Made by a program: the position numbers and the translations under genes. Below are positions 1 through 64,000 of a stretch of DNA of 64,000 nucleotides, one piece after another; the first letter of the stretch is position 1, and the number at the start of each line of letters is the position of its first letter. The notes under the pieces are model-generated. The model was not told the origin of the DNA, did no database searches, and saw only the letters and a list, made by a program, of their open reading frames with translations. This DNA comes from Mytilus californianus. Its lineage: Eukaryota. The stretch spans positions 96,038,001 to 96,102,000 of the forward strand of contig NW_026262734.1 in assembly GCF_021869535.1 (NCBI RefSeq), written 5' to 3'.

Positions 1-169
1 GTTTAGCTTTGATACATTCGATTAAGCAATTGATTTTTGTTTGCTGAGAGTCCAGCTTATATGTTATGCCTGTCAAATTTATAGTTTCTCTAATAAGGAG
101 GTCGTTCAATAGGAATCGCGTGATATATTGGACTGTCTCTTGAAATGAAGGGTGTGTTAGATTTTACCT

Positions 170-560
170 TACAAAATATAATCCTTTTAAATGGTTGCAC
201 GGATTCTTAGAGTTCAAATAGCATGATACTGTTGCTCCATTCATCAGATTTAATTTAAGGATACCAAACTTAACGGGACTGCGTATTAAAATTTATGCAT
301 AGAAAAAAAGGATGTCGCTTGTGGGATAGGCTTACCCCTCAGATTCGTAAACTGGGATAAATGTCTTGAAATCGGGTTATCATCTCGGGATCGATGATTT
401 GACAAACTTTCCATTTATTCTTATGAGTACAAAAATGTTATTTAAGATTTATATGTTGAAGTACATATTTTAATTTTTCCTTTGTTTCAAGGAAATTAAT
501 TCAAAACTCTGTAATTGTATGTGTGATCTTTATCACTATTGCTGAATATGATCAACTTAA
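170..560 (+). mobile_element. Possible decayed LINE (CR1/L2-like) ORF2 C-terminus and 3' UTR
   Basis: Stop-ridden frame reads YNPFKWLHGFLEFK*...FIRFNLRIP, loosely like the C-terminal region of mollusc LINE RTs. Recognition by eye only. Confidence 0.25.
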
Positions 561-1604
561 TGTAAATATAAACTGGTCACCTACCTTTATCATCTTTTGA
601 TGTATAAATTATTCTCAAGTTCATTTCCATGTTTAATACCGGTGTTTTATGATTTACAATGGTTAATGTTTAAAATTCCAACAATGTAATATAGATATCA
701 ATAATCAATATGTTGTAGGTAAGTGTATTTTTTTTATCAAATTTTGACTGAACTTAATGTAAAAACAACACATTCTTGTTCCTATAGTATGATAATAGCA
801 ATTAGACCGAAAATGGGTTTCGGCACTGTTAATAGAAATTTGAATACTTTTAGATCATAGTTTAAAAGGAAAACAAACACCAAAACTATTACAAACAATG
901 ATGGATTTTGACATTTAGAAAAAGGATATCCACCAAAACGTTTTTTTACATTCACCAACTTACATAACGATGTGTGCTATTGGTATGGAAAACCAACTCG
1001 CACATAATAAGCAGTTACGTATTCATAGCAAATCTGCCCAATAAATTCACTAATTGACCAGCTACATGTGCTAAGAGAATTTTTCCATAATGCATCTCCT
1101 CGACTAGCTACTTGTTCGATTACCCTGCGACCTTTTATGCCACTTCGAAATTCAATAACTTTGTAATATCATATATTTTACCCAGTATACATGTATCGTA
1201 TTTTTTCGACATTGTATTTATGTTACAATATTATCAATTTCAACACCAAAATTTCAAAAGTCAAACGTGTTGCAATGAAGATAGCTTCTAAAAAAGCCCA
1301 TCGTCAAACCTTCTTTTGATAAGTCTTTTGCATACGTAAATGATATAGCAATCCAATCATAAAAGAATAATTAAAAAAAAACGGTACGAAAAAAGGAGGT
1401 AATAAATGTAAACAATCTGCTCTATCACCCTCTCAGCTATGTGCTATTTATATATTATTGTTAATATTCTTTTCGATTATTCGTGAAATATTTGCAACTG
1501 AACGTTAATCAATTAAATCAATCGATCAATCCAATAATCTATTTATATTAATAAAGGTTTTACCATAGAACGGAAAAAAATTACTGTTCAAGAAATATAA
1601 AATC

Positions 1605-1645
1605 TATAAATAGTGATCGTCTACGTCACGAGTTTCTCACTGCAA
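1605..1645 (+). promoter_or_regulatory. TATA box and Inr-like site upstream of candidate first coding exon
   Basis: TATAAATA at 1605-1612, a CTCACTG Inr-like site ~30 nt downstream, ATG at 1681. Confidence 0.4.
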
Positions 1646-1680
1646 CTGTTGAAAGTAAAAATACTAAACATATCAACAAA

Positions 1681-1819
1681 ATGACGACAAACTTTTATTC
1701 GGCACAAGAAGATTTCACTCGTCTTATATCTGCATTACCTCCGTTTGATTTGTCTAAGTTTGTTATATGGTTAGATCTGAAGATCTCAGAGTACAAAATA
1801 TTTGGACGTTTTGTGAGCG
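1681..1819 (+). CDS. Candidate exon 1 of uncharacterised multi-exon gene
   Basis: ORF MTTNFYSAQEDFTRLISALPPFDLSKFVIWLD...FVS is cut by a strong donor GCG|GTAAGT at 1820. Phase 1 is compatible with the exon at 7557. Confidence 0.5.
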
Positions 1820-2089
1820 GTAAGTACATGATGAATTTTATCTTAGTACACGTGTGTTATACATTTTAAAACATAAATAACTGATAAAACAAAGGCTAGC
1901 GATGCATTTTCTAACAATATATCCGTTATATTCATAAGATTATTCAAACACATTGTATCAAGCTTCTGCTGATTTATAGTATTAGTTGTAAATTGATAAG
2001 ATGAAAGATATAAATAATTATATAAAATATACTTCACTGCATGCTTTGGATGTTTTCAAGAAACATCCTTAATTTACCCACATGTATGG

Positions 2090-2195
2090 CAGGGGCCGAT
2101 CCAGCCATTATTAAAAGGGGGTCCTACCCAGGATAAAGGGAGGTTCCAACCACATGTCCCCATTCAAAAGCATTGATCGTCAAAAAAGGGGGGTA
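2090..2195 (-). mobile_element. Truncated MITE of the CAGTGGCGGATCC family
   Basis: Reverse-orientation match to the complete copy at 51204-51367 (shared caaaagcattgatcgtc and aaaaagggg segments). Confidence 0.6.
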
Positions 2196-2299
2196 CAGAA
2201 AAACACAGACGTCGAAGCAGAAAAACACATGGTTCAGATAAGATCAGGACTCGGTACATGCAGAAAATGTTGTGATGTTAAACGTGAACACACACGTCC

Positions 2300-2545
2300 C
2301 CTTTTGTCTATTTATACAACAACCTTTTTGTGTAATTATACACAACCCTTTTTGCCTATTTTTACAACTCCCAATTTTCCTATTAATTTTATAGAATAAC
2401 CATCTTGCCAATTTTAACACCTCTCCATTTCCGTTGTTTACATACACCTCTTTGCCTATTAAAAAATGCATTTTGTCTATCAATACACTTCCCACATTGC
2501 TGATCAAAATACCTCCAATTTTGCCTAATACTACATCTCCTCCTT
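2300..2545. repeat. Degenerate ~24-bp minisatellite, about 10 units
   Basis: TTGYCTA-like anchors at 2304, 2328, 2352, 2376, 2405, 2429, 2452, 2473, 2497, 2521. Confidence 0.6.
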
Positions 2546-2639
2546 TACTTATTTTTACATGTTATGCACATGAACACGTCACAGCCAAACGATTTATTAT
2601 TGAAAAAAAATTATGTCTGCAAGACTTAGTGTTTGCCTT

Positions 2640-2705
2640 TGATTGTTTGATTGTTGGTTCCTTAATATCCAGTGGCAAATATTTCATGAATGTTCAGGAC
2701 GAACA
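2640..2705 (-). mobile_element. SINE-like 3' tail with (AATC)n end
   Basis: cgtcctgaacattcatgaaatatttgcca... matches 51545-51615 (+) and a weaker copy at 1480-1530. Confidence 0.6.
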
Positions 2706-2719
2706 CTAATTTACAATAA

Positions 2720-3050
2720 ATACAATTGGTAGGTTGGTCCTGTAATGGAGGCCTTCTGGGGAGAAGGTCGGGGAAATTTGGACTGTCACGGGAAAATGGG
2801 GGTATATTGGATAGGGACAGAAATTTACCATGGCAACAGGCCACCTATGGACCCCTCAAAGAGTTGTTGCAAGGATTCTTAAAGTGCAAAGAGCGTTGCA
2901 CTCTCTTTACACGACGCATCGGATTTAACTTCCCCATTCTGACCGGACGTGACTGCAAACTTGTTCATCCCGCACAACCAAAACGGACGCCCCTTTTTGG
3001 TGAGGGCTTTACTGCCGGTCGGAGGAAGACCAATGGTAACCATATATCTA
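2720..3050 (-). mobile_element. SINE-like dispersed repeat body
   Basis: GC-rich non-coding segment. The minus strand matches 11630-11735 (ggctgtccgggatg...gttaaatccgatgc...gagagtgc). Confidence 0.6.
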
Positions 3051-5298
3051 TTCCCCAGTCACATTGAATAACAGTTGCTACGTGAATCCAGCACTTCTCT
3101 CACGCGAAGCTGATCTGGTTGAAAATTTAATTTTAAAAGTTTATGTATATTCATTTCCTTTGTGTTAGTATGATTACATTGCAAATGAATAAAAGTACTA
3201 CCAATGAAGCAGGAACGTAGCAACACATGTAATATATAAACCAGTGATCCAAGATCAATAACGTTCGATGGACGAGTGTCCATATTATTAATCAGGCTCT
3301 ATGAAATCTTCGAATACACTGTGCATGCATGTATTTATGGTATAATATGGTCTATGTAATATGACACAAAACAGTCACAAAACACTCCATACGTTTATAT
3401 GGGATGCGGGATAATTAGAATCAAACAATCGACAGAAAGTTAAATACGATTAAATGCATATGCTAAAGATTTCAAATAATTAAAACCAAAATTATAGAGA
3501 TGAGAAGAAAACTTATAATAAAACAATCTACTAGCAGTCCCACAACATGTGGCATAGGGAAAGTCACAACAGCAAAAACTTCAAAAAAAGTTCAATGATA
3601 GCTAGTCTATCACGGACGGTGGGAAATATAGCGCATTATTTTAAAAGATAAAAAAAAAATATTAAGTTATATAAATGAATGTAGATAAGATTTTTACCGA
3701 GAAGGCAAAAGATTTTAATCTTCACTGTAAATTGGTGAATGAAATTGTTTATGGCTTGAATGACCTTTAGAAACGATGTTTTCTCACAATGAAATTACAA
3801 AATATTTTATCATGTAACCAATCAACACTTTCCCTTAACAATATATATCACTTTGCCAGTGTGACATTTGACCGTAAAATATGTAAAATATTCAGCCATG
3901 TGGCAGCAACTAAAGTTAACGGTATGTAAATAATGTTGAACTGTAACTGCACTGATTTGTCCAATATAAATCAGTTTTGTGTCAACACCCCAGTTCTATT
4001 GTTATACTTCATAGTTTCTATTTCTGAAACAAGTGTAAATAGAATAGATCTATTGTTACGAATAACAATGGATTTTGACCACAGGGTGTGACGAGCGGGG
4101 CTTCTGGAAACCCCTGCTTCTACATCCCGAAAACACAGTTCATTGTTATTCATTACAATAGAAATTGATTATTTTTTAAATAGCATGAACATAAGAAATA
4201 TTGTTCACTACAAGTTGTTTCAAGATATTAAAAAACACATTTTAGGAAATTCCAATAGCGAAAAAAATATTAAGCATCTATTTTGAATTAAAAAAAATCC
4301 TTTAAGGGAAAAATAATTTGATTGATAGCGTTGAAAAACTAAATAAAATTGTTCGCGATTTGCGAGGAAAAAAATTTCTGACTCCGACAAAAAACCATAC
4401 CCCCCTCCCCCCCTTTGAATGCTCCCTTAATACTCCTTGCTTGAAGGTAACATTTTTGATCCCAGTCATATGTCTCTATTCTGCATCCCGGTCGTCAGGT
4501 TTCTAATCCAGACACACCTATCCCTCAGTGTGTCCGAATATGAATGTTTGTTTATTCTCGAGAAGGGGGACATAAAACATAAAAATACATTTATGATTAC
4601 CTTCATTAAACTGATACAGGTAAGTACTTTGAGTTATAATATTGCCTTTATCTTTAGTCTCTTTTACCAAATCCAACGCTTGACTCAAAATGTCGTCCGT
4701 CTTATACCCGTCCATATTGACAACTGCATACAAGGAGCATGATGTATTTTTTTTTTTTTTTTGTGATAAGAATGCACGAACTGCTGATTCATATTAGCAC
4801 CAGGATTTAACGGGAATATGCAAAATAACAACCTTGACATTTGTATAATCTACTCACTTGTCAACGTTTGAAATAACATAGTCAAAGTAAGGTTACTAGT
4901 GGGGTTTCATGTAAAAAAAAAATGTTTTTCTTATAAATCATGGTTCGATTTTGTCAATAAATATGCTATCCGTTCTTTTTCATTTAATAATCAATGTTAA
5001 CAAATATAGGGTTAATCATTGGGTGTAAGTTAGTTATACACTTCGGGATACGGCGTGTCTTGATAAGAAACCCCGACAGCCCTTACATTCCAGCTCATTT
5101 GTTCTACCAGGGGAGATCTGAGCCGGATCACCCCTGCCAGATCAGTAGTACCTAGCTTGAGTTTCCTTGTTCTGCATGCTTTCCTTTGTTCTGTAACATT
5201 TTGGCAGGAATGTAAAATCCACAATAAAACTTAGAAATATTAATACGGAAAAGACTTAGTAATACTATCAAAATTTGTGTAGAAAAAAATCAAGTATC

Positions 5299-5370
5299 TA
5301 TGCTGGGAATCGAACTCGAGACCTTTAGCATATAGACCCCTAGGCCTACACCAGGACGACAGGATAGAAA
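5299..5370 (-). mobile_element. tRNA-derived SINE head remnant
   Basis: Minus strand has an A-box-like TGGTGTAGG and B-box GTTCGATTCCC. It lacks a full cloverleaf, so it is not called a tRNA. Confidence 0.45.
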
Positions 5371-5538
5371 CTCTCTGTTAATTTAACATATTTATACATT
5401 GTGTTCGGGGATCATAAAGGGTATATACTATATAGTAATATATATAAAGTATACTATAATTATTGTGTGGCGTTCTAAACTAGATTTTATGAAGCGTAAA
5501 TGGGTTTTTATCTAATCTAGAACAGCTGGGATGTAAAA

Positions 5539-5642
5539 TAGTTATCCCATTCGGACTTGGTGTGTCAGTGCAAGATCACCCTCTGGCCTCCGGCCATCGG
5601 AGTGATCTTACACTGACACACCGCGTCCTCATGGGATAACTA
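5539..5642. mobile_element. Short palindromic (Crypton-like or MITE) element
   Basis: tagttatcccat...atgggataacta termini with an internal stem ggtgtgtcagtgcaagatcac / gtgatcttacactgacacacc. Confidence 0.7.
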
Positions 5643-6477
5643 CTACAGACACACCTATCCTTCGGTGTATAACTATTACAAAGGATTTAAAAATCGTTAA
5701 AATAAAAGCACTTCAACTACCAATCAATTGATCAATGGGAAAACATCTATTAACAGATTGATTGAAGAAAGAAAACAATATTATACATACATTGTACATC
5801 ATTTTACCATAGGTTAAGATGTGATATGATATTTTTCTACTCGGGATGGTAAATGTAATTGTGCATTATGAAATTGGTATTTTAAAATGCCAACTGTCTT
5901 TATGTCGTAAACCCCTCACACGTGACAGTTAATTGAAAATAATTAGTCAACGATTTCTACATGTGAGTATCTATTTTTATCTCTGAGCTGAATAAATTGC
6001 GTTCGATATTTATGAAAATTTTTTCTTGTAATTAGCAGACGTATCTCCCACTTCGTCTATACTGTTGAAAAACAACTCGTTTGTTTCGAATTTCTCAGAT
6101 ATAGCTAGTCCGATAACTGATCCGACCAAAAAGGAACAACCAAATCAGGTAAGTTGGGAAGAAAGTCATAAAAAAGCATTTGAAGTTTAAAGAATGCTTT
6201 GGTATAAGCTCCTGTTTTGAAGTTCTTATGAAAAAGTCCAAAAAATCAATAAAAAAATTATGCGGGTGACGAAATTGATCAAAAGTTATTTCTATACAAC
6301 AATTGTACATTTTAAAGAAATTATTTGGTGAACTATTAATTATTTGGTAAGCTGTGTTATTAGAAATATAATGCAGATACACGATGCTTTATGTTCAGTA
6401 TTTATTTAGATAATTGCATTAAAGCATGTGAATCTGAAATATGAAAAATGGTAATCTTTGCTGCATATTGGTAAAAA

Positions 6478-6740
6478 AAAATTGAAAAAATCATGTACAT
6501 ACAAAATCTAAAGATCTTTCGGTCACCGATTTTCGGAGTGTTCCACGAAGTCCTTAGCATTTTACAATTTCCAGAAATATACTTATTTTTTACATTTAAG
6601 TATACGGGTACACCGGTCTGCTCTTGTCACTTGAACATTCAATATAAAATATTGTCTTTTCGAGATTATAACAATTTAAAAGTCTGTCAGTGCAGGTTCA
6701 AAAATTAAAGATAAATATTTTTATTAAGTAGGTATCTTTT
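6478..6740 (+). mobile_element. Dispersed repeat fragment (family K)
   Basis: Aligns by eye in reverse orientation to 38555-38815 (caaaatctaaagatctttcg, caccggtctgctcttgtcac, aatttaaaagtctgtc). Confidence 0.7.
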
Positions 6741-7262
6741 TGTCCCCCGCACAACGCGTTGTGAAGGACATAAAAATACCGGGCGTCCGTCTGTCCGTCC
6801 GTCCGTCCGTTCGTCCGTCCGTTCGTCCGTCCGGTCTTGTTAGCGCTCTCACGTGTACAATTCTTGCCAGATTTTTATGAAACTTATATCATCGGTTTAT
6901 ATCAACAATGTTTGGACGAGTTCGAAAATCAGTGCCCATCAATTATTTTTAAAAGAGTTATGGCCCTTGGAAACTTTATTTATATGGAAAATTGCATTGT
7001 TAGAGCTCTATTGTGTTTTATTCTTGCCGGATTTTTATGAAACTTATATCATAGGTTTAAATCAGCAATGTCTTTGAGTTCGAAAACCAGTGCCGATCGA
7101 TCAATTATTTTAAAAAGAGTTATGCCCCTTGGAAACATTAATTATATGGAAAATTGCATCTTTAGGGTTCTCATGTGTACAATTCTTGCCAGATTTTTAT
7201 GAAACTTCTATCATAGGTTTATTTCAGCAATGTTTTTGATGAGTTCGAAATTCATTGCCGAT
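6741..7262 (+). mobile_element. 3'-truncated HINE (Helentron-associated / pearl-like) element
   Basis: 5' subTIR tgtcccccgc, (GTCC)n microsatellite 6785-6832, then ~160-bp tandem units. Same family as 13104-13830. Confidence 0.75.
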
Positions 7263-7556
7263 CTTTGTCCTTAAACATGATATTATCTAGTCAGGTTCTC
7301 TTCAAGTTGATATTATTACATGTACCCAATCAGATCGAAGAAACGAGAAAGTTTGATAGTAGTGGGCAGTGAATGACAAAGGCGTTATTGCAGAAAGCGA
7401 AATCGCGAAAAGAATTTGATTTTCGCTCTCACGATTTCGCGTTTTTGTTTTCCCGATTTCCGGCTACCATATTATTGATATGTGTGATTGATTTTATCTT
7501 TATGTGAAAATGTATTTAATTCATGTTGTGAATAGTATGCCTTATACTTTTTACAG

Positions 7557-8129
7557 AATCTGAAAAAGAGAAGTCACTAGCATCAATCTGTCCACAGTAC
7601 CAACAGTCTGATTTTATGAACAACAACCACTGTCGAAGCAATTACAAAGCGTCACAGAAGTCTCATAACCATAAAAACATATGTGCAAAAATATTTCATG
7701 AAGTTGCACAACAAACAGACGAAAATAAAACGGAAAATGAACGAAGATCTCCAGAAATTCAAAACAAGGTTTATGTGACTGCCTCAAAAAAAAATAAGAG
7801 CTTAATTGACGAAGATGAAATCAGTACAACTCAGAAGACTCAAAAGCAAGACACAGTTTGTGCAAAAATATTTCATGAAGTTGCACAACAAACAGACGAA
7901 AATAAAGCAGAAAATATGCGAAGATCACTAGAAGTTCAGGAAGACGTTTATATAACTGAAGATGGACATAGGTCACTACCATTCCAAATTATAGAATCAT
8001 ATGGAAATGTAAACGAGTCAGAAATTCACGGAGCGATATACGAGGCTAGTGACAGCAGTACCACTAATGTAAATACTGATATTGAGTCTCTTCGAGGACA
8101 AGGGAAAGAAGGCAATCAATGTCAAACAG
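7557..8129 (+). CDS. Large internal exon of uncharacterised gene, acidic low-complexity with 59-aa internal duplication
   Basis: Acceptor tttttacAG at 7555-7556, open frame (includes ORF 7616+), donor ACAG|GTAAAT at 8130, phase 1-1. Confidence 0.65.
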
Positions 8130-8487
8130 GTAAATCCATTAGCGTCAGTACCCCTGAAATAAGAGATTTACTACAGAGGGAGTGTTTTACGACTTTGACT
8201 ACTCGTGAGAGTCTCGCACGGTCGGTAATGAGAGATTTAAGTAGTGCCCTATTGAATATATTATAAATTCGCTTGTTCCTAGTTTGAAAAAGTCATGAAA
8301 GATCCGCAACAAGATTGAAGTGTTTCTTTTGTTTTACTGTTAAAAATTCTGTTCAAATTTATTTGAGCTTGAAACAAAAAATCTTGTTTTCCGGTACTAT
8401 TAAAACAATTGCTCTTAAAAGAAGTGGCAAATATTAGAGAGCTGGAAAATATGTCTACTAATATATTTTTTTGTATTACTGTTTGTT

Positions 8488-8820
8488 TGTTGCTTGACAT
8501 TTGCTAGCATTGTTTGCTATGGTTTTCTATTATAGTGTTTCACTTGACTCTGTGTTTGAGTTGTTGGTGATTTATAGAGTTATCTGCCCTTTATGTTTAT
8601 TGTTGCTTGACATTTTCTACCATTGTTTGCTATTGTTTTCTATGGTAGTTTTTCACTTGATTCTGTGTTTGAGTTGTTAGTATTTATAGAGTTATCTACC
8701 CTTTTTGTTTGTTGCTTGACATTTGCTAGCATTGTTTGCTATTGTTTTCTATATATGGTAGTGTTTAACTTGACTCTGTGTTTGAGTTGTAGGTGATTTA
8801 TATAGTTATCTACCCTTTAT
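8488..8820. repeat. Tandem repeat, 3 copies of ~110 bp
   Basis: tgttgcttgacatt starts at 8488, 8601 and 8710. Confidence 0.85.
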
Positions 8821-9300
8821 GGACAGATTTTTGTTGTATTTTCTTGTACATCTTTGAGTATTCGAATACTGAAACTTTGTGAGATAACCCATTTAAAATC
8901 CGACTTATTCCGTTGGTCTAGCACAAAAACTGGATGTGCTCACATCTCATCAATGTGTAATCGTTCAAGCTATAATATTTGCCACTGGCCGTTATGCAGC
9001 CACCAATCAATATTTCATCAATATTTCATTTTAACAGTATCAAGATCAAAATGAAGAAATACAATAATTGAATCGATTCGGGTTAGGGGGGAGGGGTCAC
9101 GAACAAAGCCTATTGAGAAGCAGACATTAAAGAAATGTGAATGTCACTCCAAAAAGGAAAATATAGAGTTCAAAACTTCCCCAGAGAACAATATGTCTTT
9201 ACAATTAAAATGCTTTCAGATTGATGAATAAAAAAAAATTAATATAGACTGATTTTATTATTGGAAATTTTATTAATGTCTTGGGTTTTTTTCTCTCCAG

Positions 9301-9401
9301 ATAGCGAAATGAACAAAGAAGAAAACTATGATGGAGAGATGAAGGAGGATATAGTTAACGTTTTAATAGAGGTTGAAAATACAGGACCAATTAACCAAAA
9401 G
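9301..9401 (+). CDS. Internal exon (DSEMNKEENYDG...PINQK)
   Basis: Acceptor tttttttctctccAG, donor AAG|GTAGCT, phase 1-0, open frame. Confidence 0.6.
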
Positions 9402-9700
9402 GTAGCTAACTAAACAAATTCATCCAGTTCCATACGACATACATGTACTTAAAAACAAATTTTGTTTTATTTTTAAATAGCGAAGTTAAAATATTTGAAT
9501 CACAGTCGATTGTAGAAATATATCGCACCAGTGTCCAAATTTCCTTTTTTTTTAATTGATTATAAAAAGACAATCTTTCTCTTAACAATGGTTGTTCAAT
9601 TATTTTTTTTTCTGATCTTCTGCAAAACAAAGGTGCGTTTTTTTCAATGAAAATGATTTTTATAAGTGAAGAGACGATTGTAGCAAACGAACCGCGCTCG

Positions 9701-9880
9701 TTGGTTGATTGATTGATTTGTTTGTGTTTAACGCAACTTTTAGAAGTCTTGTCAATAGCATGGTGGACAGTTATTACTGGTGAAGAAAGTCGGAGTTCCC
9801 AGGGAGAACCACCGACCTGCAGCAGGAAAGCTGCCCATCCTCGTCAATTAAGATAGGAGTCGAACGCACCTGATACGGGC
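9701..9880 (-). mobile_element. Mollusc SINE (RUDI/MESC-like) 3' part
   Basis: Minus strand reads gcaggtcggtggttctccctgggaactccg...gcgttaaacacaaac(aatc)n, typical of RUDI-type SINE ends. Confidence 0.6.
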
Positions 9881-10056
9881 TCGTTGGTAATTGAATATAA
9901 AATACATAGGAAAGTATAACTTTTCTCTTACATCCTTGATTTTATTGATATTGTTAAAATAAACAAAACAGTATCAGGAACTATAAATGATAATAATAAA
10001 CAAATATAAGAATATGTATGCATAACAATGTTAAAATATTTATCATTTATTTATAG

Positions 10057-10135
10057 ATTTCAAATGAAAGACTGAGTAGTGAAAAGGGAATAAATCCTGA
10101 CATAATAAACGAGCACGGATTGTCCACTACCACTG
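10057..10135 (+). CDS. Internal exon (ISNERLSSEKGINPDIINEHGLSTTT)
   Basis: Acceptor atttatttatAG, donor CTG|GTAAGT, phase 0-1. Bridges the flanking exons in frame. Confidence 0.6.
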
Positions 10136-10299
10136 GTAAGTAATTAGGTCTTTCCACTTTTCCGTGGAAAGACCTATTGGTTTTGTTCTGATTATTTTTT
10201 TTTTCTTCTGCCAAATTTTTTTTATATGCTGTATTTTTATTTCAAAAGAGATCGCTTAGTTTTTTGGTATATAATATCATTCAGTCTATACGCTTTTGA

Positions 10300-10815
10300 A
10301 ACTGACCCTGTTTAACCCAACACTTTTCTGTGTAAGAGTTATCTCCCCAAACACTGTTTTTCTTGTTATGAGATCTCCTTCGCAATCGTAAAAGAAAGCG
10401 ACAAATTTATTTTTTCCAAAATGCTCATTATATTCTCAGGATGCTACGTTTTATTTTGACCGAAGCTATCCGGAGACTCCATATGAGAGTTATTTCCCCT
10501 TTTGTATTTAAAATAAGTGAAATATAATTGTGACTGGTAAACCATAAGTGATAGAGACCTAGGGTCTTTTGATTTGAGGTCCTTGTTAAAAAAAAAAGAA
10601 AATTATGTCCAGGTCAAAGGTCAAGGTCATGTTCTAATTTTTTACGATGATTTATGTCGCTTCTTCCCAGAAAGAGTTATAGGTATCGACGAAACATCTT
10701 AACCAAAATGTTTGTCGCGACATGGCGTTATTGGAAGTTTTTTGTCAAAATGGCACGCGTCATTTTATTGCAGGGCCAATGCCCTTGAAATGGTAAAATC
10801 AACAAATTACTAATT
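10300..10815. mobile_element. Decayed dispersed repeat with gagttatctcccc and ggtcaaaggtcaaggtca motifs (HINE-like)
   Basis: Repeated gagttat(c/t)tcccc boxes. The ggtcaaaggtcaagg motif also occurs near 57015. Confidence 0.4.
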
Positions 10816-11629
10816 AAAACTTAAAACGCTGCAGCTATCATGTTGTAAATGTATCTTATCTCAATTATCAACCAAAGTCTACCACTACTACCACCCCCCC
10901 TTTTTTGCCAACTGTTTTTTTTTTTTTTTTTTAGTTCTATGAAAAGAAAATCGCCTTCAGTCCCGTGCTAATCCTTCTTATGTACAGTACTATAACAGCA
11001 GCATTATTTTTGTGTGCATGCAATGAATGAAGACTCGTGATCAGCGATTAGACAATAGTTTACCTGTAAAATAAACCAAGAAAATATATTCCCGTTAGCA
11101 CTATAAATACACGTGCGGTCCGCCTGATTGCGAAATTAAAATCAATGACGTACAAATCGCTCCCAACTTCGTAAAAAGTAGTGAAATCCTACAATCAAAT
11201 TTCTAAACATGCATTAAAATACAAATTTGTGCTCTGTAAATATGTGTACGAAAAAGGCATGCATGATCCGACATCAATGACCTATAAAAGATAAAATCAA
11301 TAGTTATCGTGTTACTCTTATCAATACACATGTGCTCTGTTCAACGGTCTTCCTTGAAAAGATATTAATATAACTCCAGACATATATATTTGAGCGTCAC
11401 GTGACTTCACAAAAACCACCGTGCGAGCGAACCCAAATCTAGAATAAAACATTCCATATCCAAATATAGAAAGTGAAACTTCCAAGACAAAATGTTACTC
11501 AGTTTTTCATACAAGTTCAAACAAAATGCACACGCTACAAACAAAAAAACCATGAAGTCCGAGTGCCCGTAGAAAAAAGAGAAAATTTATAAAAAGAAGA
11601 TGTAAGGAATTTTATTCATTAGGAAATCC

Positions 11630-12115
11630 AGGCCGTTCTTTGGCTGTCCGGGATGTATAAGTACGCATTCACGTTCGGTCATAATATGGACGTTCAGTCC
11701 GATGCCTGGTATAGAGAGAGTGCCATGCAAACTTTCAATCAATCAATCAATTAATCAATCAATCAATCAATCAATCAATCAACCAGCCAACCAATCAATC
11801 AATTAATCTGTTTAATACGGGGTCCAAGACCTCATTTGTTTCTTTTTCGCTTGTTTCAAGAGACCCTATCCCATGTGTTTAATTAGTCAACAAACCAACC
11901 AACAAACCAATCAACCAATCAATCAATGCATGCGTGCATGCATGTATGGATGCATGCATGTGTCGGTCCAATGTGTTCATTACGGGGTACAATATCTCAT
12001 TTGTTTCTTTTTTCTCTTGTTTCAAGAGACCCTATTTCCATGTGTTTAATTAGTCAATCAATCAATCAATATCTCAACAACCAACCAACCAACTTATCAA
12101 TCAATCAATCAAGTT
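11630..12115 (+). repeat. SINE fragment followed by compound (CAAT)n/(ATGC)n microsatellite with a ~165-bp local duplication
   Basis: catttgtttcttttt...gagaccctat...tgtgtttaattagtcaa occurs near 11832 and 11998, separated by CAAT and GCAT arrays. Confidence 0.8.
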
Positions 12116-12566
12116 TCGGAGAAGAAAGACCGTTAACAATTGTTTTTAAAACAACTGATTTATATTCTTTATAAAAGTTTTAAAAAAAGGAAGATATGCA
12201 ATAGTAAACTAAATATTACCCAATGCAAATTCAGATTGCTTTATCGTTAAAGAGAGTATGTGTATAGAATAACATGACTGATAATTATTAAAAACAATTT
12301 TAACTTGATCAAATTGAGTCTGAGTATTGAAAAATTACAACTTTCCCCATTAATTCAAGGATGTATAAAATTAAGGGTCAGGTTCTAATCCAGAAGATAT
12401 ATTTTTTCCTAAATATATCTCAATGACATTTTTCAAATATATTAACATGGCGATGTGTAGTGTTTGTTCTAAGCATAGACATTATACCTGATTTCAAAGG
12501 CCCTTTTTGCCATGGCTTTATACATCGAAATTTCAAAAATGGAAATAGTTGGTGCTTATATTTCAG

Positions 12567-12961
12567 AACATTCTTCTAAAAGAAAAGATTGCCAGAATAT
12601 CCTACAGCAGGCCAAATTCCTTAGAATAGAAAGAACAATGGATGAAAATCATGACGAGGCTGCTCAGATAAATTACAAAGATGACTTATTGAAGGTAGGA
12701 AATATTGTCGCTGTGAGGCCATATACCAAGAGAGATTATAAACCTGGTCGACCATGGATCGCTTCACTCAAGGAGATCGGTACGAGAAATGTCAAGGTTG
12801 TATGGTTGTGTGGAACATATGACACAAAGTGGATTGAGGATCCCATATATTTCCCACATTCGATTCCACGGAAACAAGTAGAATGCAGCTTTGTTTACGA
12901 CTACCAGGAACCGTTACCGGAAGTTATAGTTTCCCGGTTGAAGAAAATATACAAAGACTGA
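12567..12961 (+). CDS. Terminal exon encoding a Tudor/BAH-like beta-barrel domain
   Basis: Acceptor ttatatttcAG at 12565-12566 is phase 1 and in frame with ORF 12512-12961. LKVGNIVAVRP...PWIASLKEI...VKVVWLCGTY is a royal-family/SH3-like strand pattern. Confidence 0.7.
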
Positions 12962-13103
12962 AAACAATATGGGAACGTAGGTGTAAGACTTTTTTTATAC
13001 TACTTTTATATAAAAATATTCAAAGTTATAAAATGTGCTTGTTTTCTTTCCTCGAAAGATGTAAATGTTTTTTTCTTTTCCTCAGTTGGTTCATTTTGGT
13101 TAT

Positions 13104-13830
13104 TGTCTCCCGCGTAACGCTTTGAGGGGGACAAGGAAATACTGGGCTTCCGTCCGTCCGTCCGTCCATCCGTCCGTCCGTCTGTGCGTCCGTGCGTCCT
13201 AACATGTTAGCGCTCTCATGTGTACAACTCTGTGTCAGATTTAAATGAAACTTATATCATAGGTTTCTATCAGCAATGTCATGGACGAGTTAAAAAATCA
13301 GTGCCGATCAATTATTTTTAAAAGAGTTATGACCATTGGACACATTAATTTTGTGGAACATTGTATCGTTAGTGCTCTCATGTGTACATTTCTTGCAAGA
13401 ATTATTTCATGAAACTTATATCATAGGTTTATATAAGCAATGTCTTGGACGAGTTCGAAAATCAGAGCCGATCAATTATTTTTGAGTTTTGCACCTTGGA
13501 ACGATTAATTATATGAAAAATTGCATTATTAGCGCTCTATTGTGAACAATTCTTGCCAGAATTTTAAAAAACTTTAATCTTAAGTTTATAACAGCAATGT
13601 CTTTGACACTTTCGAAAATAATTTCTGATCAAATATTTTAACGAGTTATGCCCCTTGGAAATATTGATTATAATGGAAATCACATTACATTTGCGCTAAA
13701 GCCTTCATTTCTAAGATATGAATAAAATAATTATAGAACAAACAAAAATTATATTTTTTAGTTATTGCCCTTGTACCTTGGACAGATAAATATGAGAAAC
13801 GCGGGGGACATTGGAACTCTGTTCTTTTAT
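13104..13830 (+). mobile_element. Complete HINE element
   Basis: subTIR tgtctcccgcgt (13104) with inverted acgcgggggaca (13799), 5' stem-loop, (GTCC)n at 13150-13195, three ~160-bp units. Confidence 0.85.
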
Positions 13831-14329
13831 ATTTATATAACTATTGTCATTGTAATCATGAACATTATCCGAAACCAATGCACGGTTTTATAAACACTGT
13901 AGCCTAAACCATCCTTACAAACATGTAGGTTGTGTGTTTGAAAACTTTATCGCAGCACTAAAACAAATCATACATTGTAGCACACACATTAGAAATTCAC
14001 TGTATATAAGTCTATAAATTTTAATAATCTATTCAACGTGAAGAAGGTGGGAGGCTGCATCACCAAACTTTACTGCTATGACTTCCTGGTTGTTGTTATC
14101 GTTTAGTGGGTAAATCGGGCAACTATAATGCTAACAATAACAAAGGCATCTAGCATGTATGGATCTCTATTCAAACTCTGATGTCAATACGTCACACTTA
14201 GGTGACGTTACAATGAATAGCGGCAGCGAGAACGTTACGTTTATGCGTTACTTCCAACATACTGGGGGCTGCAAATGAATTACTTTACAATAAATAAAAG
14301 TGATCACAAATTAAATGATAAAAGTTCTG

Positions 14330-15200
14330 AGAAAATAAATTAAAACTTTAAAGTCTCTATGTATTGATTTCGACATTCTTTCGTTTTTGGGCCACTCTCT
14401 TCCCATCGGCTGCATTCTGATCATGGTCAGGGATTTGCAAGCTTCCTCATATTTCATTAGATTTATATATGAGTTTAAAGATGTTTGGATGTGGGTCCTG
14501 GACATGTTTCTTCAGCTTGCTGTGCCATCCCTTTAGATGTGTAGTCCGCGGTCCCTGTGCTGTGTAATGATCCCAAAGGTGAGTGTTCTGTTCGACCCAG
14601 TATGTTGTTACATAGTCTGTTAAGGACGTGTAGTTGATGTTAGTATCAATCTGATCTATGTCGGTTAGGGCATTAAACCACACATCTTCGACCTCAGCAG
14701 AAGGTACTTGTGAAAGGACAGCGGCACGGCGTACTAGTTGATGAATTTTCGGATGTCGACTTCATAGTCGAGGAAGATAGTGGTAGGCTGAAGTTGTAGT
14801 TGGTAGCATACATCTTTGAGTAAAGTCAGGAAACCTTGTGTATACTAGTTCGTTCTTGGCTGGAAGTAAACTGTGTACCAGTGGATACATTGCGCCATCA
14901 ACCATTGCGTGAAATGTGTAAAGTTGGAAGAATAGGCTCGGACAGGAGTAAAATGTACCATCACCATATATGATATTTGCAGCTGCTAAGTGTGTTAGAT
15001 TATTTTGAGTACTGAAGATTAACATACGCCCAACTGTGTTATCGTCTTGTGTTGTCGTCTGTTAGCAGGAATGGGTCACCTTTGGTAGTACGTGCCCAAA
15101 TACCATCTATTGTGATTTCAGCAACAGTTTTTGGTAAAACTATTAGGTTCTTCTTGCGTTTGTTGTATATGGAAATCTTGCAAGATGGGAAAGTTTGTTA
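14330..15200 (-). pseudogene. MULE (Mutator) transposase remnant, internally deleted and frameshifted
   Basis: Minus frames give LIFST...IYGDGTFYSCP..FFQLYTFH...PLVHSLLP.K, TIFLDYE, LVRRAAVL, RTTHLKGWH and HPNIFKLI, the canonical MULE DDE blocks. Confidence 0.9.
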
Positions 15201-15594
15201 TAAAATTATATATCATCAATTTATTTGTTCGGATGACAATTTTTTAAATTTACAAATTCAATGATTATTTAATCTTACTTCTATTTATCTATTTTTAAAG
15301 TATTACAAATAATAAGTGTATTAATTTTTTTTTAAATAATATTATACTTAAACAGTGTAAGAAATATGTTTTCTTTAAAAAAATACAGGTAAATCTTAGG
15401 TGAATTTTTAGTTAACCTTGATTGTTATAAAAACAAATTATTTATCAAAACATCTATTGTTATTTGCATGTGGGAATAGAAGGAATAGTGATTTTTAAAA
15501 AGTGGGAATAGGAGGAAGACACCGCTGATTATTGTGGTTCTTTGATATTCTGAATCGAAACGTTACGTTATCTTTAGGTTTTGGAAATTATACC

Positions 15595-15765
15595 ATAAAA
15601 GGTCCAATTTCAAATTTTTAAGTTCTTAGACCATATTCATTCTGTGTCAAATATTTAATCACAATTCAAATTCAGAGCTGTAGCAAGCTTGGATTTGTGT
15701 CAATACTTGCCCCAACTGTTAAGGGTTCCATCTCTGCTGTCGTATCAAGCTGCGCCCTGCAGGGC
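15595..15765 (+). mobile_element. 3' end of the HINE family seen complete at 57825-59260
   Basis: aaattcagagctgt...acttgccccaactgtt...tctgc(t/g)gtcgtat..gctgc matches 59155-59255. Confidence 0.75.
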
Positions 15766-16129
15766 TTTTTTTTAGGAAAATTTTCTTTTCATTTGGTAAA
15801 ATGTGTAAGGTATTGAGCTGATAATCATGGACCTGTATGGAGAGAAGTTACAAATTAGCTTCGATCTTCATGATCAGACCTACATGTTTGTGTCATTTTT
15901 ACAGTTATTTTTCATGAAAATATTAGTTTTTCATTTAGTTGTTTAGACCCACTTATGAATAAAGGGAGATGTGGTGTCTAAATTAATAGAACAGGGACCC
16001 AGCAAAACACATTTAAAAGTGTAATTGCAATGTCATTCGGAGTTTAGCTGTGTTATAGGTAATCGACAATGATATATGGAATTTGCCATCATTGTCCTTC
16101 TTTGCGCTAAACTATTAACCATGGGCATA

Positions 16130-16284
16130 CCGCTCTCAGCTTTGAAATCAGCCTTTGTATATATTTAGAGTCGATTTCCTGGAAAGATCATAGATAATCT
16201 AAATCTTTCACCAAATTGCATGAAGATCTTTTTATCGTTTAAAATCATTTAAAATGAGAAATATTGGATCTCGAACTACCTTAA
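16130..16284. mobile_element. Solo end of a Kolobok-like element
   Basis: ...gatctcgaactacc|TTAA at 16281-16284 (YY end plus TTAA). The partner end was not found. Confidence 0.35.
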
Positions 16285-17194
16285 GGAGAGAGAGAAGAAA
16301 CTATAAGTCCAATGAAAACAGAGAATACCATGGCAAATCTATGATTCAATATGGATTCAAAATTAAATTGGTGGAACTATGTCGTAAATAAGGATATAAA
16401 ATAAACAACGAATGGAAATTTTTGTCTGGATCATAAATAGACGTAGGTACAAAAACTTTCAAAATAGATGCAACTCGCGTTAATCTAATAAATATACACG
16501 TTTTAAAACGGGTTTTATATTCAATATTCAAATAATTAGAAAGCTGCGACTTACGGAGACGAACCGTTTCCACATTGAAACAATTTATTAGGGTAGAGAA
16601 TATATATGTTCTAGTCCGAACATAGTACATTAAAATTTACAGCCCGATTCTTCCTTGATAATTATCTCATTCAAGTTAGCTCGACCCTCAGTACCACAAC
16701 AGTATAGTATAACAGCGAATGATATAAAAAAGACCGCACTCTATTGATTATATATACTAACAATTTCTGTAGATCTATATCGAGTACAATACATTTGAAA
16801 TAAAGAGATTTAAGAAAAAAATTTAACGGTGACAAAACTGGTATGATTCAACATTGTACAATTTTTATTTCAAATATGGTTGATCAATTGCTTAAAGTTT
16901 CTGAGAAACGGACCTAATTGCCAAAAAAAAAAAATTAACAATGACTATTGAACCATGAAAATGAGGCTAAGGTTAGACAAACCCTGTCAAACCAACATGA
17001 ACACCTAACAATCATTCTTTACACATAATATAGATAGTTTCTATGATACGAATCAATTAGCGAACTTTCACATCGAGCAATTGACCAGGAAAATAGGATA
17101 TAAATCAAAGAAACCATACCAGAAAGGTGTTTCTCTAAAATCTGTTAGTGTTCATACTTTGATGAGTTGACCCTTTTTCAAATGATGTTTATAG

Positions 17195-17562
17195 TGTGTC
17201 CTTAAAGTTTTACGCGTATACACAACTGTCTCATGTTAGGGTGAAGGTTATCGCAAGATAAAACGTTCAGACTCGCTGCATTTGTTTGCACCTGTCTTAA
17301 GTCAGGATCCTGATGTTCAGTGGTTGTCGTTTGTTGATGTGGTTCATAAGTGTTTCTCGTTTTTCGTTTTTATATAGAATAGACCGTTGGTTTTCCTGTT
17401 TGAATGGTTTTACATTAGTCATTTTTGAGGCCATTTATAGCTAGCTGTTCGGTGTGAGCCAAGGCTCCGTGTTGAAGTACGTACTTTGGCCTATAATTGT
17501 TTACTTTTACACATTGTGACTTGGATGGAGAGTTGTCTCATTGGCATTCATACCACATCTTC
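17195..17562 (+). mobile_element. Dispersed repeat family C/E (PLE-like 3' end or SINE-like)
   Basis: Contains the cctgtcttaagtcagga box and the tail tctcattggca(a/t)tcataccacatctt, shared with 23363-23415, 31290-31410, 46265-46410 and 57540-57822. Confidence 0.75.
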
Positions 17563-18324
17563 TTATATCTATATTATACCTGATTACTTTATTATCATAT
17601 TATACAGGATATACAGATCACCTATTCCTTTAAGTCATCTACCATTCGTAACATCGAATATATACTCACCAATAAAAGAAGCCCTTTGAAAAATGAGGCC
17701 AAGCATATCTTTTGACCTGAAAAAAGAAAAAAAACTTTGATGTTCAGTTCCATGGTGATTTATCCCAAACGACCAAGAACTTGACCAATCTCCATTTTTT
17801 ATTTTGTCACCTTTTCACAAAAAATTCTCATTGTCACAACGAAAATTGTGCGTAAACTCGTGGATTAAGTATACTATAGTGCAAAAACAAGAAATTATGA
17901 AACTTCTGTATTTAGGAAGAAAGTTGTGCATTATTTGTGTTGTTGGGCATAGTTGATCTATTACATTTTGTTTAAACACTGTTATTTTAACAAAAAATAT
18001 AAAACAGAATAGGATATACCAAGAGATCTTAAGCGGTAGTTCAGCCATGATCATTGAGTCAAAGACAAAATGATCTTCAGAAAATAAGACATCTGTATAC
18101 CAGATATCGATTATGCAACTCGTTTTCCTTTTGAAATATGAATCTTTGCACAAAAAGCTAAGTTAAAAGCTTTGCTTGTCGTCACATTGCAATCATACAT
18201 ATATATCGCGTATTGCAACATACAGTTGTAGATATTAGATACTATAGTATCGCTCACATTACATGCTGTTTGCTAAAGAAAAAAATCATAAGCACTAAGT
18301 ATGTACTTGCTGGTATTCATATGG

Positions 18325-18672
18325 TTTGTTTTTCTCTATATTGGATAGAGGTATAGGGGAGGGTTGAGATCTCACAAAACATGTTTAACCCCGCCGCATT
18401 TTTGCTCCTGTTCCAAGAAAGGAGCCTCCGGCCTCTGTTAGTCTTGTATGATTTTTAATTTTTAATTTTAGTTCATTTGTATATTTCGGAGTTTAGTATG
18501 ACGTCCATTATCACTGAACTAGTACACATTCTTGTTTAGGCGCCTGCTGAAGCACGCCTCCGGGTGCGGGATTTTCTCGCTGTGTTGGAGTCCCATTGGT
18601 GGCCTTCGGCCGTTTTCTGCTCTTTGGTCGAGTTGTTGTCTCTTTCACACATTCCCCATTTCCATTCTCAAT
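18325..18672 (+). mobile_element. Dispersed repeat family A
   Basis: Reverse complement of 24596-24870 and 34150-34745. Same orientation as 61715-61860. Confidence 0.85.
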
Positions 18673-19016
18673 TCTATAATGCAGTTCCTGTCAGGCAAGA
18701 AGATCGATCCCAAGAAATTACAAAATTCTCATGGCCAATTAATGTATCATTTATTACAATATAATTTAATAATTTATTGAAACTTTTAAATCAATCAAAA
18801 AAAAGAACAACACAGACCTGCTAAAATTCCCGCTTTATGAGGGATATCTTTCAGGAAAGGTGTTGACCTGACCCTTATAAAACTTAATTATTTAGACTCA
18901 ATCCTTTTAAAAGGCCAGTTAAAGGAGTAAAAGATACATTTAAACACATGTATACTCATTCAAAACTTTAGATATTCCAACTTAGTACAATAATGACATG
19001 TAAAGGTAAATAATAG

Positions 19017-19138
19017 TAACTCGTGCATATAAGTTAGTAGCTCATGTGCACAAGTTGTGAAACTCGCGCGAACAAGTTAGTAACTCATGTGCACAAGTTA
19101 AGAAACTCGCGCGAACAAGTTAGTAACTCGTGCACAAA
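19017..19138. repeat. ~21-bp tandem repeat (aactc..gtgcacaagtt / aactcgcgcgaacaagtt)
   Basis: Six alternating units visible directly. Confidence 0.75.
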
Positions 19139-19269
19139 AATAGATATAAACGAAACCTTATAAATTATATAGAGTGAATATATTATGATGGATGTTCAAT
19201 CAAAGTCCTCTTAGTCTAATGGTTGAATGAACACAAAGACATTTCTGTTGAAAGGAGAATATGCTTTCT

Positions 19270-20207
19270 TTTGGTATTCAAGAGCTTGCAGCTGCTACTC
19301 ATACTTTTGTAAAACGTTACCAGTGTCTGAGCAGAAAGTTGATGAATCAGGGGTATGTCAAAGAGCGTCTCGTCCTTTTCTAAACAATTTCATCGGAAGA
19401 TACCAAAACCTTGTTGATAAATATTCGGTATCAACTTCACATGTAATACATGATGGTCTTGAAGTATAGATTCTAGGTACTGGCGTTGTTTATCAACTTT
19501 ATAACGTGTTATAGTATTCTTTTATTTGTCTTTGAAAATTATCACTTTTACTGTTTAGTCCTCTTTTTGGTAATATCCATTTGACGTGGCTCTGTACTTA
19601 TGTATCCCGTCAAAGTTTTATTGTGCTATAGTTTTTTTTTTTTTTTTGTATTCTTGTCTTTCGTGAAAATCCATGTACAAAGTCAGGTATATGGCAGTTG
19701 TTATCTATTCGTTTGATGTGTTTAAGGATGTTCGCTAAGTAAGTACTCTGTTTCAAAATAACAAGCTTTTTAAAAGACTGTTATAAATTGATAGTATATC
19801 AATAACGGAACAAAAAACCAGAAAAAAATTAAGGGTCCATGTGCTTGTTTTCGAGATATAAGCCATTAAAAATTTGGCGGGAAATGATTCTCTCTAGACT
19901 TTTCTTACATTTAACATTGGTACCTTTTCTCTTTCAAAAACTATGAAAAATTAACAAGGATTTTATAAGATTTTTAAATATGGCTTTTCAAACTTTATGT
20001 TATAATATTATGAAAAGAAAAGTAGCGGTAAGCGGGCAAACAATTTTAATGGCACTACATGGATAAAACCAGAGGATTCCGAATATCTGGCAAGAATTCA
20101 AAAACAAGAGAAGCGAACATCCTTAAGCTTTTGATTTTGTCATTTAATTATGGACTTTCCGTTTTGAATTTTCCTCGGAGTTCCGTATTTTTGTTATTTT
20201 ACTTTTT
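19270..20207 (+). mobile_element. 5'-truncated Penelope-like (Naiad-type) retroelement: RT thumb, stop, 3' UTR
   Basis: After fixing two compensating 1-nt indels it reads YSRACSCYSYFVKRYQCLSRKLMNQGYVKERLVLFL..FIGRYQNLVDKYSVSTSHVIHDGLEV*. The 3' UTR ends in family-B sequence and a T-rich tail. Confidence 0.8.
19726..20122 (+). mobile_element. Kolobok-like MITE, copy 1
   Basis: TIR ggatgttcgct / agcgaacatcc, TTAA at 19722-19725 and 20123-20126. Inserted into the PLE 3' end, whose sequence resumes on the other side. Confidence 0.9.
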
Positions 20208-20469
20208 AGTTTGCTTACAGTAGAAACAATAAACATTTAATGTTAATTGAATAACAGTTTAGAAATTTCGTGCGTTTGAAAAAGAGAGGCGAAGGATATC
20301 AAAGGAACATTCAAAATCATAAGTCGATAACAAAATGACAACGCCATGGCTAAAACGTAAAATACAAACATACAACAGCACAACATTATACAAAACACAA
20401 CATAGGAAAACCATAGATTGAGCAACAGAAACCATTTTTTCTTGACTCACCTCATCAAGAACTCCTTAA

Positions 20470-20844
20470 TGATGTTTGCTACTCTTGTTTTTGAATATTG
20501 CCCGATTTTCGGAATTCTCTGGTTTTATCCTTGTATTGCCATTAAAAACTTTTGCCCGCTAACTCCTACTTTTATTTTCATAATTTTATAACATATAGTT
20601 TAACATGCCATATTTGAAAATCTTATAAAATCCTTGTTATTTTTTCATAGTATTTGAAACAAAAAAGTGGCCAATGTTAAAACTATGAAAACATATCCCG
20701 CCAAATTTTCAATGGCTTATATCTCGAAAACAAACACATGGACCCTTCATTTTTTCTGCTTTTTTAGTTCCTTTATTTATAAACTTTCATTTTAGAAAAG
20801 TCTTTTAAAAAGCTTATTATTTTGAAACAGAGTAGCGAACATCC
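20470..20844 (-). mobile_element. Kolobok-like MITE, copy 2 (inverted)
   Basis: TTAA at 20466-20469 and 20845-20848. The interior is the reverse complement of copy 1. Confidence 0.85.
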
Positions 20845-21349
20845 TTAACCTTAACATTCTTTGGGGAAGCTATGGATATTTGACAGGATATATATATATT
20901 TGGCAACCGAAACCGAATAGTCAAATCCATCCAGGGTCAACTTTCCATGAGGGGTGGAAATCTTCGTTCTGTTGTTATTTATCAGTTGTAACTTATAATT
21001 CGATCAACTTTAAACAATAGGGAGTTTAAAGCTTTCCTGTTGAAATATTTGCCTTGATTTAACTCTGGAGGATATTTACTGAATGATAGGAATTAGCCAC
21101 TGGAATAATTAGCAGCTATTTAAGCATCTTTATAAATCATAAGGACAAGTAAATTATATCTAATATACTTTTCTATAAAAAATATCTGAATTTAGCAGAT
21201 ATCAGTATTTTTTAAGATGCGTTGTAAACCGCAGTCATCAGGTCTTTTTCAAGATTTTAGACTTTGTTTTTGTTAAAAAAAAATATATAGAAGTAGGGTA
21301 TATGTATATTTTTATGTTATTCATAGGAGCATGCAACTTTTTTATCAAT

Positions 21350-21755
21350 AATAGGTACATGTATAAGTGCTGCTTATTGTACTTCCAGTCTTTTTTGTGT
21401 TTACTTTGTAATTGCTGTGCTTTAATGTTTAAGCTGCTGCTTTAATGCTACTTATAGGTTCGTGCTCATACATTTTTATAATGTATAATTAATTTAGTTC
21501 TGCCGTACTTTACTGTGCATTAAATATGTGTTTTATGTGTTTTATCCTTTAATATCGGTATTGTGTAGGTTTATTGTGTAAATGTATGTAATTGTCGTTT
21601 ATCATAGTAAAGCTCCTGTTTTGTGTGTGTTTAATTTTGATGTTGTGTTTGTGTTACCTTATATTCGGTAAAAAGCTCTTAAGAGCTTATGTTTGTATTG
21701 TTATATGTGAACCGAATCAAAATAAAACTTTCGTATTCGTATTCGTATTCGTATG
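21350..21755 (+). mobile_element. LINE 3' UTR with microsatellite tail
   Basis: T-rich tract ending in AATAAA-ACTT-(TCGTAT)4 at 21721-21754. Confidence 0.45.
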
Positions 21756-24595
21756 TTAGATTATGTAACATGCCGACTTCAAATAAAGCTTTTAAATTTG
21801 AATTGAATTTGTATTCAAGCTTTCGTCTTGTATAATTAAGTTTATTGTATAAGAACAACCCCTTGTTCCATTATTCTGCATTGACAATATACATTTAGAG
21901 GTAAATAAACAAAACCGTTAAACCTGAACCATAATAATTTAGGTCAATTCAAATGTGTGGGCGGGGGTCCGATCCTGAAATCCCGAATAAAAAGACATGA
22001 AATTCCGTAGTCCCGAATTAGAAAACACAAAATACCGTTTTAAAGGTCCTACCGTCCCACAATAATGTCAGATTACGGGATGTTCTTTCAAATTTTAAGG
22101 TAAAAGAAACATGGATAAAAAGTAATCCATGCAGGTTTCATATCAGTTAGTTTACTAAAATTATTCCTTCCTCACCTTCAGTATCGCTTTTCCTTTTTCT
22201 GCAAGAGCCTGTTTTAACCAGAGATCCATGATGATAACCGTTACTAGGTTAATGTAAGCGAGAAACATCACCCGTTGAGATGCTGAGTTATATCCGGAAA
22301 GAATAATTTAAAAGGAAAGATGACAAGTTATAGAAATTAAGGTTGCGACAGAAAAAACAAATGACTATATTTCGTATTTATTTACCATAAACAAATACAA
22401 AAGAAAAGAAAAATCAGTGTCGAAATTTTAGTGAGGCAATTGCCTCACTTTCCTCAATAGTAGTTACGGCCTTGATATTTAGTTCTTACAGAAAATCATA
22501 AATTTCTTGGACGCTCTTTATGTAAATACATCTTTGCAACCACAGCTTTACGAACGATACCCGTAAGATTAATAAATATACAATATTCGAATTATAACAT
22601 GTTTAAGTTTACCGCCATTGGAGATACTGTTTATGATCACATGATTAATCAACTTCCTTCTTGATCTTTTGATTTTGAAGAGCAAAAGAGGTAAATCTGA
22701 GGCATTATTTGTTTTTAACTGTCAATTTTACGTTAAACCTGTAGCACAATGTTTTTTGCTACTTCCCATACGTGATAATTTATTTATTTAAGTAAATGTT
22801 CCCTACAATTTTGGTTCAATACATGCCTTTTTCACCTTTTGTGTTTATAAGTTTAATGTATCTTTTTGTTTCTTTGCGCCTTGTTGCTGGCCTTTGACAT
22901 CGCTTACACAGAATCATACCTATGTCGTTTCTACCTATTTTTCTTTCTGAATGTTGAAAAACATTCGACGTAGAGTCCATGTTAAAGTTAGTGTTTGAGT
23001 TTGATTATGTTTCAATTTGCCTTTTTTGCAAACTGTGGTCTGAATCGTCTTTTTGATATCTTTTCTATGTTGTTTGTCTGGTACCTTCTACATGCGAACT
23101 GAAATGGGACAGTAGGTATCCTAATGAGCCTCTAAAAGTAATTAGTCGTGTTTGTTACATTTTTAGAACAGCAATAGATGAAAAAAAGTCCTTTTAAAAT
23201 ATCAACTGTATGCGTGTTTTGTCTACATATTAAATACTCTAAATTTGTCTACATTAAACTAAAGTTTTGGTTACCGTCTGTTAAAGTCATTTAGTCAAAA
23301 GGCTATATCCTGCAATAAAAGATTATCTAAGCATGTTTTCTTTGTCATGTAGTATATACTTTTATAGATATAGGAAGATGTGGTATGAGTTCCAATGAGA
23401 CAACTCTCCATCCAAGTTTTATATGATTTTTATGTAACAAAGAGTTTGAGAATATTTGTAGAGTATTTAGTTCACTTGTACAAATTTTTAGAGATGATAG
23501 GTTTATACGTATTAGGTTAAGGTTTTTGTTGTTTTTGACAGACCCTTGATAGATTCAAAGAAAGTTGTGTTATATTACTACTTTTGTTTTTCTAATATTT
23601 GTCCGCACAGATTTAGGCACTGTTGCATGGATTTTGTCCACCCAGTATTGGACACTGATTGGTATTTTTTCGTGGTTTTGGTCCGCACAAAATTGGACAC
23701 TGTTGCGTGTTTTTTTTTTTTTTTTTTAGTTTTTTTTTTTTTTTTTGGCACAGTATTGTACAATGTTGCATGAATTTTCTAAATAACGGAATGTAATAAA
23801 ATTCGTTGTATTGTGTTGCGTTAAGTACGGTTCACTTTTGGAAGTTATGTGCCGATAGCCTAAATAGTTTCTCCAACATGTTTACATGTGATTTGAATTG
23901 TAAATTATATTTTATGTAAATATTCATCTAAATTGGAATTTTAAAAACACTAATAAGTTGATTTACCCGTATATTATCATATTTAGTCATTAGACTACGC
24001 ATTACCTGTTATTCTGTCGTCATATTGTCCGTCCAATCAATGTTCGCGGACCTGAAAGTTTTGTTATATTCAACCTTCATGGTAATTTTGTGATTTATCA
24101 AAACTATAATCATGTCATTTATTTATTAATCAGTCATCGAAAACACTCAATTTGTAAAACTAATAACAGGCTACAGAAAATATCCAGTTGTCATAAAGAT
24201 GGATTTGTAATATAAAATACAAAGACAAATGTGGATATGAAAACTAAAACAACTTCGTAGCAACGGTTTTTCTTAGGGTACATTTTACCTTATCTTATTT
24301 CCTCAGGACAATGAAAGTTTGAAGGCTTATAAAAATCAATCTATTTATTGTTTGACTTGGTTTTTTCTTGATAAAACTATTTTGCCTACTGGAGTGCCGG
24401 CAGGGGCGGAACCAGAACCATGATATCTGGCTGTGGGGGCGGAGTCCATGAAACCAAAATTAAATATTCGTTTTGACATTTTTGCCCATTATTCTCTTAT
24501 CTGTAAACCTCATCCATATCGTCATAAATGGTCACCCATTCATAGCCTCCTACATGGTAATTGAAACTTGAAAAATATACATATTATAATATTAC

Positions 24596-24870
24596 TAAAA
24601 TTGAGAATGGAAATGGGGAATATGTCAAAGAGACAACAACCCGACCAAAGAACTGACAACAGCCGAAGCCATCCAATGGGTCTTCAACCCAGTGAGAAAA
24701 TCCTGCACCCAGAGGTGGTCCTCAGCTGGCCCCTTAATAAAATGGTGTACTAGTTCAGTGAAAATGGACGTCACACTAAACTCCAAAACATATAAATGGA
24801 CTAAAATTAAAAAAAACATACAAGACTAACAAAGGCCAGAGGCTCCTGACTTGGGACAGGCGCAAAAATG
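24596..24870 (-). mobile_element. Dispersed repeat family A
   Basis: gagaatggaaatggggaat...ggctcctgacttgggacaggcgc matches the other A copies. Confidence 0.85.
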
Positions 24871-26004
24871 TTGTATGCTTGGACTAATAGATAAATGTAT
24901 TAGTCCAAGATAAACTTAAAAAGTATGTCTTATAAAAATACAATAGGATTTTATTATTGAATGTATTCTCTCTTTCTCTCTCTCTCTTAGATAATGTCAA
25001 TCCAATCCGTTTTGTTTTTGTAATGGGGAGGTTGCAAGTTTTTTTTTAAAACAAATTGTTGGTTTCCATTGAAATAGGGGGGAAAGGAATACGACATTCA
25101 GGTTAAAAAAATCTTGTACGATATCGGAAAAAAAATTTGATGTTGGATAAAATCACAAAAAAGGACAGTTTCGAAAAATAATAAATTCACTAGAAATGGT
25201 CATGTGATTATATTGTTATGAAGACATATTCAATACATCGATATTAACATTCTTGTCACTACACATGTATTTATACACATTCTTTCAAAACACAGATTAC
25301 AATTAGTAATTTCTTTCCCGATTAGACGATTTCACCTGTTAAACGATCTTTATGGATGATATTGTATTGAAACCAATAAAAATATTCGACGTATTCAAAT
25401 TAATATGTACATGTAGTTTACATAAAATCTTTTGATAAGAAACATTGCACACAGATGTCAAATATATTACACACTCACCGATAATTTGTCATAAACCACG
25501 CATGTTGAAGCTGGGGTTAATAACGACCAGTTTAAGATATTAAATCAAGCTGGTTATTTAGTTCAGCTCTAGATGAGCAAATTCAGTAGAAATAAAATTA
25601 TGTTTGAATAAGTTTAGGGGAAAAGTGCCGCCCTCCCCCCCCCCCCCCTCCCTTTTTTGACCCCGTTTAACCCGCCACTGAATGTCAATTAAGATTTGGG
25701 AAAACCTCCAAGACAAAAACGTTAATCAGAATAATAAGGTAAACTGCACCGTTCGTCTATCTAAGCAATGGTGTAAATGAAAACATTGCTGTAAATAGTT
25801 GTAATTTGTTCGTTTTAGTATCGAGATTATTTGATTTCTAGAAATAAAATGTCACAACTATACAAGCAATTTGAACAGAAATAGGCAAAGTTTCGGATAA
25901 ACACTCAAGAAGTAAGACTGTTAACAAAAATGAATGAACAAAAACAAAAATGATGAAACTTTATTAGTACAGTTTCTATTTACTTCATTTTACATTACAG
26001 AAGC

Positions 26005-27240
26005 ATGGCCAGTAAATTTAGTGTATTTGGTGTCTGTAATCATCGTAACGTTACCAAACCATCAGTAGTCTGGTGTTCCGAATGTGATGAAGGACTTTGT
26101 GAAGATTGTCAGGAACATCACAGCTTTTCTAAGATTTCACGAAATCATGAAACGATCAAAATTACTGAATAATTTTATGATTCTACCAGCAAATATTTTG
26201 CAAATAGCGCAGTTTTGCAACAACCATAACGAGAAATACGAACTTTTCTGTAGAAAACACGATTGTCCATGCTGCAGGAAATGTGTAGAGGATCACAATG
26301 GCTGTAAAGATTTAACTGATATCAGGAACATGATCCACAATGTCAAATCTTCAACTGCGTTCCAGGAAATGGAACACGCCTTGTCAGAAACCGCCGAGAA
26401 TATCAAAAGAGTCCGTATAAATCGCTAGGAAAATTTGGCATCACTTGCAGAGAAGAGAAAGGTTGTTGAATTGGAAATTCAACAATTTCGAAACAAAATT
26501 TATGATCATCTTGATAAACTTCAGGACAAGATATTGAAGGAAGTTAAAGCGGTGGAAGAAAAAAAAGAAGCACAATTCGACAACTACTGACGTCATTAAT
26601 GCAGAAAGAAAAAGAGATTTTCGAGTACAAAGTAAATATCGAAAACACAAAGCGATATGTCTCAGATCTTCAATCATTCATTGCGATGAAACAAATAGAA
26701 AAAGATATTATTAAAGAAGAGATTTATATCCAATCGATCAGCAAAAGCGAATAAATGCATCACATTGATATTTCGTTTAAGAAAGATACAACGTTGCAGA
26801 AATTTACCAGTACCATTAAGAAGCTTGGAGAAGTTGTTATGAGTTCTAGTGCATGTAATGTATCCATCCAGAAAAGGAGAAATAAACAAGCTCAGATAAT
26901 TGTACCTCCTTCAACAAAAAAGTTCGATGATATTAGTCTCAAATTAGAACAAACAATACAAACAAACCTGACATTCGTCCGAGGATGTATCTTCACTATG
27001 GACATTTACCGACAGCAGGGCTCTGACCAATCCCTTCGGTATATCTGTCGACAATGATGGGAATGTATATGTAGCTGGAGCACAATCTCACAATGTGGTC
27101 GTTATCTCCATAGATGGTCAACACCATAGACAACGAAAGATGGACTGAACTGTCTAACAGCTGTGGAGTATGACCGATCGAACAATAAACTTTTAGTGGC
27201 TAATGATCGTAATAACGTCTTCGTGTATGATGTTGTATAA
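26005..27240 (+). pseudogene. Disabled paralogue of the B-box/coiled-coil/NHL-like gene at 44138
   Basis: Colinear with 44138-45823. TAA at 26170 plus a small insertion, TAG 26426, frameshift near 26565, TAA 26751, a ~440-bp deletion at ~26993 and a small deletion near 27133. Confidence 0.95.
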
Positions 27241-28304
27241 CAAGTTCTTTGTCAACAGTTAGTTGTTCTATGTACATTTAATTCTCACTACCTAATAAAA
27301 ATAATATTGACAATCTGAATGTAACAGGTATGAGATTATCCGTCATTGAGACAGCATGCCAATAAAATAGGTTCAGTACATTCGGAGGTTCACGCAGTGT
27401 CACCACTCTTCTTCTCTTGAAATTCGTTTTGTGATAGCTAACTACCCGAACCATCATCAAATTTAAGATTATAAAACAATACGAATAAAAACAGCAAACA
27501 GACTTGACAATTAGATTTCTGACATAGACAGTCTGTTGGTACATATGTGACTTACTTAACTCGACAATTTATTTTTCAAGAATGCGCCAATTCTGAGTTT
27601 TTGCTGACAACTCTCTTCCCAGGAACACATAAAATAGTTACGAAGACACAATGCTATTTATTTTGCTGAATGAAATCGGGGATCCATTGCCATATATTTT
27701 TGTATTCATAATAATTTAACTTAATGTGTGTAATTTGATGTTGAAAAAAACTAATGCCGCATTTCTTGACATCAAACCTAATTAAATATAAGGTCTGAAA
27801 AAATCAATTTATTAATACTTTTAACCTGTCTGAATAATATAATAAAAGACATTTGATTAAAAGTTACTTTTTGAGAGAAAAAAAGTAAGATATAATTTGT
27901 TTATTGCTATTATAATGTTTCTCTATTGAAATTGAATGTCTTACCAACTTATTAATTTTGATCTCAGAATGAAGCATTTAAACATGTTAAACTGGAATAT
28001 CTTTTCCATTTTAAAATGTTATAAAGATATGTATATATCTTATATTGTTTGTATAATTCGAGTTTTTTCACTTTGCTTGATTTGCTATACTATCATTGAT
28101 TTAATTATTTTTGTGCGACAAACCGTTTTATATTGGTGTGTGTGCAGTGTTTGTTCCATAAAATGTTAAATCATAGACAATAAAATGGAAATTATCTTCG
28201 CTATTTCGCAAATTTTTCGTTATTTTGAATTTTATGAGAAAACTTGTAGATTCAGATTGTTATATAAATATTAGGATCTTACTCATCAGGAAACAAATAA
28301 CAAG

Positions 28305-28500
28305 TGGATGGTTAAGCTCGCCATAAAACCAGAATATTCCACCATTTTCTTTGGGAAATGAATTTTCCAAGTCAGGAATATGACAGATGTTTTTCACTTG
28401 CTCCGTTGATTGACAACGTTTGATTTTGTCAGTTTTTATGGACTGTCAATTTTTAAAATTTACCTTGGATTTCAGTATTTTTGTTATACTTTTTTTTTTT
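28305..28500 (+). mobile_element. Family B (PLE 3' end), diverged
   Basis: ccaagtcaggaatatgacag...cagtatttttgttatactttt. Confidence 0.7.
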
Positions 28501-29924
28501 AATTTATATATATATACTTTGTTTACACAACTAAAAAAAATCAAAACATTTCCAAATAACGATTTGAGGACAGAAGATATATAATTGTTTATATAGGGTG
28601 TGAACAAGTTGGTAATCATATAGGAATAGGACTAGAACAACTCGTCATTTCATATATAAGAAAGCTGTAGCATGCTTGTGCTACATGAATATATGTCATT
28701 GTGGATATACGATAACCATAATTACTAACGCATGAGCATCAGAATGACATATTATTGATATCGTGATATATCGTCTTCAGAGTTTCAGCTTACAATTCAG
28801 AACATACTTCAGAGGAAATATTGATAATAAAACATGCCTTGACATTTTCGAAATCAACAAATACTAATTTCATATAGAAAGAAGACTGAGATCTGATAAT
28901 AATAAAGGTTAAACTTTTGTGTGAACTAAAGGTTATTCCTTCTATGAATCCGACGCAATGATGACCATGCCATGAAATAATCTTACAAGAGAGTCCTTGG
29001 AGATTGAATCATTAAAACCACAAAGGGTTTCCTGACAAATTTACCTTTGAAATGTTAAAGAGAATGATAATTTTGACAAAAGCATCCAAACATGATTTTG
29101 TTTCCATCAAATCAACGGATTTTTCAAACATTTTGATTTGATATCTGAAAAGAGACGATGTTTGGAAATGAGCCAATCAAAATCAAAGACTAACCCAATA
29201 ACCTGAGGTGAACTTAATGAGGATCCTTGAGAGAAAGATTTGATTCGATAGTGTTAGACAAGATTATGAAAATTAGATTTCCCTACCTCTCTTTAAATGA
29301 GAACTATGCGCCAAAAATGTATCCATACAAAATAAGGAGATGAGGTAAAATGGACAAAGATTAAACTAATCATAAAGACGAAACGACAATGATGCGAAAA
29401 ATAACAGGTTTTTGTTCATCAAACATACAAACGTACACCCATACTGTACAGAAAACTATAAAAGGCATTGCTTTGACAAGAGTTTGAATTACACTATTGG
29501 CACAGAACAATGTCTCCCTTGAATACATTTTGCTAGTATTATGCAAATGATGAAATTACAAGGATACACATTTCACATGTAAACTTATTAAATATCAATG
29601 AACTATAACTGAAGGGATCAGACCATATAATCTCCGTGGAAATGAGATATGCCAATCCTTATACAACCACATACCAAATATAATTGACATGCCACTAGTG
29701 GTTTCCCTTTAATAAACTTAATCGGAAATTTAAACGAATTGTTCACACTGCAGATTCCAACAAAGACAACGCGAACGCCATTAGAAACTGTATATTTTAG
29801 TCACGCATCATCAACTTTATCATGGCGAATTAAAACCAACCACCTGATTCATACAACTACAATGAACTAAAACATATACGAAAGTCAAAAACCAACAACA
29901 ACCATTTCATGTCAGAAATCGAAT

Positions 29925-30200
29925 AAAAAGTAAAATCACAAAAATACTGAACTCCGAGGAAAATTCAAAACGGAAAGTCCCTAATCAAATGGCAAAATCA
30001 AATGATAAAACACATTAAACGAATGGACAACAACTGTCATATTCCTGACTTGGTACAGCCATTTTCAAATGTAGAAAATGGTGGATTGAACCTGGTTTTA
30101 TAGCGCTAAACCTCTCACTTGTATGACAGTCGCATCAAATTCCATTATATTTACAACGATGCATGAACAAAACAGACATAATAAAAACATTGTTGTAATT
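29925..30200 (-). mobile_element. Family B (PLE 3' end)
   Basis: aaaagtaaaatcacaaaaatactgaactccgagg...ctgtcatattcctgacttggtac. Matches 50320-50545 and 53120-53335. Confidence 0.85.
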
Positions 30201-31414
30201 GATAGTAAGTCTGACAAACAGACCTCCAACAAAATTTTGGTAGCTGATTGTACATAGAAACGTCATGCCGTACAAGTAACCACTTTCGCGATAAAGTAAA
30301 AATCAAGTAAAAAATAAATTCAAGGATAAACAAAATGAAACAAAAAATACGGTAAAAACCTCTTGTGTCCGAATCGTACCTTTAGAACCACCTTGAACAA
30401 GAAATGCCCAAAGCAGAAAGGTAAAAACTCGATAGCTGCCTGCATTAATACCGAGTCCCGTCAAGCTTCATACCACCAGAAGGATCACACTAGTAATGGC
30501 AAAAAGACAAATAAAGGGAAAACTGTAAATTGAAAAATTTAAAAGTAAATAATGAATCATTCGACTTCAGCAACTTTAATAGTTATCTCATCTTGTATTA
30601 TTTCTAAAGTATACACTGAATATTTATCAATATGTATTAGATCTTGATACTTTCCGATGAACTTGTATCTTTAACAAAACATCTTGCTCATTCATTTGTT
30701 GCTTGACATCTGCAGCTGCAAATTCTTGAATATTGTATGAGTTAAGAAGTATATACTCCATACGTTGGTGAATTAGGTATATTGCTGCTGAGGGGATCGT
30801 TTGTCCGAGATTCTAGTACAGAGATGACCACTGTAATCATATTTTAGGTATATCAATTGCTTTCTATAGTAATGCCAACAACCTGATTGACAATTCTACT
30901 TTGAAATTCATGAAACATATTGTCAATTAGAAACTCTAGCATACTGATCATTTGTTCTTCGGTGTAGTATATTTTATTTTGACAAATTTTTAACAAAATA
31001 TGCCGAACTATATTTCAAAGCAATAAATGTGTAGCATATGGTACTACTTTTATATATAGCATCGTAGATTTTTGTCTTTTAGACGTTGTTTATTTCTATT
31101 TTTCATGTGGTATAGTGGTGTAAAGGGTGACATAATCGACTTTCTTGATAAAATTTATTTCACAGAATGACCGAGATTTATAATTTTCCAGTAGTCCACA
31201 TATGGAAAACAGTATCCCAGTTTTTCTGTAATCCTCTTTAACTGCGGATAAATTTCTGTCAATTTAAGAGATAAGTCCTAAGTAAATCATGCTGTATGGG
31301 CTTTGCTCATTGTTGAAGGCCGTACGGTGAACTAAAGTTGTTAATTTCTGTGTCATTTGGTCTCTTGTGAAGATTGTCTCATTGGCAATCATACCACATC
31401 TTTTTTATATGATG

Positions 31415-31790
31415 AGCCGGCAATGAACCTTTGTTTATACATATTGTGTTAAGTTTAGGTATTCAATGCAAACAAGGTAAGTCCTCAGATTTCTTGTTAA
31501 TTCAAATATTGTGACGGACTTACGGCTTGCCAATATGTCATCCTTTCCAAAAGTTACGTTTTTGTACATAGGAGTACCCTTGTATTTATTTATTCCTAAT
31601 TTTTTTTAGTAACAGGATTTACAGACAAATACAATATCGTTGACGCTTTGTTTGCAGGAACACCAATATATTTATTGTGAAGATATGTCATTGATTTCAC
31701 AACTGTTTTGTCTCTGAACATGCTGAAAACAGACATTGGTTGAACATTCACACAGTGTTTCAACTTGTGGATACTATTTTTTATCAAAAG
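31415..31790 (-). mobile_element. Penelope-like (Naiad-type) RT N-terminal fragment
   Basis: Frames read IKNSIHKLK...YLHNKYIGVPANKAS and KSEDLPCLH*IPKL...YKQRFIAGS, i.e. the DKA..NN and LYWIPKLHK blocks. A possible upstream piece lies at 32040-32300. Confidence 0.8.
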
Positions 31791-34149
31791 CTATATTACA
31801 GTAGCGAAACCGGATGCGTCAACAGGGTAAATGTCTCATGATATGCCATGAGAACCCACACTCAGTCAAATTGTCACAAGCTGTAAAATTACAGCAGATG
31901 AAAGATTATACTGGTATCTAAATATCTAAGACCGTGAAAACATGCCACTTGTAAGTTTTTGGCGAAATCTTTACTTTGCCTTGTCGCCTTAGTGCAATAC
32001 TTTTTTACCAATATTCTTGTTCCTTTTTTTCTTATACATTCAGTAAAGTGATTTATGAAAAAGAGTTTGATGATCCAATCACCAGTCAGTCACCAATAGA
32101 ATCCTGACAAAATTGCCTTTCCCACTTGAAGTTTCTGAATCATTCAAATCATCTGGAAATTTGTTATATTGCCTACTACTTCTTAGTTTATACTTCATGA
32201 ATAAAAGGCGATTTTGACATGCTTTAATGAGATATCTTGAAGACTAGACAAAGCACGAAAGATTTGTATATGGTTATTCTAGCTTTCTGCATTACTTGGA
32301 AAGATGTAGCATAAAAATAGTTTGTTATCATGGACCTTCTTAATTGAAATAAACCATCGAGTGCTTATTAGGTTAAATATATACAACTACTACAGCAATA
32401 CACATACAGATGCATGCTTGCCTAGATATAATATATGTGGATGTTACCTAATCCGTTTAAATACTCGCGTAATGATCATTACATGTACAATGTCGATGTG
32501 TTTTTTCAAAGTTGTCATTAATGAAAATGCATGATGCGGATGTTCTAAATTAAAAAAATCTACGTTATCCAAAATTAGATTAAATACACTTGAGATGGAT
32601 AACGAATGATGGATATTATCAGTACAATGATCAGATATGTACATATAAGTGTCCGTTTATTTACTCCGGAATAAAGATATAATAGTAAAAGTTGGCAACT
32701 ATAAAAATGTGTATCATTATTTGTTGTTACATGTAAAATCGGGCAATAACTTCGAAAATACCGCTATGACATAAGATATGTTATGTAAATTTGATCATAT
32801 ACGTAATATCTTCCACAGATAAAAAAAAAGTCAAAGTTGATCAAAATAAATTTCTGAATGAAATGTTGAATTTAGGTACCTGAATAAAAATTGTGATTCT
32901 TCTTACAAAAATTTCCTTTTCATGGATTATGCAGCTATTTTATTACAGTTGGTTTTGTAAATTGGTGAAAATTACACAAATCGCAGCAATTTAACTTTCA
33001 CTCTAGAGGAACTGAATCATTTAAATTTTCCAGGAGTTTGTCATAGTGCTAATTTCGTTTTCCTTATTATATATGAATAGAAAGGCGATATTGGGAATGT
33101 GTTAATCCGAAAGTTTCAACAACAAAACACAACACATTCTGTTAACATTTGTCTATCATAGGTTTACCGTAGAACAAAGTTCTTACCGTGTGATTGAGTA
33201 CTTCTTTAGATTATAACTATTACAATTATATCGTGTATATTATGTATATAGTTAGATATATTACAACTATATAGTTATGTAATAATGTGTGTTTGCTTAG
33301 ATGTATATACATGTTGCTAACCTCAATATCATGTTTATCAAGCTGTACTATTCGTATAGTGTGTGAAAACATGTACATTCGATGTGATTTCTCTAAGAGG
33401 TAATTAATAAAAATGCAAGTACTTGAAATTACAAGATGATTGCCTTAGAGAACTCAAATTGAAATACATCCCCATAAAATTAGATATCATAATACATGTA
33501 CTTAGTAGACCAAAATCAGTAAAACTGACCAAATGCAGTATAGCTTGTACAACTAAAATATTTTGATTACAATAAAAATAAATATTTCTGAATGTTGTTA
33601 ATTGTTGATTCGAAAAGTAAGTTTGAAAATTACCTCCACCTCACATAAGATATATAGTATAAATATGATCACATGACTAATAACCTTCCTGGTTTATTTA
33701 TGGTGTTGTTGAACACGCATCAGAATATTAGAGGTATGTAATGCTTTTAATCGGCAATCTCACGTTAGAATCTCTGGCACGACAATTTTTTTATATTTCT
33801 CTATTCCTTAAACATACTAGTTTTCATCGAAAACGTCATATTTTCCGGTATTACGTTTAAGAAGTTAATTTTGAAACCATATATTTTTGCAAAACATTTA
33901 TGGAAGTCTTTAGTAAACAAATATTGTCCAATTTATGCAGATGTAGGTTAGTTTATCCTATTAAAACATGTACTATAAAACTTTATTATATACTTAGTAG
34001 TAAATACAATGTCAATCGTTCTGTATCAGCCATCCATGACGATATCGATATCACATTCAGTTGCAAAGTCTTTATCACACCCTTAGTTTGTATAACGTCA
34101 CGTAATCGACATCACTGTGAATCACCATTGCAAAGGCTTTATCAAATCC

Positions 34150-34745
34150 ATAAAATTGAGAATGAAAACGGGGAACGTGTCAAAGGAACAACAACCCGAC
34201 TAAAGAGCAGAAAACAGCCGAATGCCACCAACCGGTCTTCAACACAGTGAGAAAATCCCGCATCCGGAGGAGGGTTCCAGCTGGCCCCCAAACAAAAATA
34301 TGCACTAGTTCAGTGAAAATGGACGTCATACTTAACTCCAAAATATATAAATGAACTAAAATTAAAAAAGATACAAGACTAACAAAGGCCAGAGGCTCCT
34401 GACTTGGAACAGGCGAGAAAATGCGGCGGGGTTAAACATGTTTTGTGAGATCTCAACCCTCCCCCTATACCTTTAGCCAATGTAGAAAAAACAAACACAC
34501 AGCAATACGTACAGTAAAAATCAGTTTAAAAGAAGTCCAAGTCCGATGTCAGAATAGGTAACAAAAGAAGCTAAGCAAAATGACAATGCTACATAAATTA
34601 ACAAAGGACTACTAGCATTTACTGACATGCCAGCTCAGATCTCAATTAAACTGATTGAAAGATTATGTCTTCATCATATGAAAAGCAAGCACAATCCCTT
34701 GCGTTAGGGGTTCAGTATCATACCATTATAAAATATATGAGAAGA
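34150..34745 (-). mobile_element. Dispersed repeat family A, long copy
   Basis: Matches 18325-18672 and 24596-24870 and extends further. Confidence 0.85.
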
Positions 34746-34802
34746 ACATAACGTCATGTCACATGAAAAAAAACATCTACTTGAGGTATATAACTAAGAA
34801 AT

Positions 34803-34945
34803 AACAGTACTGTAGTTGAAGAGTACTATACTTGACCGTCTCAAATTTCCGTTTTACTGTCTCCGCTATGCGTCGCCAGTAAAACTGAATTTGCGGACAT
34901 CAAATCGCCAATTGACGGTGGCAACTCTTCAACTACAGTACTGTT
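34803..34945. mobile_element. Short hairpin element with 22-bp terminal inverted repeats
   Basis: aacagtactgtagttgaagagt (34803-34824) / actcttcaactacagtactgtt (34924-34945). Confidence 0.8.
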
Positions 34946-35169
34946 GTTCCGATTCTAATGCATTACAAAAAGATATAATACGTTAGAGCTTGAAAAAATG
35001 TATAAATTTGAAATAAAATAAAATTCCGCGAAACTTCATATTAGATGATTTTGGCGCTTAAACGTCATGGCTAAACATGGATAAACTAAAGGTTATTACG
35101 TTACCTCTACGATTTAAATTTGGATAAACTCACATCAAAACGCCGATTTTGAGGTAGGTGTTGTTTATT

Positions 35170-36337
35170 TTATTAAAATCAATCGGGTCCAGGACCAATC
35201 TAGTATATCTTATTATAATCCTTCGTAATTAATTCCATTTTTTATATGCATACATTTAGATTAATTTAGAGCTGGTATACTCAGTGTATGATAAATATTT
35301 CTTGTTGTGAAATACATTTTGCAGCATTTATTTCCATATTTTTGAAGAAATTCACACTTGTATCCTTGTAGTATAATTATTGTCTGCGTGTTTCTAGAAT
35401 ACAAGTCCAGATCTGGTCTGTGTTTCTAATACTAAAAGAGGTGTTTCGGTTATGGTCATGTAGACCTAGGCCTATCCTCATCAGGTATCCCTAGCCTATA
35501 TGTTTCCTTTCTTGTAATATTTAGAAGTGTTCGAATTTGATTTCACTTATGGGGATACGACCTCTGTGTATACGTTCGTTTCTTATTTTTCTTCTTTCTG
35601 TTTTTGGGTATTTTTTTCTTTTGTTTTAATCTCTTCTATTAGTTTATTGTGCCTGATATTTTTTATCTTTTCGTTGATTTTATCTGTTTATATCATTTTT
35701 CATCTTTAAATTCGTTAAATACTCTTTTAGATTTGTATGTCTTTTGTATGCAAAACGTTTGCTCATTGCTAATAAATTTAATACTCTATTTGAGAGATTA
35801 AATATCTTATTTTGTTATTCTATTTGAGAACAACTTAATTTGAGAGATTATTTTATTTTTGGTATTCTATTTGAGAATAATTTAGATTAACAGTCTCTAT
35901 TTGAGAGATTGCTATATGTTGTTATTCTATTTGAGAATAACTTGACAATGTATTATCAGTCTCTATTTGACAGATGATTATTATTGTTGAAAAAAAAACA
36001 AAAAAAACCCAGTTTTTTCCTCCTATGTTATAGCGTTAAAATAGATCCTGCAATGTGTGATAGATAAATATGTGTATTTTATCAGTCAAATATTTCTATC
36101 TAATTGCTTCCACCTGATTACAATATCTCGTATGCTCATTGGTTAATTCTATATACGTCATAGATACATGCACGTGTATTTTTTACCTCACCTAACCTAA
36201 ATCCTGAATTGTTTACTATATCTTAAAATAGTTCAGGAGTGCCGTAACAGATACACATACTAATGTATTATATTCTTCTGGATCGATATTACTATTGAAA
36301 ATAAATGGAAAATCCTTTACATACATTGTACATACAT
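35170..36337 (-). mobile_element. Element H, copy 1 (~1.17 kb, non-coding, hammerhead-bearing)
   Basis: Reverse complement of 40621-41796 over its whole length, with scattered substitutions and indels. Confidence 0.9.
35437..35565 (-). ncRNA. Type III hammerhead ribozyme, stem III weakened by a 2-nt deletion
   Basis: Minus strand: GUC, stem I gtatccc/gggatac, CUGAUGA (35484-35478), GAAA (35447-35444), cacctct. The 5' strand of stem III reads agaggtc instead of (ag)aggtgtc. Confidence 0.65.
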
Positions 36338-36356
36338 TTTTTCTGTTTTGGGGTAT

Positions 36357-37937
36357 TTTTATGCCCCCGCCGTAGCGGAGGGGGCATTAAGTTTTACCCT
36401 TGTCCGTCTGTACGTACGTACGTACGTCCGTACGTCCCAAAATTGGTTTTTGTTCTCTAACATGAGTTTGCCTCAACCAAATGTTATGACACTTATACAC
36501 GATGCTAACTACCTTAAAACACAGATTAAGTTTGAATTTTGGTGGCGTCACTTCAACCGTTCTAGTCTAGAGTTATGCCCCTTTATAAATTGAAAAATTG
36601 CAAAAAATTTTGTTTCCGTTCTCTTTCTTAAGTTTGCTTCAACCAAGTGTTATGAAACTTATACACAATGCTTATTACCACAAAACACAGATCAAGTGTG
36701 AATTTTAGTGTCGTCACTTTAACCGTTCTTGAGTTATGCCACTTTATAAATGGAAAAATTGTAAAATTTTTAGTTTCCGTTCTCTTACTTAAGTTGCCTC
36801 AACCAAATGTTATGAAACTTATACACAATGCTTATTACCACAAAACACAGATCAAGTTTGAATTTTGGTGTCGTCATTTTAACCGTTCTAGAGTTATGCC
36901 CCTTTATAAATTGAAAAATTGCAAAATTTTTAGTTTCCGTTCTCTAACTTGAATTTGCCTCAACCAAATGTTATGAAACTTATACACAATGCTTATTATC
37001 ACAAAATACAGATCAAGTTCGAATTTTGGTAGCTTCACTCGAACCGTTCTAGAGTTATGCCCCTTCATAAATGGAAAAATTTTAAAATTTTTAGTTTCCG
37101 TTCTCTAACTTAAGTTTGCCTCAACCAAAGTTTATGAAACATATACACAATGCTTATTACCACAAAATAAAGATCAAGTTTGAATATTGGTGGGGGTCAC
37201 TTTTACTGTTCTAGAGTTATGCCACTTTATAAATGGAAAAATTGCAAAATTTTTATTTTCTACTAAATATCAATTTATTTTTAAAATTGGATTTATCTTC
37301 CTTTGTCCATGATTATAATTGAATCAACTACAATTAATGCTTTATACAATGCAATGTTTAATTTTGACTTCCACTGATAAAACACAGATCAAGTTGAATT
37401 TGGGTAGTGTCACTTTAACCATTATTGAGTTATGACCCTTTATAAATCGAAAGATTGCAAAATTTGTAGTTTCCATTCTGTTACTAAAGTTTGTTCCAAC
37501 CAAACATTATGAAACCTATACACAATATTCATTACCACAAAACTAAGATCAAGTACAAATTTTTTGTTTCGGTTTTCGAACTTTAGTTTGCCTCAACCAA
37601 ATGTTATGAAACTTATACACAATGCTTATTACTACATAATACAGATTAAGTACAAAATTTGGTGAGAACACTTTTACCATTCTTGAGTTATGTCCCTTTA
37701 TAAACATAAAAATTGCTGAATTTTTAGTTTCCGTTCTCTAACTTTAGTTTGTCTCAACCAAATGTTATAAAACTTATACACAACCGTTCTAAAGTTATGC
37801 GTGTTTACAAATAGAAAAATTGCTGAATTTTTAGTTTCTACTTAAGTTAGCCTCAACCAAATGTTATGAGACTTACACACAATGCTTATTACCACAAAAC
37901 TCAGATCAAGTTCAAATTTGGGTAGCGTCACTTTTAT
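36357..37937 (+). mobile_element. HINE element with expanded ~161-bp array (3' end missing)
   Basis: 5' atgcccccgccgtagcggagggggca stem-loop, (GTAC/GTCC)n, units anchored at 36471, 36637, 36797, 36958 and 37119. Confidence 0.9.
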
Positions 37938-37944
37938 ATCTTCT

Positions 37945-37976
<32 letters not shown>

Positions 37977-38554
37977 GAGTCTTTGAACAGTGCTAACAAG
38001 TGGGAAATCTAGTGACAAAATATTACCTCCCCTGAAAATATTGAAAACTAAATCTTCTCAATGTTTGTCCCATTATAGCAAAGACGCTATCAATTATGGA
38101 TTCACGAGAAAATGTTCTGGTAAATAGTAAAAATAGAAATAAGTTGAAATAAAAACAAAACTTACATTCAACGTTATCATTTCCCTCCTTAAGTAGCAAA
38201 CAACGAGTACAGCAGGCTATAGGAGCTTGATGTAAACTTGGTTTAAAATGTTGCTATGCGAATATATTCCTGGAGTACCAACTTCAATATATTTTTCTAC
38301 TGGCTATAAACCTTTCTGTAACATGCTAATTATCCGAATATATATACAGCTAGAGCAGAGAAAGTTTGGGAAAAAATTCCAAAGGAATCGATTGATATAC
38401 AGCAAAGATTGGCACTTTTGAAATTAAGTTACTAAGAAAATTCAAACGGACCTTATCGCGATGTAAACATTTAATGTGAATAGACGGAAAAGACCGCAAA
38501 TACATGTACAAAAATCGAGACGACCTTTTCTTAAAATTGTACAAAAAATAGTAG

Positions 38555-38815
38555 AAAGATGCCTACTTTATAAAAACATTTATCTTTGATTTCTTAACCA
38601 GCGCAGACAGACTTTTAAATTTTTAAATTCACAAAAAGAATATTTCTCTACTGAATGTACATGTGACAAGAGCAGACCGGTGTGCTCGATAACTAAGGTG
38701 TGAAAAAATAAGTATACTTTGGGAACTTGTAACATGCTAAGGACTTTTTGGAACACTCCGAAAATTGGTGACCCGAAAGATCTTTAGATTTTGTATGTTC
38801 ATGATTTTTTCCAAT
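38555..38815 (-). mobile_element. Dispersed repeat fragment (family K)
   Basis: Reverse match to 6478-6740. Confidence 0.7.
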
Positions 38816-38816
38816 T

Positions 38817-39988
38817 TTTATGCCCCCGCCGTAGCGGTTGGGGCATTAAGTTTTACCCTTGTCCGTCCGTACGTACGTACGTCCCAAAATTGGTTTCCGT
38901 TCTCTAACTTGAGTTTGCTTCGACCAAATGATATGAAACTTATAGACAATGCTTATTACCACAAAACACAGAATAAGTTTGAATTTTGGTGGCGTCACTT
39001 AAACCGTTCTAGAGTTATGCCCCTTTATAAATGGAAAAATTGTAAAATTGCTAGTTTCCTTTCTCTAACTTAAGTTTGCCTCAACCAAATATTATGAAAC
39101 TTATACACACTGCTTATAACCACAAAATAAAGATCAAGTTTGAATTTTGGTGGCATCACTTTAACAGTTCTAGAGTTATGCCCTTTATAAATGGAAAAAT
39201 TGCAAAATTTTTATTTTCTTCTAAATATCAAGTAATTTTTAAAATTTGAGTTATCTTCCTTTGTCCATGATTATAGTTCAATCAACTACACTCAATGCTT
39301 TATACAATGCAATGTATAATTTTGACTTCCACTGATAAAACACAGATCAAGTTGAATTTGGGTAGTGTCACTTTAACCATTATTGAGTTATGCCCCTTTA
39401 TAAATCGAAAGATTGCAAAATTTTTAGTTTCCATTCTGTAACTTAAGTTTGCCCAAACCAAACATTATGAAACCTATACAAAATATTCATTACCACAAAA
39501 CTAAGATTAAGTACAAATTTTTGTTTCCGTTTTCTAACTTTAGTTTGCCTCAACCAAATGTTATGAACCTTATACACAATGCTTATTACTACATAGTACA
39601 GATTAAGTACAAAATTTGGTGGCGACACTTTTACCATTCTTGAGTGATGTCCCTTTATAAACATAAAAATTGCTGAATTTTTCGTTTCCGTTCTCTGACT
39701 TTAGTTTGTCGCAACCAAATGTTATAAAACTTATACACAACTGTTCTAGAGTTATGCGTGTTTACAAATAGAAAAATTGTTGAATTTTTAGTTTCTGTTC
39801 TCTACTTAAGTTAGCCTCAACCAAATGTTATGAGACTTACACACAATGCTTATTACTACAAAACTCAGATCAAGTTCAAATTTGGGTAGCGTCACTTTTA
39901 CCGTTCTTCAGTTATGTCCCTTTATAACTATATGATATGCAAGCAGGGGCATCATCTGTGTCCACATGTGGTCACTATCCACATTTAT
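38817..39988 (+). mobile_element. Complete HINE element, same family as 36357-37937
   Basis: 5' atgcccccgc, 3' inverted gcaggggcat at 39943-39952, terminal hairpin, fewer tandem units. Confidence 0.9.
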
Positions 39989-39989
39989 T

Positions 39990-40095
39990 TCTTTTGTTTT
40001 AAACTCTTCTATTAGTTTATTGTGCTTGATATATTCATCTTTTGTTTGATTTTATCTGTTTATATCATTTTTCATCTTTAAATTCGTTAAATACT
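39990..40095 (-). mobile_element. Internal fragment of element H
   Basis: Matches 35617-35725 in the same orientation. Confidence 0.8.
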
Positions 40096-40620
40096 GTCTT
40101 GTTATTAACTAGACAATCTCCATATATGCTTATTATAACCCTTTCTCTAATTACTTAACAAAACCATGGTAAGGGACAAAAAACTGAAATATAGATTTGA
40201 AAAAGCTATATAGAACAACTCTTGACCAGAGGAAGGGACATTGAAACTACATTAAACAAATGAGAAAAGTAAAAGGGAAGATCAATAAATAAATTTACAA
40301 TGAAGTAACAAATAATTATGTCCGAAACAAATGTGCCAGATGAAAAGAAAATAGGAAGTACTAAACAGGATATGACAATTAAAGTCAAATGACAAGAAAT
40401 ACTAATTGCATCAACAGAATGTTATAAATTTCTAAACTTAGACAGATCAAATTTGATTCTCACGGGGATTCGACCACCTGTATATTCGACTGAAAAATAA
40501 TAGGTTTTTCTATCAAATACTAAACAAATGAAAAATACTAATTGACTATAACTATCAAACTATAATTCTATAACTGACCAGTAAATAATACTATTATTTT
40601 AATAGAGATACGAGATACAC

Positions 40621-41796
40621 ATATATATACAATGGATGTAAAGGATTTTCTATTTATTTTCATTGGTATTATCGATCCAGAAGAAGAACATAATACATTA
40701 GTATGTGTATCTGTTACGGCACTCCTGAACTATATTAAGATGTAGTAAACAATTCATGATTTAGGTTAGTTGAGGTCAAGAATGCACGTGCATGTATCTG
40801 TGACGTATATAGAATTAACCAATCAGCAAACGAGATCTTGTAATCACGTGGAAGCAATTAGATAGAAATATTTGACTGATAAAATACACATACTTATCTA
40901 TCACACCTTGCAGGATCTATTTTAACGCTATAACATAGGAAGAAAATCTGTTTTGTCTTTTTTTAAAAACAATAATAATCATCTGTCAAATAGAAATTGA
41001 TAATGCAAGTTATTCACAAATAGAATAACAACTTCTAGTAATCTCTCAAATAGAGACTGCTAATCTAGGTTATTCTCAAATAGAATACCAAAAATAAAGT
41101 AATCTCTCAAACAGAGACTGCTTAACTAAGTTGTTCTCAAATAAAATAACAAAATAAGATATTTAATCTCTCAAATAGAGTATTAAATTTATTAGCAATG
41201 AGCAAACGTTTTGCATACAAAAGACATACAAATCTAAAAGGGTATTTAACGAATTTAAAGATGAAAAATGATATAAACAGATAAAATCAAAGAAAAGATA
41301 AAAAAATATCAGGCACAATAAACTAATAGAAGAGATTAAAACAAAAGAAAAAAATACCCAAAAACAGAAAGAAGAAAAAGAAAGAAACGAATGTATAAAC
41401 AGGTGTCGTATCCCCATAGGTGAAATCAAATTCGAACTATTCTAAATATTACAAGAAAGGAAACATATAGGCTAGGGATACCTGATGAGGATAGGCCTAG
41501 GTCTACATGACCATAACCGAAACACCTCTTTTAGTATTAGAAACACTGACCAGATCGGGATTTCTATTCTAAAAATACGCACACAATACTTATACTACAA
41601 GCATGCAAATGTGAATTTCTTAAAAAATATGAAAATAAATGCTGGAAAATGTATTCCATAACAAAAAATATTTATCATACACTGAGTATACCAGCTCTAA
41701 ATTACTCTAAATGTATGCACATAGAAAATTGAATTAATTTCGAAGGATTGTAATACGAGATACTGGATTGGTCCTGGACCCGATTGATTTTAATAA
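40621..41796 (+). mobile_element. Element H, copy 2 (~1.17 kb, non-coding, hammerhead-bearing)
   Basis: Inverted counterpart of 35170-36337. Confidence 0.9.
41401..41527 (+). ncRNA. Type III hammerhead ribozyme, complete core
   Basis: Stem III aggtg(41401-05)/cacct(41523-27), GUC with cleavage after 41407, stem I gtatccc(41408-14)/gggatac(41475-81), CUGAUGA 41482-88, stem II closed by G41489-C41518, GAAA 41519-22. Confidence 0.85.
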
Positions 41797-43625
41797 TATT
41801 GTTTTATTTTCGATAATATTGTAGTAATCGAACATTTGTTGATCCAAGCAATTCAAAATGACGGGTCCCTCTTTAGTTACAGGATGTCAACTGTGGATTT
41901 GATGGTAACATTTGGCTAATGAAAAAAAATTTTACATAAAAATTGCATTAGAATAAAGTGTATATGATATGCCTTTTTCAATATCACACCCGTATCAATC
42001 CTCAATTAATATAATCTACCGAGCAGAGCGCTTTGGATTATATTGGGGGCATCTAATATTTTCTATTTATATTAAGTAATTTTTCTGGAGGTTATTTTTG
42101 CGTTTTGCAAACACAATGTTTGACACTGCCTTCCAGGATTTTATCTTCCAGAAGCACGACAATTTGTCATGTTTCTGTAATCCATCCAAGTCTATCTTTT
42201 TGACAGGATTTTGAATTAGGCTTGTTATAAAGCTGTCGTCTGACATATGCATGACATATTTGCAACTGTCAATCATTAGTTTAATCGGGAAAAATAAAAA
42301 TTCGAAAGTGACTTTTTTTATCTAACTATTCTAGAAACTAGGTGTGAGAAGACTGTCAGCGTGTTCCTTTTTGATTCGATTATTTTCAGAAATATATATA
42401 TAGTGTCTGTTTAAAACAATGACAATATGTAATCTCATTCTTACTTCATAATGATGTCATACAGACGTGATTCTTTTATGTTTTGAGTTAATTGCATTTA
42501 CAAAATACAAGAATTAATCACACTTAATTCGGTCAAATGAAAAAACATGCCATCATTCAAATGTTTATATTGAATTTAATTTGTCCAATTGCTGTTAGTT
42601 AAGACATTACTGAGATTTTGTTTATTAGTGGTGAAAATTGCAATAGAATATGTTTTACAAAATCAATCTTGATAAAGTTTTAATTGCGGTTTTTGTATGG
42701 AACATTTCCTAAAATCGTCATAAACAACATGAAATTATTGTCTGTTGTTCAACAATCACAATATGAATGTTGGCTGAGATTTATGAATATAAGTATCAGT
42801 GGAAAAACTATTACCAAATTTATTGTGATTTTTTTTATCCATTAGATATTCACGGCAATGGGTACAATTCATTACCACAACAGCTATTCAATTGCCAATT
42901 ACATGAACAACAGGAACATTCAGTACAAATCAAATGCCAGACGATTGACCAATGGGAACCCCCTTGATATTAACTTATGTTCGAACTCCGTAATGTACTC
43001 CTGACCTGTTACTTTCATGGTCAATATATTCAATCAATTACTTTATAATATGGATGAAATTTAGTATAAGTTTTTCAAACTTTATGATATCTATCTACAT
43101 ATAGCCAAGCAGTAAGTTTATTTCAGTAATGAAATATTGCGTCTATCGATTTTGTAAATCTTTAATCAATGCAAAAGAACCAACGAACCATCAAATTCAA
43201 AATCAAGGAAAAGTAACACTAAGAAACAAAAACCTACTGGTGTATCAAAGATTTCATTTTGAATATCTATGTGAGATAATAATTTTAATGTCTTAGTAGG
43301 GAATATTTGTCGCTTATTTATTGAAAACGATCTGATGTGGATAAATATCAATTGTACATTTTGGAAAATCTGGATTGTTTATAAAGTATCTAGCATCTGT
43401 GTATTTTGTTGCATTGTTAAAAAGATCTATAAAGTGAGGTTTTGTTGGGTTGCTCGAACGTTTCGTAGCTTTGATATGAATGCGGATTCATAACAGCATA
43501 AGTAAAAATTTGCAATAATGGGGCAGAATTTGTGAATAGCCAAATCAATCATAGGGTTTGGCGAATGAGTTCGAACCTTATTTTCTTAATAGCTTATTAC
43601 TGTATCAACAGATAATCTAAAACAG

Positions 43626-44133
43626 GTAAGTTATAAATCATATCATTACAAAAGCGCTGATTACTGGGCTGATTACTTCCTACTGCACTAACAAGTGCAC
43701 CAGTAGTGATATCGATCCACTGTATGTGTGGCATGGAGTGTCAATGAAGCTTTGGGAATAGTTTCAGGACAAAAACGTTATTCAGAATAATTTAACAGCA
43801 CCGTTCGTCTGTCTTAGCAATGGTGTACATGATAAAATTGCTGAAAATTGTTTTTCATTAATTTGTAATTTGTGCGTTGCAGTATCGAAATGAATTGGTT
43901 TCTAAACAAAGGCAACAGTAGTATTCCGCTGTTCAAAAGTCATAAATCGATAAAGGTGATATCAATTGCACCCATTAATACATGGTTTCACTTCTATTTC
44001 ACAATTGAACAGAAATAGAGAAATATTCGGATAAACACTCAAGAAGTCAGACTGAAAAAAGAATTGAATTAAAAAACAAAACGATAAAAACTTTATTAAT
44101 ACAGTTTTATATTTACTTCATTTTACATTACAG
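43626..44133 (+). other. Candidate 5' UTR intron of the TRIM-like gene
   Basis: Donor CAG|GTAAGT at 43626. Acceptor ttttacattacAG sits 4 nt before the ATG and is conserved in the pseudogene. Confidence 0.5.
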
Positions 44134-44137
44134 AAGC

Positions 44138-45823
44138 ATGGCCAGTAATGTTAGTATATGTGGTGTCTGTGAACATCGTGATGTTACCAAACCATCAGTA
44201 GTCTGGTGTTCAGAATGTGAGGAAGGACTATGCGAAGATTGTAAGGAGCATCACAGTTTTTCCAAGGCAACGAGAAATCATGAAATTTTTCCCATTGATG
44301 AATATATGAAGCTACCTGTAAAGATTTTGAAAGTAGCGCAGTTTTGCGACAAACATAAAGAGAAATACGATTTTTTCTGTAGAAAACACGACTGTCCATG
44401 CTGTAGGAAATGTGTAGAGGATCACAACGGCTGTAAAGATTTAACTGATATCAGGAATATGATCCACAATGTGAAATCCTCAGCTGCGTTTCAGGAAATC
44501 GAACACGCCTTGTCAGAAACCGCCGAGAACATCAAAAGCATCCGTATAAATCGTGAGCAAAACCTTGCAACACTTGCAGAGAAGACAAAGATTGTTGAAT
44601 TGGAAATTCGGCAATTTCGAAACAAAATTAATGACCATCTTGATAAACTTCAAGATGAGTTATTAAAGGAACTTAAAGCGGAGGAAGAAAACAGAAGTAG
44701 CAAAATTCAACAACTATTGACGTCAATAATGCAGAGAGAAAAGGAGATTCTTGAATACAAAGTTAATATTGCAAATACAAAGCGATATGCCTCGGACCTG
44801 CAATCATTCATTGCGATGAAACAAATCGAAAAAGATATTTTTAAAGAAGAGAGTTTTATCCAATCAATCAGCAAAAGCGAGCAAATGCATCAAATCGATA
44901 TATCGTGTACGATGAACACAGCATTGCAGGAATTAGCCACTACTACGAAGACGTTTGGAGAAGTTGTTGCGAGTACCAGTGCATGTAATGTATCCATCCA
45001 GAAAAGGAGAAATAAACAAGCTCAGATAATTGTACCTCCTTCAACAAATGATTTCGATGATGTAAGTCTCAAGGTAAAACAAACAATACAAACAAAGCTG
45101 TCAAACGTTTGTGGATGTACCTTCCTTCCTGATGGTAAAATGATTTTCTCATGTTGTACTAGCGATCAAATACGGGTTTTAAAGCCGAATGGTTCATATG
45201 ATTTTGATCTGAACAACATTGGGCCTGTTTTGGACGTGGTATATATTGGAGATAATTCTGTAGCTGTTACATCAGGTGGAACTGCAGGTTCAAAGCAGAT
45301 CAATATAATAGATGTTCAAAACAGAAAAGTAAAAAAAACATTGAATGTCAATTCCCCCAATAACGGAGTAACATTCAAAGATGGAAAGTTGATTTATTGT
45401 GCAAGAGAGCAGGGACTAAAGATGATCAGTCTCAGTGATGAATCTATAACCAGTATCACCACTAGTAAAATGTCAAGTGAGGGAAACGTAGCCATCCATG
45501 ACGACAAGCTGTACTACACAAACGAAAAAAATCACAATGTCACCTGTTGTGATTTTCATGGTAACACAATGTGGATATTCAACGAAAGTAGTGCCCTGAG
45601 CTATCCATGTGGTATATCTGTCGACAATGATGGGAATGTATATGTAGCGGGAGTACGGTCTCACAATGTGGTCGTTATTTCTACAGATGGCCAACGCCAT
45701 AGAATACTATTATCGAGGAAAGATGGACTGGTCTGTCCAACAGCTGTGGAGTATGACCGATTGAACAATAAACTTTTGGTTGCCAATAATTATGGTAACG
45801 CTTTCGTGTATGATGTTGTATGA
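44138..45823 (+). CDS. RING-less TRIM-like protein: B-box1, B-box2, coiled coil, NHL-like beta-propeller (561 aa)
   Basis: CGVC...WCSECEEGLCEDCKEHH...H (B-box1), CDKH...FCRKHDCPCCRKC...H..C (B-box2), heptad-rich middle, C-terminal YPCGISVDNDGNVYV / PTAVEYD NHL-type blades. The coding sequence is a single exon. Confidence 0.95.
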   Translation: MASNVSICGVCEHRDVTKPSVVWCSECEEGLCEDCKEHHSFSKATRNHEIFPIDEYMKLPVKILKVAQFCDKHKEKYDFFCRKHDCPCCRKCVEDHNGCKDLTDIRNMIHNVKSSAAFQEIEHALSETAENIKSIRINREQNLATLAEKTKIVELEIRQFRNKINDHLDKLQDELLKELKAEEENRSSKIQQLLTSIMQREKEILEYKVNIANTKRYASDLQSFIAMKQIEKDIFKEESFIQSISKSEQMHQIDISCTMNTALQELATTTKTFGEVVASTSACNVSIQKRRNKQAQIIVPPSTNDFDDVSLKVKQTIQTKLSNVCGCTFLPDGKMIFSCCTSDQIRVLKPNGSYDFDLNNIGPVLDVVYIGDNSVAVTSGGTAGSKQINIIDVQNRKVKKTLNVNSPNNGVTFKDGKLIYCAREQGLKMISLSDESITSITTSKMSSEGNVAIHDDKLYYTNEKNHNVTCCDFHGNTMWIFNESSALSYPCGISVDNDGNVYVAGVRSHNVVVISTDGQRHRILLSRKDGLVCPTAVEYDRLNNKLLVANNYGNAFVYDVV

Positions 45824-47593
45824 CAATAGATGTGTTAGGAAAGTCAAAACGATTCTGGGGCTGATGTACCAATACCACTACAGGCTATAGTGGGGACAAT
45901 CTCAAAAAGCCCACATAATCATTCATTATAGTTATCTGTATGGGTTTGTTTGATAATGCTGAGATGATTTTTAAACAATGAAATAATAACAATCTATTCC
46001 TCAATACACAGACGAGGATACAGCAAATCAACACGATCATAATTAATATTATTATTATAAAATTGCATTGTTTCATAGTAGAGATCGCTTAAGTTTAAGA
46101 TCGTTGTTCCCCATTTCTTACTATTTTGTTGAACGACTACAAGGAAAAAAATGAATAAAAAACATTGCAATCAAATCACATCCGAATCAACTTTTTTTCT
46201 CTACAGCAATCTTTGTTCAAAATGTTCGTTTATTTGAAATTGATCTGAAATATACTTTTCACGTCGGGGCCTTCCATAGCTTTTAGGCGGGATGGGTTTT
46301 GTACCTTGTTGAAGGCCATATGGTGTCTTATATATGCCAACATTTACATCATTTTGTCTCTGGTGGATAGATGTCTACTTTGGCAATCATACCACATCTC
46401 CTAATTTATATCACGTTTCAAAAATAGAGAAATGTGTAGCTTTAAATTCTAATAAAAGACCTATAGATTTGTCTACTTGACAATTATACAAAAATAGAGT
46501 GGAACAGACGCCTATTTAATTTTATAATCTTTATTTTTTTAATTTTATCTAGAAAGGCCAATTTGATGTAATGCTGAAAAGGGACAATACCTAAAAATCC
46601 GTTAAAATGTGTGAATTATTTATTCTAAATCACATTTCCCTGACATTTTCTTTCTACCAGCTTTCGTCAGTTAGTTTTTCGAACAGAAGAGGTTATCAAA
46701 TTAAGTTTTCAAAGATTACCATATTCTGTGTTTGTTGTGGACTCAAAGAAGTAGAAAGAACGTATAATTCATATTGAACTTTTTAATGAATGATCGACTT
46801 GAATGTGAAAATTGTTTAACATGTTGAAATTTGCATGATTTGAGAATGCTTTTTTATTTATATCATTCTGGAGACAGAATTCTTTTTCTTCATGGGAGGC
46901 AGTGTTGTGCCACGACTATTGACAATAACTCTTTTAGTAATAGCCTTCATTCATTCATTTCATTCGTATTTCCCGGCGTATATTTTCCGCGAAACCAGGT
47001 CATATTCATTTTCATTTTTGCACACTTGCTTGTTATAGAAATGATCTTAATAACATAATATCCTTATTCAAATGTTATTAATGTATCCTATTGAATCCAT
47101 AGTTAGTAAGGTTGGAATTATCAAAAATTCTGCTTATCAAATAGAAGACTATTTGGTTTACATTCACATTTGTATACACATGTACTTTTTTTAGGTGTTT
47201 TGATTGACTTGGTCCTTCCAACGTTTTAAGAAAATGTAGTCAGTTTCAAATTAGAGCTTGAAGTAAACAGCTAATTTTGACAGTTTAGCCGTATTTGCTT
47301 TGGAGGTATTTTTCACACACTGCAATTTATTTAACATACATAGCAACTTATTGATATTAATTAATCACTGTAATTAATGATATTAGTTTTTAATAAAGCT
47401 GCTTTTATTTATTTAAACAAATCTAGTTTCTAGTTTTACAAAGTTTGGACTTTCAAAACAGTTTAATACTGTGACTTTTAGAATTGACATTTGCATAATA
47501 TCTGCCAACCATTTATAGTATCGGTTGGCGCTTCAAACATGTTGAATTTACGTTTCGGTGATGGATCAGATTTTTTTTCTTGGTATAACAGCT

Positions 47594-47725
47594 TCCCAGT
47601 GGCGAAGCAAGGTCAGTTTTAAGTGAACGCCTGGATCTCGGAGAGGTGTCTGAAGGCTCCCAGCGGGTCCAGAGCAGAGATCCTTCTGGTATGGGTTCCA
47701 GAGGCAAAGCCCCGGAAGATAAAAA
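47594..47725 (+). mobile_element. GC-rich MITE fragment (CAGTGGCG start)
   Basis: cagtggcgaagc start and the gggttccagaggcaaagcccc motif. No second terminus found. Confidence 0.4.
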
Positions 47726-50319
47726 GTTATCTAGAAAGCGATACCATTTCAGTCATTAAAAACACACCCAAATCAACATACTTTACAGTCTAATTTGATG
47801 ATTTGTTTATGTTTAATTTATTTTATTGTGTTGATTTGGAATCTAATGAGAGATAAATATCTAAACCAGTTACTCTAAAATATGTTTAAAAAGAGATGTG
47901 AGATACAAGAATCAATCGACAAGATATCAAAAACTTTAGAAACAATATGTGCAAATTTCGTTAAAGTACACATGAAATAATAATCTTCATAGATGGTCAG
48001 GTGTAAAATGAAAATTCGCAAAGGTTTCTGACATTATCATACAAGCTTCTGCCAAAGTTTCATAAGATTCGATGAAAGTTTGACAAAGTAAGTGTTGTGT
48101 AACAAACTTAAACCCCAGACTTTATACAATTGTGTAACTCCAAAAAACAAAGTCCTTTTATCAGTAAAGTACTGAAAATTTTAAAAAAAATGTTCATCAT
48201 GGATTTTAGCATACAAAAAGCTGCATTTCGTTAAAATGATGCGCAGTAAAAATCCGTCTATCCAATTCTGTACCCTTTAAAATATATTTTTCTAAGTTTT
48301 GTTTTGCCCTCCTAAATTAAACAAATAAAAATGAATATATGAAGATCTACGAAAGTTCCATGCACGTCTTAAGCTTAGGAGTCGACGTTAACGTTTCGCT
48401 TAATATTGTATCGAACACACGACAAACGTAAACTATACTACGCCGGGATACATTACAATGCAATTGCATTTTGAGAAAGTCCACACTTAAATCTTGTATT
48501 GGTATTGTTATTCAACATCAGCGCAGTATTTAAATCTCTTTCCTAACACGTCCAATAAGCTTTGTTTAATGCCAACTTATTCATATTGCAGTCCTCGTAT
48601 TATTGCCTATACATACTCTATTAGTTGACAAAGTATATGCAGTTTTTATTTTGTATTTAAAAAATGCACAAATAAAATTTCTCTTGGTCGTATTGTCATT
48701 ATTAAATTGCAACAGGGGCCAACACGCATTCATGATGTATGATAATTAGTTAAATTTCGTATTACGTTTTGTTCCAAGAGATGGTATAGACTTTGTAATA
48801 TGACTTAAAAAGATTAGAAAGCCATCAAAGCGTCCAAAAACTTAAATATTGAAGCATACTTTTATTTCCAAAAAGGACATATTAAACATGATAATAATTA
48901 AAAAAAAAAATTTTTCTATCAATTCACAGTATCCAAGATCCATTTTATAAATAATGAAAGAAAATTCCAAATACCAATACGCAATTTTATTAAACAGATG
49001 TTTAATTTTTAGCGTATTAAAATATGCTGCCTTATAACAATTAGGATATATATCAAACAGGCAAAAGAAATATAAGTCGAAGATTATCAATTTAGAAAAG
49101 ACTGATTTCAACACCAGTCAACAAAACAAATGAAACACAAAAATATATCCAAAAATAAAACAGTGATGGATCAGGTGCCCTGGAAACTTTTATTCTCCAA
49201 CCTTCATTATAAATTTCTTGATGTAAATCAAGATATTGGATAGACAAACGGTATATTCACGTTCATTTCAAGTTCGATGGAATTGATGTCAACATAGTCA
49301 TCAAACTTTGAGCTATTAAGTAAGAAAACGTCATTTTTATGGCAGAACGTAAAGTTATCTAGCTTCTTATATTCTTTCTGAGAAGATACTGTTTAAAATC
49401 TGCCTCTTCTGAATAAAAAAATCGGCATAGAAAGAACCACAGTCGGTTCACAAGCTTGTTAAATCTTTTTGTGACATACAGATTGTCTCATTTATAATTT
49501 TTTTCAGTAGAAAGTATAGAACATTCATTATCCGAAGTTTTTAATATAAAACAGACAGATCATTTTATTTTTCATTGAGGTAATGTTCAAACAGAATGAT
49601 AGCCATGCGATGAAACAATTCAACAAGATGTATTGATGTGCTTTTTATCAAAAGGTTTCCTGGTAAATGTAAGTTTGAATGCTCACGAGAGTAATAGCTT
49701 TTCTAAAATTCAGGATCAATTCTCGAATGTTTCAAAACATTTTGATTTGGTTTTTTTTGGTAAACAGACGATACTTAAAAATTGGTCAATCAAAAATGTA
49801 TTATGCGGTATGATTTCATGAGATACAACTTTCCATAAAGACAAACAGACCAAAATGAATATTAACAGAAAACAGTACGGCTTTTAACAATGAGGAAAAC
49901 CCTTTCAGTATAGAAATCTACTCAACATGTTCAATGCTTTGCTTTAACAAAACATGAAATAAAACTATTGACAAAGAACAATGTCTTACCTGTACAATGT
50001 ACTTTGATTGTATTATGCAAATATAACAATAATTTAGCATGTAGAACTCAATGAACTATAACTAAAGTAGTACATTTAATCTCAATTTAAACGAGATGTG
50101 TTACTGCTAAAACTACGGAATAAAGAATATCATTGTCTAACCATTCGTGGTTCCCAAAAAACCTTACTTAATTACAAAGTGTAAAATAATATTTTCTCTA
50201 TGGTAAATTAGTTATTCTGAAACAAATTTAAATAATAAACTGTTCACTTTAGTTTGGGCTAACTATTTACTTTGTCTTGTCATTTTAATCGAATGTCATA
50301 TTTATTAATACTTCTTATT

Positions 50320-50545
50320 CGAGTTATACCCGTGTTGTCTTATGCATTCAATTAAGGTTAAATAGGTTTAGCTAGTTATAAAACCAGGTTTAATCCACCA
50401 TTTTCTACATAGGAAAATGCTGTACCAAGTCAGGAATATGACAGTTGTTATCCATTCGTTTGATACGTTTGAGCTTTTGATTTTGCCATTTGATTAGGGA
50501 CTTGCCGTTTTAAATTTTCCTCGGAGTTCGGTATTTTTGTTATTT
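50320..50545 (+). mobile_element. Family B (PLE 3' end)
   Basis: tataaaaccaggtttaatccacc...tgtaccaagtcaggaatatgacag...cggtatttttgttatttt. Confidence 0.85.
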
Positions 50546-50719
50546 TGCTTTTTAGGAACGATAGAAAACTGATGGTTGCAATCCTACTAAAAAAACTAAA
50601 AAAAATAGTTTGTGTTTATGGGAATTAAATACGAAATACCAACGATTGGTGAATACATTAAATATATTTAATCATTACAACTACACACATAATGTGTTTG
50701 CGTAGATATATGTCTAGGT

Positions 50720-50808
50720 TAGTCTATGGAAAGGTATATACTATGAATTTAGAGCGAGGGGATTGCCCCGAGCTCTTAATTTCATAGTATATACCTTTTC
50801 ATAGACTA
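50720..50808. mobile_element. Short palindromic element
   Basis: tagtctatggaaaggtatatactatgaa / ttcatagtatataccttttcatagacta near-perfect arms. Confidence 0.8.
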
Positions 50809-51203
50809 TCCAATTTAGCACATATTTACAACTCGAGTAATCTTTTAATTGTTCTATTGATAGTTTATTTTGGTTGACTACTTGTATCACAGGTGTTTGT
50901 AAAACGCAGCTCATTAACGAAGTCTTGTAAATCTACTCACTAGTATCAATGTAAATTATGTGATTTCAAAAGGCCCTCGACTCCAGAATGAAAAGATGGT
51001 AGCTGCTGGTGTAAGTATATTTATTGGTATAAAGCGGTGTTTTACTATACATGTACTTCTTTACATGGTAAGATGACAAAATAAATTGACCAAAAGCAGG
51101 CAATAATTAAATTGCAGTGGAATGCTTTAAATATCTTGAAAACATTTTTCAATTTCACAATAAAACTAAAGCTATAATAAATTTGAAACATTTAGATAGT
51201 ATG

Positions 51204-51367
51204 CAGTGGCGGATCCAGGGAGGAGGGTTACGGAAATTGGAAAACCCCCTTTTTTGGACGATCAATGCTTTTGAATGAGAACGTATGGTTGGAACCCTAC
51301 CCCCCCCCCCCCCCCCCCCTAATCCTGGGTTGGAAACCCCTTTTAAGAAAGGCTGGATCCGCCCCTG
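51204..51367 (+). mobile_element. Complete MITE with 5-bp target site duplication
   Basis: TIR cagtggcggatccag / ctggatccgcccctg, with GTATG on both flanks (51199-51203, 51368-51372). Confidence 0.85.
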
Positions 51368-51519
51368 GTATGTCCCCATAGATAGTCTAGCGGATAGTCA
51401 TTACTACCAATAGGTAAAAGATACTAGGGTTTATATTTTTTTTTCGAAGTAAAAACTAAAAGATGTATCAGAACATGTATATCCATATATATATATAGGT
51501 GGCACATTCTCTCCAGACA

Positions 51520-51615
51520 TTATTACGGGTTTTCAATTCATGACATCGTCCTGAACATTCATGAAATATTTGCCACCGGACATTCAGCAACCAATAATCA
51601 ACCAATCAATCAATT
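51520..51615 (+). mobile_element. SINE-like 3' tail with (AATC)n
   Basis: Matches 2640-2705 in reverse. Confidence 0.6.
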
Positions 51616-53119
51616 CAGTTACCTTAATTTCCCTTTACAAGGTTTCATAGTACACACTTTTTTGTGTACAAAGTAATTGCATGGATGATAAATCATAATT
51701 TGAAGATGGCGTTGTTCTCTAATCAAGGTATAAAGAACCATATTTGTTACTCTTTATTTAAATGAAAGAAACTTGCAATCGTCAAACACTTTTTTTTTTA
51801 GATCTAAAGGAATTTCAAAATCAATGTAAAAACTAATTACAAACTATGTTATTTAATTTGGAACACAGCATTTAATTTAAAATAGCCAGTGGCAATTTTT
51901 GTTTTAATATCTTGATTACGATACAATGAAATCTTACCCTTGTGGTCATTCATGCGTAGTTACTTAGTACACGGAAAAAGTATGTACTATGAAAATTAGA
52001 GGGCAAATTCAAGCAATTTGATTGGACGAGAAGTTGTAAGTATGTGCTAAATGATTGGTATTGACTTCTCCATTCAGATTATAGTGTAATGGGTGATTAA
52101 CTGCACACTTAATGTGTTTTTTCAAAACAGATAATAAGCAAAATAAACAAGTATTTAAAATGACAGGATCCTTCCCTTAGGTATTGAAGATGATAAAACA
52201 TCTCTATAGGATGAGATAACATAACGTGTTCCGAAGACGACGCAGCACAAGACGGGCAGAATTTGAATATATGCATACAAAACAAAACAAGTCTGGTAAC
52301 AATTAAAATTACCGCCAAACAACATTAAACATATATTGTAAATATGACAAATTACCTTCCTGGTTAATCTATGCTTTTGTTGAACAGGCATTAGAAAATA
52401 AGAGGTATGTAATGCTTTTAACTTCCAACTTCACTTTCGAATATGTAGCGTGACATTTTTCGATGTCTTTCTATTTGTTATTAGTATTATATTTCAACCG
52501 AAAACAGCCCATTTTCTTGTTTTACGTTGGTCAATTAATTCGCTATTACTTGTTTCACAATTTGATCATACCATATCAATTCATTTCCAGGATGTGTCCT
52601 TCTCTACCGCTTAAGATTACGAGAGAAAAGGGACATGCTTCAATTCTTTTTTAATTTACTTCTTTCGATCACCCTTTTTGACTAACAATCGAATTATACT
52701 TCATGATCCGATTAGAATTTGAGCATAATATCAAGTTTGAGTTGGAGTTAAAATTTCGATTAAATATCCCAGTTAAACTAAAAGTTGATACTCAATTTTT
52801 ATATGAAATGGTTAGAATAACAGTACGATTTAGGATTCCAAGTTCGATTATGTACATATAATTTGCATATTTTATGTACGTTAAATTCAAATTTATAGCA
52901 TATAGTATTGTTATTTCAAATTATGAAATTCAAAGTGTTTGAAGCTTAAGATACCAAGCTTTAACTAGTATAAACATATAGATGATATGATAGCAATTAA
53001 AATGCAATAATACAAAACTTTATTTGTAAATAAAAAGATATAATATAAAAAACTTGCAGAATTCTTTCACTGTTTTCTACTTTCATAGATGTGTAAGAAT
53101 ACTCCGTGAAAAGGAATAT

Positions 53120-54570
53120 AGACATAAAGTAAAGTAACAAAATTACCGAACTCCAAGGAAAATTCAAAACGGAAAGTCCCTTATCAAATGGCAAAATCAA
53201 AAGCTCAAACATATCAAACGAATGGAAAATAACTGTCATATTCCTGCTTTGGTACAGACATATCCTTATGTAGAACATGGTGGATAAAACCTGGTTCATA
53301 ACTAGCTAAACCTCTCATTTGTATGACAGTCACAAATATCACATATGCAGGTGAAGTTGGTATATTGCTACTGATAATTTCAAAATTTAAATCGTCCCGT
53401 TTGTCATAGATTCTGGTACTGAGGTGACCGCTTATGTCAAATTCGAGATATTAGTCAAAAAATGAGGTGGAGGAAAACGTGTCTGTTGTTTCTTTAATTT
53501 ATAGTTCTTTAGGATATATTAATGAAACACAATCAGAAAAGTTTGAATTGTGACTCGAAAAAACATAATCAATATATCTGTGAATGTGAAATTAAATAAT
53601 CTGGCTTCTTTGATATTCTTGTTTTTTGACAAGTATCTGAAGGAAATACGATCCATATGAAAATAAGAAGAGGTCGTCATGGAGAAGCGCACAGTTCGTT
53701 CCCATAGTAATGCCGACATTTTTTTTTATAAAAGACTACCTACAAATTCATTTTTATATCGAAAAGTATTGTGGATTATGTCTTTTAGACGATTTAATTT
53801 CACATGGGGAATGATGGTATATAGGGTTGAAAAATCAAAAGTGTTGATAGATTTATTATTAGAGAAAGATAGAGATTTAAAATTATTCAGAAGTTATTAA
53901 GAGTATTTTAGAATCCACATGTGCTAATCCAAAACGAGAGTAAACAGTGCCACAGTATTTCTAAAGACCCTCTTTCACTGCGGACTGATTTTTTTTCAAT
54001 TTAATTGACAATTCCTTTGTTGTACATGCAGACGAGCCGGCAAGGTACCGTTGTTTGTACTGAATTTTGAATTTTGTGAATCTTTGGTATCCAATAAACA
54101 AGAGAAGTCCTCAGATTTTCTGTTCAATGTAATGTCCATTGAAGCTATGAAGGACTTATGATTCGCCAAAATCTCATCTTTGTCAAATAATATGCGTTTG
54201 TATTTGGGATTACCTGAGTGTTAATTTATTCCTAGTTATTTTCACAAGACATTCGTAGTAGTACGATTTATATACAAAGACAATATTATTTGAAGTTTTC
54301 TTCACATTTGACCTGATTGGTTTGACCCATTCTGACAAAGTGTCCAGTTCAACTTCTTCTCGTTTAGCCTATGCTCTGGCATAGTCTTCAATGGAATCAA
54401 TAATCATTTTGAAGTTATGGTTCCAATTGATGTGCTGGAGTTCTCTGAGCTTAGGACCATGATATATCACCTTTCGCAGATGTTCATGTTGAATTATATT
54501 TAGATCCCCAGTGAAAACATAGCCAGGGGTGTTGAACAGTGGGAACAGTCACATGTCAGAGAGTTTTTAG
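53120..54570 (-). mobile_element. Deleted Penelope-like (Naiad-type) retroelement: CxC linker, RT, 3' end
   Basis: Minus frames read LTCDCS, GYVFTGDL, HGPKLRE, SNNIVFV, TFDFSTLYTIIPH, VGITMGTNC, RLFNFTF, YDKRDD and SNIPTSPAY, followed directly by family B (53335-53120). Confidence 0.9.
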
Positions 54571-54999
54571 GTATTTATTTTTCTAAATCAAGGTCCTGCA
54601 ATGCTTGTTTATAGTTAAATACTTAAGGTGCAATGGTTTTGGTGTAGCTGTATGATACAGTAGGAACAGACGCATCTAGTGGCATTACAATGCATAATCA
54701 TTGCTTAATATGGTACGTATTTCAAAGTTTGAATTTTATCTTTTTTTAGTGATAAAAAACATTCTGGGCATGTAACTATTCTGTAATCTATTAATCAGAA
54801 AATATAAGAACGAATAATAAAGAAATTCCATATCATAATACGTTAAAAGCAATATATGTATTTTTCTAATATGTGATTGCGACCTTTAACAAATATCGGG
54901 TAAAGGTGACTTCGTAGAGGACCGCGTTTATCGTATATGTATGTAAATACTGCGGAGTTCATTTTACATAAGAATCTTAGGTATATATTAACAGATCAA

Positions 55000-55280
55000 C
55001 AGTTTTCTTTTCCGGACCATCGTAAAAAGAAAACGTCGCGAGCCGTAAAACTACGCTTGAAACACGTGCGTCGCCAAAACAGTTGTAAAGTACTGATACC
55101 CACTTCAAATCAATTATTTCTTCAAATTTGAAGGAAAAAGTTTATACAGTAGGAGATTATTCTTGCTTTTGAACAGTTTTCGTCATAACAACAGTTTTCT
55201 TATCCGAACCATCGTTAAAAAGAAAGCTAGGAGACGTAAACTATGCTTCAAACACGTGCGATGCAAAGTTGTAAATAAAT
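55000..55280. repeat. Two diverged ~90-bp CpG-rich direct repeats 192 bp apart
   Basis: cagttttct...ccatcgt.aaaagaaa...aaacacgtgcg...gttgtaaa at 55000 and 55192. Confidence 0.7.
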
Positions 55281-55510
55281 CCTTTAGCTAATATGTGACG
55301 CCATTTAACCACATCATGTCGTAAAGTAATACAATCAATACCTTTATTATTCAGTCCATTGTTGCCTACAGCTATAAAATGCTCTCAGCTGATTATTGAT
55401 TTTCTGTCAAAGTCGTAACGAGTTCAAGGTGAATTCCGAATATTGTCTGATCAGGTAGAGTCCGAGAAACCCGTAAAGTAAACAAGATGGATGAAAATGA
55501 ATTGTTATAT

Positions 55511-55561
55511 TTCTTTCGCCAAATTCTTTCGCCAAATTCTTTCGCCAAATTCTTTCGCCAA
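55511..55561. repeat. 13-bp tandem repeat x4 (ttctttcgccaaa)
   Basis: Units at 55511, 55524, 55537 and 55550. Confidence 0.9.
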
Positions 55562-57824
55562 TAATGAATTTTGATCGCAACAATTTCTATTTTTTCGCAA
55601 AATGCGAAATTGGCCCGCCAGCAGAAACCCTGATATATGTATCCGTCCAATCCGTGCATATGATTAATAGACTTGTCGTTTGCTGACTGTTTTCGCGGTA
55701 ACTCTCAAATAGCTTATTAGACGTATCTGCAGATTCTATGGATCATCGATCACCGATCATTCATCGATCAGTCAAACATCCGTCAACGATCATTCACTTG
55801 TCAGTCAAGTTCCCGTCAAACAGTAACGCCTAAGGTTCAAGTACTGTATTTTGCATACGTATGAATAAAGTATAACTTATGTCGAAAGTCTGGACGTCTC
55901 TTCTGTGTCGTTGAATGTGCATTCGAAGTATTTGCCAAACATGTTATTTCTGAAAATACAAGTGTTTGAAATAGGAAGATGCTTTCCGAAGAGAACTCAA
56001 AATAAAACACTTTTCCATTATAAAATAACATCACATGTGGTGTTTCCCCAAATAGAAGAACGATGGACCAACTCAGTACATTGATTAAATCTACACGTAT
56101 CATTTTAATTATATGTATTTATAACTACAGGGTTACGAGCGCTTTCGAAAACAATGAATACATTACTAGTATGAATTCTTTTTTTGTAGGGACTTATGAA
56201 CTACCCCCATATGAGATAACATATTTAATGTAAATGTGCACGTGACAAATAACATCCATTGTGGCACATATATCGGTACATTTGAGGTATTTAAAGCTTT
56301 TAATTTTCAATTTCATGTTAAAACGTAGGCTTGAAGCACAACTGTTTTTGAAACATTCCATTTGAATTATATATTTAGTTTCATTTGAAAAATCTCATTC
56401 TCGATTTTCAATTTTAACCTTTAAGGAGGCTCGAGGCTATCAAATTAAATTATGGGGTCACCGTTCATTTAAGCGTTTTATAGGCCACCGAAATAAAGAG
56501 GTTTTTTTACTTAAATTTTAATAACGGATACAATTTATATAAGATTTTGTTTAAATTTGTTTTACAACAAGCACAAGTATAGTTTTACATGTTCAGCTAA
56601 AAAAATATATAGGTCACAGTTAGTTTAAGAAAGATATTTCACATTCTTAATCCAATTATCCATTTTTGGCGGGAAAAGACTAATAGGGAAAATATCACCT
56701 GCATTACCTTCATCCTAAAATAAATAAGAGAACTAAATTATACAGATTTCCATTAAACTTTCTATTCTAAGAGAATTATAAGTGAAGTTCAGAAAAAACA
56801 CAAGAAAATGGAGGTCACCGATCTTTTAAGAGAGATAAATCACTAAAAGGGTTAAACCATTGCAACTAGAAAAATGACTATTTTTGATAAAATTCAACTT
56901 TTTTCCCGTTTTTAGCCAAAACTATATGAAATGAAAACCTAATTTTTGCTTACAATACCCCGTAGTGACATACAGGTCCACATTGAATTATAGGTCATAT
57001 GGTCAAATCGTAGGGTCAAAGGTCAAGGTTATGGCATTCATAAATTAATGTTAATTCATAAATTTTGAAGTGTTTTTTCATGAGATCATTTGATACATTA
57101 TGTAAAACAAGAAGTGGAAGGTGGAACTGAATGATTATATAATTCAATTATCAAAGTGACCATTGTTAGAATAGTCAAACTTGGATTGTACGGAACAATT
57201 TAGATAATTTTAAATACCAAATATTTAGAAGGAAAAGTACCAAACTTTTATAGATTATGACCTACTGAGAAAAATGCCCCTTATTAGATCTTATGTCAAT
57301 AGGACATACAAATTAACAAGATGTACTAGTCTACTATAGATGATTAGATAGATAAACAAAAATTAATTTTCCCTCTTTTCCTCCAAGTCTGATATGGGAA
57401 ACCTCAAACATCAATTCTATCAAAAAATAAAATAGGTGCATGATGGCATTTGATATTATGATTCTCTGCAAACTTCATGACTAATGTTAAACCTTCTTGC
57501 TTTTTGTGGAAAATTTAAAGGTTTAGATTAATATGTAGTCTGTGTCTGTCCCAAGTCCGGAGCCTGTTATTCAGTGGTTGTCATATGTTGTTGTAATATT
57601 TTTATTTCTTTTGTGTTTTGTACATAAATCAGGCTGTTATTTTCTTTTTTGAATTGCTTTACATTTGTCATTTCGTTTTATAGCTTACTATGCAGTATGG
57701 AGTTGGCTCATTGTTGAAGGCCATAGGGTGACTTTTAGTTGTTAACTTCTAAGTCTTTTTGGCCTCTGGTGGAAAGTTTTCCATGCAACCATGCCACGTT
57801 TTATTTGCAATCATATCCCATCTT

Positions 57825-59260
57825 TTTATACGACCGCAAAAAATTTGCGTTCGTATATTGCTATCATGTCGTCGTCGTCCGAAGACATTTGGTTTCCGGA
57901 CAATAACTTTAGTATAAGTGAATGAATCTCTATGAAATTTAACCACAAGGTTCAATAACACAAAAGAAAGGTTGGGATTGATTTTGGGGGTTATGGTCCT
58001 AACTGTTTAGGAATAAGGGGGTCAAAAAGGGGCCAAAAAAGGCATTTTTCTAGTTTCTAGTGTATAGATCTCTATTAAATTGTACCACAAGGTTCCATAC
58101 CACAAAGGGAAGGTTGGGATTGACTTTGGGGGTTATGACCCAAACCGTTCAGGAATAAGGGGCAAAAAAAGAGGGGGGAAAACAAGGTTTTTCTGGTTAA
58201 TGGACAATTACTTAAGTATTAGTCTATGGATCTCTATGAAATTAAAACACAAGGTTCCATACCACAAAGGGAAGGTTGGGTTTGACTTTGGGGGTTATGG
58301 CTAAAACCGTTCAAGAATAAGGGGCAAAAAGGGGGAGGAACAAGGTTTTTCTGGTTCCGGACAAATACTTAAGTATTGGTCGACTAATGGATCTCTATGA
58401 AATTGTACCACAAGGTTCCATACCACGCACAGAAGGTTGGGGTCGATTTTGTGGGTTGTGGCTTTAATCGTTAAGAAACTAGAGGCCAAATAGGGGCCAA
58501 AAACAAAACTTTTCTAATACTGGCTAAGCTGGTTCTAACATAAATTATTTCTGATCTATATAAAGAAACAACAAATGCTGATATGGCAGGAGATACACAC
58601 CAAACAGGGTGTGTAAAGTTTTATATTTAGTTTGTAAACAGATATACTAAGTATTGCGCAACAGCAAAGTATTGCACAACAGCAAGAAATCTTCAATTGA
58701 AAATAAATACAAATCTTTTAACCAATTTCAATGAGGATTAGTTTAAAGTCTTGAATTGGTTTAGGTTTTTACCATGTATTACTATATTGGATATTTGGAC
58801 ATTTTTAAATAGGTCTACATTAAGGTCCAAAGGGTCCAAAATTAAACTTTGTTTGTATTCATCAAAAATTGAATTCTTGTGGTTCTATGATATGCTGAAT
58901 CTAACTGTGCATTCAGATTTTTAATTTTGGGCCCTATTTTCAAATTAGTTCATATTAAGGTCCAAAGGGTCCATAATTAATCTTTGTTTGAACTCATGGT
59001 TTTTTTCTTATATGCTGAATCTAAACCATGGAATTAGATTTTGGATATTGGACCTTTAAGTAGATTAAATGTCCCATTTCAAATTTTTAAGTTATCTGAC
59101 CACGTTTATTCTGTGTCAGAAATCTATAATGTGTCAAATATTTAATCACTATCCAAATTCAGAGCTGTATCAAGCTTGATTAATGTGTCCATACTTGCCC
59201 CAACTGTTCAGAGTTCGATCTCTGCGGTCGTATCCAGCTGCTCCAGGCGGAGCGCATTTT
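57825..59260 (+). mobile_element. Complete HINE element (third family)
   Basis: subTIR tatacgaccgca (57827) / tgcggtcgtat (59223), (GTC)n, ~162-bp units, 3' GC hairpin 59237-59255. Inserted at a T run. Confidence 0.85.
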
Positions 59261-59539
59261 TATATATATTTGAAATTTTAGACATAATGCTGACAGGACA
59301 GCTTCTATGTTTGTTGTATAATGCATTATTAGAGGAGCCATTTATATCTAAGTTTGACATAGACAAATTCTTCTTTCATTTCATAGTACTCCTGTTTATG
59401 TATAAAAATTAATACATGAGATAGTTGAACATGATACACCAGCCATTTAATCTTTTTTCATATCTGTCAATTTATCCATTTATGTTTGAAATTACATACA
59501 TAAAAAAATTTAGGTTCAATAGTGTGTTAAATTTGTATT

Positions 59540-59912
59540 AACTAGAAAATGTGTCTATAAGACACAGGATGTCCTGCCATTAAATGTGATCAAATTGTTG
59601 ATGAGCTGTGTGGTACTATAAAAAGAATACTGTAGTGGTGATATATAACTATAGGTTTTTGTGAAATGAACCTAAACGCAAGACTTAACCAAAGACAGTA
59701 AAGCATGAATTGTAGGTCATAGTGACTCAAATAGTGTGTTGTACTGCTAGTATATAAGTTGTCTGTGGTGAATAAATATAATCGATATGTTACCATAAGT
59801 TTCTGAGAAATGGAGCTAAATGCAAAACTTAACTTGATAGGGATGTACATACTTATGGACGGACAAGGGTATATCTATATAATCCATCCACATGTGTGGC
59901 AACGCATAATAA
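59540..59912 (-). mobile_element. Short HINE element, minus strand
   Basis: Minus strand starts ttattatgc...cccttgtccgtcc and ends ggcaggacatcc, hairpin gtgtc-ttata-gacac, CTAGTT. Confidence 0.75.
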
Positions 59913-61714
59913 AATCCAATCTTGGTATCTACTTTGAATATAAATAACAACATGCAGTATAGGTTGCAAAAGTATTCATTTATGAGCATATTTAAGTTCC
60001 CATACATTACTTATCCAGATTACATAAATTCCAAAAACAATTAACCAATAAAAAAGAGCTGAATAGCATGGTTTGATTAGCAACAGCCAACTTTACAGGC
60101 TTATTCCATTCATATATAACCTCATGACTTTTCACAGTGTGCCACGTTTTTTTTTATCCTGTTCTGCAAATCATGTTATGCAAATACCTGTCATTCGATC
60201 CCACACCCCCTTTCCCTCACACAAGAATTTTAAGTGCACACATGTTTTTTATGCTAAAAACAGTGTTTTTGAGATTTATAAAGTTTTCAACAGTAAATTA
60301 TATTGATAAGTGTACCAGTGTCATTTTATATACTACCTTTATTTTCTTTGGTAGGATAGTAAGTTGACCAAACACAATGTACATGTATATGCCTATCGGC
60401 ACTAAAATTACATGCAAGTTTTCCACTAAAAATTGAAAAAACATTGCATCAGCATATATTGTGCTTCTTGTATCATGACATCTTAGCATAGAAATGAGCA
60501 AAAAGTTAAAAAAAATCTATTTCCTATAGCTTCTGTATTCATTGTTATGTGTAAATATGTGTTATGGTCTAAATTGACCAAAAAATAATTTTCAATCATA
60601 CATGGCCAAGATCATTTTATACTCATGTGGTATGATATTTGTAACTTTTTTTCCATTCAAGGTACATTTAATATATGTTGAAGAATTATTTAAACCCAAA
60701 AACCTTTCAAATTTTAAATTGGTAGAAAAAAATACATTTTTATGTAAAGCCACCTTCATTTGAAAATCTCTTTTTTCAGGCACAGGCTCAAATTAATTTA
60801 AAGTTTGAATAATTGTAATAAATCTTGAATCTTTGATACATTGAATGATTCTTAAATTGCTTTTAATACATGCTACAGTATATATAAGGGCATTTAAAAA
60901 GCAAATTTTTGCAATATTTAATTTTTTAAATCACAAATCTTGATAGTTGAAATTGTTAAATTAAATGTAAAAAAAAACACCCAAAGTTAAATTATCAAAA
61001 TGGACATATTGTCTATAACAAAAATTGTATTGTCATGAAACTTTGACAACTCTTTTATAATTCCCTAACCTAAGGTCATGCCAAGTTTTAAAAAAAAGGT
61101 CTATTCAGTTTAAAAACGCAATTATTTCATGGCAGAGGTGGATTTAGGGGTTAGATACATGCATGTGTATGGGTAATGCATAGCCTTTTTACATGTCCCA
61201 CTCCAAACATTGACTAGTTTGGGTGTCCTGGATCCGCATTTGTTAAGTGCGTTTCTTTTAGACAATAAATGAAAATTAAAAAAAAAGAAATCACACTTGC
61301 ACTTTCTCAATAAGATTTTTACAGTGTAATGTAATACTTTTAGGAAAAATTATATCAAAATTACAGAATAGTCTACCAGGTCTAACTCAAAATATGGACA
61401 ATATTATGTTAAGGAGGTCTGTAATCAGTTTGACAGCTCCATATATACATGTTCTAATTTTTGCCTTGTTCAACTAACCCAAATCACTACTTAACCTCAA
61501 AAATCATGTTACATGTACTTTTATCCCTCTTATTACTATTTTATGCATAAAAATAGAGAAATAAATGACGAAGATGTATGAAAAAAAATTGCAAGTTAGA
61601 CATTGTCCACATGAGGGTCTATATTTGTAAAGACTGAAAATCAAAGGATGATAACTGTGTACCAGGACCAAATGTGTGACGTCCAGTTTCGCTGAACTAG
61701 TATACATTATTATT

Positions 61715-61860
61715 CAGGGGCTAGCTGGATTCTGCCTCCGGGTGCGGGATTTTCTCGCTGTGTTGTTGACCCATTGGTGGCCTTAGGCTGTTTTCTGCTA
61801 TTTGGTCGGGTTGTATACTTGACACATTCCCCTTTTCGATTCTCAATTTTATATAATCTA
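61715..61860 (+). mobile_element. Dispersed repeat family A, 3' fragment
   Basis: gggtgcgggattttctcgctg...cccttttcgattctcaatttt matches 18560-18672. Confidence 0.8.
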
Positions 61861-64000
61861 TAATACACACTCATGGTTGTCACTGTTTTTTTTTTCACGA
61901 ATTTAGCTGAAAATCATTTCCGTTAATTTTACGCGTTCAAATGATTGTATGGTCGTGAATCACTCTTGTGCTGGGATAATTTGCAGACGATGTAAAATAT
62001 CCGAAACTTAAAAAAAAAATACTTACACTACAGTATATTTCCTTTGTTTACAAAATATTACAAACATTTTACGCATATTTCCTGGTCCTTTTCTAGTGTA
62101 AAACAAGTGTGAAACTGCTTCATAAGCTACTAAATGAAGATCGTGTTCTATTATTTTCGATCTGCGTTTCAGTATTCATGAAAAGCAGCCCACGTGTTCG
62201 ATTATTATTAATTATCTTGTCTTTGTCTCCTCTCACCGCGAGGAACATGCCATTTTCCCCAAAACGGAAGTGCATTTGCAACAATGAAAATTGCAATAAT
62301 AAATTCAAAATTACAGTTTTCAATTACAACACTCTTTGGTAATATATTCAAATAAAATAGATTATTTATAATAATCAAAATTAATTGTTATTGGCAATTA
62401 CGACAATAAGTATGACTTACGATATCATAGCGCAACATCCTGCGCAGCAGGCGCGAAAATTTAAACCCGCGAGCCCCCTTAAAAACATACAGTCATGTAC
62501 TTTGCTCAAGTCATAACATAATTACTTAAAATAAAGTGATTGACGTTTGTCATTTTATCAGTAGACCTCTGATTTGGTTTTATATGTACAAATGAAAGTT
62601 TCATATGGATGTGTGTGTCATTTATATTATGTATTACTTGCATTTTACAAATAATTTATAATAGCACATATATATGTTTTTGGTGACGCTTAACTCTGAG
62701 TTTGTCATTCTCATAACAATGAAAGTGTACACAGTTATCTTTCTCGTTTGGTGACACGCATAGGGCCATAAACGTAATAAAAATAGAGTGCTAGATATGT
62801 ATAATTAAAATGGAGGACCAGTTTGAACATTTTCAAATACACGCAGTAAGAAAGTTTAATGAGTTATTTAATGGTCAAACAGTATTATATCATATTTTGG
62901 AGCAAATTCATCAATGCAAACGGGTCACTCAAGTTGAAATATGTTTGCAAACAATCCTTGTCTCTAAAATAACACTGAATAAAAGTCCTGGGGCTATTTT
63001 TTCTAAAAGAAAAATTCATGCCTACGTGTGGTGTGGTGTACAATTCTTTTGGTCCTGATATTTGAGAAAGTTACATTTGCTGGAATAATGCATGTTGATC
63101 TCTGATGATTCTGTTAAGACTGCGTATGTCAGTACCATTTACAGTAAGACTTTGTAGTAGTCTGCCGATGTTCAACACAGTATGTTAGTTCTATTATTTC
63201 TACAAATTGAATATACTTTCTAATCGAGCATTTTCTCTGTGAAAATTCTTTTTGAGTCTGTTCCAATGCGATATTGTGTAATACTTCATATGTATTTGAG
63301 TGTTATTTAATTAGCGTTGATATGATAGTAACAACAGGACATTTAACTTTTTTTTCATTTAAACCAAAATTTTATTACCGAAATAATTATGATTTCCCAA
63401 CTAACTCTATAAATACTTATAAGTTGATTAATTTAGAAATCATTTCAAACTCATTCAGTTTTTCCTAATATTGTCCATTTTGGTTCTCACATAACTATAT
63501 AAGTATTTATTCCATGGGCGTTAGTGCCTCGGTGTTGCAGATGGAGTAGTTATAACCTGACCAGCAACTTAATGTGATGGCCAGCCATTTTAACTGGTTA
63601 CAGAAAACCTGCGATTGGTTTTACGACCGCTTCGATCGATTCTAGGACCAAAATCAAGTTAACTTAAAAGCAGACTAATCTAGAACTGTTTTATATGACT
63701 GCGGAATTAAGACCCGTCCGCTACTGAATCGAATATTGAAGCAAGACCTGCAGAAAATTTAAATTCGACCTGTACAACTCAAATTGAAATACACTTGTTC
63801 TGAAAATACTTGTGGCTGATCTGCTCGACAGCAGTTTTACTTGTGATCAAGACCGTTTTACACCGATTGATAAAATATTTTAAAATGTCCTTGTTTCTCA
63901 ATATAAACAATACAGTACGGATAAAACTTTGATTGGAATAAAAATGTCTTCTGACAAGTTTATTAATAAATCGAAAACAATATCGGTTACTAGGTTACAC

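What the first reader, a model, noticed from the sequence alone, without database searches (positions are those of the whole stretch)
35170..41796. 1.17-kb hammerhead-bearing element forms an inverted pair around a 4.3-kb core
Seen in sequence: 35170-36337 and 40621-41796 are reverse complements along their full length, and both ribozymes point outward. Between them are two same-family HINEs, a family-K fragment and a third piece of the same element. Inference, three alternatives: long TIR arms of a foldback-type transposon that happen to carry a ribozyme; an inverted pseudo-LTR arrangement of the kind PLE-related elements produce; or two independent insertions. Opposed copies could also yield long dsRNA.
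Basis: partly seen in the sequence, partly recalled or inferred. Interest (0 to 1): 0.75.

Follow-up and report, generated by a model that had tools for sequence, protein, structure and literature searches.

The report
Inverted Penelope-like retroelement pair, one insertion
The inverted pair is real, but it is the usual head-to-head scar left by a single insertion of a non-coding, hammerhead-carrying Penelope-like retroelement in a mussel genome, later pushed apart by a rolling-circle transposon; the ribozyme it carries is well supported and of an unusual shape.

Summary
35167-36337 (-) and 40621-41799 (+) are 93% identical on aligned bases, and each carries a hammerhead motif pointing outward.

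The anatomy needs correcting:
- The right copy runs 528 bp further inward (40096-41796).
- The left copy is 5'-truncated.
- The "third piece" (36338-36360 plus 39986-40095) is one 133-bp inverted fragment. It was split by a single 3.6-kb composite HINE insertion.

The whole 6.6-kb structure sits in an older repeat. In nine of nine uninterrupted paralogues the two flanks overlap by 11 bp, so one target-site duplication flanks the whole structure. The arms are sister copies (100/99 support).

Across the genome the family has a fixed 3' end and variable 5' ends. Copies occur solo, in tandem, or head-to-head, never tail-to-tail. A longer relative encodes a Penelope-type reverse transcriptase.

This is therefore the known inverted pseudo-LTR arrangement of Penelope-like elements (PLEs). 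It is not a foldback transposon and not two independent insertions.

Extras:
- The hammerhead has type III topology and is conserved with covariation across reverse-transcriptase families down to 42% identity.
- Several copies begin exactly at its cleavage site.
- This reverse-transcriptase clade lacks the endonuclease.

No read data could be obtained. The scan had noted the same hammerhead before, on this window and on another piece of this genome.

The parts
35159..35169 (.). Left copy of the target-site duplication (about 11 bp, core TTGTTT), inside an older host repeat
   Evidence: In 9 of 9 paralogous host-repeat copies the left-flank and right-flank matches are contiguous. They overlap by 6 aligned bp, which is 11 bp when extrapolated to the junctions.
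35170..36337 (-). Copy L: 5'-truncated copy of the element (arm positions 1179 to 1), with its 3' end outward
   Evidence: It ends in the family's precise 3' terminus.
35433..35568 (-). Hammerhead of copy L. The core is intact, helix III has two mismatches, and the cleavage site would lie between 35559 and 35558.
   Evidence: (195.7 bits)
36338..36360 (-). Left part of the 133-bp inverted junction fragment (arm positions about 750 to 728)
   Evidence: Together with 39986-40095 it is contiguous with the element sequence, 95.3% and 94.5% identical to the two arms.
36361..39985 (+). Composite Helentron-type HINE insertion. It consists of HINE 1 lacking its right flank (to about 37940), filler with a T/G homopolymer and the 'family K' sequence (to 38813), and the complete HINE 2 (38814-39985). 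Ends are uncertain by about 4 nt.
   Evidence: 5' subTIR with complementary IR and a 4-nt microsatellite, about 160-bp tandem repeats, and only one 3' subTIR plus palindrome at 39946-39971. It sits in a T-run with no duplication. Features are as defined in PMC7492417.
39986..40095 (-). Right part of the 133-bp inverted junction fragment (to arm position 622), abutting the 5' end of copy R
   Evidence: (I6, I8, D8, D9)
40096..41796 (+). Copy R: the longer copy (arm positions -528 to 1176), non-coding, with internal 60-bp repeats at 40977-41154
   Evidence: Other genomic copies align continuously from -528 to 1176. There is no ORF of 100 aa or more. Precise 3' terminus.
41398..41533 (+). Hammerhead of copy R, type III topology. 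It has a 6-bp helix III, cleavage after C41407, a 7-bp helix I closed by a 60-nt loop, the CUGAUGA core, a 30-nt helix II and GAAA.
41797..41808 (.). Right copy of the target-site duplication

Best explanation
Window 35170-41796 is one old insertion of a non-autonomous Penelope-like retroelement (PLE) into a copy of an older repeat, in what is probably a Mytilus genome. The family is an internal-deletion derivative of an element that encodes a reverse transcriptase (RT), and it keeps that element's hammerhead-bearing 3' region.

Proposed mechanism: during integration, element RNA was reverse-transcribed from both sides of a staggered break. One cDNA gave copy R (40096-41796, + strand). The other, primed on the opposite strand, gave the 5'-truncated copy L (35170-36337, - strand). 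Both 3' ends therefore face outward and abut one 11-bp target duplication. The two 5' ends were joined through a 133-bp extra inverted piece, probably a template switch. Later a 3.6-kb composite Helentron-type HINE landed inside that piece and moved the arms 4.3 kb apart.

Shown here: the repeat, the true extents, the single target duplication and empty paralogous sites, the sister relation of the arms, the family-wide fixed 3' end with head-to-head or tandem partners, the PLE-type RT relative, and the conserved hammerhead.

Inferred: priming on both strands (by analogy with the Anolis PLE protein, which cleaves and extends both strands in vitro, PMC11167929), the template switch, and the order of events.
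For: - Inverted arms are 93.4% identical.
- Other copies extend 528 bp beyond the arm on the right side only.
- The junction fragment is contiguous once the HINE block is removed.
- The flanks belong to one repeat whose nine uninterrupted paralogues overlap by 11 bp at the site.
- The arms are sisters with 100/99 support and a shared branch of 0.027. The fragment is equally diverged from both arms.
- About 35 copy ends share the same 3' terminus, with no poly(A).
- Of about 24 sampled loci, 7-8 have a head-to-head inverted 5'-truncated partner, about 6 have a direct or tandem partner, none is tail-to-tail, and about 10 are solo.
- A relative on C46 carries the same non-coding segments plus ORFs with RVT_1 and PLE motifs.
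- Homologues at 30-36% identity carry RVT_1, DUF8422, HTH_animal and GIY-YIG.
- The literature describes exactly this layout: a full-length copy preceded by an inverted 5'-truncated copy, with the hammerhead in the pLTR (PMC8557442).
Against: - The RT clade that matches this family lacks the GIY-YIG endonuclease thought to make the staggered cut, so the cutting enzyme is unidentified.
- The paralogous empty sites are known from match coordinates only. Their letters could not be fetched.
- The two target-duplication copies differ by one substitution and one 1-nt indel.
- At one other locus (L003) a neighbouring cluster seems to be a separate insertion 38 bp away with its own 8-bp duplication. 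Adjacency alone therefore does not prove one event.
- At two other head-to-head loci the partners are not sister copies (L009/L023 on 586 bp; L007 on a short, poorly resolved region).
- No read or population data were available.
Confidence: 0.8

Rival explanations
1. Two events. A first insertion (junction fragment plus copy R) was later hit exactly at its 5' junction by a second, self-targeted insertion of a sister copy (copy L) that made no duplication of its own.
For: PLE endonucleases are reported to recognise PLE sequence (PMC11167929). Clustered separate insertions exist in this family (L003). At two other head-to-head loci the partners are not sister copies.
Against: It needs a blunt insertion precisely at the old junction, because no host DNA and no second duplication lie between the arms. 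The arms are each other's closest relatives, and all three pieces are equally diverged.
Confidence: 0.1
2. A solo insertion was followed by a DNA-level inverted duplication of its 3' 1.17 kb, for example by fork stalling and template switching or by break repair.
For: This would also give sister arms and equal divergence.
Against: It does not explain why the duplicated arm ends exactly at the element's 3' terminus next to a target duplication. It also does not explain why head-to-head partners recur at 7-8 of about 24 loci with different inner ends.
Confidence: 0.05
3. A foldback-type DNA transposon whose 1.17-kb terminal inverted repeats happen to carry a ribozyme.
For: Long inverted arms flanked by a short duplication.
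Against: Most copies are solo or tandem, with a fixed 3' end and variable 5' truncation. Inner arm ends differ at each locus. The right copy continues 528 bp past the arm, the 'core' is not conserved between loci, and the coding relative has a reverse transcriptase rather than a transposase.
Confidence: 0.02

Closest known systems
Penelope-like elements (PLEs): pseudo-LTR and inverted 5'-truncated upstream copy (Evgen'ev and Arkhipova 2005; Craig et al. 2021, PMC8557442)
   Same: Frequent 5' truncation, partial tandems, an inverted 5'-truncated copy next to the 5' end giving inverted repeats around the unit, a hammerhead in the repeated 3' region, and non-autonomous derivatives sharing the 3' end. 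The RT has the PLE N-terminal and RT motifs.
   Different: The matching RT clade (about 645-690 aa) stops just before the position where canonical PLEs carry GIY-YIG. The hammerhead is a stable monomeric type III form with a 60-100-nt loop 1, not the minimal type I variant reported for metazoan PLEs. A clear 30-40-bp 'tail' was not established.
Metazoan non-LTR retrozymes (Cervera and de la Pena 2020, PMC7229834; Li et al. 2026 preprint 10.64898/2026.07.22.740005)
   Same: Non-coding, AT-rich, hammerhead-bearing repeats found in tandem. They are thought to be non-autonomous PLE derivatives and are present in Mytilus.
   Different: The unit here is about 1.75 kb rather than 150-450 bp. The hammerhead is type III rather than type I. 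Most copies are dispersed 5'-truncated insertions. No circular RNA evidence was obtainable.
LINE-1 twin priming (inversion with deletion)
   Same: Two opposed cDNAs primed from the two strands of one staggered break, flanked by one duplication.
   Different: In twin priming the inverted segment comes from a more 5' part of one RNA, so the two parts do not overlap. Here both arms copy the same 3' 1.17 kb, as in PLEs.
HINE / Helentron non-autonomous elements of bivalves (Cg_HINE, PMC7492417; MgE of Mytilus)
   Same: The interior block has a 5' subTIR with complementary IR, a 4-nt microsatellite, about 160-bp tandem repeats and a 3' subTIR plus palindrome. It inserted into a T-run without a duplication.
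   Different: It is a composite of a 3'-truncated inner copy, about 870 bp of filler and a complete copy, moved or built as one block.

Membership tests
Penelope-like element (insertion architecture) | Fixed 3' end with variable 5' truncation | tested here: met
   About 35 copy ends share the same terminus. 5' starts are scattered from -528 to 1155.
Penelope-like element (insertion architecture) | Partial tandems (pLTR) and inverted 5'-truncated copy at the 5' end | tested here: met
   Tandem arrays on C13, with direct partners at L005 and L010. Head-to-head partners occur at the window, L003, L004, L007, L009, L014 and L019. None is tail-to-tail.
Penelope-like element (insertion architecture) | PLE-type reverse transcriptase in the autonomous partner | tested here: met
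   The C46 relative shares all non-coding segments and has ORFs with RVT_1 (E 3e-6) and PLE motifs. Atlas clusters carry DUF8422, HTH_animal and RVT_1. Homologues at 30-36% identity add PF01541.
Penelope-like element (canonical EN+ clades) | GIY-YIG endonuclease fused to the RT | tested here: not met
   ORFs of four families end just before the EN position. The tandem unit of the 68% family is 2.57 kb and holds only the RT ORF. Closest database relatives of about 645 aa lack PF01541.
Penelope-like element (insertion architecture) | Optional 30-40-bp 'tail' at one end | tested here: inconclusive
   Tandem units are joined by a constant 42-bp stretch that dispersed copies lack. Short duplicated 3'-terminal pieces occur at L007 and L028. 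No clear optional tail was defined.
Penelope-like element (insertion architecture) | Target-site duplication around the whole insertion unit | tested here: met
   An 11-bp overlap of the flanks in 9 of 9 uninterrupted paralogues. Duplications at solo copies were mostly unclear.
Hammerhead ribozyme, type III | Conserved core (CUGANGA, GAA, A15.1-U16.1, cleavage after GUH) | tested here: met
   Present in copy R and in most family copies, with scattered inactivating changes in single copies.
Hammerhead ribozyme, type III | Helices I, II and III supported by covariation, with helices I and II closed and III open | tested here: met
   Four different helix I sequences and three helix III variants keep pairing across RT families of 68% to 42% identity. 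93% of cells are paired against 28-47% when slid, and 13 of 21 pairs show double changes, with 0 of 500 shuffles as high (the alignment is model-fitted).
Hammerhead ribozyme, type III | Match to Rfam hammerhead models | tested here: not met
   No hit at gathering score or at E<=10. The likely cause is the 60-nt loop 1 and the long helix II.
Hammerhead ribozyme, type III | Self-cleavage | not testable with these tools
   Indirect evidence only. At least 5 copies of this family and 2 of the 68% family begin at or within a few nt of the predicted cleavage site.
Foldback / long-TIR DNA transposon | Same two terminal inverted repeats at every copy | tested here: not met
   Solo and tandem copies predominate, and inner ends of inverted partners differ.
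Metazoan non-LTR retrozyme | Short (150-450 bp) tandem units with a type I hammerhead, expressed as circular RNA | tested here: not met
   The unit is about 1.75 kb and the hammerhead has type III topology.
HINE (Helentron non-autonomous) | 5' subTIR plus IR plus microsatellite, tandem repeats, 3' subTIR plus palindrome, T-rich target and no duplication | tested here: met
   All features are seen in 36361-39985, judged against the definition in PMC7492417.

The most novel reading that the evidence does not exclude
The hammerhead of this PLE lineage is active in vivo and shapes integration. Self-cleaved RNA, whose 5' end is the nucleotide after the cleavage site, is copied to its very end. That 388-nt product is what often ends up as the inverted or tandem upstream partner. 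The same lineage has lost its endonuclease yet still inserts inside chromosomes with target duplications, presumably using an enzyme supplied in trans. If so, the long-unexplained role of PLE hammerheads would become testable, and there would be an endonuclease-free PLE clade that is not confined to chromosome ends.
Probability: 0.35. Interest if true: 0.7.

Novelty: new member of a known kind. Interest (0 to 1): 0.45.

Why it matters
The inverted pair itself is ordinary. It is a clean, datable example of the known PLE head-to-head insertion scar, with the rare bonus of paralogous empty sites that show one target duplication around the whole unit. It also shows how such scars mislead annotation, because they look like long-TIR transposons.

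The side results matter more.
- A monomeric type III hammerhead, with a covarying loop 1 to helix II pairing, is conserved behind the RT of many mussel PLE families.
- Copy 5' ends pile up at its cleavage site.
- The RT clade lacks an endonuclease.

Together these give a concrete system for asking what PLE hammerheads do. Published in vitro and RNA-seq work on an Anolis PLE found no evidence that cleavage is needed (PMC11167929).

Tried and rejected
- Rfam scans found no hammerhead. At E<=10 they gave only two chance-level hits: Diantho_3_UTR on the HINE head and DPB downstream of copy R at 42420-42509.
- Unconstrained folding of the hammerhead region is no better than shuffles (z = 0.35). The structure rests on comparison between families, not on energy.
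Nothing can therefore be said on expression, circular junctions, small RNAs, dsRNA or allelic empty sites.
- Target duplications at solo copies were mostly unclear with BLAST-defined 5' ends.
- A short-region tree (267 bp) was too poorly resolved to say whether partners at other head-to-head loci are sisters.
- A search aimed at more copies truncated at the cleavage site returned only full-length matches.
None of the sequences already held contains a paralogue.
- MAFFT misaligned helix I of the most distant families. I used a covariance model instead. That model missed the 49% family, which is documented by script only.
- Pfam and PDB sequence searches gave nothing beyond RVT_1 for the RT and nothing for the 330-aa ORF1.
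- An N-terminal endonuclease (Naiad type) was considered and rejected. The ORFs start with the canonical PLE N-terminal motif, and the 2.57-kb unit has no room for one.
Full report
**Observation.** The inverted repeat is real. The repeat finder links 35167-36337 with 40621-41799 through seven collinear inverted segments. A global alignment gives 1083 matches, 77 mismatches and 30 gap positions: 93.4% on aligned bases, 91.0% with gaps. The motif CUGAUGA...GAAA occurs only twice in the window, at 35444-35484 on the minus strand and 41482-41522 on the plus strand, so both point outward. Rfam finds no hammerhead at gathering score or at E<=10.

**True anatomy.** A search of the window's own genome (1.65 Gb) finds at least 57 matches among 431 candidates. 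When these loci are mapped onto the right arm with flanks, several copies align continuously from 528 bp upstream of the arm to its end (L005, L007, L010, L011, L018, L026).
- Copy R is therefore 40096-41796.
- Copy L (35170-36337) is a 5'-truncated copy.
- The "third piece" at 39986-40095 continues on the other side of the interior block. 36338-36360 plus 39986-40095 read as one 133-bp stretch of the element, arm positions about 750 to 622, inverted. It is 95.3% and 94.5% identical to the two arms.

Before the interior block arrived, the structure was copy L, then the 133-bp inverted fragment, then copy R, with nothing else between them. No ORF of 100 aa or more lies in the element.

**The interior block.** 36361-39985 has the parts that define bivalve HINEs (PMC7492417):
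- a 5' subterminal repeat with its complementary inverted repeat;
- a 4-nt microsatellite;
- about 160-bp tandem repeats;
- a 3' subterminal repeat followed by a palindrome.

It sits in a T-run without a duplication. Only one 3' end is present, at 39946-39971. The first HINE aligns to the second at 92.7% up to 37936 and then breaks off into a T/G homopolymer and about 870 bp of filler. The block is thus one composite with a 3'-truncated inner copy, as described for Helitron-like tandems, and a single later insertion.

**Family behaviour.** About 35 copy ends share one precise 3' terminus followed by unrelated DNA, with no poly(A). 5' ends are scattered. In tandem arrays on C13 the units are joined by a constant 42-bp stretch, giving a unit of about 1.75 kb. 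Among about 24 independent loci sampled with 1.5-kb flanks:
- 7-8 have an inverted 5'-truncated partner head-to-head with the main copy (window, L003, L004, L007, L009, L014, L019);
- about 6 have a direct or tandem partner;
- about 10 are solo;
- none is tail-to-tail.

The inner ends of the inverted partners differ: 1, 590, 788-790, 864, 1155. With a few hundred copies in 1.65 Gb, chance adjacency within 1.5 kb is expected in fewer than one copy per thousand. These are the published hallmarks of PLE insertions: a full-length copy preceded by a truncated copy, often with an inverted 5'-truncated copy at the 5' end (PMC8557442).

**One event or two.** Both flanks of the composite belong to one older repeat family (2888 and 1430 candidates). 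In nine paralogous copies the match to the left flank and the match to the right flank are contiguous on the same strand. They overlap by 6 aligned bases (TTGTTT), which is 11 bp once extended to the junctions. The loci are on C1, C88, C87, C13, C127, C143, C2, C99 and C35. In the window the two 11-bp copies are 35159-35169 and 41797-41808, and they differ by one substitution and one 1-nt indel. One target duplication therefore flanks the entire 6.6-kb structure, and there is no host DNA between the arms.

On 586 shared bases from 31 copies, the two arms are sisters with 100/99 support, a shared branch of 0.027 and tips of 0.026 and 0.042. The three pieces are about equally diverged. I read this as a single integration event (0.8). 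A second insertion aimed exactly at the old junction (0.1) or a DNA-level inverted duplication (0.05) cannot be fully excluded. At L003 a neighbouring cluster does look like a separate insertion with its own 8-bp duplication. At L009/L023 and L007 the head-to-head partners are not sisters.

**What moves it.** On C46 a longer relative carries the same non-coding segments (about 80% identical) interleaved with three ORFs on the same strand.
- The first is a 330-aa coiled-coil protein ending in an RGG stretch.
- The second and third (327 and 319 aa) together form a reverse transcriptase (RT). They show RVT_1 at E 3e-6, the PLE N-terminal motif, and the LPKIHK and PGRPIVS motifs (motif reading is from my own knowledge).

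The stop codon lies about 70 bp inside the shared hammerhead-bearing 3' region. The window's family is thus an internal-deletion derivative.

The RT belongs to a very large set in this genome (19,079 first-look candidates). Related families at 68% down to 36% identity often have open frames of 650-735 aa. All that I inspected end at the same point, just before where canonical PLEs continue into the GIY-YIG endonuclease. The 68% family has a 2.57-kb tandem unit with room for the RT alone.

In the large protein database the best hits are Mytilus galloprovincialis and M. edulis proteins (94-98%), so the genome is probably a Mytilus. Relatives of about 645 aa from Mytilus, Saccostrea and Pinctada lack PF01541. 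Relatives at 30-36% identity and 720-1045 aa carry RVT_1, DUF8422, HTH_animal and GIY-YIG (Atlas clusters agree). The RT is therefore of the PLE superfamily, in a clade without endonuclease. Which enzyme makes the staggered cut is unknown.

**The hammerhead.** In copy R the order is:
- helix III 5' strand;
- GUC with cleavage after C41407;
- a 7-bp helix I closed by a 60-nt loop;
- CUGAUGA;
- a 30-nt helix II;
- GAA;
- helix III 3' strand (6 bp).

This is type III topology. Within the family the 160-nt region is 92-96% identical while the rest of the element is 82-88%.

The same architecture sits about 190 nt behind the RT stop in families at 68%, 63%, 58%, 49% and 42% RT identity. Loop 1 there is unrelated in sequence and 60-103 nt long. 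Helix I takes four different sequences, helix III three, and helix II several, all keeping their pairing.

A covariance model built from the family recovers the 68%, 63%, 58% and 42% families. On that alignment 93% of cells pair, against 28-47% when the partner is slid. Thirteen of 21 pairs show changes on both sides, and 0 of 500 shuffles reach that value. The alignment is fitted to the model, which favours the structure.

A five-base pairing between the 3' end of loop 1 and the inner loop of helix II is complete in all six families and changes wholesale in the 42% family. I chose these strands by eye, so this is a proposal.

Copy L keeps the core but has two mismatches in helix III. Other families in the genome carry ordinary type I hammerheads (L066, L071, L075).

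The literature I could read reports minimal type I variants for metazoan PLEs and type III mainly for plants (PMC4209133; PMC7229834). This form is therefore an unusual variant.

**Copies that start at the cleavage site.**
- Inverted partner at L004: begins exactly with the nucleotide after the cleavage site.
- The piece at L045:9729: also begins exactly there.
- L019: begins 1 nt later.
- L007: begins 2 nt later.
- L046:4377: begins a few nucleotides in.
- Two copies of the 68% family (L054, L055): begin exactly there.

With about 38 sampled 5' ends over about 1700 positions, roughly 0.07 would be expected in a 3-nt window. This is indirect evidence that self-cleaved RNA exists in vivo and is reverse-transcribed to its end. 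Most of these copies are the upstream partners of head-to-head or tandem pairs. None of the pieces in the window itself starts there.

**Mechanism.** The best reading is PLE-type target-primed reverse transcription on both strands of one staggered break. The purified Anolis PLE protein cleaves and extends both strands and starts reverse transcription inside the RNA rather than at its end (PMC11167929). This fits opposed cDNAs whose 3' ends abut the duplication and a precise internal 3' terminus without poly(A). The 133-bp fragment is most simply a template switch at the point where the two cDNAs met. These steps are inferred.

**Comparison and novelty.** As an arrangement this is already described for PLEs. 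The family is a new, non-autonomous member in a mussel. Features that differ from the canonical picture are the missing endonuclease in the matching RT clade, the monomeric type III hammerhead with a long loop 1 and a likely tertiary pairing, and the 5' ends at the cleavage site. It differs from metazoan retrozymes in unit size (1.75 kb against 150-450 bp) and hammerhead type. It differs from LINE-1 twin priming because both arms copy the same 3' region.

**Not done.** The scan had already noted this hammerhead on this window (s1-318083) and a similar one behind an RT elsewhere in the genome (s1-318123).

Noticed in passing
L053:475-2442; L045:3908-5884; L068:13-318; genome-wide: A very large set of PLE-type RT genes (19,079 first-look candidates) whose 640-735-aa ORFs all stop just before the position of the GIY-YIG endonuclease. 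The closest database relatives, from Mytilus, Saccostrea and Pinctada, also lack it, while relatives at 30-36% identity have it. Copies are interstitial, and the window's insertion has a target duplication.
   Followed up: partly
L004:3444; L045:9729; L019:1488; L007:3366; L046:4377; L054 and L055 (68% family): 5' ends of copies coincide with the predicted hammerhead cleavage site, exactly or within a few nt. Most are the inverted or tandem upstream partner. This is indirect evidence for self-cleavage in vivo.
   Followed up: partly
window 41469-41473 with 41494-41498; equivalent positions in L053, L072, L057, L062, L065: A five-base pairing between the 3' end of loop 1 and the inner loop of helix II is kept in six families and is replaced wholesale in the most distant one. 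It is a likely tertiary contact of the ribozyme.
   Followed up: partly
window 34790-35169 and 41797-41960: The insertion sits in an older repeat of about 550 bp with thousands of copies. Part of it (query positions 231-381) matches the paralogues on both strands, so it has an internal inverted repeat and may be a MITE.
   Followed up: no
window 34571-34752: A separate 182-bp repeat, 95-96% identical at more than ten other loci, lies just upstream of the host repeat.
   Followed up: no
window 37941-38813: Between the two HINEs there is a T run followed by a long G run, then about 780 bp of unrelated sequence. Its last 256 bp have an 84% inverted copy at window 6485-6739.
   Followed up: no
L045:7300-8292 (-): The RT-bearing relative has an upstream 330-aa ORF with a long coiled-coil-like stretch and an RGG-rich C-terminus. 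It has no Pfam or PDB match and may be a nucleic-acid-binding ORF1.
   Followed up: partly
L003:2857-2894: At C154:58.37 Mb a main copy seems to have its own 8-bp duplication. A second cluster of element pieces lies 38 bp away, so some adjacent copies come from separate, clustered insertions.
   Followed up: partly
L066, L071, L075: More distant RT families of the same superfamily carry ordinary type I hammerheads directly behind the RT. Both topologies therefore coexist within one RT superfamily in one genome.
   Followed up: no
window 36358-36534 (-): A weak Rfam match to a Dianthovirus 3'UTR model (22.9 bits, threshold 100) falls on the HINE head with its GC-rich hairpin. I take it as chance.
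   Followed up: yes

Follow-up and report, generated by a model that had tools for sequence, protein, structure and literature searches.

The stretch of DNA analysed here (the window) comprises 64,000 nucleotides of the Mytilus californianus genome (assembly GCF_021869535.1, contig NW_026262734.1, positions 96,038,001 to 96,102,000 of the forward strand), and all coordinates below are counted from its first nucleotide. The window contains a copy of a non-coding repetitive element of about 1.7 kb, which occupies positions 40092-41797 on the forward strand and is full length at its 5' side, the start at 40092 being shared with four other loci. No open reading frame (ORF) of 80 or more amino acids is present on the forward strand of this element. 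Its last ~590 nucleotides (41211-41797, forward strand), ending in ...GATTGATTTTAATA, form a module in common with the 3' UTR of copies that encode a reverse transcriptase (RT), whose ORFs adjoin the equivalent of position ~41211. A fragment equivalent to 41242-41355 lies on the reverse strand at 39983-40095, head to head with the 5' end of the element (93 % identity in a self-match), and a second copy, 5'-truncated and inverted, is located at 35167-36337 on the reverse strand (L003, 91 % identity). Inside the 3' module, at 41401-41527 on the forward strand, lies a complete type III hammerhead ribozyme motif, which is recognizable from the sequence and from covariation across lineages. The inverted copy carries a hammerhead of its own at 35439-35565 (reverse strand), with an intact core and two mismatches in helix III (AGAGGU).

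The host repeat family and its reverse transcriptase

The element belongs to a family with more than 312 candidate copies in the genome from which the window derives. The 3'-terminal 28-mer occurs in 296 copies, so that the family comprises at least 296 members; the 25-mer following the predicted cut site is found in 102 copies and a perfect 5' half of the ribozyme in 39. The hammerhead motif is a part of this repeat family and not a lone chance match. Comparison of 30 loci showed that the 3' end of the element is fixed at ~41797 and the 5' truncation points are variable, with the longest forms starting at 40092. The Mytilus copies are strongly 5'-truncated, form partial tandems (pseudo-LTRs), have inverted 5'-truncated partners and possess an extension of ~34-40 nucleotides, all of which are hallmarks described for Penelope-like elements, where the extension measures 30-40 bp (PMC8557442). 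In the Mytilus family, the extension appears as the linker in head-to-tail arrays, one of which (L031) consists of three units, and the unit length of the tandem non-coding form is 1.75-1.9 kb. Head-to-head inverted partners recur in the family, the window copy being one example. Two divergent old copies (L135 and L137, about 75 % identical) have decayed cores, as expected of dead copies, and therefore say nothing about the source copies.

What looked like a cluster of 5' ends at ~41211 proved to mark the border between the ORF and the 3' UTR of RT-encoding copies, and RT ORFs run straight into the 41211-41797 module at several loci (L034, L035/L004/L022 and L010). These ORFs contain the motifs IIIKKADKNS, LPKIHK, GRPIVS and YRDDGF and match the Pfam family RVT_1; by inspection of the motifs, we assign the RT to the Penelope type. 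An ORF with coiled-coil/RGG features is located upstream of the RT ORF. The RT ORFs end in ...AYKRHKNLKEYL... (AYK(R/K)HKNLKEYL across lineages that are 39-89 % identical), at the point where canonical elements continue into a GIY-YIG endonuclease; in the sampled ORFs, none of which comes from a copy confirmed as intact and full length, neither a Pfam search at E<=1 nor a motif scan revealed a GIY-YIG domain. Homologues of the RT with 39-89 % identity are present in M. edulis, M. trossulus, M. coruscus and in marine metagenome or Logan contigs. In the RT-bearing copies sampled, about 80-360 nucleotides separate the hammerhead from the RT stop codon upstream of it; in the lineage of the window, it is situated about 390 nucleotides before the 3' end of the element. 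Since RT-bearing copies share this tail, the window element is a non-autonomous 1.7-kb derivative that retained the tail of the RT element.

The hammerhead motif and its conservation across lineages

The initial annotation had placed a hammerhead at 41401-41527, with cleavage after 41407, and our own scan with a type III descriptor returned exactly 41401-41527, as the only match on both strands of the window. All the parts that had been listed, namely the core, stem III, a 7-bp stem I, CUGAUGA, a GG/CC-closed stem II with an apical hairpin, and GAAA, are indeed read there on the forward strand. The 5' strand of helix III, AGGUGU (41401-41406), pairs with ACACCU (41522-41527), including the U16.1-A15.1 pair (U41406-A41522); C17 is at 41407 and the predicted scissile bond lies between 41407 and 41408. 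Helix I consists of 7 bp between GUAUCCC (41408-41414) and GGGAUAC (41475-41481, likewise supported by the alignment of lineages, A1, described below), and is closed by an insertion of 60 nucleotides (41415-41474), the counterparts of which in other lineages measure about 35-85 nucleotides. It is followed by the catalytic core strand C3-A9, CUGAUGA (41482-41488), by the helix II domain (41489-41518), which has the closing pairs G41489-C41518 and G41490-C41517 and an apical GGUC/GACC hairpin (41500-03/41509-12), and by GAAA (41519-41522), which supplies G12, A13 and A14 of the core plus A15.1. The order of the parts from 5' to 3', that is, helix III strand, cut site, helix I hairpin, core, helix II hairpin, GAAA and helix III strand, defines a type III topology, in which helix III is open and helices I and II are closed.

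All the invariant hammerhead core positions (C3 U4 G5 A6 N7 G8 A9, G12 A13 A14, A15.1-U16.1, H17) are present and are unchanged in 6/6 aligned sequences, CUGAUGA and GAAA both being invariant in A1. In helix III, the four inner pairs never change, and covariation or an extension is seen at the outer pairs in other lineages. Helix II of the window lineage is irregular, with the two closing pairs followed by a large internal loop. The GGCUAGG preceding the 3' strand of helix I and the CCUAGG/CCAUGG/CCUUGG within helix II are conserved in A1, with no consistent pairing scheme between them, and no loop-loop tertiary contact between helices I and II was identified in the A1 sequences. One detail of the initial annotation did not hold up: the extension of stem I by tag/cta is private to the window copy, in which position 41419 is G; almost every other copy has A there. 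Most of the shared sequence variants within the motif fall inside the helix I insertion (41415-41474). In the window family, core and stems contain shared variants in 1/41 columns compared with 186/459 elsewhere (Fisher P = 8e-8), a comparison that is biased by the sampling, since the queries used to select copies overlapped the ribozyme.

A scan of 40 Mb of composition-matched order-1 Markov sequence gave no equally good descriptor matches and two loose ones. An analytic estimate gives ~1e-4 chance matches per window and on the order of 0.04-2 per 3.3 Gb, that is, both strands of a 1.65-Gb genome. A few chance motifs are thus possible per genome, so the motif alone is not proof and further evidence is needed.

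A comparison with Rfam, which the initial annotation had named as a check, was negative: no hammerhead was matched in the window at the gathering threshold or in 41350-41590 at E<=10. Nor did the Rfam hammerhead models match four related loci of other lineages. We attribute this silence to the 54-position Hammerhead_3 model (RF00008), which has no room for a helix I insertion of 35-85 nucleotides; the same model does detect other, canonical type III motifs in the same genome. Because no lineage scores with Rfam, the class could be overlooked. Folding, the other check named there, did not single out the hammerhead either: for the isolated 127-nucleotide RNA, the hammerhead has an energy of -18.7 compared with -24.1 kcal/mol for the minimum-energy fold, and the z value of 0.18 gives no indication of unusual stability. 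The hammerhead of the window lineage thus lies 5.4 kcal/mol above the minimum, and a competing 8-bp helix, CAGGUGUC/GAUACCUG, is possible in this RNA. In another lineage (L268), the hammerhead fold and the minimum-energy fold are nearly equal (-27.0 and -27.3 kcal/mol, respectively).

We then scanned contigs encoding related RTs with the same type III descriptor. At four loci, the RT stop codon is followed by a type III hammerhead that has a long insertion in helix I: L140 from M. trossulus (RT 56 % identical), L145 on a TARA scaffold (RT 64 % identical), and two from M. edulis, of which L267 belongs to the same lineage as the window and L268 has a helix I of 8 bp, a helix II of 4 bp, a helix III of 5+4 bp and an insertion of ~85 nucleotides. 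The motif recurs where the RT is 56-64 % identical (M. edulis, M. trossulus, TARA scaffold), with helix III of 6-9 bp and helix I of 6-8 bp across lineages. BLAST comparison of the lineage tails aligned only 41469-41526, the region of the ribozyme core, and the rest of the 3' UTRs was not alignable. Sister lineages also occur in the genome of the window, with 16 exact pattern matches that include a 5185-bp tandem on contig C87. A pattern scan of metagenomes returned 120 loci, none of them related to the window family.

In alignment A1 (6 sequences, 5 distinct), the hammerhead structure accounts for 91.8 % paired cells, as opposed to 31-47 % when the partners are slid by 1-3 columns. The covariation in stems that the initial annotation had suggested looking for is apparent across these diverged lineages: with 5 distinct sequences in A1, six pairs show changes on both sides, and helices I, II and III all carry compensatory changes. 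Between lineages, pair 4 of helix I alternates between U-A and C-G and pair 7 between C-G and U-A; in helix II of L145, 10.2-11.2 has changed from G-C to A-U and 10.1-11.1 from G-C to G-U, with the apical hairpin conserved. RNAalifold, run on A1 without a supplied structure, recovered helices III and I; it prefers to pair the GG of helix II with an internal CC. The A-U change in L145, by contrast, speaks for the closure of the hammerhead.

Copies beginning at the predicted cut site

For a sample of junctions, copies were anchored on the 25 nucleotides immediately 3' of the predicted scissile bond and the upstream sequence was left open. Among the 96 distinct anchored copies, CAGGUGUC lies upstream in 53, and in the other 43 the similarity breaks exactly at G41408. 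With all sampled loci pooled, at least 8 independent classes of junction can be distinguished among these breaks. At 41408, group A is joined to the 3' end of another copy plus 11 nucleotides, and group B to an unrelated host repeat, forming a 730-nucleotide composite. Three classes are joined at this position to inverted copies, which are truncated at 40494 (L036) or at 40807 (L013/14) or retain their own full-length 5' end (L126), and a further one to an inverted RT ORF (L103 type). In L063, the neighbour is the tandem linker, and in L077 it is unrelated DNA, with no target duplication seen at the L077 insertion. A second sample, anchored on the 3' terminus, yielded 7 further 5' ends within 41409-41426, with a background of about 15 5' ends over the next 334 nucleotides. 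The Poisson probability of 8 or more classes at one pre-specified nucleotide is 1e-17 to 3e-14.

The simplest reading of this excess is that RNA templates ended at G41408, as predicted by hammerhead cleavage after C17, so that the copies starting at the predicted cut site provide a strong, if indirect, sign of cutting in living cells. Two other origins of the spike were considered and rejected. Pausing of the RT at a structure would be expected 3' of the helices and not one base past the end of helix I, and a Pol III (SINE-like) origin is disfavoured because the B-box-like TTCGAAC is not conserved between subfamilies. Copies starting at 41408 are devoid of the helix III 5' strand and are unable to cut again. 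The most homogeneous subfamily is group B, which has a C3->U change in the core, and its success implies that amplification does not need a ribozyme in every copy.

A search for RNA ends, in which 41 reads from about 6 % of a raw RNA run were mapped, showed no end pile-up, the reads being too few to inform. The back-joint 41795->41408 was considered as a sign of circular RNA and discarded, given that the same joint is present in a DNA-like run and in genomic copies (group A).

Interpretation and comparison with known systems

Collectively, these observations suggest that 41401-41527 probably represents a genuine class of self-cleaving type III hammerheads residing in the 3' UTR (pseudo-LTR) of a Penelope-type RT family of Mytilus, with cleavage deduced from the genomic evidence. 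The initial annotation had proposed a self-cleaving element, possibly of a retrozyme-like family. The first part of this proposal is borne out at the level of the ribozyme class, to which cut-site copies and covariation point and for which catalysis is predicted; the second part has to be revised because the motif belongs not to a classical retrozyme but to a Penelope-type 3'-UTR/pseudo-LTR module. In the scenario we favour, helices III, I and II, which are seen as sequence features, would assemble in the transcript around the CUGAUGA/GAAA core, and the RNA would cut itself after C41407. The 3' product, beginning with G41408, would contain nearly the whole ribozyme and the 3'-terminal region used for reverse transcription, and RT copying the cut RNA would run off, or switch template, at G41408. 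Such run-off or jumping would explain the 5' ends at G41408 joined to unrelated DNA, to 3' ends of copies and to inverted copies. Most likely, the ribozyme serves to fix where tandem, pseudo-LTR or read-through transcripts begin, in which case the short 390-nucleotide copies would be a by-product.

A variant of this explanation, which makes the same ribozyme claim, so that its probability is not to be added to that of the favoured scenario, is a retrozyme-style cycle. Two hammerhead cuts in a tandem or pseudo-LTR transcript would release a unit RNA (about 1.75-1.9 kb for the non-coding form and about 5.2 kb for the RT form) that becomes a circle and gives rise to arrays by rolling-circle reverse transcription. 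Such a cycle could account for the head-to-tail arrays with a constant linker, including the three units of L031, for the 5185-bp period of the sister lineage on contig C87 and for the junctions of a 3' end to 41408 (group A; joint 41795->41408), and animal retrozymes have been argued to derive from Penelope-like elements (bioRxiv 10.64898/2026.07.22.740005). We nevertheless consider it unlikely, given that every insertion ends at ~41797 and not at the cut site, that the 41795->41408 joint is also genomic and so is no evidence of a circle, and that the units are far longer than those of known animal retrozymes.

It is also conceivable, albeit quite improbable, that the motif is a hammerhead-derived structural element that no longer cuts and serves, for example, in recognition by the RT, with 41408 being either a transcription start or the place where an older, short element began before it acquired sequence upstream. 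The weak helix II, the hammerhead not being the minimum-energy fold in the window lineage, the lack of RNA ends among the 41 reads and the existence of subfamilies that were successful although their cores are dead (C3->U in group B, CUCAUGA in one lineage) are compatible with this possibility. However, the boundary falls on exactly the bond at which the motif alone predicts cleavage, an agreement with a prior chance of about 1 in 400 to 1 in 1700, and a transcription start or an older 5' end would need exactly this coincidence, to the base, to have arisen by chance. Furthermore, all 11 core nucleotides are invariant across lineages with otherwise unalignable tails, and the 7 nucleotides upstream of the boundary, which complete helix III and supply U16.1 and C17, are conserved or extended elsewhere. 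There is no conserved Pol III box, the TTCGAAC-like stretch having been lost in subfamilies. Finally, an AT-rich repeat could resemble a hammerhead by chance, through a CUGAUGA...GAAA with complementary flanks. The information in the descriptor is limited, with the above number of equally good matches expected in a genome of such size, and Rfam is silent. Nonetheless, chance resemblance is strongly disfavoured and, in our estimate, very improbable: neither the presence of the motif behind the RT in four lineages, where its pairs show compensatory changes, nor the surplus of 5' ends at 41408 depends on the way in which the motif was first detected.

Within the favoured explanation, we tentatively put forward a more specific but less probable possibility, namely that hammerhead-cut RNA ends are building blocks of Penelope-type insertions. 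The RT would reach the 5'-OH end made by the ribozyme and jump to a second RNA or cDNA, giving head-to-head and 3'-end-to-cut-site junctions, in an RT lineage that apparently lacks an endonuclease of its own and yet is dispersed along chromosomes. If true, this would provide a concrete mechanism for what hammerheads do in Penelope-like elements, long a puzzle, and would define a new endonuclease-less clade with type III hammerheads. More generally, the genomic footprint, that is, copies starting at the scissile bond, would tie cleavage to the template of retrotransposition and to the formation of inverted and tandem junctions. The hammerhead class also goes together with an RT lineage whose sampled ORFs revealed no endonuclease. 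Given that the long helix I insertion makes the motif invisible to Rfam, similar ribozymes may be widely overlooked.

What is new here is a type III hammerhead in a Penelope-type element, only minimal type I hammerheads being already known from such elements. The initial annotation rightly regarded the type III topology as unusual for animals: published hammerheads of animals and of Penelope-like elements are of type I, and type III is typical of plants, viroid-like RNAs and some HDV-like agents (PMC7229834, PMC7761336). A literature search yielded no paper reporting a Penelope-like element with a type III hammerhead. The hammerheads of Penelope-like elements and Terminons (Cervera & de la Pena 2014, PMC4209133; Lunse et al. 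2017; Arkhipova et al. 2017) resemble the Mytilus motif in their location near the 3' end, in the pseudo-LTR region, and the elements share the insertion architecture with 5' truncation, partial tandems and inverted partners. However, those hammerheads, whose role has been called unclear in a review of the field (PMC8557442), are minimal, belong to type I, have no real helix III and cut as dimers, whereas the Mytilus motif is of type III with monomeric geometry, a helix III of 6-9 bp and a helix I of 6-8 bp closed by an insertion of 35-85 nucleotides. The RTs differ as well, in that the canonical Penelope-like RT continues into the GIY-YIG endonuclease that was not found in the sampled Mytilus ORFs.

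The plant LTR retrozymes (2016, PMC4918200) are alike in the type III topology and in being non-autonomous retroelements that borrow an RT. Yet they carry a hammerhead in each of two true LTRs together with a PBS, a PPT and 4-bp target duplications, and form GC-rich circles of 600-1000 nucleotides mobilised by Gypsy-type elements, none of which is apparent in the Mytilus element. The window copy has no flanking LTR pair, the repeats of the Mytilus family being tandem or inverted copies of the whole 3' part. The animal non-LTR retrozymes, among which those of Mytilus galloprovincialis stem from the same genus (Cervera & de la Pena 2020, PMC7229834), are likewise non-coding, AT-rich, tandem-forming and hammerhead-bearing and, like the Mytilus element described here, are probably mobilised by Penelope-like elements (PMC7229834). 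Their units measure 150-450 bp, contain type I hammerheads and are expressed as circular RNA, whereas here the units are 1.75-1.9 kb long, the hammerhead is of type III and an identifiable RT element has the same tail.

The HDV-like ribozymes at the 5' ends of R2, RTE and L1Tc are similar in that they stay on the 3' product and set the 5' end of the RNA to be reverse-transcribed (PMC7761336). They differ in belonging to another ribozyme class and in needing no upstream sequence, whereas a type III hammerhead leaves the 5' strand of helix III behind. Martick et al. reportedly described, in 2008, a discontinuous hammerhead in the 3' UTRs of mammalian Clec2 genes, type III-like and with a long helix I insertion that separates the substrate and enzyme strands. 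The Clec2 hammerhead resembles the Mytilus motif in its 3' UTR location and in the long helix I insertion, and differs in residing in a host gene, in the length of the insertion, which amounts to hundreds of nucleotides, and in bearing no sequence relationship to the Mytilus motif. By analogy, the HDV-like ribozymes of R2, RTE and L1Tc and the Clec2 hammerhead appear to be the closest functional counterparts of the ribozyme in the Mytilus element.

Fold of the hammerhead and its group B derivative

Helix II of the type III hammerhead under study (41401-41527) contains a 6-nt palindrome, CCUAGG, at positions 41496-41501 (columns 137-142 of A1, our six-sequence hammerhead alignment across lineages). 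In the TARA lineage this position reads CCAUGG, the palindrome thus being preserved via a double change, but in the M. edulis copy L268 it reads CCUUGG. The palindrome may serve for dimerisation or as a site of tertiary contact, or may have arisen by chance. In the minimum-energy fold, an 8-bp alternative helix, CAGGUGUC/GAUACCUG, pairs positions 41400-41407 with 41477-41484 and competes with helices III and I. Because the same helix can also form in L268, it may represent an 'off' conformation of the hammerhead.

Group B, the copies joined at G41408, the first base 3' of the predicted cut, to an unrelated host repeat (L037, L042, L097, L098, L101 and about 25 others), is a very homogeneous 730-nt composite repeat in which the module, starting at 41408, is flanked by foreign sequence, approximately 160 nt on the 5' side and approximately 195 nt on the 3' side. 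Its hammerhead core carries a C3-to-U change, and the group is a young family whose amplification proceeds although its ribozyme is dead.

Other hammerheads in the mussel genome

A sister lineage with the same hammerhead class, with GUGCCCU as helix I and an insertion of about 85 nt, is found on the minus strand of contig C87 at 3174125, 3179310 and 3184495, with an exact period of 5185 bp, which is probably a tandem array of full-length RT elements. Elsewhere in the genome, the Rfam Hammerhead_3 model yielded five compact 55-nt matches above the gathering score (C24:638932-638986, C155:449790-449844, C94:5651383-5651437, C139:494558-494612 and C147:507987-508041), the locations of which bear no relation to those of the Penelope-type tail family; these matches show that the M. 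californianus assembly also contains canonical type III hammerheads.

Tandem repeats and neighbouring genes

Much of the space separating the two inverted copies in the window is occupied by a 161-bp satellite-like tandem repeat (36452-37260, 38893-39209 and 39418-39617). The non-coding part of the element itself includes 3.2 units of an internal ~61-nt tandem repeat (40981-41180), which confuses local alignment of the 5' ends near 41019-41037. Group A relatives, joined at 41408 to the 3' end of another copy plus 11 nt, also have internal tandem repeats upstream of their module, offset by roughly 110-270 bp. A TRIM/NHL-like host gene lies 2.3 kb downstream of the element and is unrelated to it; this 561-aa ORF on the plus strand (44138-45823) encodes two zinc fingers of the B-box type and, at its C-terminus, a beta-propeller.

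The reverse transcriptase lineage owning the tail

A heavily truncated element copy adjoins a different RT-like ORF (L109:214-972, minus strand; VVVPADKAPNNIVF, IPKLHK). This ORF represents another retroelement lineage of the genome, one whose motifs are Penelope-like. The lineage that owns the tail (L140:3060-6007, L268:33-3091, L143:58-2106 and L142:224-2168) has an ORF1 of the coiled-coil/RGG type. No endonuclease was found in these four regions; despite this, copies of the lineage are scattered along the chromosomes and are not located at telomeres. Whereas in canonical Penelope-like elements the RT runs on into a GIY-YIG domain, the RT ORF of this lineage stops at that point.
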